From the NCBI GenBank assembly GCA_028534125.1, contig CM052816.1, positions 82,524,001-82,588,000 of the forward strand: a DNA stretch of 64,000 nucleotides, read 5' to 3'. A program made the position numbers and the translations under genes. How positions within the stretch are numbered: the first letter of the stretch is position 1; the number at the start of each line of letters is the position of its first letter. This document shows positions 1 through 64,000 of the stretch, piece after piece. Source of the stretch: Lama glama (Eukaryota). The notes below the pieces were generated by a model. That model had not been told where the DNA came from, searched no databases, and was given only the letters and a program-made list of their open reading frames with translations.

Positions 1-3000
1 AGGGCTATTGTATATTTAGATATATGTGTATGTGTGGTTATTCCTAGATACTATAAAGTGCAGTTTGTTAACCCCTTCTAAATTTTTTGAAAATGTATTT
101 TCAATCACTGTAATGGTATCTATAAAAATCTGAATCTATTTAATAATCTATTTTATATTTATTAATATTTAATGTCCAATATTTATATAATCTATTCTAT
201 AATTATGTGTAACTTACATAAACTATATAAATGGTTTTATTTTAATTCTTGAATAATATTAGTATATCTTAAATTTCTATGAATTCAAAATTTTGAGTTG
301 TGATGCTTTGGAATGTGTGCTTTATAGAAATATTGTTCTTATATATAGAATATAGATGCATGATATAGCATATACTGTATGTGATGAAATGACTTTTATA
401 TATTGCATAATAGATCTGTTAATACCTGGAAAAAAGAGATGCCATTAGAAGAGTAAAGATGTGATTTTATTTTGAGATTTATTTCAATTTAGAATTTCAT
501 TCAATGAACATTTAATGAATTCAAATAACAAGTTGGACAAAGCATAGTTGTAATTCTTTCAATTAATCCATAACCTTTCTTCAATTAGAAAGTCCATGAT
601 TCTTCATATTTATGTTTAGATTGCTAACTTTCTAGAAAAATTAACTCCAAAACTAAAAATGTCATCAACCAAACATTTTTAAAAAACCACACTTCAAATG
701 TAATAAGCTGGTACATTTCAATCAGAGTGCTAGATATAATTAAGAACACTTTTTGTTTCAGGCAATGGAAGCAGCAAAACTTCTTCTTTTCTAGTTGTGC
801 CCCTTTGTTCTTGTGTATAAACAGAGTGAGCACCCAGTGAAGTGCTTTGTGTGATTCTCCAGTAATTAGTGCTCCCTGTCTCTCACTCAAAATTTCTAAA
901 CTAACTCTGAATGTGACATGGTGATTTTTAGATGAGTCTGGTTAGGTGATAAGGAATTTTACGTATAAAATTTCCCCCTTGCTGTCAAGAGTACTTAGAA
1001 TTTCCAGCAAGATTCTCCCTTCTCATTCCGTAATCGAAGGCTGTTAATCACGCTGATAGAAATGTGTGAACAACGAAGTCTGGCTTAGAAGTTTTTTATG
1101 CTTTTCTTGTAGAAGGAAATAAAGTTTCCTCCCCATTTCATTGTTTAGATGAATAATTAAAGAAAACAGAAGTGCTGAAATACTTGATGGGTTGACAAGA
1201 GAGCCACTGGGGAGTGACTATGACAGTGGCACTCCTGCCCTGTTGGACACTAAGAACCGCATTTGCTCCTTTAGGGTGATGTCATACTCCCTTACATTTT
1301 ATTCGAAGTGCCTGAATACTGGCCATTTTCGTTTTATACAATCTGAGGAAAGCAATTTGCCATCAATGAATATAACATGAAGAGAGTTGAAGGGCGCCCA
1401 TGATTAATCAATAAATAAAATAAGGCCAAGAAACTAATTATTTTTACTCATCAAGATATTTCTGAAAGTATAATATAAAGCTATTACAGGAAGTGTTCAC
1501 GTAAATGTCTCTTTCCTTCGACATTCGGAAAAACCCTTTTCTTAAAGTGTCCCACTGGAAATCGCATGGGTGGAATAAAAAGTAACACACAAAAAAATGA
1601 AATTTAAGTGGAATATTAGTAAGGCCAATTAGAGCAAAATGATATCCCTCCAATTATGCAATTTTTCTTTTAGAAAAGATTCTTATTTTTTGCATTTGAA
1701 TGATGTTTTATCTTCAGAGTATCTGAGAAAGTTTTAGTTCCATTATTAAAATAACGTAACAGTTTCAAACATGGATCCTAAACTCCAAGGTTGCCTGAAA
1801 GTTGATAGTAATGAATGAGAGATACTAGTAATGACAGAAACTTTTCTTTCTCACATAAACTAATGAATTTTGATACAGGAACTATTCACAATCAAGGTTT
1901 TGAAAGATAAAATTTGAAAGTTGAATTGTTTCATTCTTTAATCAAACATGTAACACGTGATAAGGGTTTCTTATTGGCTATAGTCAATAGCAGGCATAGT
2001 ACTACTTGGTAGGAATTCAAAACAGTAGGAGGTGATCCTCAGACATTGTTTGAAGGGTACAATGAAAGTTCAAAGTGCTATTTGATTAAACATTCTCATA
2101 AATTGGATAAAATGGGCCTTCAATGCTAGAAGACTTTAAAAAATTAAGACAGAGAAAAACACTTGTATTTTCCTACAAAGGGCTAAAAGAAGTTTCAGCT
2201 GAACTAAATCACACGAACTTATTACAGCAAACTTATCACAAACTTTACATTCTTGGTGAAGATGAGCTTCCAAACCCTGACTCTTAAGATTTTTCCAAGC
2301 TTTATTATTTTACACTAAATTTGGTATGTTAGTGACAGCACTGAGGGAATGCCCGCCTGTGTGTGCTTCTAAAATGGACTGCAGCTGCTTCTCAAACTAA
2401 CATCTTGGTTTCCACATTTTTCTACTGAACATGAAACATTATGGGAGTCCCAAATACCAGCTATTAATTGTCTCCCCTAAAATGTGAGGCAATTCTAAAT
2501 TTCTGAATGGTTTGCTTTTAAATTCTTTAACCAACTCATTTGGTTAGTAATTGCACCTTTTATATAACTTAATCAATTCTTTTCCAAACACTTCTTAGAA
2601 AAACCAAGTCTGTTCCTACTTCAGCACTTCCATACTATGGCACAAGCTTATACATGTTTGTATGATTTTAAAAAATTTTATATGGACTTTTCATAAACCG
2701 TATCTTCCTGTTTACATGAAACTTGACGTCTAGAAGTATAAGATAGGCTGGAAAATGTGCTGAAGCATAGATCAGTACTCTGAGATCTAAGAAAGTGCAG
2801 ACAAACTTTGCTTATAATTCTAAAAGCCTTCATTAATGTTTTAAAGTGGACACCAGAATTGATTATTACAAAGGCCGTGTGTATAATTAAAAGCCAGTTA
2901 TTAGATCAATATTTTAAAAAAATCATCGGTTTAAGAGTGACCTATCTTTCTACAATAAGATAAATGTACAATATTTTATGTTTATTCCTATATTAAGACA

Positions 3001-3249
3001 TTGAAACTGGTGTTTATGTTATAAGACCTGAAATGGATGAAGAAAATGTGAATTCTTCAGGTCATCAGCCTTCCTGAGGGTAAATGAAAGCCAGTGAAGT
3101 TAATTTCAGCAGATAACTTTGTATGCCTCATGTAAAGTTTTCAGAGATTGTTGAAAATAAGATAGACTTTTAAAAAGCCCAAGTAATTCTGTAATGAAAC
3201 AGTTTTCTCATGTTTGAAAACCTCATAGAAAATGCAAAGAAAATTACTT

Positions 3250-5733
3250 GGCATATGCATTCTGGGAATTTAGCAGGAGATTAACATTCAAAAATCAATC
3301 AGTGTAATTTACCATGTTAACAGGATTAAAGAGAAAAATACATGGTCATTATAATAGATGCAGAAAAGGTATTTGATAAAATTCAACACCTTTTCATGAT
3401 AAAAACTCTTAGCAGACTAGGAATAGAAAGAAACTTTCTCAGTTTGATAAAAGATATCAGCAAAAACCCACAGCAAACATCCTATTTAATGGTTAAATAT
3501 TAAAAGCTGCTTTTTGAGACAAATGAGATAAGAATGCCACTATCACGACCTCTATTCATCACTTTTCTGGAGATCTTAGCCAGTGCAATGGGGTTAAATA
3601 AATAAATAGGAAAAGTATTAGAAGAGAAGAAAAAAATTGTCATTATTTGCATATGATACAATTTGGAAAAACTAGTAAAATTGATTAGTAAATTCTGCAA
3701 TGTTTCTGTATATAATATTAATATAAACATCAAATTTATTTCTAAATATAAGCAAAATTTGGAAAATGAAAATTATATACTGATAACTTTTAGAATAGCT
3801 TTAATATACATCAATTACCCAGGAATAAATTTAACATAAGATATGCCAACTATCTACAAACAAACCTACTAGACAGGAAAGAAACTAAAGAGGATTTAAT
3901 AAATGGAGAGAGGTACCATATCCCTGGATTGTAAGATCCAATATTGTAACAATATCAAATATACTCTAGTTGATTTATTCATTTAATGGAATTTCAGTCA
4001 AAATTTCATTCTTTTTTTTTTCTGGTGGAAATTGACAAGCTGAATCTAAATTATATATGGAAAAGCAAAAGACCAAGAATAGAAATGATCTTGAAAAATA
4101 ATACAGTGAGAAATCTTATATTGCCAAATACCTTGACTTACAAAACTTAAGTAATTCAATAATTATTCAGAACTTAATGAAGTAAGAATAGATAAATAAA
4201 ACAGCACACTTCACCCTGTTATAGTCACTTGAATTATGAGAAAGTTCCCTTTCAGTGCAGTAGGAAAAAAATGTTCTTTTCAATAAATGGTTCTAGGTCA
4301 ACTGGACATCACAGGAAAAAAAAAAAGTAAATCTTGAGGCTTACCTTAAATGATTAAGAAAGAAATCATGTCTCTGTGAAATGTAGTTCTAAATGTAAAG
4401 GTAAAACTCTATTAAAGCTATACATCTTCTGAAAGGTAACAAATGGGAATATCTGTGATTCCAGAATTGATAAATACTTTTTTAGTTGGCTACCAAAACC
4501 CTTGGTATGAAAGTAAGTCTCCTAAAGTGAACTTTATTAAAATTGATTACTGACGTTCATTAAAAGTCACCAGTAAGAAAGAGAAAAGTCAAACCACAGA
4601 GTGGAAGGCTATGTTGGCAATACATAAATCTGAAAAAGAACTCACATCAGGAGTATGCAGAGAGCCTCTTTAAATCATTAAGGAAAATACGGACAATTCA
4701 GTTTGAAAGTAATGGGTAAAAGTATTGAAGAGTCACTTTGCAAAAGAAGATATTCAAAAGTCCAATATGCACATACGAAGTTGCTCAACATCATTAGTCA
4801 TCAGAAATTCAAATTACAAAATAAAACAGGTTTCTTCTATATAGCACAAGGAACTATATTCAATGTCTTTTAATAACATTTAATGAAAAATAATATGAAA
4901 ACAAATATATATATATGTATATGCATGACTGGGACATTGTGCTGTACAGCAGAAATGGACACATTGTTACTGACTGTACCTAAGTTTAAAAAATTAAAGA
5001 AATTCAAATTACAACCCAAATGAGGTAATATGAAAAATGAAGCAGAATGAATTAACTTAAAAATGAAGTTAAAAATTTTAAAAACTGAAAATGGAAATTC
5101 TTGATGAGGATATTGAGTAAGTAGAACTCTTCCATTCAGATGGGGGTTATGTAAAACAAACCAGCCACTATGGAAAATTGTATGGAAATATCTACTAAAA
5201 CAGAGCATTTGGGTGTACACATCCTATGACCCAACAATTCTACCAAAAGCATATACCTAACAGGAAAGAAAACCTGTGTGCACACAATGATATGTATGGG
5301 AATGTTCAGAAGAGCGGCTTGAGACATGGTATGACCAATTCATATAAAGTGATGTGAATCACCAAACAGAAATGCCACTGGAGGCACTTGTGCTATGCAC
5401 AACATCATGGATAAATTTTGCAAACATAATGTGAAGTAAAAAGAAGAGTCATAGAAGACTAGGCACAGAAGAGATCTTTTTCTGTACAGATCAAAACCAA
5501 AGAGATAGTAGGCAGCCTACTGGTTATATTTTGGAACTAATGTAATAGCTCGAGCAGACAGGAAGGCCGATTCTGTGATGCTGGAATTGTTCCATTTATT
5601 CTTCAGAGTGGTGAACACATGGGTGTGCTCACTTCATGATAATTTATCAAGCTATACATGTATACTTTGCTCACCTTATAGTGTGTAGAAAACACCTTAG
5701 TAAAATGTTTATTTTATTAAAAAAGAAAAAAAA
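3250..5733 (+). mobile_element. Old LINE-1 (L1M/L1ME-type): degraded ORF2 plus 3' UTR and A-rich tail
   Basis: Typical L1 ORF2 RT-region text (3355 'atagatgcagaaaaggtatttgataaaattcaacacc'), ORF2 C-terminal motifs ('ctcaacatcattagtcatcagaaat'), an L1ME-like 3' end and an A tract at 5719-5733. Many stops and indels. Confidence 0.9.
4820..4997 (+). mobile_element. Severely 5'-truncated young (cetartiodactyl/camelid-type) L1 3' end nested in the older L1
   Basis: 'tatagcacaaggaactatattcaa...gctgtacagcagaaatggacacattg' 3'-UTR text, flanked by an exact 17-bp TSD agaaattcaaattacaa at 4803-4819 and 4998-5014. Confidence 0.9.
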
Positions 5734-7190
5734 TCATATGGTATTTTTCTTTCTCTTTCTGGCTTACTTCATCTAGAATGACTATGTCCAGATCCATCCA
5801 TGTTGCTTCAAATGACATTATTTTATTCTTTTTAATGGCTGAGTAGTATTCCATTGTATGAATATACTACAGCTTCTTTATCCAGTCATCTGTCAATGGA
5901 CATTTAGGGTGTTTCTATGTCTTGGCTATTGTATATAGTGCTGCTATGAAAATTGGGGTGCATGTATCTTTTTGAATTAGAGTTCTCTCCAGATATATGC
6001 CCAGGACTGGGATTATTGGATCATATGGTAAGTCTGTTTTTAGTTTTTTAAGGAATCCCTATACTGTTTTCCGTAATGGCTGAACCAAACTACATTCCCA
6101 CCAACAGTGTAGGAGAGTTCCCTTTTATCCACACCCTTTCCAGCCATTCTGGAAAATGATGGCCATTCTGACTGGTGTGAGGAGATAGATACTTCATTGT
6201 GGTTTTGATTTGCATTTCTCTGTTAATTAGTGATTTTGAACATTTTTTCATATGCCTATTGGCCATTTGTATGTCTTCATTGGAGAATTGCTTGTTTAGG
6301 TTTTCTGCCTATTTTTGGATTGGGTTGTTTGTTTTTTTAAGATGTATGAGCTGTTTATATATTCTGGAAATTAAGCCCTTATCAGTTTCATCTTTTGCAA
6401 ATATTTTCTCCCATTCCATCGGTTGTCTTTTTGTCTTACTTATGGTTTCCTTTGCTGTGCAAAAGCTTATCAGTTTAATTAGGTCCCATTTGTTTATTGT
6501 TGCTTTTATTTCTATTGCCTAGGTACTGCCCTAGGAGAATGTTACTAAGATTTATGTCAGAGAATGTTTTGTCTATGTTTTCTTCTAAGAGGATTATAGT
6601 GTCCTGTCTTATATTTAAGTCTTTAAGCCATTTTGAGTTTATTTTTGTGTATGAAGTGAGGGAGTATTCTAACTTCATTGATTTACATGCTGCTGTCCAG
6701 TTTTCCCAATACCATTTGCTGAAGAAGCTGTCTTTACTCTATTGTATGTTCTTGCCTCCTTTGTCAAAGATTAATTGACCTAAAGTTTGTGGGTTTATTT
6801 CTGGGCTCTCTATTCTGTTCCATTAATCCATATGTCTTTTTTTCGTACTAATACCATGCTGTTTTAATTACTGTATCTCTGTAGTATTGTATGAAGTCTG
6901 GGAGGGTTATTCCTCAAGCTTCATTCTTTTTCTTCAGTATTGCTGGATCTCTTGTGATTCCATATAGATTTTAGGATTGTTTGTTCTAGTTCTGTGAAAA
7001 AGTCCTAGGTAATTTGATAGGGATTGCATTAAGTCTGTAGGCGGCCTTGGGCAGTATGGCCATTTTCACAGTATTGATTATTCCAATCCAAGAGCTTGGG
7101 ATATCTTTCCATTTCTTTAAGTCATCTTTAATTTCCTTAATCAATATTTTTTAGTTCTCCACATGTAAGTCTTTCACCTCCTTGGTCAGA
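5734..7190 (-). mobile_element. Young L1, inverted 5' segment (ORF2 C-terminal part) of a twin-primed insertion
   Basis: Minus-strand ORF 6475-6678 ([35 protein letters not shown]) is L1 ORF2p C-terminal sequence, and the segment shows low divergence from typical L1 text. Confidence 0.92.
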
Positions 7191-7384
7191 TAAATAGATG
7201 AAAAAACAAATTTCTTTTGTAAAGCACAGGGAACTACATTCGATATCTTGTAGTAACCTATAATGAAAAAGAATATGAAAATGAATATATGTATGTATAT
7301 ATATGACTGAAAAATTAAGCTATACACTAGAAATTGACATATTATAACTGACTATACTTCAATACATTTAAAAAAAAGAAAAAA
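7191..7384 (+). mobile_element. Young L1, non-inverted 3' end and poly(A) of the same twin-primed insertion
   Basis: 'aaagcacagggaactacattcgatatcttgtagtaacctataatgaaaaagaatatg...actatacttcaat' followed by an A tail. The A-rich aaaaaagaaaaaa flanks both ends (about 5719-5731 and 7372-7384). Confidence 0.88.
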
Positions 7385-9939
7385 TATATGTGGCTTTTCT
7401 ATTAAGAAGATGTCACTGAATGTTATTTTCTTAAAATAAATTAAAAAAATATATATTTTAAAACAGAGAGCTGATACCCCTGGCTAAACATCAGATTTGT
7501 GGAGAGGGTTATGTGAATTACTTGGTGGATGAATAAAATCTTTAGTTTGTACAACTTAAAGTCATTTCTCTAGTGCCAGAAACAGTTTTGTTCCTTGTTC
7601 AGAAATGCTGAAATAAAACTATAAATGGGTTAAGCAGCTTAATAATCATCACAACCAGGGGAATATGAAAAAGGAGACAGAATTAAAATCCTGCCATCAT
7701 TCTCTATTCAGTCAGAAATTCTGTCAGCAGGTTTTTTCCTCATTTTAATTGGGGTTACACAATTGTTTGAAAGTTCTGATTGTAAAGGAGACAATGGATA
7801 CTAGACAGTTCTGCCCAAAAGTGAGAGCAGTGTTCCATAGATCAACCTGTAGGCATTTTGTAGTTGGCAAATTGATGATGCTTTTAGAACTGCTTCTGGT
7901 TTTGAACTTCAGAAAATGGCTATGCAGTATCACATTACAAGGAACACTGCAAAAAGACCCTTCTTCAACAAGGCATTGTGCTCGGTGTTCTGTGGCTGTT
8001 TTGTGCTGTGCTCTTATGTGGTTTTAATTATTATTGTTTACGATGATGATGTTTTAATTGTTGATACTGCACCCTGAGCATCTTGGTGGAAGCTTTGTAA
8101 TAATTAAAAATATTATTATAATAGTTCCTGGAAAGTAAAGAAATAGCCAAAGCTCCTTAGAGTAAGGTTCATGTGGGAACTAATTGCACCAAAAATCAAC
8201 ATATTTCCCATGGGGAAGTGGGATGTAAGATTAAAAATCGTATCTTTTGCCACCCCCAGCCCAGTCCCTGCTGCTCCTACTGCCTTTGAGAGTAACAAGG
8301 TTTACTTATTTGTTTTTGTTTGTTTTGTTCCATTTGATCACCCACAGTCTCAATGGCATTTTCTAAACTAGGGAAATATGCGAAACATATACTACATTTG
8401 CAGGTTATCAGTGGTAACTCTCTTTGATGGACATTTTAGCTTTATACAATGTCTATAACTATTATTACCAGGAAAATTTAGTTTATTAATTAACTTATTT
8501 AATGGATGGAAGAGATTTGCAAAAATTTGAGCATTTCTGTGCATTGTGATCTATTTGCTATCTTTTACTCTTACATCACAATAGTTTTCATTGCCCTGAA
8601 AGTGATTGTAATCACAATTTTCTTTCTTTGAAAGACGGCACCAGTTCGTTGGTGCTTTGGTTCATGCCTTATTTTTTTTTTCTTTTTTTAATGGACAAGA
8701 AAATAGTGGTTGTCTTAGGGGAAAGCATGATGAGGGATTTTATACTCAAATGCCTTTCTGTGTTTTCTACTAAAGTGCAGACATTATTTAACGGTTTCAA
8801 AAACTTCCTTTGACCATATAGGTCAAATAATTCTTGTGTTCCTTCTGATTAAATGAATGACCACACATTAGGTATCATCATCTTCAGATCAAAACTCTTA
8901 CTTTTAAGCTTGAATTTTGTAATTCGGCAATAAAGACAAGCGCTACCTAATATTTATTTATTGACTGTATTTTTTACAGGAACTAGAATAGGAACTATTC
9001 CAACTGATCAATTTTCATAGGCTTCAAGAAGATGAGAATATGAAAGAAAATTTCATGCTTTTTAGAGATTTTATACAATAAGTAATCACATCTATCTTAA
9101 CTAGAGAATCCTATGAATCAGCTGACAAATGTTCTGTTACTAGTCTTTGCGTGTCTGACAACTAAGAATGACTTACTTCTATTGATGATTACTTTGAAAA
9201 CGAAAAAGGTACCTCAAAATGGAATTTGCATATCTCAAAACATGCAAATCATCAAAAGCTTTTGAATAGGAAACATTAGCAATTAATGCTATAGTGCCAC
9301 AATTTTATCTTGAATTTGTTTGAAGGATTACAGAAGGGCTATCACACCAAGATATATTTTACAGAGAATATTTAACGTATAATTTTTAAATTTTCATATT
9401 GATTAAACAACTTGAAACATGATTTTTTAAAGCATAACTTCAAAGGAGAATACAATATGCAAAAGTTAATCTCCAAAATATAGTTCTAGCAGTAAAATGT
9501 ACAAAATGCATGCATTTCATTGATTTTCTTCCAAAGGGAGCACAGCCATTAACTATTCAACGAAAAGCTGGACTTTACTATATTCTGACAGAAAGGTAAA
9601 ATACAACACAAGGTGAGAAGACTATGGGAGTTCCTAGAAGAGATACTAGGAAATATATATTTTTCCTTGTTTTCCTGATTGAGGTCAGCATATTGCAAAC
9701 TATGAACTCACTTTTCAACTCTGGATATGAAGAAGGGCAAAGTCCCAGAGAGCTCACTGAATAACCTAGAGGTTTAGTTTAATGACGCACAGTTTAGCTG
9801 CATGTGATATTCTTTTAATGATATACCAGGAATTCTTGAGCTGTAGAGATGACAATTCCTCTCCCCCAGTAGATTTTCCACTCCCTTTTGCTTCTGCTGT
9901 ATTCCTTTTACAGTATCTTTCATGTGTTATGTGCATGAG

Positions 9940-10075
9940 TTCATGCATCTATCTCTCTCCATCAGATTGTAATGTGAATAAGCCATGTCTTCAGAGCCCC
10001 AGGTCTTTCCCAGTGCCTCACCACAAGTGTGTGTTCCGTAAGTGATTTGTAAATGATTACCTGGATGAATAAATG
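9940..10075 (+). mobile_element. L2 3'-end fragment
   Basis: 'cccagtgcctcaccacaagtgtgtgttccgtaagtgatttgtaaatgat...gaataaatg' resembles the L2 terminus. Confidence 0.5.
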
Positions 10076-12483
10076 CTTTAGCAAACCATACCTCATTGAC
10101 CCAGAGATGTGTACGTAACACCTTAGTGTCAATTTGGGAAGCTATTTTAGAGGACTATCCAGGAACTAAGTATAATCAATTACTTCTAGATAGTTGGAAT
10201 GCAACTCAGAAAGCCACCCTGTCCAAGTAATAAGAAGTTACTGAAAGCATTTACCCAACACCAATAGCAAATTAATGAACCGCAATCCGTTTTGGCTGTG
10301 ATAGTTTCAAATTAGAAGTAACTGTGCTTGGAGCCACAGAGGTTTATAAATGCAGATTCTCCATGAGGTCTGAAAAAGTGAACAATGGCTGTAAGATATA
10401 CTAAATCTTCTACGAAAATTTTTGTCAGCACAAATAAAAGGAAATGCCAAGAGTGTTAAGACTGGTGTTGGTCATAGTGACTATACAGTGATGCAAAAAA
10501 TCCAGGAAACGGACATGAGAACAGCATCTTGATAGAACCAAGATCGAGGCATCTCCTACAGCTGAGAGTTTTGCCAATTCTGCAGGACTAATGCACAAGA
10601 CTTAATATAAGAACTTTAGTTTACATACACATTTTTTCCACTAGAGCCCCACCTAATGATGGTTGTGTTTTGATATGACATAGGGAGCTTTTTATGATAT
10701 TGAAGATGCAATTTTAATATTTCTCTTTTTTATACTAGGCCAATTCTTTCTTTCAAAAGTCTTATATGACAGTGAAAGGAACAATTCATTAGTGTGGTAG
10801 TTAGGAGGAGAGGAGTCAGAAACGATCATGCTGCTTTTTGGAAGTAGTGCTGGAGCACATCACAGTGGGCACAGGATCAAGGCTGCTGTGCACCAACCCT
10901 TAATGGGTGTTTTGGGTACATGGTGGTAGGACTGGGGCCGGCTGTTCGGGCCATTTGGACATCCGCCTGTGCCTTACAGTATTGCTCTTTTGGCAGAAGC
11001 TGCCAGAGCTGCTTTCCAAGTTTGCATCTGATCACGGACAGAACTCTGTTTCTTATTCTTTTATGCTTTGTCTCTCCACGCCCTGTTTTCACACTCTGGT
11101 TAAATGCTCTCTTGAGGTTTGGTGACCCGAACTCTCTACTGCCCAGCACAGAAGATGAATGTCAGGATTGAACTCAGCCCCTAACTCTCTACTGCATCCT
11201 TTACATTCTCTCACAGTTTTCTTATAACAAATTATGCAACATACATAGAGACAGGATGATGAGAACAGTGGTCAAAGGGAGAGATTACTCAGATCAGACA
11301 GATGAAACACTGACTGCTTCCAGTTTCCTGCACTCCTGTGTTTCTTTTCATTCTCATTTTGGATACTTTCCCTAAATTTCGTTTCCCTTCTGCACTTTGG
11401 CAAGCACCCAAATTCAGCTGCAGGTATTTTTTTCTTTGACCTTACTAAGAATAAATCCCAAATTCCTATTCAAATGAAAGCAGAATTTCCAAATATAGGT
11501 GTTGTAGTCAGTCATGAACACACAAAGATGTCATCAAATAAAATAAAGTATAAAAAGTAGGGAGGCAGGAAAAGAGGATGGGAAAAAAACGTACAAAATT
11601 AATGAAACAGAATTTGAAAGCATAAGGCGAAGTGATGAAGTGATGTTCACATGCTAACGTCAGGCAGGGGGCAAGTCTCCTCATCTCTGTTTCAGGCAGC
11701 AGGCTCAGTTTACCCTCATCCTTGTTGCTGATTAAGAGTTCTGAAGGCCCATCCATCATTAAACCGTCTCAATGTATTATTAAAACAGCAAAACAACTTT
11801 TCCTCCAGGCATACAGAGTAAAACCAACTGCAACAACTTCACGCTGTGTCTATACAACACAGAATGAAATGGAAATTTCTCACTCTCCACTTATTTTGAT
11901 CAATGTGCATAACTAAATGAGAGAGCAGGGACCACATTTTTACTTTGTGGCCTGCAGGAGCCAGCATGGTTATCATTTTGATCAGATCGGATACTGTCAG
12001 ATGTGTTTGGTTGGTTTTGATTTGGCCAAATTACATATTTCAGAGAGACTTCGGCCCTTTGAAGTACCTTTTCTTTAGATTTTTTTTTAAATTATCTGGC
12101 TCCACAAAATAATATAACAAAGGAAAATTGGGTATGTTTCAATGGAGGGAATGTAAAGAAATCAATATTATTAAGAGATTCTTAGACTGATAGCCAAAAA
12201 GATGGGCGAGAGTTAGAAAGCATGCTTTGGGAATCTAGTTTTGCACCTCCATGAATCATTCATTCATAAAACATGGGTGGTGTGAGGTACCCTCCAGGTA
12301 CGTCTGATATATTTGGAAACTATAGTGCCTTCTGTCAGGAAGCTGAAAATTCGAAGATAGAGAGAGGCAGAAAAAGAAGTGATTGCTTACAATACAATGG
12401 GAAGGAAGAATGTGTGGATTCTAAGACACTACAGGATGAAATGGGAGTAGACTTGGGCTTCAGAGACGGTTTTCCGTTGAAGT

Positions 12484-12725
12484 TAATAATGATAATGATC
12501 GTGAATACTCGCTGTGTACGAGGCACTGGATTAGGCTCTGTGCATGCTTTAACTCATTTAATCTCTAGCAAAATTTCGAGAGAGGTACTACTGTCAGTAT
12601 TCTCATTTCACATATGAGCAAACATGTTTAGAGAGACCTTTTCCCAAAGGCCCTAAGTAGAAAAACAGATTGGAATCCAGGTTTGTCTGATTTTATAGCT
12701 GAAGCTCTTTTTAACCTCTAGGCTA
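12484..12725 (-). mobile_element. MIR SINE
   Basis: Antisense MIR text 'aggcactgga...aactcatttaatctc...tctcatttcacatatgagcaaac...ttggaatccaggtttgtctga'. Confidence 0.75.
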
Positions 12726-12739
12726 TATTTCTGCTGTTT

Positions 12740-12918
12740 CCCTGCAGTGTGAACTTGGGGAAGTAGCTAAACTTTTCTGTGACTTTATTTTCTCATCTGT
12801 AAAATGGAGATGATAAGAGTATCTAATTCATTTGCAAGAATTAAAGGAAACAATACAAAGTAAACTACCGAAGATGTCTTGCACACAGTAAGCGTTCAAT
12901 AAAGATTAGCTAGTGTTA
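12740..12918 (+). mobile_element. MIR SINE (core and 3' part)
   Basis: 'gtgtgaacttggggaagtagctaaacttttctgtgactttattttctcatctgtaaaatggagatgataa...gcacacagtaagcgttcaataaa'. Confidence 0.8.
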
Positions 12919-12949
12919 TGTAACAGACTTCCTGAATAGTTAAAAGGAG

Positions 12950-12950
<1 letters not shown>

Positions 12951-12982
<32 letters not shown>
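12951..12982 (+). repeat. (AGAT)8 tetranucleotide microsatellite
   Basis: Read directly from the sequence. Confidence 0.97.
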
Positions 12983-12983
<1 letters not shown>

Positions 12984-14869
12984 TCTACAAAATGGGAAGT
13001 TCCCAAAGACACATTTCTGAGTATAAACAAGCAAATTGCAGAGACAATTGACACATGATAATATTTATAAACTATATGTTTTCATAGCTACATATCATGT
13101 ATACAAGAACGCTTTTCAAAGAACACCTGACAGTCTTTTTTCTTTCTCCTTCTTGCTGTCTCTTTCTCTCTCTCTCTCTTACACACAAACAGTCCTTCAA
13201 AACATCAATACAGCTATCGTAACTGTCTGGGTCCTTACTAACTGTTTTTATGCAGATTGATTCGGGGGGAAATGACTTGAGTGAGGGAGGAGGTAGGAAT
13301 ACCTGTTAAAGTTACACTTTTCATTTGCTTTGTCACAAACATGCACACATATGAATATGTGTATGCCTTTCAAAAACTGGAGAAAGGCCAAATTCTGTTG
13401 TTCTATTGAGAACAAAAATACATTCTGGAAAGATTTCAGATGTGCACTTGCCAAATATGGCTTTCATCCTATTTTCAAACAAATATTGATGTCTTTTGCT
13501 AGCAGGATTCTTTAAAAGAGTAATGAAGTATAAATGTTTTCCTATCTCTAAAATTAGGTGCCTCTTTGGGAGACATTTAGATTTTCTAAATTTCTTAGGG
13601 CTTTCTAAGCATTTGTGATTATGATGGGGATTTCTGAGTAATGGGACTGCTTCTTTAAATCCCTCCATCCCTGGGGGTATGATTGCTACCATCATTTGCT
13701 CTTTGCCCCCATGTGTGTTCTCTGTTTCCCTTCTTTGGCCCTAGAGCTGGGACACGTTCCGACTGGTCCTGCAGGGGGCCTGGCCAGCCTAGCACTAGTG
13801 ATGCTGGTGCATTCTCTCTCAGGCTATGCCGGTTGCTTTGCTCAGACCACCAGAGGAATCTCAGCAAAGTTTGTGAAAGGCATAGACTCTCTCCAGGAGT
13901 GGTGGGAAATGACCAGGTTCCTGGAATGTCTGGAGGAGGTGAGATTTCTGGGATAAGCAAAGCCCTGATATCATCTAGACTTTTAGAGGTTCAAGAAAAT
14001 GAGTATCTGTGTCTTGACGCTAGGTCCATCAATTTTTTGGTAAGGAATAAAGCATTTTCTTTTCAATTACCTTCAACCTAAAATTTTTTCAGATTTTTAA
14101 AATTATTTTGTCAGAGAATGTGCACATGTGTGTATATAAATTAATGTATCACATCTATATTTATCCATTATCTATCTGTTTATCTATTATCTATCTAATC
14201 AAGTGTACCAAGCACAGCATTTTTTAAAAAGCCAGGTAATACATTCCTTTTAATTTCAAAAATCTAAAGTTTATTTTTAAAGGAGAGTAACTCTTGTTTT
14301 TCATGAGTATACCTTCCAACCAGAAAGTATGCAGCATGTCTGCAGCATTTAGGACATTGATTCATTATTTGAGAGTTATTAACTGAGGTCCTAGGTAACA
14401 AAATAAGAAAATATTTCGCTTAAATATTTTAATAGCTAATAAAATAAGTGTGCACTAATTTTGAAGTTTACAAAGCTCTTTTCTCATTTCTCTTGTATTT
14501 TTATTTTTATACAAAAATTAAAAGATCAGTCAATGGCTTTTTATTTTATTAGAGAAGACATATTATCTTTTGAAAGATAATCAAACTTTTACAATTACAT
14601 GTTGCTTTTTCCCAAGATTCTAATATTTATGATTAATGAAGAAAAGTTTTAAAATTAAATCACTGCCTTTCTTATAATGATAAGCTACTTTGAACAGAAA
14701 CCTTTTTAGGTTTACATAAATCTATGAAGAGGACTAGCTTTAGAACAAGAATGTTTACCTTAATATTTTTCTATCACTAGGTGAAGACTTTATAAGTTAG
14801 TATAACAACATTATCTTCTATTTAAAAGAATTTTTTAATTATAGATTTTTCAGTCACCTTTTTGGAATC

Positions 14870-15660
14870 TATTTTAAAATAATACTTACTTTTTCTACTT
14901 TTTTATGTCTAACATACAAACATAACTTTCTTCTTAGAAAATTTAGTAATTATAGAATGATATAATGCAAAAGAAAATTGGTCAATCGGAATTTTATCAT
15001 TGAGAATTTTAAAAAGTTAACATTTTGGTTTATATATTTCCAGATTTGTGTATAGATACAGCTTTAAAATATAGGTGCTATGCAGTAATGTTTTATAACC
15101 GATTGCTTCCAATAATAATATAAGTACCTCCTAGGTTATTAGATGTGTTTTAAAATGCCTTTAAAATTGCATCTTTATAACCGATTGCTTCCAATAATAA
15201 TATAAGTACCTCCTAGGTTATTAGATGTGTTTTAAAATGCCTTTAAAATTGCATCATGTTTCTTTGTATGCCTGTATCAAAGTGTTTTTTTAACTTCCTA
15301 TTTTTTTCATTTAGATTACCTACTACTTTTGCATATGAGTAGGCTTTCAAACTATCTTTGTTCAACGCAAAAATAAATTTGTACTTTTTTGTATCTGAAT
15401 TAACTGCATGTTTTTTATACATTATCTTTTGTGTTACTTCTCAGGCATATTTTTGTAGGCTGTGGATTTATAAGAACTAATTTTATATTGAGGTTATTAG
15501 CACTATATCCTAATATTACCAATATTTTTCTTAGTTTGTAATTTATCATTTAATTTCTTTTTGATTTGTAAGTTTAAAAATTGTATATTAAAATATGTTA
15601 TTTTTTTTTATGATATGTACATTTTAGTATTTAGAAATGCCTTTCTCGTACTAATCTGAG
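14870..15660 (-). mobile_element. Highly degraded old L1 fragment
   Basis: T-rich antisense L1-like text ('ccaatatttttcttagtttgtaatttatcatttaattt', 'tttagaaatgcctttctc'). Confidence 0.45.
15092..15255 (+). repeat. Perfect 2 x 82-bp tandem duplication
   Basis: 15092-15173 and 15174-15255 are identical (tttataaccgattgcttcc...ctttaaaattgcatc). Confidence 0.97.
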
Positions 15661-18600
15661 ACTTAATTATGCCTCCTTCCACTAATGCTACAGTTGGACT
15701 CATTCTCTTTGGCATTTTGATTGATACGAATTTTGAAGTGTGTTCTGGTAAAGGAGAAAGGAGTGAATTTCATAAGAAAGTAACAAGTTGCATTAAGGCC
15801 TAGATAGAACTGATGGGGCTGGAGGGAATTTAGTCTGATAGCTGGGAACATCAGGAATTTGAAGAGATGTGATTGAAGTCTTGGGTGAATAAGTAAATAT
15901 TGAAGAGTATGAGGAAGTTGTCATTTGAGAAAGAGGAAATCACCTTTGTTAGAGAAAAAGCACTTTGAAATTGGCATGATTACATCACATGATACCTTCT
16001 CAGTGAAACAGAGATGAAAGAATCTTCTGAAGACAAAGATTTGGATTGGAGGAAGAGTGAAAGTTGCACTAGACTTGCAGGTTGAGAAGTTCAGAGTCAA
16101 GCATTCCACAGTGTTGCTGAAATTCCATAACACTGAAAGAAGAAGTATGACAAGAAGCAGGAAAAAAAAATACAAAGAAAGGACCAGATGAAGACTTGAT
16201 GAAAGCTATGAATCCTCTCCTCAGATAAATGCATGTTCTCACTATTTTGCAAACAATTTTAGAGAGGGAGATGATTCTCCTACAATGGGTTAAAGACTTT
16301 TACTTTAGGAGACATATAAGACACCCTAAATCTGCAGGCCAGCCTGAGGGAGTCTTATACACTAATGGAAAAGTGGATCTTCAGAAATGCAATAATTATC
16401 GTTGGAGCATGCAGATTTTAAATATAAAAAGTAAAGTGAATAATAAATCAAGAATAAAAATAAACCAAGAATAAAATAAATAAATGGAAAGGCATAGAGA
16501 CATTCACTTTCTTTGGTTATTTCTTTGATTTTTCTTTCTTCTACTACTCAGGCTGCCCTTTGGATGGGCTTCTTTCTCTTTATATCTAAACTTCTAACAG
16601 ATGTGGGTATGTTCCTTGATTAGCAGTGGCCTTCACCCTTGAAGACTAAGCAGAAACCTATGAACCTATGAGAAGGAGAGAAAATAATTTCCTTAGGGTG
16701 GCTTCTACTAAGCTAAAGATCCAAAAATGGGTTGTTCCGTTTCCTACATGAGCCTGTCCAGGTTTCTACGACAGGAGTGACAGTAGGCATACTGCAGCCG
16801 GTAACGGGAGTGCGCTTGACTCATGTTGACCTCAGATCTAGCAGAGACTGCATGGAGATTGGTAAAGTACAAGACTCGTAATGGGAACTCCATTCGTGAT
16901 AAATCCCTTGTCTTCATGAAGGTTTCAGAGGACATTAACTCATGACACTATTTACTGAAAATGTTTGTCTCTTGTCTTAGGCTGTGTCTATCCAACTGAA
17001 ACAAGCAGACTACATTATTTTCTGCTATACTAATGCCAATACTAATGTCAGTGTGGATTTCTTCATGGTCGATTTGATAATTTCTTTGGAGATGAGCCAT
17101 TCTTATAAAATAATAACAGAAGACAGGGATCAATTGTACCTATTGACAAGGTTTATTGTCTCCTCTGAAATCATTTTAAAAGACAGACATATGAATTTTA
17201 CTCAGAAGAAAACTGACTTTGGTGACAAAAGTCCTTATGTTCTATGAATCTCCCTCCAGAAACAGCTGCATCATTAGAAACATATTTTATGTTTAACAAG
17301 AGTAGGGTATTACATATATAGGAGAAACTCGAGTAAAATGGAAAGATGTGAAATAGTAAAAGTAACAAAAAAAACCCAAACATATGAAATGATAATTTCA
17401 AATAAGTTATAACTGAGATAATTTTCAGTATTTGACACTTTTTTGTCTTGAGCTGAATCATGTGAATACTGAACTTCAGTAGAAATTAAAACAACCTGAT
17501 GAGATTCCACCAAATGTGGAGATGCAGGTAAAATCACATAGCTCAAGCCTTTATGCACAGATAAATCAGCAATAGGGAAAAAAAAAAAGCTGGTACAGAA
17601 AAACTGAAGAAAAGACTGAAGCTTGCCGTGCATCTATAGAAATGATATCTGCCTTGGTGAATACCATACGAAAAGTGATTAACTTTTACCAAAACAATTT
17701 AGTGTTTTAATTATGCTTAATTTATAATTGAGAACATATATTCTTCAAAAAAATCAATTATAATTTTCGCTCCTCCCCCGCAGACTGATTCATCCAGAAT
17801 TCTCAACATCATAATTTAGAGATAATAATTTAATCACTAAGTAATTTATAGAACCTCTTTGAAATTCTTGAGGACTTCAAAGTGCTACTAAAAATAAAAT
17901 TTAAGAACAAGAGAAGATAGGGATTGCCGCAATGACACAGACATGGTAAATAAAGGAAAAGGATGTAGTCCATGAAGGTCTCTACATCTTTTGCATACTT
18001 TTAAGTTTTGATGAAACTAAACACTTCAACTCAGGAGCTTGCTCAGCAGTCACATTGCTATAAGGACTGAAAGATGCTAAAGCAGGCCCGATATAAGAGT
18101 TGAGGGGCTCCTCGGATGGGCAGCTTTGGTCTGAGGATTCACCAGCAGCCTCACCAAACTTCCTTAGAACTGCCACGTTGTCTACCACTCCTGCACCCAA
18201 CTTTTTCTTTCTTCCCTTTCCCCTCCCAAGAGCCAGCCCTGCATTCTGTCAGTTCTCCCAGCCTCCTCCAGCTCTTACTCAATTCCCTTCACAGATGTTT
18301 CCCCAAATACATTTTTGCACATCCAAGTCTCAGCGTCATCTGCCTCTCACAGTGCACAGATGACACAGTTGTATCAGAAGTTATCCAAGAAAAGAAGCAA
18401 CGAGATAGGGGTTTAGGACTGGGTTGCTTATCCCCTGGTGGGTGAAGAGGACGCTGTCCTGTTTGGTAGGTGGGGCAATGATACCCCCTTGTACAAGGCA
18501 ATGTTAATTGCTAAGGATTTCGCTGCTGGTGGTGGGACAATGTCTGGGTGGAGAAGAATGCTGTGATAGGGGATGAGGATTCAGGCATTTGAAAGTTTTG

Positions 18601-18918
18601 TGTTAACGATGTCTGTAAATATAGTGAAGTTGGCTGGTTCTTTCTAAGTTGTATTGACGCCCTGCAGGGGGCTAATAAGAGACCCAGGGCTGTTCACAAG
18701 CTTTGGTACCTTGCAAAGAGACCGTTACCTCCTGTAGTAAAAACACAGATGGAGCTGTGCAGCAGACTGAGTGTCTAACAGAGCTGTCAGGCTTCGGAGA
18801 CACTTGAATGATCATCCAATGCTCTGGTTGCCAGGACCAGGGTGCTTGCTGAGAAAACCTAGGACCCTGAAACATGGGACTGAGGATATCTTGTTATTGG
18901 TTCTGCATTTGCCCATGA

Positions 18919-19230
<312 letters not shown>

Positions 19231-19562
19231 TGATGCCGGCTGGGCCGCCCACTTCCCCTGCATGGCCCTGTGTCCCATGCTGTCAGGAGGCATTGCTCTG
19301 GCTGCCTCAGGCTCAGTCTTGCTGCTGGGTTTGCTGCTGTGTTAGATGGGTGTCAGTGTCCACTGCCTCCCCATATGTGTCCTCCATCCAGAATGACCAC
19401 AGTGGCAATGACAGTGTCTTGAGCATCTCAGGAGGGTTGTCTGCTGGCCAGTGATGTAAGATCACATCCAGCATCACCAGCTTCATCTGACCCAGCCAGA
19501 GCTCTTCTTCTCAACCTCGGCCTCAGTATCCACAGAACTGTGCTAGGATGAGAGTGAATGTG

Positions 19563-19599
19563 AGTGTGTGTGAATGTGTGTGTGTGTGTGTGTGTGTGT
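19563..19599 (+). repeat. (TG)n microsatellite within the retrocopy 3' UTR
   Basis: Read directly from the sequence. Confidence 0.9.
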
Positions 19600-19962
19600 A
19601 TGAAGCAGATAGTGATATATGTGAGTATGTACGTGTCCCAGGACTGTACAGCCCTTCTGTGGGATTGCATGATGCATGATTAACAGTCTGTGTGTACCTG
19701 CACATTCACACCACAGGAAGGTGAATGTGGGTCTCCTTGGAACTAAGTATTTGTGTCCATGAAACTGTCAGAGTCTCCCTGTCTCAATGTGGGGTCTCTA
19801 GGCTCACAAATATCTGAGATCCCTGAAAACTATTGACCACTATACCAAACATCGTTCAAATCCAACCTTGCCTTGTTAAACGCCTGTAAGGGATCTCCAC
19901 CTGAGTAACGCCATGCCCACTCCAGAGACTGCTCCAGGGACCCTTCACTGAGAAGAGTAACT

Positions 19963-20185
19963 GGTGGCAAAGTGGAAAGAACATGGGCTCTGGAATGTGA
20001 CAGGTCTCGATTGAAATCCCTCCTCTAACACTTACTAGCTGGGGGACTTGGGCAAGTGACTTATCCTCTCTGAGCCTCAGTTTCTTGAAGGTCATGGTTA
20101 TGGTCATGGCTGTGATAATCAATTGTAAAGATTAAGTGACATCCTGTATGGAGGGACTGCACATGTGGCAGATCTGCAATAAAAA
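19963..20185 (+). mobile_element. MIR inside the TMEM125 retrocopy 3' UTR
   Basis: 'gtggaaagaacatgggctctggaatgtgacagg...gacttgggcaagtgacttatcctctctgagcctcagtttc' is the MIR 5' region and core. Confidence 0.85.
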
Positions 20186-23100
20186 AGGTGGGTGTGTGTG
20201 CTAGAACAAAATGAAATAAACAAGAAACTCTCCTCCCAAGGGAATAAATGATCCCCTCAGGAGCAGCCCCCTTCTCCATTTCTGGCTGCAGGCTGATAAT
20301 TGATAAGACCCAAGGTAGCCATATTGGGTGAAATAAAGAACGAAAGAGACTATACAGGCTGAATGAGGTCAAATAATTAGCTAATATACTTGAGCCAGGA
20401 GAATCCACCTGTGATGGAATTTTATAGATGCTTCATCAAAGAGGCCAGAATGCAAGACTATATGAGCAAGTATTCTTGATGTGGGATAGTTAGTTGACTT
20501 TCTTGGGACAAGACATGTTCTAGCAAGGATCTGAGTTGATGAAGGAAACTCACTGCTGCAGTGGCTATTGGAGCCCTGAGAAAAGGGCTGGCCAACCTTA
20601 AGGGAGAAAGCTCTGACTTGTGGTGTCCAACGTTAAAGGTAGGAATCATGAAGCTGAGGGAAGCAGGCATACTGGAGTGGACATATTATGTAAGGCCAGA
20701 ATTCTGATCTAGAAGATGACCGTGTTCCACAGGAGGACCCAGAGGTCACATTATTCTCCGGGGCCATCATCAAAATTCTGGTGAGAGGGACACTAGCATC
20801 AGAAATTCAGTGGTAACCTCCGCAGGCCAGGGCTGGTGACAGGAGAAGCAGATACAATCTTTAGAGGCCAAGTCACAGAAGCCAGGATACCACCATTTCT
20901 CTGAAGATCAGTAAGGTCACAGGGGCAGCCAAGTGAGCTTGACCCCCAGGGAGTGGTGAAGATGGTTAATGGAACAATGGGCCATGACACCCCTGGGAGC
21001 AAGAGTGCTAGAGGGCTGTTCAACGACTCTAACCATAGGGAGAAAAGAAAGGGGCAAGAGTGGAGGAGCAGTAGGCTGAGGATGATTATCCCACTAAAAA
21101 GTAACAACCTCTCACTCAACTCCCATACAGGAGCCAATTTTGGATACAGAATCCACAACATCCAAATAGTGGGCACACCTCACATTGAAAGAGGTGAGGA
21201 AAAAGGGCAGATGACCAGGGGACCCACTGGTTATGCCACGTAGTACACCATCTGGAACCAGGCAGCCCCACAGAACTCTGGAACAGCCTCTAAAAATCCA
21301 GCTGAAGTGCTGGTCCAGGGGCAACACTCTGTAATCATGAGTCACCCTCAGGATGTAGCATACACATTGAATCAGAGACCTCTGTGTGTTGCTGTGTCCT
21401 CAAGGGAAAGAGTACACAGCTCTGGGAACCATAGAATGGAAGCAGGATTACCCTCTGACCATCACTCTTAATGACCAGCTGGGGGATTTTGTTCCTCTTT
21501 ACACCATACTTTGGGTTTTGCAGAGTGGGAGGTTCAAGTGAGCAAAGGGTCATACTCTTGTCAAGGGTCACAGGAGAGGTTCCATTGAAGTGCATGTTAC
21601 ACTGCTGCCTGGGTACTTTGGATTGTGCCCGGAGACCACCAGGGTAGAAGAGAAGCCATCACACTGGCAGAGGCAATTGGATTTGATGGCAAGAGGACAT
21701 GGGGCTACTTTTCATACAGAGCGAGTGGGGAGGAATATGTGTGGAACCCAGTGGGCGCCTCCTATTACCCACTTGCCCCACTGTAACTGTGAATGGTTAT
21801 GTAGCGACTCCCATCTCAGGGTGGTTACCAAGGATGCAGGCCACCCAGAAATGAAGGTTCGGGTCATACCAGTCTGAGGGTACACCACCAATAATATGCC
21901 GAGGTGATCACTGAGTATGAAGGGAATTCTGAATGGATAGCAGAGGGGGGATGTGGTGTAAGATCAACTGCATCAAAACTACTTCTTCTGCATTTCCTGT
22001 CAGGAAGAGAGGCTGTGAGAGCCATGCATAAGATGCTCCCCAACTTGTGCAGAGAGTAGATCTTTGTGACCCAGGACGTGGCTGGTGACAGCCATCAAGT
22101 CATGTTTCTCAGGGTTCCAGCTGAGGGCAGCATAGTTGAGCAATGGTTCCGCCTGCTGTGCTCTGAAAGCCATCACCACTGTCCCACCATGGTTGCCCTT
22201 CCCAAGCGCTGTTCCCAGTCAGTGCTGAAAGCAGTGCTGAGAGCAGCAGGGGGAGTCATTCCTGGAGATGAGGCATTCTTCTGGCCAGGCCAGTTTGGCT
22301 TAGTCCTTCCCATTGGCCCTTGAACCTGCCGACATTTCTTAGACCTGCCTTCTTCCAGGCAACCCTTACTCCCTTTCTCCTTTCCAGTAGTCAGATAAAC
22401 ATCTTAATCTGAGGGCTCTCTAAGACCCTTCTGGTTCCCTCCTAATTTTCTTTTCTTTTAATGAATCTCTCGGCCTTCTGATCCTGTCTTGGCATCTGCT
22501 TCTCAGAGAGCCTGCAGTACACATTGGTGTTGACTGAAAACACAGGTCAATTTGGGGACTTGAAGTAAACTGTATCCTAAATCTAGACTGCTTTGAAATA
22601 CTGATAAGGCCATGAGTATCTCTTGCTCCGTATATATACCAATCAGCTTTTCTTCATTCCCGAATGATAACCCTAGTTCCTGATCCACTCAGCAACCTTT
22701 CAGTTCTTTCTTACTTAATATAAGGCAAAAAGGATCACCCAACAAGAAAATGTGAATATTTACAATTTCCCCACAATTGTTACACACACAACTCAAAACA
22801 GATGCCCTTCTGACAACAGAATTCTTCTGACGCAGTATCTGTATTAGAAGGTAGAGATGTGTATGAGGCAAGAATGATGAAAGTCACAACCTCCACTCGC
22901 GTCAACATTCCAATATGTCTGCTTTGTTTAGTCTTTTCATTAGCTTCAAATTCTGATCATTAAGAAAACTCACAAGATAGCTGGCTGTAAGAGAGTATCA
23001 GTGAAAAGATTATCGCATCGATCACCCATAAGTCTTTTAAACAGGAAGCACACATCTTATAATGCTAACTAATTTCTTGAACAAATAGGTGCTTGTGATT

Positions 23101-26100
23101 AGATGGATTTATAAAATCATGTTTACATTACTAATATCATTATCAACATAAACATTTCATAGCACCTATTATGGTAGCTTTCAGGTAGTTGATGCCTCCA
23201 AAAACATTTATTGGTCTGAAATGAAAAACATCTTTGAGAAATGAGTTTAATTAAATACAAGCCATAAAGGTAAAACTGACTCACCAGCTGGGTGTGACAA
23301 AGAAATAAGTAGATCAAAGTGTCATCAATTGGGTCCTTCAGGTCCCATGAGTGGGAGAACCACATCACAGCATACGTGTCATTGCCTATAGTAATTAGAG
23401 CTGACATCCAAATGGCCTAAATGAGTGCCATGCTGCTATGATGTGGTTGATGATTTGGGCAAATGCCAACTCAACGTGTATGTTTCAGGGTGCAACTCAG
23501 TCAGGGGCTCAAAAGCATTCAGTATGATCACTAGTTTCCAGCTAGATAAGAGGCAAGTTTCTGGCCTTGGCAGGTTTTTGACACCCTGGGAAAGAAAAAG
23601 TTCTCCAGTTTCATCCCGTTTATCACCCCTCCCACAAGCGTGCCTCATAGTGAAGTTTATAGGAAGTTAGTTACAGGGTATTTCTGTTAAATATGGGAAT
23701 AGGTAAAGAATAAAAGGGAAATGATGGCATGTGCCAAAATTAAGGGGACGAAAATCCTTTTACGAATGTGTTTCGAAAAATCCAAACAGTTTTGTGACAT
23801 TTTAGACAGGAAAAGTCATTTTTATACCAAAGTAATGTAGGGTTGTGCATACCTTCATATCAGTTGATAAAGGAAAATATTACTTTCATAGGTTCACACA
23901 AGAAGTTCAAGTATTTCATCTCAGCTTCTCCGATTTTTAAGCCATTTTCCTGCAAACTGGCAAATTTCTGCCTACAGCAAACTGATGAAAATTCACGGGT
24001 GTTTTCATTCCTCCAGTTTAGGGAGGAATAGTAAAACTTTTGCCTTAGATCAAACTTTTGAATATTTGAGGGGAGGAAAGTAAAACCCACATCCCTTCTC
24101 AAATGTGAATACCCAAAATGAAATGTGGTCGTTTCTTACATTTTTAGATGCCTGGAAGTTTTCCACAAACTTCTATAACAGTCACTCTGCAGGCTTCTGC
24201 TATAAATGTATCAGGAACTATCTAGGGAAATATTCTATTGAGAGGGAAGGCAGGATTATCTAGCAGATAGAGCGTGGAATTTGGACTTAGACAACCATCT
24301 GAGACCTGCACCTGCCTCTTTCATCGCCTTATGGTGCAGTGCTGTATAAATGATTCAGACTCTCTTTGCTTATGTTTTTCCCTGTGGCAATAGAGGGAAA
24401 TGGGCCAAGCATTAGCCCCTTCTCAACAATCAGAGAATACCATAAAGGTAAGTATGACATTGTCTGTAAAGAGCTATGACCTGTAATCCAGAAAAACAGT
24501 GCAGAGTTGTAAGGGCACAGAGTCTGTGTACACACGACAGAGTCCTGCGTGGAGAGCTGCCGTAGCCTGGCTCCTCACTTCTGTATTTGGTCAGGGGTCC
24601 TTATGACACAGAGTCAACAGCAAGTCTTGGCAGTTGCTAATTCCATCCACACATATCTTTCCTTCAGTATCTGGAACACGTCAACCTCCCTCTCACAAAC
24701 TCGGTAGAGGAAGACACCCTCTAAACAGTCAACCAGCTTGCATGTATTGATTGGCTAATATGCAAAATGCATTCTGCTGAGGATTAGACACCTGGTGAAA
24801 GTCTGTTAGAACAATAATGATTTATAAAGCACAGTAGCTGTTCTCAAAACACTTGTAAGCATGATCTCGTTATAAAGGGGGTTTTAAAAATGACATGAGG
24901 TACCCAAAGGTGACAATTAGAAATAATGAATTAAAGACGTTTAAGGGAGTAATAGGAGGAAAGGTATGGGAATTCAGAGTAACCCCCTTGGATGTGATTT
25001 TAGTCTGTAACTAGGAAAAATGTGCTCACAAACACAGAAGGACACACTCAGAAGTACCAGAAACAAAATGAAACTAGTGTCCTTGAAAGATGCCGTGCTG
25101 AAAAGGTGGTTTGTTACTGTCTATGGTTGCCACCATTTATTTCATGTTCTCACTGAATCTAAGCAATTTTTGTTTCGTGCTACTGATTACTTTCCTTATG
25201 TGCGAAATTCGAGGCATTTTAATGGCTTGTTTGAAGCCCAGTTCAGTGAGTCAGTATAGAAGTGTCCTAGGAAATAAATTCAGAGTGAAAGGGAGGATCT
25301 TGTGTTACAAGGGGAAGAGAACTGGATGAAGATCCTAATGATCTCACTCGGAACAATCAGCGGCCGCTTAGCCTCTCAGGGTATCTGTTGGTTCATTTGT
25401 AAAATATGAAGGTTGGGCTACATTTTATAGGCCAGTTGTAAAATTTTCTGCGAAAAATTGCTGCTTAAAAGTTCTGTATTTCCTTGTACTGCTGGAAAGC
25501 TCACCTTGCTTTTGTATTCTGTGAGGATCCATGATCATTTCTTGTCATTAAGATCAGTATCTCAATTTTATGGGCCACGAATGCTTCAGGTGGAGGACAA
25601 GCAGATGGAATACGGGGCTTTCAAAAACAGGCTCTAACGGTAATTCTTAATTTAATCATTTAGACTGGACATTCCCAAGCTCTATTAAATTTTAATGCTC
25701 AACTCCAAAGAGCTTTGGTCTTGCCTATAAGGACTAACGTAGATGGATAGGCTGGTTCTTGGTAGTAGAGCAAGTTGAGCAAGACATCTGTAAAACGGTG
25801 GATGCAGAGCAGCCTTGCTGGGGGATATACTGGCATATACCCTCATTTCAAAGCATATTGGTAAAATGTTTGTTATAAATGATATTATGACATTATGTAT
25901 CTCCAAAAAGATGAACCATGTCAAAACATCTAGTCAATTCAGAGAAAATAGAAATCCAATTTTAGATGAAGTATAAAGTATGTCATTTGGTTTAGGTGGA
26001 AAATTGAAAATTTCTATTTTATTTTAAATAGCCATGTTTTAATGTGTCATGTAAACAGCCCAGGAAAGAAGTAAAATTTATTCGTGCTGCTTGGTATAAA

Positions 26101-26341
26101 TAATGTGAATGATAGTAGTATATTGAGATAAAAAGTGAGTTTAATGTCCATAAAATTGAAAATTATTTCTCCAGGAAATTTTTAAGAATCAAAAAGATAT
26201 ATGATTTCAAACTGTTAATATTATAAACTGACAATAGTTAATTGTAGCAAGATACAGGTATCTTAACTTATTGTGGAATGTGTTCACTTATTCATGTAAG
26301 AGGCTTTATCGAAAGTTTGATGTTTTACTCACAGTCTTGAT

Positions 26342-26623
26342 CAGCATAGTCCAACAGAAAGATAATTCAAGCCACATGTGCAATTTAAAATGTTGTAATT
26401 TCCACATTAAGAAAAGTAGGAAAGACACAAGTAAATTATTTTTGTTATATTTTACTTAATATATGTACAATATTATCATTTCAACATAAAAAATTATTGA
26501 GATACTGTGATTTTTTACTGAGACTTCAAAATTCTCTGTCTATTTTATTTATAATACAAGGCAGTTTGAACTAACGGTATTTCAGATGTCCGTGGCCACA
26601 TATGGCTGGTGACCATTGGTAGC
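26342..26623. mobile_element. hAT-Charlie non-autonomous DNA transposon (MER33/MER3-like)
   Basis: 'cagcatagtccaacagaaagataattcaagccacatgtgcaatttaaaa...gtggccacatatggctggtgacc' matches the remembered MER33 pattern. Confidence 0.7.
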
Positions 26624-28609
26624 CTGGGTCTGGATGATGGGGTAGAATACGAAACAACACAGGCATGGCCACTGCCTTCAGAGAGCTTACAGTCTAGTGT
26701 GGAAAACAGACTCTGAACAATAAATCAAAAGTGCAAAATTTTACAGCTTTTAAAAGCATCACAAAATCAATATTGCTGAATACAGGCCCAGCATTTAATG
26801 TATTCCCACTTTACATAAGCTGTGGATAATGCAGTCTGTATATGGGTGAGGTTATTCTTGGTATTTTTAAAGAAATACATTCTTAATTAACAGACTTTTG
26901 GAATCTTTTAATATTCTTTAAGCCTTGTGCTTCCCACTTCCCCCGTATCAGCATTACACTGTAAGTCTGAAGTTAAATCGTGAGTCAGGAGCATAATAAT
27001 CCTTTAATACTGTTATGTATGATTTTAAAAAAAATTAAAGCAACTAGGTACAAAATGAAGTTATCAGAAAAAACTTTATTTAGGATGAGAGAATATACAA
27101 TACTTTTTCCATGAACTTTCTATAGCTTTATAATTTCTGTGATTTCTGCTGGCATGTGTTTTTGAAGTTTTCTACTAAGTGCTGTAGATATTCACTAGGT
27201 TTATTTCAAATGCAATTTACTTCTTTTGAAATCTTGCAATTCTGCCTGCTTAATACATGAAGCTGGTGTGAAGAACATACTTAGGTATTAAGATAAGAAG
27301 AGTATAAAACAATTAAAATATACAAAGAATAGTTTATACATGAAATAAACTCAGTCTTGTTTTAAGATTTGCCTTAATTGATTCCACGTAGCTGAGGCTT
27401 ACTTGTGGATGGTGCTGAAGATGGTCGTCTATTTATTGAGGTTTGAAGAATGCCAAAAAGCACAGATGAACCAAAAGTTTAATGTTCACTCATCTAGCTA
27501 AAAATATATATTTTTTCTCATTGCTTCCTGAGTAAAATTGCTACAGAATTTCAGACAGAGAAGATTTTGTGGACTGGAAGAGTCAACCCCACGAGAAGAA
27601 CTTCCTTAGCTGGAACTTAATGACTGAGTAGAGCTGGATTTTCCAGGAAGAAGTAGGCAGGTCTTTCTCACTTGGAAAAGCAGCATAAATAAAGCAAAGA
27701 GTTGAAATTGGCAAGAGTTGTTGAAAGAATAAAGCAGATGGCTTCAATTTGAGATACAGTGGAAGTTAAAAAAGGATGAGCAATCTGAGGCTGGTTAATG
27801 GAAACTTAGACTCTTAATCTTGATTCAATAGGTGATGTGGTACCAATTTAGTTTTAAGTCAGGGAAGTGGCATAATAAAAATGGCATTTTTGGAAGATTC
27901 CTCTAGCAGAGGTGACAGGATTGATTTAAAGAGGCTGAAGAAAAATATCAAGGAGTTTGAGCTGAGAGACTAGATCCAATAATAGATTTGGAGGATTTAA
28001 AACAAACCTTCTTAAAATGGGAGACTCATGCTTTTTTGACAGCATAGGCAATGGAACTGGTAAAAGGACGAGTAAGGGAAGGCTGAGGAAAATTATAATA
28101 AATGCAGGATTAAGTTTATTCAGAAAGTAGACTATAACAGGACTCAGGCTTCTGGCTGTGGAGTGGGGTGGACATAAAAAGAAGGAAAGACAATTCTTCC
28201 ACTGACAGGACGGATAAGCCAGTGATATTTTGAACTGTAGAGGTGCGTTCTCTCAAATTTCTCTTGTCCAGCATAAAATATACATTTTATATTATTTTTC
28301 TTAGGCCTCATTCCTCAGAGCTAAGGTAAATTGAAAGTTGGTTGAAAAATTACTAAGTGAACTATGACAGTGCTTCCATCTCCTTTCTAAAAGCATACAT
28401 ATTTTGGTTTGAATTATTTAGGAAGTTATAAAGCAAAACAGGATTTATGTTTGCCTTATTTTGACATATGGTTTACATTTTGAAAACTTTGCCCTTGGAT
28501 GGCATTGGATAAAATTATGAGGATAAAACTGAGTATAGAGAAAGTAAAATCACAAAATTCAGAACAGTAATAGACTTCATAAATCATGTGATTACATGTG
28601 TAGAAAAAC

Positions 28610-29985
28610 CATAAATATTTATTGACTACCAGGTGCCAAACTTGTTGAAGGTATTAAGTATATCTGCAGATATTTGTGGGAAAAGGAGAAGAAAAAGAAA
28701 AAACCTGTCTTCTACAGTCTGGTAGAAGAAATGACCATTAAAAATATAAACAAACGCATTTATAATTATACATTTCAAAAAGTGCCTGTTATGAATTGAA
28801 TTGTACACTCTCTAAAAATTCATATGTTCAAGTCCTAACCCCCAGAACCTCAGGATGTGATCTAATTTGGAAACAGGTTTGTTGCAGATGTAATCAGCTA
28901 ATTTTAGATGAAGGTACACTGAAATAGGCTGGGGTCCTAATCCAGTATGACTGGTGTCTTTATAAAAAGGGGAAATGTGGTTATGGATAGGAACGCAGGG
29001 AAAATGCCATGTGAACATGAGACAGATATCAGGGTAATGCCAAAGATTGCTTGCAAACTACCAGAAACTAGAAGCAGGCATGGAACAGAGTCTTCCTCAC
29101 AGCTTTCAGAAGAAACCAACTCTGCTGACACCTTGATTTCAGAATTCTAGGCTTCAGAATTGTGAATCAACACATTTTTGGTCACCTGGTTTGTGGTATT
29201 TTGCTATAGCAACCATAGGAAAATAATAGTGTTACAGAGGAGAATTATTGGTGACGCTGAGAGTGAATAAGGGGGTGGAGATTAATTTTGGACTAGATGG
29301 ACAATGGAGACTTCTTTTAAGATTTAGCCTGATACCTGAAGGATGAGCGTGAACCAGCTGTTTGAAGCAATGGAGGAGGAGTGATCTGGGTGGAAGAAAG
29401 AGCATGTGCAAAGGCCCTGAGAGAGGAAAGAACTTGACACAAGTGAGGAACTGAAAAAAGACCAGTCTGTCAGGAGCATGGCCAATGAAAGTGTGAGTGG
29501 CCAAAGATAGGACTAGGTAGAACTTGATAAGAAATTTGGATTTTATTATAAGAATAATAAGAAGGCTTTCATGGGCTTTAAGCAAGTGATAGCAAGATTG
29601 AATTTACACTATAAAATAAATTCTAAGTACTATGTTGAGAATTACCATAGAGAGGGAAGTGGAGCATGACAGCATCAGACCAGGTATTGAAGCTTGAAAT
29701 AGGTTTGTGGTAGCAGAATATAGATAATTTGAGAAAACATTTAATATTGAAGGTTAGGAAAAATGTGTCGTAAAGAATTACTCTACATTTTTTGCCTTGA
29801 GCTACTGCGTGTTGTTTTATTGAGATGTTATTTGCTGAGATGGAAAAGGCTGGGAGAGAAGAGGACGAGGGGTAATAGAACTAGAATTCAATTCTGGATG
29901 TGTTAAATCTGAGATGCCTGTGAGACAGCCAAGTAGAGATGCTAAGTGAGAACTTTGTTAGACCAAAGAAAGGTCTAAGAAGGAA
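28610..29985 (-). mobile_element. L2 fragment interrupted by an MLT1 LTR
   Basis: 'aaatatttattgactaccaggtgcca', 'agcatgtgcaaaggccctgag' and 'tgagatgcctgtgagacagccaagtagagatg' are antisense L2 hallmarks. Confidence 0.75.
28787..29228 (+). mobile_element. MaLR solo LTR (MLT1B/C-like)
   Basis: Starts TGTTATG..., contains 'cctaatccagtatgactggtgtctttataaaaagggg' and 'ctgctgacaccttgatttcaga', ends 'ttgctatagcaaccataggaaaataata'. Confidence 0.88.
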
Positions 29986-30399
29986 ATTAAGTGACGTGTG
30001 CAGTGACCCCTGATTACTAGACACTAATAGTACAGCTGAAGTCTCCTGATTCCCAGTCCTGTGTCCCAGCAGATGCCTCCTCAATGACATTAGAAGATCA
30101 TTTAACTAGATACTAAGGGTCATATCAGTAATATTTTGTGGGTCATATTGCAAATAAATACACAAGTACCTGTGTAGAAAGTAAAACGACATAGATGAAT
30201 GAAGAGTGGTGATCCAGCGTCAAGAGCACAGAAATAAGATCCAGAAGGATTAGAATCTACCATTAGTCTTGCCACTTATTGGTTAACTTGTGCCTCGGCA
30301 AAGTGAGTTCATGACATGAAATGATCTCTCTCAGATACCTATGAGTTTTAAAAGCTAAGTGCTCCCCAGCAATTGTATTCCTGGTTCCATAGTCTAATA

Positions 30400-30860
30400 A
30401 TGTTCGTGTGCATGTGTACAGGGGAGATATGTATAAGGAGCTTCACTTAAAAACATTGCTTAAAACAGCAAATTTAAAGGAATTTAAGCATCCATCCATA
30501 GAAATAAATAAATATGCTGTGTTTATACAGGAGAATGCTATTTTTCTGTTTAAATGAATGAACTAGATCTACATATGTACAAAGATCACAAATTCAGTGT
30601 TGGATACAAAAAAAGTAGGTCTTAGAATGATACTTGAAATAATATACTTTTTACAGAATCACACATAAGTGAAAATGCTAAAAGTTGATAGGAAAGATGC
30701 AACTCTGGTTAATTATTGGAATGGGGACGGACAGAAGACTAGGGATGGGCTATAAAGAAAGCTTCAAGATAATGTTATATATAAAATTATATTTGAACTA
30801 TATACCACAGGGTTAAAAAAGAGTTCATCATATTCTTTGTATATTTAAACTAATGACTCT
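30400..30860 (+). mobile_element. Old L1 (L1ME-like) 3' fragment
   Basis: 'aagcatccatccatagaaataaataaat...aaatgaatgaactagatctacat' L1ME 3' text. Confidence 0.55.
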
Positions 30861-33800
30861 AAAGTAAGTTAAAACTGATTGTTTTCATTTTTATCATGGA
30901 GAGTTAAAGTCTCATTTCAATGTATTGTATATTTTAACACTAGATCGTTAACTTCCAAAGATGAGAGAAGTCATTGTACACCTTATAACATTGTTTTCCT
31001 TTTTCCTTTTTTAATGTACACTTTCAGTGTCAGTTGTGTTAAGCGCTGTCACATCCATATTAACTTTAGGAAACAACTTTCAGAAAGAGGCATGCTAAAT
31101 CCTATTTTATAAAGCACACATTTGATCTTCCCAGAAGTTACAAACATGCCCAAAGTCACACAGCCGGTAAATACAAGAGATAAAAGTTGAAACTCCGTTG
31201 CTTTGCTCTAGGTCCTGTTCTTTCTATTCTAACATCACTGCCACACTTCCAAACTGAAAACGCTGGAAGTTTTTTCACTTCCTTATTCCTAACTTTCATA
31301 ATCCCTTAAACTTGGTGTTTCATTCAATTAATGTATAGTTTCAATACACTGAACACAACAGTCACACGTTGTATATAAATGCTGTAAAAATTCCACATTA
31401 GCAAATGAACACAAGTAAGTAACGTTAGGATTTCCATTCATGTTAATGGAATTACTCTTATTAGGCAGAACAAAGCTAGTTTCCACTTTGGTATGCTCTG
31501 GTTCTGTTTTTTTGAATATCTTTACAGCTGTTATAATTTTGTTCCTCTTTTTGGAAACAGTAGTGTGTTGTTATTTATTAGGTTAAAATGGACAAAAATT
31601 TTGCTGTACTTAGGAGCAGAAGTGTTTTGCTATTATGGAACGTGCAACTTCATTGGTTGATTTTCTAAAAAAAGAAAGACAACTTCGAGGAAAAAGCTCC
31701 AACAAATATATTTGACAAGAGGTTCACAAATGTAACATTACAGTCATTTAAATGTTTGCTTCTTTCTTTTTTGTCTTCTCAGCCTATTGTCCCTATTCCT
31801 CATCTTACAGTTTTTGTTATACTTGAATGATGAGCTCAAAGCATGAAAAGCTGTTGTTTTCAACCTTTATTAATGTTTCCCAACTCATTTCCCTGTTTGC
31901 CTGCTGACAACCTGCCAAAATCACCCTCCGGTGAATTGTGAAAAGACTGGGGGATCAGTCATGGGACCCAAAATGTGTTGCAGATAATTAGTAGATCAGA
32001 TCTTTGTCACAGCAGATACTTGCTACCCACACATCTCTATTTTTAAGCCATGTGTGTCACACAATGTGTATTCATTGTCTGTTTTAGTGTGAAGAGCACA
32101 TCTCTGCATTGTACATAACAGAGCTGAGTTGAATGAGAAATTCCATTATTCTTTTGTCGTTTTGTACTGTCACTGGTTAACACATGAGCTACACATATTT
32201 GGTGAAAAACTGAAACCACCTTTAGCTTTTAAATAGCTTTAGACTTGGGAATTACCTATTTTGCTGCTTACTGAATAATCCAACCACCACAATCTTTGTT
32301 TTCCAATAAGGCAAGAAACAAAAATCTCCTTTGATGATCAACATTTGTTTTCACGCTAATTAGTTCCGACTAATTTGATTGGCAAGAATAGCGGGTGTGG
32401 AGATTAGTTCTTGAATGGCGCAACATAGAAAAGCCTTTTTAGGGTAAGATAAGAGGTGATAAGTTGAAGTAAAAAGAAAATTACATTTGGGGGTGATGAA
32501 AATGCCAGGGTAATCAGCAGGCTTTCCACTAGAATGGGTCACAGAACGGCAGGCAATGAATTATTATCTAGTGATATGTTTCCTTTACAATACTATCTAA
32601 TGATATAGCCCCTACACACGTGTAAGGTGTATGTGTGTGTGTGTGTTGTAGTCACCAGAAGCATTCAACATTTGCCTCATTTCATTCTTCCCTTACTTCT
32701 TTATGTGCCAACCTGCGTTTCAGTAGTAAAGTAAATCCATCACTTTACATAATGCTGGTGGTCTCAAAATATGAGACTTAACGCAGTCACAATGAACTCT
32801 AGTCGCTGTAACATTATAACCAGAAATGACTTATTCTGAAAAGATGAATAACACCAAAACCAGCCTTAATATCTGGTAAAGGAGGAAAGATCTTGCTTCC
32901 TCTTACATCTAAAAAGGTTAGCTTCAAGAAGTCACATGAGCTCTTAAAGTTGTAGGTTATCTGTAAAATGTGCACAAAACAACTATTCTTCCTATCTGAC
33001 AAGATTCTTATGAGGTGTAGTTAAACTGATGTGCCTAAAACCCTTTTGAAATTTCTTAGATGTTTTACAAGTGTCAGGCATTATTAATAATAATCTAAAT
33101 ATTGACCCTGATTGCCTCTTTCCTAAATATTTTCTATATTTCAGGTATGTACTGTTTTAGGTACTGAGAAGGCAGTAAGAAACAAAACAGACAATAATTC
33201 CTGTCCATTAAACGTCAGTGAATTGAAACAACAATAATAGGTAAAAGTTAAAACATGTCAGTTGGTGGTAAGTGCTATGAAGTAAAATAAGAAAAAAGGA
33301 TGCTTTAAAAAAATGAGTCATTTGTAGAATGGTTTGAAGGAGATTATGGTTTAAGCAGGGACTGAGTTCCAAATTGTATATTAAAATACTCGTGTAAAAC
33401 AAATGACTGTTCTTGGATGATTGGTCTTTCTCTTTAAATTAGACCATGGGTATTACTTACTAATACATCACAGAAAACTTAGCCAAGTGCTTTGACATGT
33501 AAAATTTTTTATTTCACTTCATGCTTCTATATTTGGAATGAACTTTTTTAAAATGATGCATCCTATCGCTCCACTTCTTTGACAGGCACACAAAATTATT
33601 AATGCAAGAAAAATGCAGAAGGGTTTATATTGTGTAGGGTCATGTGAGTGCCATGTAATAAAAATTAATTTGGTATTAACATATGCATAATATTTTTAGA
33701 AGGGTAAATCTACTATCCAAAATGACACAATGCCCTTGAATGTTAAAAAAAAAAAAGTTGAATTGGCCTCTCTCTCACATACATCCACAGGGAACAAATG

Positions 33801-34614
33801 CACGCTTCCTAGCACAGGTGTCCTGGAAAACAGATCTAGGGGCAAAGACCATAAGTGCTGACATTTCATTAGGGAAGGAAACCCCTAATTCCCTAATTAG
33901 GAGGAAAATTTCAAACTTCATTAGGGAGGGAAAGGAGGAAGTTCTGCATTACCACACTGACCACAGCATCTTCAGCACAGCTGACTGGCAGCTTTGTGGC
34001 TTCAAGAGACATTCTCAAGAGAGCGCACGTGAATTTCTGAGCCTTTCCAGAGCCTCTGACGCAGTCATTCCAGGAGGATCATAAACTTGCCTGGACCTAA
34101 TTCTTATCATAACCTATTAAATTTTAAGGAAGAAAAAGTTCAGCCTACATTGGAAATCTATAAAATATAAGTTAAAGCAAAAAGATAAAATTTTTTTTAA
34201 ACAAATCTGTCAGATCAGTTAAGATTAAACAGATCAATACACCGTACCATATTTTTGTTATATGGGAAGGGTGCATTTTCCTATAATGCTAACAATTATA
34301 TTAGCTGATCCAACTTTTATAGAAATGTATTCTATTGTTTAAAGTTATTCATTGCTACACAAGGAAAGGAAGTCTTTCTCATGCACACACATACTCATAC
34401 TCACAGAAGAACAACCACTGTGGATTCGACTATCTCGTATTTCCAAAAGAGAGTAGCCACATGATATGGGGAAAAATATAGTGTAACTTAGCTAGCTGTT
34501 CTGGGTTCCGAGGTCCCTAGTGGGGGTATACAACCCCTTGTAGTGCAAGATATGAAGAGCTGGACCCTTTCAGGCTGGGAAAGCCCATTCATTTAGCACA
34601 CAGTTCTTTTATAC

Positions 34615-34823
34615 CAGGCGTAGGCAAACTACCGCTGCAGGCTAAATCTGAACCAACATCTGTATTATGAATAAAGTTTTATTGGAGCGTGGCCACTCTC
34701 ATCCATTTATATATCGTCTATGGCTCCTTTCCAAAGTTGAATAATTCCAACAGAGACCATATATCTTGTAAAATCTAAAGTATTTACTATTTGGCCCTTT
34801 ATAGAAAAAGTTTGGCAGCTCTT
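34615..34823. mobile_element. hAT-Charlie MITE (MER58A-like)
   Basis: 'caggcgtaggcaaact...aataaagttttattgga...aaaatctaaagtatttactatttggccctttatagaaaaagtttg'. Confidence 0.85.
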
Positions 34824-35432
34824 TTGTATTATTGGCTGGCATTAAAATTCATGAAGACTTTATAGTCTCAAATAGTATACCCCCTTACGAAGAATATTCA
34901 TTGACATTTGAAGCATTCTTGGGTTTCAAGCCAGAATTAATATTAGCAAAGCCCCATCTCTGCTGAGGATGGGTCAAGTGTTCCAGGTTTCCAGCCACCC
35001 AGAAAACTCATTTCCACACAGTCTACCCTCTGACTCTAACTTAATAACTCTCTATAAAGGTCATCTTAACTAAAGATCAATCAAATATCTAATGATATTT
35101 TAGAGGGGGCCTCTCTCTGTCTCTCTCCGTCTCTTTGCCTGTCTTTGTCTCTGTTTCTGTCTTTCTATTTATTTATTTATAAGCAAAATAAGATAATATC
35201 CTTTGTTACAGCAAATTTATCTCTACAAATTTATGCTGAAGACATAGGTACCTATAATTTTGCTATAAGGTATACATTCATACAATACTTATATCAGAGA
35301 ACAATTCTAACTGTTCAAAGATTGGTAAAATAAATTCTATCATTATGTTGTAAATATATATAAACTATAAGTTATATATTTATATATATATATATAGTGC
35401 AAAATGCAAAATACTTTACTATGAGGTATGTA

Positions 35433-36079
35433 CTGATGGTCCCTGACTTAACAGTGATTTGAAGGGTGAGGGTGTAGCTCAGTGGTAGAATGCATGCCTA
35501 GTATACACAAGGTCCTGGGTTCAATCCCCATTTACCTCCATTAAATAATAAATAAATAAACCTAATTACATCCCTCCCTCCCTCCCTCCAAAAATGTAAA
35601 AAAAACAATGATTTGACTGAAGATTTTTCAGTTCTACAATGGTGTGAATGAACATGCATTCAGTAGAAACTGCACCTCTAATTTTGAATTTTGACCTTTT
35701 GCCGGGCTAGTAGTATGTAGCACAGTAGTCTCTCATGGCGCTGGGCAGCAGTGGGTGAGTCAGCCACATGTTCATGAGGATGACAAAAGGTACACTTATC
35801 AGCATTCTGTACCCAAATTGCTATTCTGTTTTTTACTTTCAGTATAGTAGTCAGTAAGTTACATGAGATATGCAACAGTTTATTATAAAATAGGCTTTGT
35901 GTTAGATGGCTTTGCCCAACTGTAGGCTAATGTAAGTGTTCTGAGCACTTTTAAGTAGGCTAAGCTAAGCTATGATGTTCAGTAGCTTAGATGTATTAAA
36001 TGCATTTTTGACTTGAAATATTTTCAACTTAGGATGGGTTTATCTGGATGTCACCCCACCATAAGTCAAGGAAGATCTG
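35433..36079 (-). mobile_element. TcMar-Tigger DNA transposon (MER47/Tigger5-like), interrupted by a SINE
   Basis: Related terminal inverted repeats (ctgatggtccctgactta ... taagtcaaggaagatctg), TA at both ends (35431-35432 and 36080-36081), and MER47 text 'tttgcccaactgtaggctaatgtaagtgttctgagcac'. Confidence 0.88.
35463..35603 (+). mobile_element. Camelid Vic-1-type tRNA(Ala)-derived SINE
   Basis: A box 'tagctcagtgg', B box 'ggttcaatccc', tail 'aaataaataaacctaattacatccc', and a 13-bp TSD aaca(g/a)tgatttga at 35450-35462 and 35604-35616. Confidence 0.88.
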
Positions 36080-36864
36080 TAGAGGATAATCACATTAAAA
36101 ACTATATTTGTATATAATGGAACAATATTTTAAAACATAATTGATGTCTTTTTTCATTTTTGATAACTGTATTTTAATCCCTACACCCTTTCCACAATGA
36201 AGACCAGGTTGCAAAGTGGATACCTATTGCTCTAAGGAGAGAAAAGTGGCAGCATCTTACAAAAGTGATCAATTCTTCCTTTAACTTTTAAAATAGTATT
36301 TTAAAATTCAGTTGCCAAAACAATAGTCTATAAACCAAAGCACATATGGTATGTAGGAACCAGAGGATTACGGTAGAAAGATTTTCTGTAAGTTTTTCTA
36401 TGAATCATTGGACTGAAAGATCACAAACCAGAGTCTTGAGGACTCAGACTTGAAAAAAACCACAGAATAGGGATGGATGCATGGTAGGAAATAATTAAAA
36501 TAATGCTCTGCACTGGATGAGATTAACAACTGCAAGTACTTTTCACATATTAAATTGTTGAATTCCTGCGAATTAGGTGCTATGTTAGTATTGCTGTTTT
36601 ATGAGGAAACGGTCACAGCTGGTAAGTAGTGGAGCTGGAATTGTAATTCATAATCTGGCTCCGAAGAACATGCAGCTCACCCCTCTGCAGTATAGTTACT
36701 TCAAGATATAATAATATTTCTCCAGCTAAAAAAGCAAAACTGATTTAGCCACTTGAGGGCTAGAGGGAGGGAAAGAATCAGAATCTGAGAGGAGAACAAG
36801 AGAGCGAATGTAGGTGCATATAAGCCGTTCTGCCCTGGCTCTGCCTCCTTCTGGGTTTGAATTA

Positions 36865-37233
36865 TGCAGTGGACTGAACATTTGTGTCTCCCCTCAAATT
36901 CTTACCTTCCAACCCTAATCCGCAATCTGATGTTGTTGGAGATGGGGCCTTTGGGAGGTGATTAGATCACGAGGATAGAACCTTCATAATGGGATTAGTG
37001 CTCTGACAACAGACCTGAGAGAACTTGCTTCCTGCTTCTCCACTTTCTGCCTTTGGAGGGCACAGCAAGAAGATGACCATCTGCAAACCAGGAAGAAGGC
37101 TTTTACAGAACCCAGCCACACCGGTATCTTCCTCTTGGACTTCTTAGCTTATAGACTGTGAGAAATCAATTTCTATTATTTAAGCCATCCAATCTGTGAC
37201 AATTTGTTATAGCAGCCGAAACTGTCTAAGATA
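36865..37233 (+). mobile_element. MaLR solo LTR (MLT1A-like)
   Basis: 'ggggcctttgggaggtgattagatcacgagg', 'ccatctgcaaaccaggaagaagg', ending 'ttgttatagcagccgaaactgtctaagata'. Confidence 0.88.
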
Positions 37234-37598
37234 AACCCTAAGGTCATGGATGGCAGTGGGGCAAAGAACTCTTTATTTCTACTGGAGAAATTCTAGATGG
37301 AAAGCCAAGGAACAAATGTACTTATACCCATAAGACCACATATCTTTGTTTCACTCCACATCCTGGTTTCCACCTATTTTTGTACTACTGTAATTATCAA
37401 TAGCAAAACCTTTTCACTCTCAAAAGCATCGCAGCTTAGACAATATTATATGGTCTCCCTATTTATATGTCAGTTACCACATGGAACTCAGGTGGGAGGC
37501 TGACCCTCAGGGCATCCTCCTCCAACATGAGCAGAGTAGAACGTAGAAATGGTGGCAGCAAAGGTCCAGATAGAAAGAGGGCCTGAGATAGCCATCAT

Positions 37599-38100
37599 CT
37601 TATGTCACCTTGCTATTGCTGCATAACAGACTATCCCACAATATAATGACTAAACACACTTTGTTTAGCTCTTGATTCTGTGGGCCAGCAATTTGGTCTG
37701 ACCTCATCTAGATTTACTCTTTCCTCTGCAACCATCTTCCAGTTCTGCAATCGTTTGGCAGATGCTTGCTGGGTACTGGCTGTTCTTAGATGGCCTCCGT
37801 CGCATCTCTGGCAGTTGATTGGCTGTAGTCTGTAGCAGCTGAGTTCTCTCCATGTGGCTCCACATCACCCAGCAGGCTAGCCTGGGCTTGTCCACACAGT
37901 AGCCTCAGCAAGCACAGCGAGAGAGACGACATACCCTGACCCCTAAGTGTGTCAGCAGCCTTTGCTGGAGCTGTATTTGCTAACATTCCAATGGCTAAAG
38001 GAAGTGACATCCTGAGCCCAGAATCAGTATCAAAAGGTGAACAAAGTTCCATGGCAAGGATATGTTACCTGAGGGAGTGGAAGGATTTATAACCTTTTGG
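37599..38100 (-). mobile_element. MaLR solo LTR (MLT1F/G/H-like)
   Basis: 'ctattgctgcataacagactatccca', 'ctctccatgtggctc...agcaggctagcctgggcttg'. Confidence 0.75.
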
Positions 38101-38448
38101 AACAGAGGAGTTCAGTAGTCACCGTGTACCTCACGGTGGGAGGCAGGAGGGTGCAGAAAGTCATTGGATGTCCATTTGCAGAGACGTCATTTGTATCTTT
38201 GAACAGAGGGACTGTTCACACGAGGACCTGAATGGGAGTTGAAGTGCAGGCCAAGGTGACAGCCTGGTCAGCAACTGGACACCAGACTGGGGAGCTCCAC
38301 AGGACAAATAGCACGTGCAGCCAGTGACCACAGAACATCAGCAGCAGATGCATCAAGGACACAAACACACACTCAAACACCATGTCTGTCGAGACCCCTC
38401 AGCTGAGGGCCGAGTCTGTGTGCAAGCAGGGCCGCCCAGCACACCATC

Positions 38449-38733
38449 TGTCTTAGTCCTCTTGGGCAGCGCTAACAAAAGACCACAGCCCAAGTGGCTT
38501 GTAAACAACAGAAACAGTATTTCTCACAGCTCAGGAGGCTGGAAGTCTGAGATCAGGTCACAGACTTCTAGATGTCTCCTGACAGCGGGGATAGGAGCTA
38601 AGGCATCCTGCCGGATCTTTACTGCCAGGGCTCTGCCCTCATGATCCGATCACTCCCTAAGGCCCAACCTCCTAATACCAGCGCACTGGGGATTTGGGGG
38701 TGGGGGTGGGGTACAAACATTCAGACCATAGCA
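38449..38733 (-). mobile_element. MaLR solo LTR (MLT1A-like, internally deleted)
   Basis: TG...CA ends (tgtcttagtc ... cagaccatagca) with an exact 5-bp TSD CCATC at 38444-38448 and 38734-38738. Confidence 0.9.
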
Positions 38734-40266
38734 CCATCATATCATAGAGAGAAAGAAAAGAGAAAGAAGTTGAAACTTTAAACAAGTGAGAGTGAGCTAA
38801 TGCAGAAATGATTGAGTTAAATGAGAAGCATTTTGATCATCTTAAAATGGAAAATTCAAGTTTCTTTTCCACAACAAATGTAAAAAGGGAGATTTGTGAC
38901 CAAGTCCAGTTATGAAGTATAGTCAAATGTCTTTAAAATAGTGACATTAAATTTTAAACTACATATATTTTTATATACACCTAAATAAATAAAAGGTGAG
39001 CACATTCACTCAAATGGGAAGAGCAGTAGTCTTAGGCAGTGAGCTTATGGATGACTCCTATTTCTTTAATTTTTGTGTGTTCTCAAAATATCCTCAAATG
39101 AACATGTATCAGCTTTGCAATGAGAAACAGAATTTTGTCTTAGAACAGATGCATTGGTGCTTTCGCCCATCCTGTGCCCGCTGAAGCTCGTTATTCTGAA
39201 AACTATTCCACCTTGAAGTGTTAATGAGCTAATAAGTCATTTTGGGGTGAGTTACTTTTCAAAACTGCTGAAATCACACCTCCAGCTGCAAGCACGTGTA
39301 CCTACTGAAAGGGAAGACCCAGCTTCCGAGGTTGTGACCTTATGTAAGAAAATATGATAAAATATGCTTGCTGTCTACACAAATTCTTCTAAACATCTAA
39401 TTAATTGAAATAGTCCCATTTTAATAAGTTGGTAACTGTGCTTTGAATCCAGTCACTTGTTTATGTGAGGCCTCGATAAACCATGGCTTAGTCTTTCATA
39501 AAGTAGCCATGGAGTTCAAATGTACTTCCACCCAGTCTCAGAAACTTTGCCAGATGACATTGTACAATTTTAAATCTATTCGACTATTTGGAATTTGAAA
39601 AAGTGAAATACAAGCTGGGCTGTGAAGAACTATGGATGAGAAGCTTACAATTAACTGTAATTATAAACATATATATATATGTAATATATGTAATATAATG
39701 TAAAGATTGCACCTACCCATCATGTTAGAAAATCCACAGAGTACTGACTGTGCAAAATACCAATTAATGGGAATTTTAGCTTTGGAAATGATTGACCTAT
39801 ACACTGGTATCTGCACATGTATATGAGTGCCCTCACACACACACACACACACATGCACACAAGCAAAGAGACACAAACATAACACTACCACCAGCCACAG
39901 AGGAATAGAGAGAGAGAACAGCCTGATCTCGAGTTTTTCCATTGCACCTACATTTATGTAGGGTTTTCCTAGGGTTGTCAAAAGAAACTTCGTTCACTGT
40001 TTCCTGTTTCTTCCTTAACTATCCTTGTGGAAAATTTTTTCACTCTTATTAAACTCCTCTTGTAATTATTGGCTATTAAATGAAGGAGGAAGTTTTATGA
40101 TTATCACATGCAAGATAAGATACGGCAGATTAGATAAGATACAATAATAATAACTAAAATCATGAAAAAGTGCTGGGTTTGAAACATGCTACGTCCTTCA
40201 GAGGTAAAAAATCTGGTATATTAGTTAAAATGCTTTATGTCGCAAATCATGATAAATCAATCTGGC

Positions 40267-40752
40267 TGTGATGTCAGTTTAATTTGTCAACTTGACTGCT
40301 AGACATTTGATTCAACATTATTATGGATGTATCTGTGAAAATGTTTCTAGATGAGATTAACCTTTGAATTAGTAACTGAGTAAATTGTTATCCCCAGTAT
40401 GGGTAACCACTAACTGCTCTACTGAAAGCCTGAATAGAACAAGAAGTAGAGTAAGGCAGAATTTACTCTCTTTGCCTGATGGTCTCTGAGCTGGGACATG
40501 GGTCTTCTCCTGCCTTCAGACTCAGACTTAGACTGAAGCTTAAACCATTGGCTCTCTTGGTCCTGAGGCCTCTGGATTCAGCTGGAACTTAGATGGTCAG
40601 CTTTCCTGCTTCTCAGGCCTTTGGGTTCTTACTGGAACTGTATCATCATCTTTCCTTGATCTCCAGCTTGCAGATCTTGGGACTTTCCAGCCTTCAGAAT
40701 CATGTAAGCCAATTCCTTATCTTGTACGTGCATATGGTATCTATATAATATA
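40267..40752 (+). mobile_element. ERVL solo LTR (MLT2-like), 3' end cut by an L1
   Basis: 'tgtgatgtcagtttaatttgtcaacttgact', 'gagctgggacatgggtcttctcctgccttcagactc', 'catgtaagccaattccttat'. Confidence 0.85.
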
Positions 40753-40754
40753 TG

Positions 40755-42300
40755 GCACCTGGCAAACACTGACTTGCAAACACCCATAGACATGAGAGCC
40801 TTTGGAGAAGTTCAGGTTCCTAAAGGAGAAATTCCAACAACTCTAATGAAGCAAAAACAAACAAGTTTTGACACACTGGAGTGGCCAAGAGGAATTTTGC
40901 CAGAATCACCTTTCCTGCCAAGGTGGCACAGCTTAGAGAACTGGAGAAAAAGGAAGTGCAGGCTCCCTCCTGTGAGTGAAAAGGGAGAGTGGTGAGTGAG
41001 CACCCGGTTTTCCCAGCCGTGCAGGGCGCGGCTGAAGAAAGCCGTTTCTCTCTCAGAGTACTACAGGAGGAACTCTGTGACTTGGGGGAGGGGAGGAGAC
41101 CAGGAAAGAGGCAGGTCAGTCTATCAGAGATTAAAGAGACACAGGTCCTGGTGGTTGTGTTCTAGACTCTAGCAGCAAGCCCAGCTATGGTCTCCTGGAA
41201 AAACCTCACCAGGGAATCCCCCCAGCTGGCAGCAGTCACCTCCAGTGCCCACAAAGCCACGCCCATCCCTCCCTCCTCTCTGTGGCCAGCTCCTGGTGCG
41301 TGCTCCTAAGGGCAGCAGCAAAAGCAAGCCTAGATAGACAAAGAATACACAGAAAAACGAAACAGAGTCAGTGGGGAGGAGAAAAGCCACAATCTTGAGC
41401 TGTAGTACCACCATCGGGGAAAAGGAGAGGTTACCAATAGTCGGCCTGGTGCATCTTGAGTTTGAGACCACGTCCTGGCTTAGAATTCTGCCACAAGAGG
41501 GAGCAAGAAGCATAGAGCAGGTGCACCCATAGGTGATCAGAGAAAGCCCCAGAATATAAGCAGGACCAACAAAAAGTATCTGTCACCTGATGCTGCTGGT
41601 AAAGATGGGAGGACATGGCTACTACTTTGAATGAGAGAACAACAGTGTAAAACTCCGAGGAATGTGAAGAATCAAGGAAAATAACATCACCAAAGGATAA
41701 TAATAATCTAATAACCAATTGCAAAGATACATAGGGCAACACAGAACATCCAATAACTGCAGGAAAATTTCAAAAGGTATCACATGTATGTTGAAATACC
41801 AGAAGAAGAAATAAAAATGGAGCAAAAGGAATACTTGAAGTAGTAATGGCTGACAACTTTCTAAAATGAATGACAGACACCAAAGCATAGGTAAGAAAGT
41901 CCAAGAACAGCAATCAAGATGAATACCAAAAAAAAAAAAAAACTCCACTGAGGAATATCATATTCAAAGTGAAGTAGAAAAGGACAAATTAAAAACTTGA
42001 AAGAAGCCAGCCGAAAAATAAATTTGCCTATAAAAGAACAAGGATCAGCCTTCTCATAAGAAAAAATTAAAGCGAGAAGAAAGCGGAGAGGGATATTTGA
42101 AATGTTGAAAGAAAATATGAACCTAGAATTCTATGTCCAATGAATTTATCCTCTAAAAGTGATAAAGAGTTTCTCACACACAGAATTAAGGAATTCATTG
42201 TCTGCAGAACCACTCTGCAAAAAGTATAAAAGAAATTCTTCCGGGAGGATAAAAATGACAGGTCAGGCGTGTGAATCTTACTGAAAGATATCCCCATGTC
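40755..42300 (+). mobile_element. Old L1 5' UTR and ORF1 remnant
   Basis: GC-richer 5'-UTR-like block followed by ORF1-type text ('atacttgaagtagtaatggctgacaactttctaaaatgaatgacagacaccaa', 'acctagaattctatgtcca'). Confidence 0.7.
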
Positions 42301-42309
42301 CAAAGCTGT

Positions 42310-43670
42310 AACAAATTTGAGCAATAAAATGAATAAAGAAGTTTTCCATTAGCATACAAAGGATAAAATTAATATTTAGGAGTCCCTATTAACATAAATA
42401 AATATTTGGATATAATGGGAAAGAAGACACAGCTCTCTCTTCCAGAAGATTTCCGAATAATGGCTGTAGATAGTCTGTCCTCTAGGAGGCTGAACTGAGC
42501 TCCCTATTCCCCAAGAATGGGCTGCAGATAGTGATTTTCTTCTAAAGAGTACAGTAAGAATGGGAAAAACATAATGGTGAGTTTACAGTGGTGAAATCTG
42601 ACAAACACTGGCTCAGCCAGGTGTTGAAGGTCGACATGGGCAGTGGAAAGTCCTGTTGACAGATCACACGCATCCTCACTAGGAGGTGATGAGAATGGCA
42701 CTTTACCCCTGTGGTCCTTCTTCCCAAAACTCATATTCCCAGATGGATCAGGACAAAAATAGCAGACAAATCTTAACTGAGGGACGTTCTAAAAAAGACC
42801 TGACTGACTCTCCTCAAAGCTGTCAAGACCATCAAAAAACAAGGCAGGCCTAAGGGGACATGACAACTGATACAATATGGACAGGACCTTGGAACAGAAA
42901 AAGGAAACTAAGTAAAACAAGAAATCTGAATAAAATATGGACTTCAGCAAGTACAAATGTTTTAGTATTTGTTCATTAATTGTGAAAATAAGACCCCTAC
43001 TAGGATAAGATGTGGTTAATAAGGTGTTACGAATTTGCCCAAGTAATACTTGTTTAGGAACGCAGGGTGTTGAGTGCTGAGCCGTTCAACAACAGACCAC
43101 ATAAGAAATTGAAGTAGAGATGTTTATTACTCACATGTCTTGGGGAAGCACATGGCATGCGGTGAGGAGCCACACGGGAGGTAAGGCAGAGTGCAGACAA
43201 AGACAGGCAGGACCTGGGGCACATGCCTTTACTAGGGTCCATGGATAGAGTGTTTTGGGGTTCCCAGGCTAAGGCTGGATTGGTCAAGTCAAGCCAACAG
43301 GGCCAGTTGTGGGAAACCACACAGGGCTCTTATGTAGGTAGAGTGGATGGCAGGACACTGCGAGGCAGTGGAGACCATTGATCACGTGGTCTGTTGGGAC
43401 AATCATATCGGGAACTTACATTTGCTTGTGACTCTGCAGGCTGCTGTCTAGGTCATGTGCTTGTATGAGGGGACAGTGTCAGTTTAGGGTCACTGTAGGC
43501 CGCTTGGCCAAACAAAATGGAGGTCAAGGCGGCAATACCATGGAGTATCCGAGCTAAACTCTTGCCATAAGGGATTCTGGGGCTGGGATATTTGGAACTC
43601 TCTGTATCATCTTCACATTTTTCCTGTTAATCTAAAACTGTTCTAAAAATTAATTTTATTTTAAAAATAG
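42310..43670 (+). mobile_element. L1MC-type 3' UTR, interrupted by an LTR
   Basis: 'tttacagtggtgaaatctgacaaacactggctcagccaggtg', terminal 'ggaactctctgtatcatcttcac...ctaaaactgttctaaaa'. Confidence 0.8.
43025..43567 (-). mobile_element. ERVL-class solo LTR (MER74-like)
   Basis: TG...CA boundaries, exact 5-bp TSD TAAGG (43020-43024 and 43568-43572), antisense AATAAA ('tttatt' at about 43123). Confidence 0.85.
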
Positions 43671-43699
43671 TTATCACGAGAGAAATAAATTGGCATCAG

Positions 43700-44875
43700 C
43701 AAACTGTAAATCTTCAACTATTTTAGGAAAAATTACTTGGAATTTAGAGTTCTTTATTAGCACTCCCACTTTAGAGTGGGTGGATAATAGGAATATTCTG
43801 GAACAAAAAGGGCCTTGGAAAGTTTAGTCCACATGGACCTTTTTAAAAATGCTTTATTTGAAGATGTCGTCAGTAAAATTTAATCTAAAAAGTCCAAAGT
43901 GGACAAGACTTTGTTATAAAGAAACAGTGGTGTGCAAAGAAACAAGTCAACTTACAACCGAGACTAAATAATTTTTGATGTAAACATAAAACAAATGACT
44001 GAAATATCAGATGTTCTAGCATGCTATGTAGATTCTGATATATTTGAGAGGTTTAATTATATGTAGTAATATGAAGGATTACAGTAGCATAAAAGAAAAA
44101 GGATATATAACTTCCAATATAATAGCAAAAACATGAAAATGTAACAAAAACAGAAACCTACTAGATCAGTCGAAGAGTGAGAGAAAGGAATTTTTTTTTG
44201 AAAAACATCAAAAGTAGAATACATATAGTAAAATGGCAGGAACACTTATAAGTGTTCATTAATAATAAAAATATTAATAAGATAAATTCCATTTTAAAAT
44301 ACATTCTTGGAATGTATTAAAAATTCCCCAAAGTTCACTTGTTATACAGGAGCCATACTTGAAATTAAAATACATAAAAAAGATTGAATGCAAAAGGTAG
44401 AATAATGTATTACAAACAAAGATTAATCAAAAGAAATGAGTTGAAGAAATCTTATTATCAGACAAAATAGAATTCAAAGTGAATTATTTATATGGGGCAA
44501 AGGGAACTATTTCATACTGGCAAAAATAACAATATACCAAGGTGATATGACAGTCATGAACTTTTATGTGTACATAGTTACAAAATACATAACAAAAACT
44601 TCATTGAAAGCCAGGAGAAATGGACAAAAATCATGTTCAAATATATTAAATCTGTGTTAGAAACTAGCAGAGCAAATAGACAAAAATAATCAGGGTAGCA
44701 ATTGAATAAAACATGTACAAGCTTCTGTGTGTGCATATGTGTGTGTGCGGTATGTGTGTGTGCATAGATGCTGAGGATTATCAATATCAGAAAAGAATAA
44801 GAATAAATTCTCAAAAAGGATAATAAACATTTCTTTTCAAACACACATGGAATATTCAGAAACATTTAGTATGCA
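43700..44875 (+). mobile_element. Degraded old L1 (ORF2 endonuclease region)
   Basis: 'cttattatcagacaaaatagaattcaaag', 'ttcttttcaaacacacatggaatattca'. Confidence 0.7.
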
Positions 44876-46399
44876 TTAGAGCCTGTGGAAGAGAATGTTG
44901 GTTGCTCAACCATATCTAAACTCTCCCCACCTCTTCTTTCTTCCTGCTTAAATAAAACACTAGGGACTTTTCAATTCAAAGAAAAGTGAAAGGAACTTAA
45001 CAAAGTTGACTCCAATTTAGAAAATCTTTTGTATCATTTTAATATGCTATGGAGAATAGAAACATAAGCCAGTAGTTTAAAAATAATATGGGGTCAAGGA
45101 AGGTGTTTCTTTAAGTCGGAAGATTAGTGTAGACTTTTATGCTAATAGATGAACAATTAGTGAAGGAGAAATTGATGAGCCACACTGTGAGGGACAATTG
45201 CTAAACTCAGGTCTTTCAGAAGGGCTCCAGAGCTTAAGAGGCATTTGGGGCTTTTTATAGAAATAGACATCTCTCTTCTATTTTTAGCAGGGACTCCTTT
45301 ATGAAGTTGTAAAAGATACAGTTTTTATCATGTGCTTGTAATTGAAACACCAGTTAAATTACTACATGGCAAAATTGTAATGTTGGCAAGTTGCTAAATT
45401 AGGAAGAAACATAAAAAAATTAATATTTTCTTTGAATCAAGGAGTTTATGACAAGATTGAATTTTCCTCTATAAATTTGGTTTATTTGTTTGATAATTAC
45501 CAAAAGGTGTATTTTTATCATATGACCTTGTGGAGGAGAGAATCTTCCAGCAAGGATTATGAGACACTTTATTGGAGCTGACTATAAAACATCTAGTTGT
45601 ACAGTAATTGAACAATAGAGAACAGATAGTGAGCACAAGGGTTTGAAAAGGTGTTATGCCAAAGATTGTTTACAAAAAAAAAAGTAAAGATAGGTCAGAT
45701 AGGGCTAAGGAGAGGAGAAACATCTATTACAATGCAAACCTTGTAGGCTATAGAAATATACTTCAAGTTCTCTTTTTCCAATGGTACTTTATCCATCTGG
45801 ACAATGACATTGCATGGGACCACTATTTTTACATCTTCAAGGCTGTTTATGAATGTGGGGAGGGGATGCCTTGCAGAAATGAAAGAGAATGAACAAAATA
45901 TCCAGGGAGATGAATTTGATATGCAATGCTTGATAGTTTCCTTGGAAGAGGTTACCCTTCTTGTTCTTTTTATGTTTTATGTCTCCTCTTCCTTCATTTC
46001 TTTCTTATTTTAGGGACTCGTTATAAAGACTAGAAATATATAAAATGCTAGCTAGACCTGGTGTTCTTCAGAATGTTAACTGCTGAGTTCAGCAGCTTGG
46101 GTCATCACTGAATTATTTCATTGGAGGTAAAAGAAGAAGGAAAAAGAAAGAAATAAGAAAACTCCAGTCGATTGACAGACTGCCCCAGAATACGAATTTG
46201 CCTTCTGAAGTCACTGGCAGGGAAACTAATCATTCATTGTAATTAAACAATAGCTGAGTTGCCTCCAGCGGTCCTACCTTACCTAGATTTGGTTTGTGAA
46301 AAATCACACGGAGGTGGCAAGCTTTCCAGAATCGGTGTTAACACTGAATGCCTGGTTGAACTGAATGAAACGTTGCATTGCTGGGCTTCCTTCTGTGGG

Positions 46400-46837
46400 A
46401 AAGAAACTCTGGAGGTATTTCACAGCAATGAAAGTGCATAGGATAAAATGTTGGAAGCTGACCCAGACTTAGAAAGGATTATGAAGATTCATCAAGGCAG
46501 AGAAAAGATGCCTGCTCCACATGGTAAGTTATAAGATGATAAGAAAAGGCAAGCACTCTCACAACTATTCTTGATACTTTTTTTTTTACAAAGGAACAAA
46601 GCACTTTAAATCTCAATGTTACAAGTTACAGTGCACAAAATAAATAGTATTTTTATATATTTTTTTCTTTCCCTATATATATTTTACTCGACAGTAAGAA
46701 TTTTAAGGTTCTGGAAAAATAGTTTTAGAGGTCACAGAACAATTGTAATCTTCCCCATTAATTATTTAAGATCATGGTATTAGTTTATATGCTCATTTTT
46801 ATGGTTTGATGCTATTGTGCAAGGTTAGGGCTGCCTG
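46400..46837 (+). mobile_element. TcMar-Tigger fragment (Tigger13-like 3' part)
   Basis: 'ggataaaatgttggaagctgacccagacttagaaagg...aggcaagcactctcacaactattcttgata'. Confidence 0.7.
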
Positions 46838-49800
46838 TTTTATGAAATAAAGCCTTCCATTTTAAGGTCTCTGTGAACTGAAGACTATTTTTTCTAGCAT
46901 TTTTGAAGCATAAAAGTGTCAGAAAATTTCAGTTGACTTCCCTTCCCTTGAAGGAGATCATTTAGGACAAGAGGAGATGAAGTTGATTCCAAAGCAACAC
47001 TCTTAAGGTTTAGAGCAATAGAAGTAAGATACATAGTGACCAAATTTCTCACAGCGACTTTTGTCTCAGGAACTGGCTGCAAAAATTGGCTTTGCTTTGT
47101 GGATTAAGTCTAATTGGAATAAATACCTGAAAGCTGAAGGACCTATTTTAGTGATATGAGGATAAGGAGATTATCTAATTCATCAGCCGAAACAGGACAC
47201 TACTGAGAGTAAAAGGGATGCTACATTAATTTAAAGTATATAACTTTGAAATATTTTTTGGTTTTATTGTATTGGTAAATATAATGAATAATTCATTTCA
47301 AAATTCTTTCTAACAAAATGGAAAGTGGCATATCTTTGTACAGTAAAGCAGAATTTAAAAAAAAATCCTCAGATTGAGTATCTAAACATTAAAAATTGAC
47401 ATAAGCAAAATAATTTTATTTGGCACATATTTTCATTTTTTCTCAGTTTTTAAAGTATACCTGTCTCTAATTAGATGCCATCCTTTTTGGTAAAGACTAT
47501 AATCTGTAAATAAGTTTAATTTTTTTTCATAATACCAACAATCTTCAAAGTTAACTTTGTGTGTAATTACATTTGAGATTGCTAATACATTTAATTCACT
47601 CATCTGTGTAGATTATAATATTTTAATTGAAAAAATGCACTGCCGTTGCTAAAGTCCCTGGTAAGTTGAGAGCGTACGCTGTTAAATGGAGGTTATTGTA
47701 AACATTACAGTTTTTGTTTAGATGTGTAAATATTTCATCTGAAATGAGTTCACACATAACTATCTTTTTTTCTTAATTCAGAGGAAGTTTCTTTGACAAA
47801 TAAGACAAATAGGTTCTTCAAATATGTTCTCTTTTTTATGATTACTGTGCATAAATTGCTGTAAAATCACAGGGCTTTTCTATTTCATTCTACTCATATA
47901 GATAATCAAATTATCCAATTAAAAATAGCAGAAGAGAGGGGAAAAAAGAGAGAGTTTTAACAACTATACGTAGGTCTCATTTATATTGCTAGGATTCCGT
48001 AGATTTGTGGGAACAACTATAAATTATATCGTATTTACCAAAACTAATTCCAAGAGCATCTCTGCTACATAAGTTTTTTAAGTTAGGTAGGAAGAACATT
48101 GCTTTATCTTGGCAATGTGCTCCATCAAAATTTAGATCCATATTTTTTCAGCAAAATATAATAATAAAAATAATCATAAAAATTAATGTTGAACTTTTGA
48201 AATGAATTTAAAAATAGCATTCATAATAATATGAAATGTTTATTCTTCAACTGAATGTACTTCCAAATATTTATATGTAAAAATATCAAAATACTATGAG
48301 AATGAACTGATTTTCTGTTTAAAATACCTGTCTTTTATAAAAATCTTGTTTTTTCCAACACTGTATAGAATTCTTATGCTGATGGAGCCAATCCTTAATA
48401 GTTATAGCTCTACTTATAGTATATGTACAAGACAAATTCAAATATAAAATGAAAAATTAATTTAGAAGAGTCATTTGATCTCAATGAAAATTTTATACTT
48501 TATAGAGTGATAAGTAAACATAATTCTTTACACTACAGATGTTAAATTGTTATTTTCATTCCAGATTTCTTACATAAAAGAATTATTACTGTTTGAAACA
48601 AAAACAGACATTTCTTTAGCATATTTGTGCTTTCTGGTTTTTAATGTCACTGTATCACTATAGCTATAAGAGGAGAGGGTAAATGTTAATAAAAATTTTG
48701 TGCATGTTACATGTTCATAATGATATTTCATGATAAGTGGAAATTTAGCATTTCATTCTTTTTCAACTTGTACTTATTATTGTTTTAGAATTCATTGCTG
48801 CCAAAGTTTACTAGAGCTCATTGCATTTCATGGCAAAATGAAAACATGGGACTAAAAAGTAACATACCACCTAATAACTGAAAATAAAATTGTAGCAAGG
48901 GGGTTCAAAATATCCTCTATGAACTGTGCAACAGCACTGCTGGGCTTTTATTTGCTGCATGCATTTCATGCACTGCTGACTTACTGCCTTTCTTTCTGAC
49001 CACTGGTGGTCCTGGCAGCAAGTGCTGGAATGGGTCAGGGAAAGCCAGCTGGCTTACCGCTGGTTTATCTTTCAGACAAAAGAATGTGTTTTATCTAAGG
49101 TAGTTTAACAAAAGAATAAGGAGTTAAGATCGAGATGCAGTTTATAAAGGAAAAGAACAAGTGTTAGGAGAGAGACTAACAGGGGAGATAATTTAGAATA
49201 AAGATCAGAGAATGTTCAGATGAAGCAGATAGAAAAAAAAAACATAAAATATTCCCAATATCAGAAAAGGTTGATTTGAAATTTTAAAAATTACAAGTGA
49301 CAGGATATTTTTCATGAAAACGTTATATTACAATGAGGATCTGCCATGAAGATCTCCACTTCACAGAGCATAACTTCAAAATAAATTTTTTAATTGTAGG
49401 AATTACAAAAAAAAGAGTCTGAAACATTAAAAGAATTGAAATTACCTCTCAAGCTCTAAAAATCAAGTTAACAAAAACACATAGACATACATACATAGAA
49501 TCAGGAGATTGGTAATGAAATCTAAAAGAGATGTAAGCTACGAACAAGTCATTGAATGTTTTAATAAATTTTAATGATGTTTAGTGTTCATGATATAAGA
49601 GAAACCAGCACAATCCAAACCTATGCATGTAGTATCAGCTAGGCAAATTTATATCAAATGAATATAAAACATTTTAAGGAAAATGGCATCAAATTACTCT
49701 GGCAATTTTCTTCGGTTGGAGTTTGGGTGATTTTCTTTTTCTTTTTTTTTTTTTGTATTTACTGTGATAGAATAAACGACATTCACGATCAGGTTAAACA

Positions 49801-49894
49801 CTAGTTATCTTTTTTAATAGGAAGGATCATAACAGTTAGTTCTTTTAATAAAGCATGGACATCAGAAAAAAATAACTAAAATTCTGTTTACCTA

Positions 49895-52258
49895 TGTTGT
49901 AGATTCATTGTAAAAATGGGCCCAGTTGTCCATACTTTTTATCAACATCCTTCACAATCTGCTCTAGAGGATCTTTTCATCAAGAGACAGTGTCTCCTCA
50001 TGTTACATCTCGGCTGGTCTTTGACTAATTTTAGCAAATGGAAGTGGCTATATGTTATTTCCAAAGCTGAGACCCAAAAAACCTTAAATGATTGTGCTTT
50101 TGTTTTTGTTTTATCTTGGACCTTGGCTTTGCCATGAAAACATGTTGGCACATTGGCAGGAAGTGAGAGGCCCATGGAGAAGAGTAGCCAACAGGCAGCC
50201 AGCCCCACAGATCTGAGAGAAGCCAGTCTAGCTCAGCAGAGCCGCCAACCTCACCCATTGCTCACTACAGACTTTTCAGTGAGCACAGTCAAGATCAGAG
50301 GAGCCACTCAACCTATTCATAGCTTTGTGAGCAAGAATAAATGCTTACAGTTAAGACATAGAGCCAGGGGTGGAGGAGATAGTTAATTGAAAAATTGGAT
50401 TGCAGCAGCAATAGCTGAGATGGAATTGATACTTGATGGAGGATGCAGTCCCAAGAGAAGTTTGAAATCTGCGGCATTGGTTTGTGCTGGAAAATGGTAA
50501 GCAAACTGTTAACAAGGATTAGGAGCATGGCAAGAAATAGTCACTGGACTCTGGGAAAATGATGATCCATGTAATGTCGTCACAGAATAATTGATAAAAC
50601 TGTTGCCTGCAGTAACTTGGAAGATGGAAAATGTATCTAATGGACTTTTGGATTTGCCTAAAGAGATCTCCAGGCAGAATGCTGAGAGCGTCAGCTGGAT
50701 TTTCTTAATTGTCTATAGTACAGCAAGGAAGTGATGAACTATGAAAAAGCTGGCCCTTCCTAAGCAGAATTTAGCAGAAATATGAGAGGACCAAACTTAC
50801 GGGCTACAAAATAAAACAGTTTCTCATGTCTAGTCCTTCTAGTCAGGAAGAGATCATCAAAGTAAACTGTAACCTGGGTACACAAACCAAATCATCACTA
50901 CATCTTAAGATGTGTTGTTAAGACCTCCGAAAGGATTAAGGAAGTGCTCACTCCTCTCAGGTAGACAGAGCACTGCTAGGTACAAAGGTGGACTCCCACA
51001 GCTGTCTGATAATAACTCAAATCAGTGTGATTAAAAACAATTTGTTGAGTGGAGGGGGTGTAAATCCAATTATTTAAGAGCTCACAAAAGTTTTTTTTTT
51101 TTAAAGGAGTCATACATACATACAAAAGTGCCCTCATCATTCTGGCCTCAAAGATCTGAGATTGTTCAAATGGAGAATGGTTTCTGGGTTCTTATCCTTC
51201 TAAGAAGAGAAAGTCAGTTGAATATTCCGAGGGTATAAATTCCCCTGACCTCTTCAGAAGAGGAAATGGAGAACCTTCCAGAAGGTGGAGCTGTGGAGAA
51301 CAGTGGACTGGAAAGTCTGTCCTAAGGAGCAGAACGGCAGTCAAATCTGGGAATATGCTCTTCTCCCAGTGTCAGGGCACCTGGCAACATTTGCCCAGTT
51401 GGATTTTGAACTTTGTAAGTTCCAGGGAGCTGTACATGCCTCCCAGTCCTGACCTTCTGAATGAGAATGCTGTTTACTGCAGTTTTCCTGTCCTTCTCAC
51501 TACCGCATGCTAGGTGGTAGTGGTAAAGTACAAATACCTTGTCTTTTTGGTTCGAATGTGACACATTTGAAGAGCCTTATCTAGACCTCGTGCAGATCAC
51601 AAGATACTGGACTTTGAAGACAATACAATAATTGGAAGAGAATTGGGGCACCTAGGGAGGGGGTGAGTATAATTTGTGTGTGGTAAACACATGGAATTAA
51701 GACCAGAGGGTGGGATGGTAGTCGGTTGATTGAAAACACGGCCCCCACTTCTTCACCTCTCACTGAAACCACACCCTTTCCAATGTGACTTTGAGCTCCT
51801 CTCATTGTCGGTAGGCCTGGTAAATTTGTTTTGCAAATAAAATAACAGCATGAGTAATTGCCATCTTATTTATATTTTATAATTTATAATGCATTTATAA
51901 TTGAGAGTCAGCTCTTAATCTAGCCCTACAGAGGCCTTGCTCTCTTCTGCTTTCTATCTCTCTCAGACCTTTGTCTCACTATGAGAGCATCTTGGGCTAG
52001 TTTGCTGGATGGATGTGACAAATATATAAAGAACAGCTAGACCAGCCAGTACCCAGCAGCCACCAAACACTTGATCAGCCAAAACAGGAAGAATGACCTT
52101 GCCCAAAACACAGCTGATAGTAGGTCTGGGAGTGAGTAGCAGAGATCAGAACTGTCCAGTGGATCCACAGATCTATAAACAGATCTCATTGTTTTAAGGA
52201 TCTGAGTTATGGAGTGGTTTAATACACAACATTAACATAACAATAGATAACTGATACA
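49895..52258 (+). mobile_element. Full-length MaLR provirus (MLT1H-like LTR-int-LTR)
   Basis: 5' LTR about 49895-50421, MLT1-int text, PPT 'agagggtggga' then 3' LTR 51716-52258 ending 'caatagataactgataca'. Flanks are accta and acccg. Confidence 0.82.
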
Positions 52259-52744
52259 ACCCGCTGCAGTGAGTGTAAGTAAATGCACTGAAATGCATTA
52301 TAAATGCATTGAATGCATTATAAATTTCAAGTCATTGATCATTAATGGAAGGGCTGGAAATTAAACAAATTAGTTTTTTTTAAAGAGAAATGACTCACCT
52401 CTGAATTAAAAAAAAGACAATTAATGCAATTCCCATTGTTCTTCTGTAGATGCAGGTGACACAGTGTTCTTGTTCCTATTCTGAATTCTGTCAAGTCGCT
52501 TAGAAGTGAAAAGAATGTCAGAGAGGTTGCCACCCCTGGGGAATTACTTTGGTAGCCAAGCAAGGAAGACACTGAGGTAGCAGACAGCTGCCACTGTGCT
52601 GGAGGCGATGGGGACTTAATATCCAACTCTGAAAAATCTTTTTACAAGACCTGGGGTTGTTGACAGGTAAAAGCAGTATTTTCACTCTTTGTGTCTCTTA
52701 ACAGAAAAGAATAGAAGAATTTACAGTTATAATGCTTAAGTCAA

Positions 52745-53017
52745 TTTTTTCCAAAAGGAATATTTATAGATTTTATGCCCCAAAAAAGCTTCTATATTCA
52801 GGAAAGTTTTAAAAACATTGGGTCAAAGTAAAACACATTTTTTTTTAACTGCAGGACGTCCCAGACTCTTTACTATATACCATTTGTATTGTGAATTCCC
52901 CAAAGAAACATATAACATGCAATATTCTCCAAGTTTATTTGACCATGGTACTCTTTTTTTTCCCACAGGGTATTTTGCAGGATTATATTTTCACCAAGTA
53001 CACATTGGGGAATGCTG
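52745..53017. mobile_element. hAT-Charlie element (MER103-like)
   Basis: 'aactgcaggacgtcccagactcttta...caagtttatttgaccatgg...cacattggggaatgctg'. Confidence 0.65.
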
Positions 53018-53254
53018 AGTTCATGGTTTGTAAAGTGTGTAAGTTTTACTTCCTTTTTTAGTTCTAAAATCTGTTCTATGAAGATAACCTTTCCACTAGT
53101 GTATGTTTTAATGTTCATAATTATTTGATTAAAAAAACCCAAAAAGCAAAAATGAAAAATCATGACATTATATTCATAACGTGTTTTTGGTTCTAAGGTT
53201 CTATAACATGCCACATCATTTAATACTTGCAAAATTATAGGTCAAATATAACAG

Positions 53255-53510
53255 TAATAACTTTTATAAACATTCACATGTTGAAAAACTTACCATGGGT
53301 CAGGCACTGTGTGAATTGTGTTATATAGGTCATCACAATCACTATCAGAAAAACTCTTTGGGTTCAGCATAATTACACTGTGTTTAACAATGATGAAATT
53401 GAAGCTTATAGCAGTATGGCCATGTTTCAAATCAACTTATTTAAAATAGATAAAACTGAGATCCGTGCAGTTTTATCGTATGCCAACACCTGCTCACTTA
53501 ATAACTGGGC
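53255..53510 (-). mobile_element. MIR SINE
   Basis: 'taccatgggtcaggcactgtg...aacaatgatgaaattgaagcttatagc'. Confidence 0.55.
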
Positions 53511-54039
53511 ACCATTAGCCAGTAGACATACTCTTAGGGTTTAGAAGAACACAACTCTGCCTAAAAAAATCACACTTGCTGTTGGAAAACTCTCTAGGAA
53601 CAAACTCATCTTAAAATAAGTATGTGAGTGGGACAGTGAAGCTGATAAAGAAAAGGACATCTGAAAACAGTTTAGAAACTTAGCAGAGTTGTCTAGACTG
53701 AGCATGGACTTCGCCATCAGAGAGTTCGTGTTTAACGTGGAAAGATATCAAATGCTTTGAATCCACTGGAATGGGTTATTTTACTCAAACTAAGTTTCTA
53801 ATTTCTTTCCTTGTGATTTCTTTCACAATTATAAATTGGAATTTTGATACGAATTCCAAAATCATACTAAGGCTAACTACGTTGTGATGAGTAAATTATT
53901 AGATTATCATTATTTCAAGCAAACTTTGGGCACAGCAGCAAATATCATTTGCAAAGAAAGAAAACAGGTGTTATGTATAAAATGTTTTGGCAGATGTGAG
54001 CACTCTTTGAGGTGACCCATAATACATGACCAATTAGTC

Positions 54040-54278
54040 ACTTTTTAAAATGGCTTTGTAGACATAATTATGACATACAGTAAACCAAATGCATTTATAG
54101 TGTATGGTCTGATAACTTTTGACTTGAGTAAATATCCATAAAACCATTATCAAAATAAAGATAACAAACATATCCATCACCCCAAATTTTCCTTCTGTTC
54201 TTTTGTACAAAATTCCACTCTGCCACCTCTCCTCAACTTTTAAGTACTGGGGCAATCACTGATCAGATATTTCACTCT
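54040..54278 (-). mobile_element. Old L1 (L1ME/L1MB) 3' end
   Basis: 'gtagacataattatgacatacagtaaac...acatatccatcaccccaaattttcc...ggcaatcactgatc'. Confidence 0.75.
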
Positions 54279-55954
54279 AAAAAAAGGGAAAAAAAGGAAG
54301 TACTTTATTTTAGAGCATCCTAACTATAAAGAATATGCATTATATATATAGAAATCAGAATTGATAATTCCAATTTAAAATATTAAGAAAAATTATAAGA
54401 AAGAGAGCTTTAAACATATAATACAATTGGTTTCTACTGTTCCAAAGTTCATATCTTTTCTGTGCTTCATACATTTTATGTTTTCTCAGCAGAAAAAATA
54501 GAAGGGTAGCTTATGGCCACCTTTTCTGTCTCTACTAAGTTACTGCTTCTGTGCTTGCTGTTTTTGCCCTGATGTTTTTCTTACTTGCTACACTCAGCCT
54601 CTCTTCTCTCCAATTTATGGTTGTGGTATTGGTGTTGGTGTGTGTGTGTTTGTGTGTCTGTGTTTATGAGGTGGTGGAGGGGGTATTAATAAAAATTCTC
54701 ATTTTATTTTCCCTTCCCATTCAATCCTCGGTGCAGCTTGCTGGGTGTGGGATTGGAGTTAGTATGTAAGCTGTACTATGCCATAACTTTCTGTTTCTTT
54801 CCTTGGCTAACAGTTTCTAAGGTTTATGGCATCAGGTTGAATGGTTGTACGGTGGTTAATGTTGAATCATGGATTCTTTCTCCTCTACTGCTTCTGTTGT
54901 TCTCACTCATTTTTTAACTGTTGAAGAGGGGAGATTATTTGTTTCATCTTTACTTTTCCATCTTTACTCCCAAATCTGGGCTTGCTTATAAAATAGCCAT
55001 GACATTTTTTAACAATTTAAACCTTGAATGTAATAAAAGACAGGTTTATTCTTTTGATTTCTCCACATAAGGAGTCCTCTAAGGAATGTGGGTTTCAGGG
55101 GAGGGCAAAAGAAAAAATAACTAAATTTTTTTTCACTGTATTGTGATATTGAAGTGCCAACACCGTATATTTAATCAATCATGCAGTCAATCAATCAATC
55201 AAGCAGAATCATGCTGCCAACATTGAATTAGATTTTATAATAATATATATATGACTTGGTACTTGTTTAAAATGAAGTTTCTTTTTACTTAAAATTTTAT
55301 TCAAGTAATGTATAATCAAATTAAAAAGTTGTCATAGGGGAGAATCTTTACCCAATTCAATGAAATAGATGAGAATTAATTCTGGGAGCTCTTCCTTTGT
55401 GTTCTCTGTCTTCATTGAGTTGCATCATTCAAGGGTTATCTCTCCTTTTGAAAGCTGTTGCACCTTTGCTTAGAATTCCCTGTTATTGTTGTGGGTGCCA
55501 ATTCACTCAATGCCACCATCAAGAATAAATTAACTTGGCCAGAGAGCTTCTAAGAAAGAAATGATGATAACAGAAATAGAATGTCTGTAGGATTTATATT
55601 CCAAATATTTATGAAATACTAATTTTTAAGTGCTCTGAAAAATCTATTTTGTATAGGTCTTTTTATGAATGAGTTTCTGGTTACATTTTATATTTAAAAT
55701 ACTTCCTGTGTATTATGCCACTTAAAAATATTCATGGTTTTAATAAGAGGATATTTCAGTTATGTTTTCAGCTTTTTTTTTTTTTGCCTCTGATTATTAT
55801 GAGTGATCCTCTGGAATTCAATGCTTTAGAAAGAAATACTTTCTTTCCATTAGCACTTTCATAATTAGATGTACACTTACTCCTTTTTTTTCTCTTTCCA
55901 GGAAAACATTTCACCTTCCTGGGCATAGAATTGGATTTGTCCTTTCAACTACAT

Positions 55955-56520
55955 AATTATTGAGCAAATATTTATTGAGTATTATTTGTACAACATTGTG
56001 TTGGGCATTTTGGAAAGAGTTTACAATCTAGTTGAGCAAACAAGATGATATTTATAAAGAGATTTTGGTGTATTGGTAGTGTAAAATTTCAGAAAAGGAG
56101 ATCACCATGGTATTCAGCAGCCTGGGAAGTCCTTACAGAAGGGGTAAGGCTTGAGTACAGGAATTTAAGGAGTGAAATGTATTCAGATTGGACAAATGGA
56201 AGTGATCATTTTAAGTTGACAGAAGGGAAAAGAGAGGATGGTGGTGGGAAAGCAGTCAGTTACTGACATTAAAAAGCAAGACGTGTCAATGGGCTGGAGA
56301 GACTTACTTCAACTAGAAAAGATGAGCCTTCGAGATGAATGCAAGAAATACTACTTTGTGTGTGGTCGATTGCGTTTCCAGTTAATTATGGCTGCAGAGT
56401 TTCAACTTGAGGCAACAAGAGGTAGATAATAAATAAATAAGTAGTAAAGTGAAATTATGAAAGGCTGAAATACTTTTCAAATAATTTGGATGGAGTTTGG
56501 AAAGTAGAGAATGGATTCAA
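55955..56520 (-). mobile_element. L2 fragment
   Basis: 'gagcaaatatttattgagtattatttgtacaacattgtgttgggc' is the antisense L2 terminus. Confidence 0.55.
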
Positions 56521-56932
56521 GAAAGCCAGCTGGGATCATGGTTTAAATATGTCAATATGTCATCCTGACAGAAGAAAGCCTTTTTTTTTTTCAATTGGTG
56601 CTCTGGTGCAGCTAATTGAAAAGTTTAGGATCTGACGGTCCTCATATGAATCATGTTATTATTGGGGTGATTCTAATCATGGGCATATAAACAATGGTGA
56701 AAAACAGGAGGAACAAACTGACTTTTCCTCAATATTTGGAAAACAAAGATCCTTGATAGCAAAGAGAGTCTTAGGAATTATGAATATTTAGGAGTTGCCT
56801 AAATAGAAGTTATTATAAGATAGATACTCTGAGAAATGTTTTACATTTATTATCTCAATTAAAAACCAAGGTGGTTTTATGATGTGCTGTCAATCAAACA
56901 TGGCTATTTTCTCTCAGGTTTTAAAAAGATGC

Positions 56933-57310
56933 TGTTGCCCCACCGAATAAGGGTCCTTCTGCCCAGTGTCACTCACACCAGTAGAATGAGAATGAGTTCG
57001 TTTCAGAAGCAAAGGGAAGCTTTATTCTTTGATCAGAGAATGGAGAGGTGCTGGGAGCTTGCGCTCTAAAGTCCCTGCTCCCCTCCCCAGGTGATGCGCG
57101 GGGCTGCTTCACAGGGCTCCATCAGCAGGGAGGGGGCAGGGTTCTGGTGGGGCGGGCACAGGGGTGCTACTCAGGCTCCAGATGGCAGTGCCAGGAGCAG
57201 CAGCTCTGCACATGGCCGCCTGCCGCCATCTTGGACCGGGTGTCGTGCCGCAGCGCTTCTGCAGATGGTCCCTGAGGTGAGGTGTCCCTGCAGCCATTTT
57301 GCACTGGGAA
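56933..57310 (-). mobile_element. CpG-rich LTR-like element (probable ERV solo LTR; family not identified)
   Basis: The minus strand ends ...ggggcaaCA, with AATAAA (57021-57026) about 90 nt upstream. The U3-like region has a GC box (57149-57157) and YY1 motifs (57222-57233, 57291-57301). The right boundary and TSD are unresolved. Confidence 0.55.
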
Positions 57311-57948
57311 CGCAGGTCTGAAAGTGCCTGGGGCAAGACCTCTGCATGGGGCACCCTGTGAGCAAGTGAAACTAGACTAAAGCACAAAGGGAAAGAAACG
57401 GTTAGACTTTATTACCACGTGTTCTGTGTGTATTCCTTGGGAATTGTTAATGTGCTTTGCTGGTGACAATACTACCTATTGTTTTCACTTTTTGTTTAAG
57501 TAGTTAGTAAATTGTCTCAACACCATTTATTATTCATTGTCTTTGATTTAAAACATTGTTCCTAATATATACTAATGAATGTTCTACACCTGGCTTAGTT
57601 TATGCACTTTTCATCTCATGCCTGTGATTTATCTTTCTGTTCTGTTTGTGTACTCACTTACTATTTAAAATATATTAAAACTTATTATTATGATTTCTAA
57701 GTCATAATTAGAAAATCTATTGACTTTTGGAGGTATTATATTCTCTCCAGTTTGCTTATAAAACTCTCTTAGTAATTATGATAATTTCTACTTGATTTTC
57801 TTGGGTTTTCAAAGCAGCATATCATATCCTCTATGAATAATGATAAATGGATACTCTCCTTTCTAAAACGTAAAGTTTATTTTTATCTTTCTAGCTTGGC
57901 TAGAACGTCTAAAACGGTATTGAATAGTGAAAGTATCAGTGGGCATTC

Positions 57949-58204
57949 TTTTTTTAAATATATTTATATTGAAGTATAGTTGGTTTACAATGTTGTGTCA
58001 ATATCTGGTGTACAGCACAGTGCTTCAGTCTTATAGGAATATACATATATTTGTTGTCATATTCTTTTTAACCATAAGTTGCTGCAAGATATTGACTATA
58101 GTTCCCTGTGCTATACAGCATGAACTTGTTTATCTATTTTATATATAGTAGTTAGTATCTGCAAATCTCAACCTCCCAGTTTATCCCTTCCCATAGCCTT
58201 CCCC
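57949..58204 (-). mobile_element. Young (camelid-type) 5'-truncated L1 3' end
   Basis: Antisense 3' UTR 'ttgaagtatagttggtttacaatgttgtg...atagttccctgtgctatacag...gttagtatctgcaaatctcaacctcccagtttatccc', with the T tract on the left. Confidence 0.92.
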
Positions 58205-58240
58205 CACTTCCTGGCCTTTTGGCCAAGATCAAGTGTAGTA
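58205..58240 (+). pseudogene. RNU2: U2 snRNA 5' fragment (nt 3-38), 3'-truncated retropseudogene fused to L1
   Basis: cacttcctggccttttggccaagatcaagtgtagta versus U2 CGCTTCTCGGCCTTTTGGCTAAGATCAAGTGTAGTA is 32/36 by hand, with two mismatches being CpG transitions. It ends exactly at the GTAGTA branch-point recognition sequence. Confidence 0.9.
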
Positions 58241-61199
58241 GGCATTCTTTTTTAATGAGAATATGTTTTAAAATTAAACATGCCATTGGTTATTGATCTG
58301 AGATATGTAGAATAATCTGTATACTATTAATAATAAATTCTGATATGTTAGAATGTTTTAATTTTAAAAATTTATTTACTTTTATTATATGACTTTTGGG
58401 TCATTAACAAAGATGATTTTTTTTCCTTTCCTACCTGCTGAAATGGTTAATAATAGTAAGAATATTACATTTCAAACAACCTTGAAAGAAAATTAACTTA
58501 GTCATGGGGTTTTATTATTTTAATGTATTAGTTGGATGGATTGTCTAGGAATGAAATTTTCTGTCATTGCGTTCTCTTTTCTGATGGTATCGAAAGTCAC
58601 ACTAGTGAAATGAATTATAAAGCTTACACTCTTATATGTTCTGGAACTCTGGAAATACTATTTGAAGATTTTGAAAGAAGTAATTGATAAAAAATTTTGT
58701 GTCTAGCAACATTTTGGGGGCAAACTCATTGATCAAAAATTTCTTAATGGCTTTCAAATTTTAGTTTTCTTATTGAGTTACTTTTTGGTTGTTTATATTT
58801 TCCCATATCTTTTTCATGTTAATTTTTAAATATACCAGCAAGATATTCTTTCCATCTGCAGACAGAAGATTTAGTTTAGTTTCTTGTGTATTTGTATTAT
58901 CTTTCTTTATTAGATTTTCCAAAGGATACTCTATTTTATTGCTCCTTTTTATAATTTAATTTTTAGTTATTTTCTAATTTATAAACTCTACTTTTAATTC
59001 ATGGAATTATTTAGCTTATCTTATTCTAACTTCTTGACTTAAAATTTTATCTCAATTATTATTTTCCTTCTAGAGTAATAACTACAACATTGACAGATAT
59101 AATCATTAATTTAAATATGGTTTGGTCTGCATTTCATATGTTTTAATCTATAGTTCTTAATTTTTAGAGTCTATAGTGCAACTTTGATTTCCTCTTTAAA
59201 ATTTAGATGGTTTATTTGAAGTATCACGTAGCCTCAACCATTAATTGTGTCTCAGAGACAAAATGGGAAGGTGGTCCATGGGAAGGGGTCTGGCAGGAAC
59301 AGAGCAGTGCCTGCTGTTCTAGGACAAGATGAAAATACTAGTCCTCTTATCCAGAACTAATGGAAAAGCCTAACTACCCAAATGCACCATGAGGTTTGCT
59401 TTAGGATATTGGAAGAAACTAAATCTTACAAGATAACTTATACATAAACTTAACCACTGCCTTGAGCACAAACCTACACACACTGTCTTAAACCACTTTC
59501 CATAAAAGACCAAAGGGAGAGGCAATAGCTAAGACAGGAAAGCTGTTTTCTAAAGGCTGCTTAGTAAATCATTCCTTCAAACATAATAATAAAAGGAAGC
59601 CATATCACTGAAAAGAAAGCAAAAGTTCTTATCAAAGTACATGCCTCCCATGTGTTTTATGTGTGTGGATTAAATTCTTTCCAGCATACTACCATTTGTG
59701 TTGACATTATCCCTTAGAAATCTTTCTCTTCTGAAAATACACATTTGGTAAGAAAAACTGAGTCAGTGATTTGTGCATATATAAATCACTTCATTCTTTC
59801 TTTTGGAGGCAATTTCGGTCTGAAAGCCTCCATTGGAAAAAATAAATAAAAAAATAAATGAAATTAAAATAAAAAGGGAGAGTAGAAAAGTTAGAAGACA
59901 TAGCCCAAATGACAGTAAATGTTAATGGTCTGATCACACACCAAAAATTGTCCTTCAAACCGAAGTGTGTATTAAATAGTAATGGATAGATATACTTCTC
60001 TGTGAGATCTGATTTGTCTAGCAAATCCTTACTGACATATACTCTCATTTACTACTATATAGCCTTTTGAAAATGCCATTCCAGCAGAGCATAAAAAAGG
60101 TTATTTAGATTAAGTATAGTTACAAGATAAGCAGTATACTGAGTTCATTGGACTTCATGCACACTCATTTAATTTCCCCCGCTCCATTACTCTGAATCAA
60201 ACTGTCCCTGAAAGAACAAGAGGAAGGAAAAGGGCATTAAAAAACACAAATCACAAAGTAGAGAACATTCTTCTTAAAAACGAAATGGTCTCCATGTGTT
60301 ACCATTTAATACCATGGAAATACTTTCTTGACTTTTATAGCATGCAGAGAAACTGCACCAATCTATTAAAGAATGCAATAAAAAAAAGTCTTTGAGGTGG
60401 GTTAACATTTTCCAGGTCTTTATCATTCTAGATGGGCTTGGAACTTCAAAACACTGTAAAATATTATAAATGGTATCCACTTGCATCTGTGTGCAGCTTA
60501 TGGCATAAGGAATGCATGACCACTTAACCGTTTATTGAATACGGGAAGAAATACGAGGAGACCTTCGGTGATATGTTTTAAAACGAGGCCCAAAGCCAGG
60601 CTCTAAAGACAGACAGAGTGCCAAAGCGGTTTATCTTCTCCTTTATCCTTTTAACTTTAGTGCCATTAAGTGCCAGGATGAGGCTTTTTGGACTTCATTT
60701 GAAATTCAAGTAATTAATAGAACCGGAGAAAATAAGTTCTAGAGGGCTAGGTATTGTGATAAAGTATAAACAAGAAAGGCCTGAAGTTTAGAGGACAGAA
60801 AATGACAGTGCAAGTAATAAAAGTTATACTGGGGGTTTAAGTAATTGTTAAGACCTTTCACATGTTCCGTTTGCATTTGACAGTGGCTGAACTTTATTAG
60901 CCTTTAATGGCCTTCATTAAATTATATTTGGTATCTAAGAGGCTATGCATTGAATGGGGAGCATGAGGATGGTCTCCTTTACCAACGTACATACCTCAGC
61001 TAAGGAGGTATGACCCTCAGCATCTTGTTTTAGGGAATAGCATGCTTTCTTTACTATTTCAGTGGAGAAACGGCAATTTTTATAGATTTTTTTCTCAATG
61101 GGCTCCTTCCCAGTAACATTTAAACAGTCTCTATCTTTGAAAAAAACAAAAAATTCCCTCATTAACTCTTCGTCTTCCAACAGTTATTTACTGCCCTAA

Positions 61200-62705
61200 T
61201 TGATATTGTTCTTTGCATCCTCCTCCTCACAAATAGCATTATCTGCACTTTTTCATCTCTAACCCCCTCCCCAACCCACTACAGTCTGGTTCTTCACTGA
61301 CCTTCCCCTGCTCAGCTCACACCACGGTCACTAGCAACTACCATGTAGATAAAGTAAATTTGAACTTTCAGTCACTGTCCAATGAATGCATCTTCCTATG
61401 ATCAGCCCTTACTACATCACTATATTTTGTAAAGGAAAAAAAATACCTTTCTTTTCATTTTTTTTTGTTTGTTTTTTGCACACTGCCTATAAATGTGTAG
61501 GCTCTTCCAGGTTCTTTCCTAAACCCACTTCTCTTCTGCATCTTTGACTTCTTATTAGGAAACTCATTCCCTCTCTGGTTTTGGTTGGCACTACAGTGTG
61601 TACCTACAGCTTATAAACTCATGAGAACAAGACCTTTGACCATATCTACATAACATCAGACAGCTCCTGGCACAGAGTAGGCTGTCAGTAAACATCTGTT
61701 TCCTGGCTAGCTGACACATCCTCCTCTGTTCACTAAGCCTATAGAGCAAACTGCCTAGTGAACATTTTTTATCAGAAGTCTCTGTTACCTGGAACTCAGA
61801 ATTTCCTAAAACAAACATGCCATCTCCATGAACTACTTCCAACTCCCACCCTCATGTTCCCCTCTCTGGTGTTGGGAGACAGAACCTGCTCCTTCAGCGT
61901 GCTTCCTAATTTCCATCATGGTGCCGCCAGCCACCTAGTTGCCCAAGCGAGTACCCTGGGAGTCCTGAACTCCTTTCTCTTCCTTATTTATTTCCCAGTG
62001 AGCCACGATGTCCTGTCTTTCTAGTCCTCCCCTTCTCTTCAGCCTCATCACCACCATCATGTATCAAAGAACAATTATTGTTATAGACCTGAACTCCTTC
62101 AACAGCCTGCCAGTTGCTTTCCCAGTCTCCAGTCTTAATCTAAGATTTTTTTTTCTACCAGGTAAATTTCTTTTCCAGAATCTAAGCTCACTCCATTAGT
62201 GGAATCCTTTCAATTTCTTTTTACCTCCTTTAAAGGAAAAGGAAGAAAGTCTAGTTTGTTAGGATGATTTAAAAGATCCCAACTTACACTTTAACTCCTA
62301 CAAGTCCCCAATGCAATAGTAAACTCCAATCAGAATAAACTTCGTTTCTTCCAATTTCATATCTAGTTTGGGATGTACATGTACTATTTCCATCTACTGG
62401 AGTCTTCTTTATTGTTTTGTTTTTAGGTAAACTTCACTTGGACCAGGAGGCCAACCTTGATCCACATGCCCCACCATCCACATTCTCTATGCTACATACT
62501 CCTTTTCTCAGTCCTATAGCATGATGTGCCTTTCTAAGACAGTGTTGCCATAAGAGAAATAAAATAAAAATAGATCATGTAAATTCTTCTTGACTATCTT
62601 TCCCATAAGCTCAGTGAGTACAGGAACCATGTATGTCCATGTATGTCTTGCTCACTGTACCTAATACACATATATTGCCTGTACTCAGTAAAGATTTGGA
62701 GTATT
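61200..62705 (+). mobile_element. L2 fragments including the 3' end
   Basis: 'ttctaggttctttcctaaacccacttctctt'-like core, 'caacagcctgccagttgctttcccagtctccagtc', terminal 'gtactcagtaaagatttgg'. Confidence 0.7.
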
Positions 62706-64000
62706 AGAAAATATTGAATTCCTTAACAGTATTGGGAATCCCTGGGGTCATAATGGTGTACCCTATGGGAAATTTCAGCAGGATTTCGATTCTCTTTATA
62801 ATGATCAGTCTTTCATAAGAGAAGGAATCCTAGTTTGTTGACTATTTATAGGAGCATGCAATTTGTTTTGTTTTTATCGAAGTCCACAGTCAACCCATTC
62901 TTGCGATTATTTGGGTTGTCTTAATCTCTGTCTTTGGATAACTATGAGTTTCATCCTAATTGATTTTTTTCATTTTTCTACTTCAAATCGGCAATGGGAC
63001 AGGAGGACTTTAAGAAACCATTATAAGACATTCATCTCTGGATTTTGCCATCATGTTAAATCCTTAATGTGGCCAACCCATGTCCCCTCTGGTGGCCTGG
63101 TTGTTTATTATGTAGGGATATGACTACTTGACTATTTCAGTCTTGTGGCTTTTTCTTTTCCCTTCCTAGGGTATTTGCAGTTTAACATAGATTCCCTGCA
63201 GAGGACTAGGATAAGCCCAAATAACTAACACTTTAGTTTTAAGCACATTGGCACTTACATAGAGAAAATTGCAGTTTCTCGGTGAGACTTTCCTTGGAAG
63301 ATTCCAGTCATCACAACAGGAAAAAAAATCTCTTTGCCCACATATGACCATGGCTTTCCTGAGATTTAATGTTAGTCAAAGACAATGTGGCAGTGTAGAT
63401 AGAAAGCATCTGTGCTTTTAAACTGGTTACATCCTTCTCAGGAGTTGCTGGTTCACTGTAAAATAGTGAAGATTGGGACAAAATTTCCCACATATAAGCA
63501 CATAAAATACTTATACTTTAAAGACCAAGACATTTTAAATGTACGAACTATAACTGAGATGTGAGACACCTGGATGTCCCCCAAATCCTTGGCTTGCTGG
63601 AGTATACAAATCTTTAAGCTCTAAATAAAAGTATCTTGAATACCTATTTCTCCTAAGGTGGAAGTCCACCTTTTCTCCCAGTATCTCCAGGGATTCCTGA
63701 TGGAGGCATAAATTTCCCTGGACTTCTTTGGCTCCCATAAATTAGTCCCACCAAACTGATCTCCAGAGTGGATGTCACAGAATGCATATGCTATTCCAGT
63801 TCCACAGTGGAGCCCCCTGCTGCACACGCCCCAGTCACGCCTGGGAAGAACTGACTCCATGAGCAGCAGTTTTTACTAAGCTTTTAGAACAATGGAGAAG
63901 GGTTACCATTTAGTAAAGAATCCATAACATTTTTGAGTGAGTTTAGGGATCATTGATTAAGCAGTAATCTATCCTTAATAGAGCATAATATGTCTGTTTT

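Follow-up and report, generated by a model that had tools for sequence, protein, structure and literature searches.

Inverted fusions of a small nuclear RNA with a retrotransposon have been described in the human genome. In Doucet et al. 2015 (PMC4476161), 3'-truncated copies of U1, U2, U5 and U6 lie opposite to an L1 or SVA within one target-site duplication (TSD). The cleavage site is canonical when read in the L1 orientation but not in the other, and the authors propose that two RNAs took part in twin priming. This inverted type (Group IV) makes up 7 of the 30 repeat-associated copies, and inverted U2/L1 accounts for 1 of the 58 characterised human U2 copies. The latter case, row 2 of their Table S1 ("U2_3'trunc-L1, L1-twin"), has an L1 of 1457 nt, a TSD of 14 nt, a truncation at nt 55 and 2 nt of homology. 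The authors of the published model describe the mechanisms as inferred from structure and still in need of experimental tests.

In Law & Burns 2026 (PMC13174262), the antisense class is extended in hg38 to 5S rRNA and tRNA, antisense U2/L1 and U5/L1 are present too, and twin priming is again proposed. By our own count of their rows, U2 and L1 are on opposite strands in 9 of the 13 U2/L1 rows of Table S2 and in both rows of Table S3. The 11 inverted U2 pieces in these rows end at nt 53-66 (nine rows), 107 and 169, with none at nt 33-39. U6/L1 chimeras, formed by RNA ligation or template switch, are of another kind, with a full-length U6 that is in the L1 orientation in 98.3% of cases according to the same source. 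Tailless retrocopies, with internal priming and no poly(A), are covered by Noll et al. 2015 (PMC5322556), and Kojima 2010 (PMC2912911) reviews twin priming, in which microhomologies occur both at the ends and at the inversion junction.

We observed an inverted U2/L1 chimera at positions 57938-58253 of the window, which is the whole 64-kb stretch of DNA analysed here and forms part of contig C1 in an assembly of 2.35 Gb. It begins with the left TSD copy (strict core 57942-57954, extended form 57938-57954), which overlaps a run of seven Ts (57949-57955, minus strand), all that is left of the poly(A)/priming tract of the L1. Next comes the last ~250 nt of the 3'UTR of a 5'-truncated L1, on the minus strand (57955-58204). 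This adjoins a 3'-truncated U2 copy on the plus strand (58205-58240), running from nt ~3 (or ~11) to nt 34-38 and starting with an ambiguous join (58205-58214). The right TSD copy (58241-58253) closes the structure, and its extended form (58237-58253) overlaps U2 nt 35-38. The first-pass annotation had described a minus-strand L1 3' end joined to plus-strand U2 within one TSD, with the U2 piece ending at the branch-point recognition sequence, and this observation holds. No function is evident for the chimera, which is a dead retrocopy.

As in the chimeras of Doucet et al. 2015, an snRNA truncated at its 3' end faces the opposite way from a 5'-truncated L1 to which it is directly joined, with an outer TSD only and the cleavage site on the L1 side. 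The locus differs from the human U2 case described there in being non-primate, with an L1 of ~250 nt, a TSD of 13-17 nt and a U2 truncated at nt 34-38. U6/L1 chimeras, in the portions of the literature cited above, also have an snRNA fused to the truncated 5' end of an L1 within one TSD. However, their snRNA is full length and nearly always sense, whereas the U2 here is truncated and inverted, so the two parts do not share one orientation. The novelty implied by the first-pass annotation is not supported, with both structure and mechanism already published (Doucet et al. 2015; Law & Burns 2026). Searches of a largely open-access literature turned up neither an account of this locus nor one from a camelid.

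The direct repeat at the two ends is identical at 16 of 17 positions in its extended form and at 13 of 13 in its core, and the core is present only twice within the 64 kb. At 4000 random window positions, a repeat of at least 16/17 located 200-400 nt upstream was never found (0/4000), which bears out the claim of one direct repeat at both ends. The TSD is either 13 nt long, in which case the primer of a U2 copy reaching nt 38 would have ended in two mismatches to nt 39-40, or 17 nt long, with a 3-nt match to U2 nt 35-37 and one later mutation at 58240. The snRNA/target homology at the priming junction is 0 nt in the first case and 3 nt in the second, compared with 1-5 nt for published cases. 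Position 57941, in the left copy, is the second base of a codon that an alignment pairs with a proline of ORF2p, so the left copy probably retains the pre-insertion base there. Six of the seven Ts of the run lie within the TSD; only one is outside it, and no real poly(A) tail is left at the L1 end.

The endonuclease consensus scores 6/6 in the L1 orientation, at 58253/58254 on the plus strand (the end of the right TSD copy), versus 2/6 in the U2 orientation. This score agrees with the TTTT/AA first nick proposed earlier for the L1, in the L1 orientation only. A separate TSD around U2, which had been named as evidence against a single event, was looked for directly beside the U2 piece and not found. 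The best adjacent repeat there scores -1, against at least 7 in 92 of the 104 other short U2 copies examined in this genome.

The L1 part (57949-58204) is 86-90% identical to the best 29 genome copies, obtained by fetching 30 of the 40 listed matches, one of which was the locus itself. One copy (L007) extends into the ORF2p C-terminus (residues 1158-1273, E 2.7e-31), and as the family continues into this region, the enclosed piece is an L1 3'UTR in antisense. A SINE sharing the L1 tail was considered and rejected, because the family runs into ORF2. Set against the majority base in each column of the 29 closest copies, the L1 part shows 16 differences over 235 positions (6.8%), a value that is low, if anything, because the copies were picked for their likeness to the locus. 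The copies themselves diverge from this majority by a median of 6.0% (range 3.4-8.6%). The L1 had been called young, which is right only in relative terms: it is younger than two other such L1 ends in the window, but at ~7% divergence it is not recent. These two older 3'UTR ends (4815-4963 and 7192-7376) belong to the same lineage, are on the opposite strand and are 74-76% identical to the L1 of the chimera.

Among the fetched L1 copies, two pairs of identical loci are arranged in inverted orientation, each pair on one unplaced contig (L023/L024 on C82399, L025/L026 on C11148). These are either inverted duplications or assembly mirrors.

For the U2 part, the Rfam U2 model (RF00004) gives a match from 58203 with an E-value of 4.7e-6 and 40.1 bits, under the gathering score of 46 because the piece is a fragment. 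At the gathering level there were no Rfam matches in the 64-kb window, and no tRNA genes were found in it either. Aligned to the genome's own U2 (L034), nt 3-38 are identical at 32 of 36 positions, with differences at nt 4, 9, 10 and 22, the first and third of which fall in CpGs. Over nt 11-38 the identity rises to 27/28. In a predicted fold of nt 1-70, made for naked RNA, nt 34-46 are unpaired. The U2 end at nt 34-38 thus falls inside a segment predicted to be single-stranded, as in the truncated snRNAs of the class of Doucet et al. 2015. A proposal that the 36-nt piece could belong to the camelid L1 consensus was rejected, since it is absent from the fetched L1 copies, which carry other sequence where the window switches to U2.

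The first-pass annotation had the two parts joined directly. They do adjoin, but the boundary is not sharp: 58205-58214 form a 10-nt ambiguous zone that can be read as U2 nt 3-12 (7/10) or as an L1 C-rich tract, matched by the L1 copies at 4-8 of 10 positions. The last five bases are carried exactly by 5 of the 25 L1 copies in which the motif was found. The bases shared with L1 copies would explain the U2 mismatches at nt 9-10. The U2 share therefore starts at some point from nt 3 to nt 11-13. The ends of the two cDNAs could have annealed in this stretch, and the hybrid join may preserve them in that annealed form.

The best explanation, to which we give a probability of roughly 80%, is twin priming on two RNAs in a single L1 target-primed reverse transcription event. 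The L1 endonuclease would nick the plus strand at the T-tract/AA site (58253/58254), and the freed T-rich end would prime on the 3' A-tract of the L1 RNA, of which ~250 nt would be copied. A second nick on the minus strand, 13-17 nt away, would yield a second 3' end. This end would prime internally on U2 snRNA at the single-stranded nt 34-38, with copying toward the U2 5' end. The two opposite-strand cDNAs would then be joined in the pyrimidine-rich zone of L1/U2 resemblance (58205-58214), and gap filling would generate the TSD. In this order of events both parts would have arrived simultaneously. Such a two-template event had been proposed in the first-pass annotation and is supported by the one outer TSD, the lack of an inner TSD, the endonuclease site on the L1 side, the truncation in single-stranded U2 and the similar divergence of the two parts (6.8% for L1; 4/36 for U2, two of these at CpGs).

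The U2 piece also resembles tailless U2 retropseudogenes, which according to published accounts (PMC5322556; PMC4476161) share internal priming in single-stranded U2 and the lack of poly(A). Such retropseudogenes are flanked directly by a TSD of their own and start from the first nick, whereas the U2 of the window has a TSD in common with L1, which fits the second nick.

We compared the locus with other U2 retrocopies of the same genome. A 26-nt U2 pattern with up to two mismatches gave at least 262 matches, and the same pattern read backwards gave none. From the listed matches, 109 U2 loci were taken; five long copies were set aside, leaving 104 short ones. Their 3' ends are at nt 33-39 in 95 and at nt 48-61 in nine, in a sample that is biased, with ends before nt 33 invisible and ~40 loci coming from a pattern that selects nt-35 ends. 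An adjacent TSD, as scored by script, is present in 92 of the 104 and absent in 12. For the 87 stand-alone copies with a TSD score of at least 9 (17 were dropped), the endonuclease site is better in the U2 orientation in 51, tied in 23 and better on the other side in 13, by at most 2 points. A 4-point gap against the U2 orientation, as at our locus, occurs in none of the 87.

These data bear on the strongest alternative, that of two successive insertions. The L1 and its TSD would have come first, followed by a tailless, TSD-less U2 placed at the very boundary of the L1 5' end with the right TSD copy; or, in the reverse order, a TSD-less L1 would have joined an earlier U2. U2 retrocopies beside or inside repeats are common, and a library repeat lies within 25 nt upstream in 8 of the 104 short copies. 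One copy (L159) even shares both the L1 3'UTR region and the orientation of the window's U2, and the 12 copies without a scored TSD would provide a precedent for the missing duplication. However, 7 of the 8 repeat-neighbouring copies have their own TSD, and the repeat resumes downstream in five. In these five (L110, L147, L148, L154, L159), U2 is inside an older repeat that continues after it, with a script-scored TSD in four. Unlike in them, the repeat at the window locus does not resume beyond U2. Successive insertions would also require a TSD-less event at one exact boundary, next to an endonuclease site that is poor in the U2 orientation (2/6), and the L1 and U2 parts show alike divergence. 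We consider this explanation unlikely.

Several copies in the survey deserve mention in their own right. L110, L147, L154 and L159 are tailless U2 copies nested in older L1-type sequence. L159 (G000:C1:55304162-55304482) is near the same 3'UTR position as the join of the window, but it has its own 9-nt TSD and the L1 resumes. L139 (G000:C6:5292320-5292640) is a tailless U2 with a 9-nt TSD, 8 nt of which correspond to U2 nt 29-36; for a priming homology this is unusually long. Five short copies (L065, L072, L150, L156, L162) have no recognisable TSD within 1.5-2 kb and are possibly insertions with target deletion.

A second inverted U2/L1 chimera was not recognised among the 104 other short copies (out of at least 262 matches), in a scan covering ~185 nt upstream at most loci with a repeat library of the 29 fetched L1 3'-end loci. 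The 12 TSD-less copies were inspected individually, together with L066, which scores weakly, and with L138 and L139, which do have a TSD; four were examined again at 2.2 kb. L072, L171 and L172 were rejected as chimeras: their distant repeats of 10-14 nt are mostly AT-rich, no L1 adjoins U2, and we take them as chance. With no second case among 104 copies, the inverted U2/L1 class is rare in the surveyed genome, as it is in human.

The first-pass annotation had pointed to a match between the target and U2 nt 35-47. The counts are right, with 8/13 for the left TSD copy and 9/13 for the right, but they are weak evidence, because T-rich endonuclease sites often reach this level. Of the 233 TTTTAA sites in the window, 91 reach at least 8/13 to U2 with free TSD length and register, 22 with a 3-nt lead and 4, including the right TSD copy of the locus itself, in fixed register. 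Among the 87 stand-alone U2 copies, five do so. The match is largely a by-product of a T-rich endonuclease target; it is compatible with priming and no proof of it.

This weak complementarity, together with an ambiguous join that looks like microhomology, is what can be said for another single-event explanation, in which U2 was taken up while the L1 5' junction was being repaired, rather than primed from the second nick. Either a free U2 cDNA or DNA fragment would have been end-joined, or copying would have jumped onto an antisense U2 template. The piece begins at or near the U2 5' end, though, and stops at nt 34-38 like most stand-alone primer-initiated copies in our biased sample. In the human class as published, the inversion is consistent and it is always the 5' end of the RNA that meets the L1, an arrangement not expected from random patching. 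We regard such a capture as somewhat less probable still than successive insertions. An assembly artefact or a chance resemblance to U2 is very improbable: the sub-threshold Rfam score and a junction taken from the assembly leave some room for it, but the 27/28 identity over nt 11-38, the absence of backwards matches, the single-copy flanks and the combination of TSD and endonuclease site, which misassembly would not create, all oppose it.

Two-RNA twin priming thus remains the preferred reading. As a clean case from outside the primates, the locus illustrates a rare L1 pathway, so far deduced from structure, by which two different RNAs are reverse-transcribed during one integration. Its occurrence here suggests a pathway that extends beyond the L1 of primates. 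No new mechanism follows from it, and where or when U2 meets the L1 complex is more than one locus can tell.

The end of the U2 piece in the branch-point recognition region (nt 34-38) is the same as in most stand-alone U2 copies of our genome sample, and unlike all 11 inverted human rows counted above from Law & Burns 2026. The difference may stem from what RepeatMasker-based lists detect, or may reflect a genuine distinction between priming at first and at second nicks. Tentatively, and with more doubt than confidence, we suggest that short chimeras are under-catalogued or that the two nicks normally sample different parts of U2. If they do, inverted versus stand-alone end-points would be a genomic footprint of the state of the U2 particle at second-strand priming.

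Regarding the host sequence, a translation of 57691-57954 (minus strand) in which X replaces each stop aligns with human ORF2p over residues 659-742 (E 3.1e-9). Judged by this match, the chimera inserted into an ancient piece of L1 ORF2, from the reverse-transcriptase region and full of stops. The fragment appears to span 57440-57954 on the minus strand, perhaps reaching ~59200, of which the match covers 57691-57954 only. By eye, the host ORF2 could plausibly continue into the right flank. No L1 match to it was obtained in PDB, Pfam, BLAST to the fetched loci or the genome search; Pfam gave no match for the left flank either, and the stop-free 23-aa piece matched repeat proteins only.

Both flanks are single-copy in assembly searches, and the insertion could serve as a presence/absence marker. 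Of the 24 listed read runs, 20, which come from 8 studies and carry 5 organism labels, contain 0.83-0.92 of the words sampled from 56900-59400, a word content that is uninformative on whether the insert is present or absent.

Within the otherwise AT-rich region, ~56930-57400 is a GC- and CpG-richer stretch, which by eye looks similar to an LTR-type element. Elsewhere in the window, 15092-15255 hold a perfect tandem duplication of 82 nt (100% identical), which is either a recent duplication or an assembly artefact.
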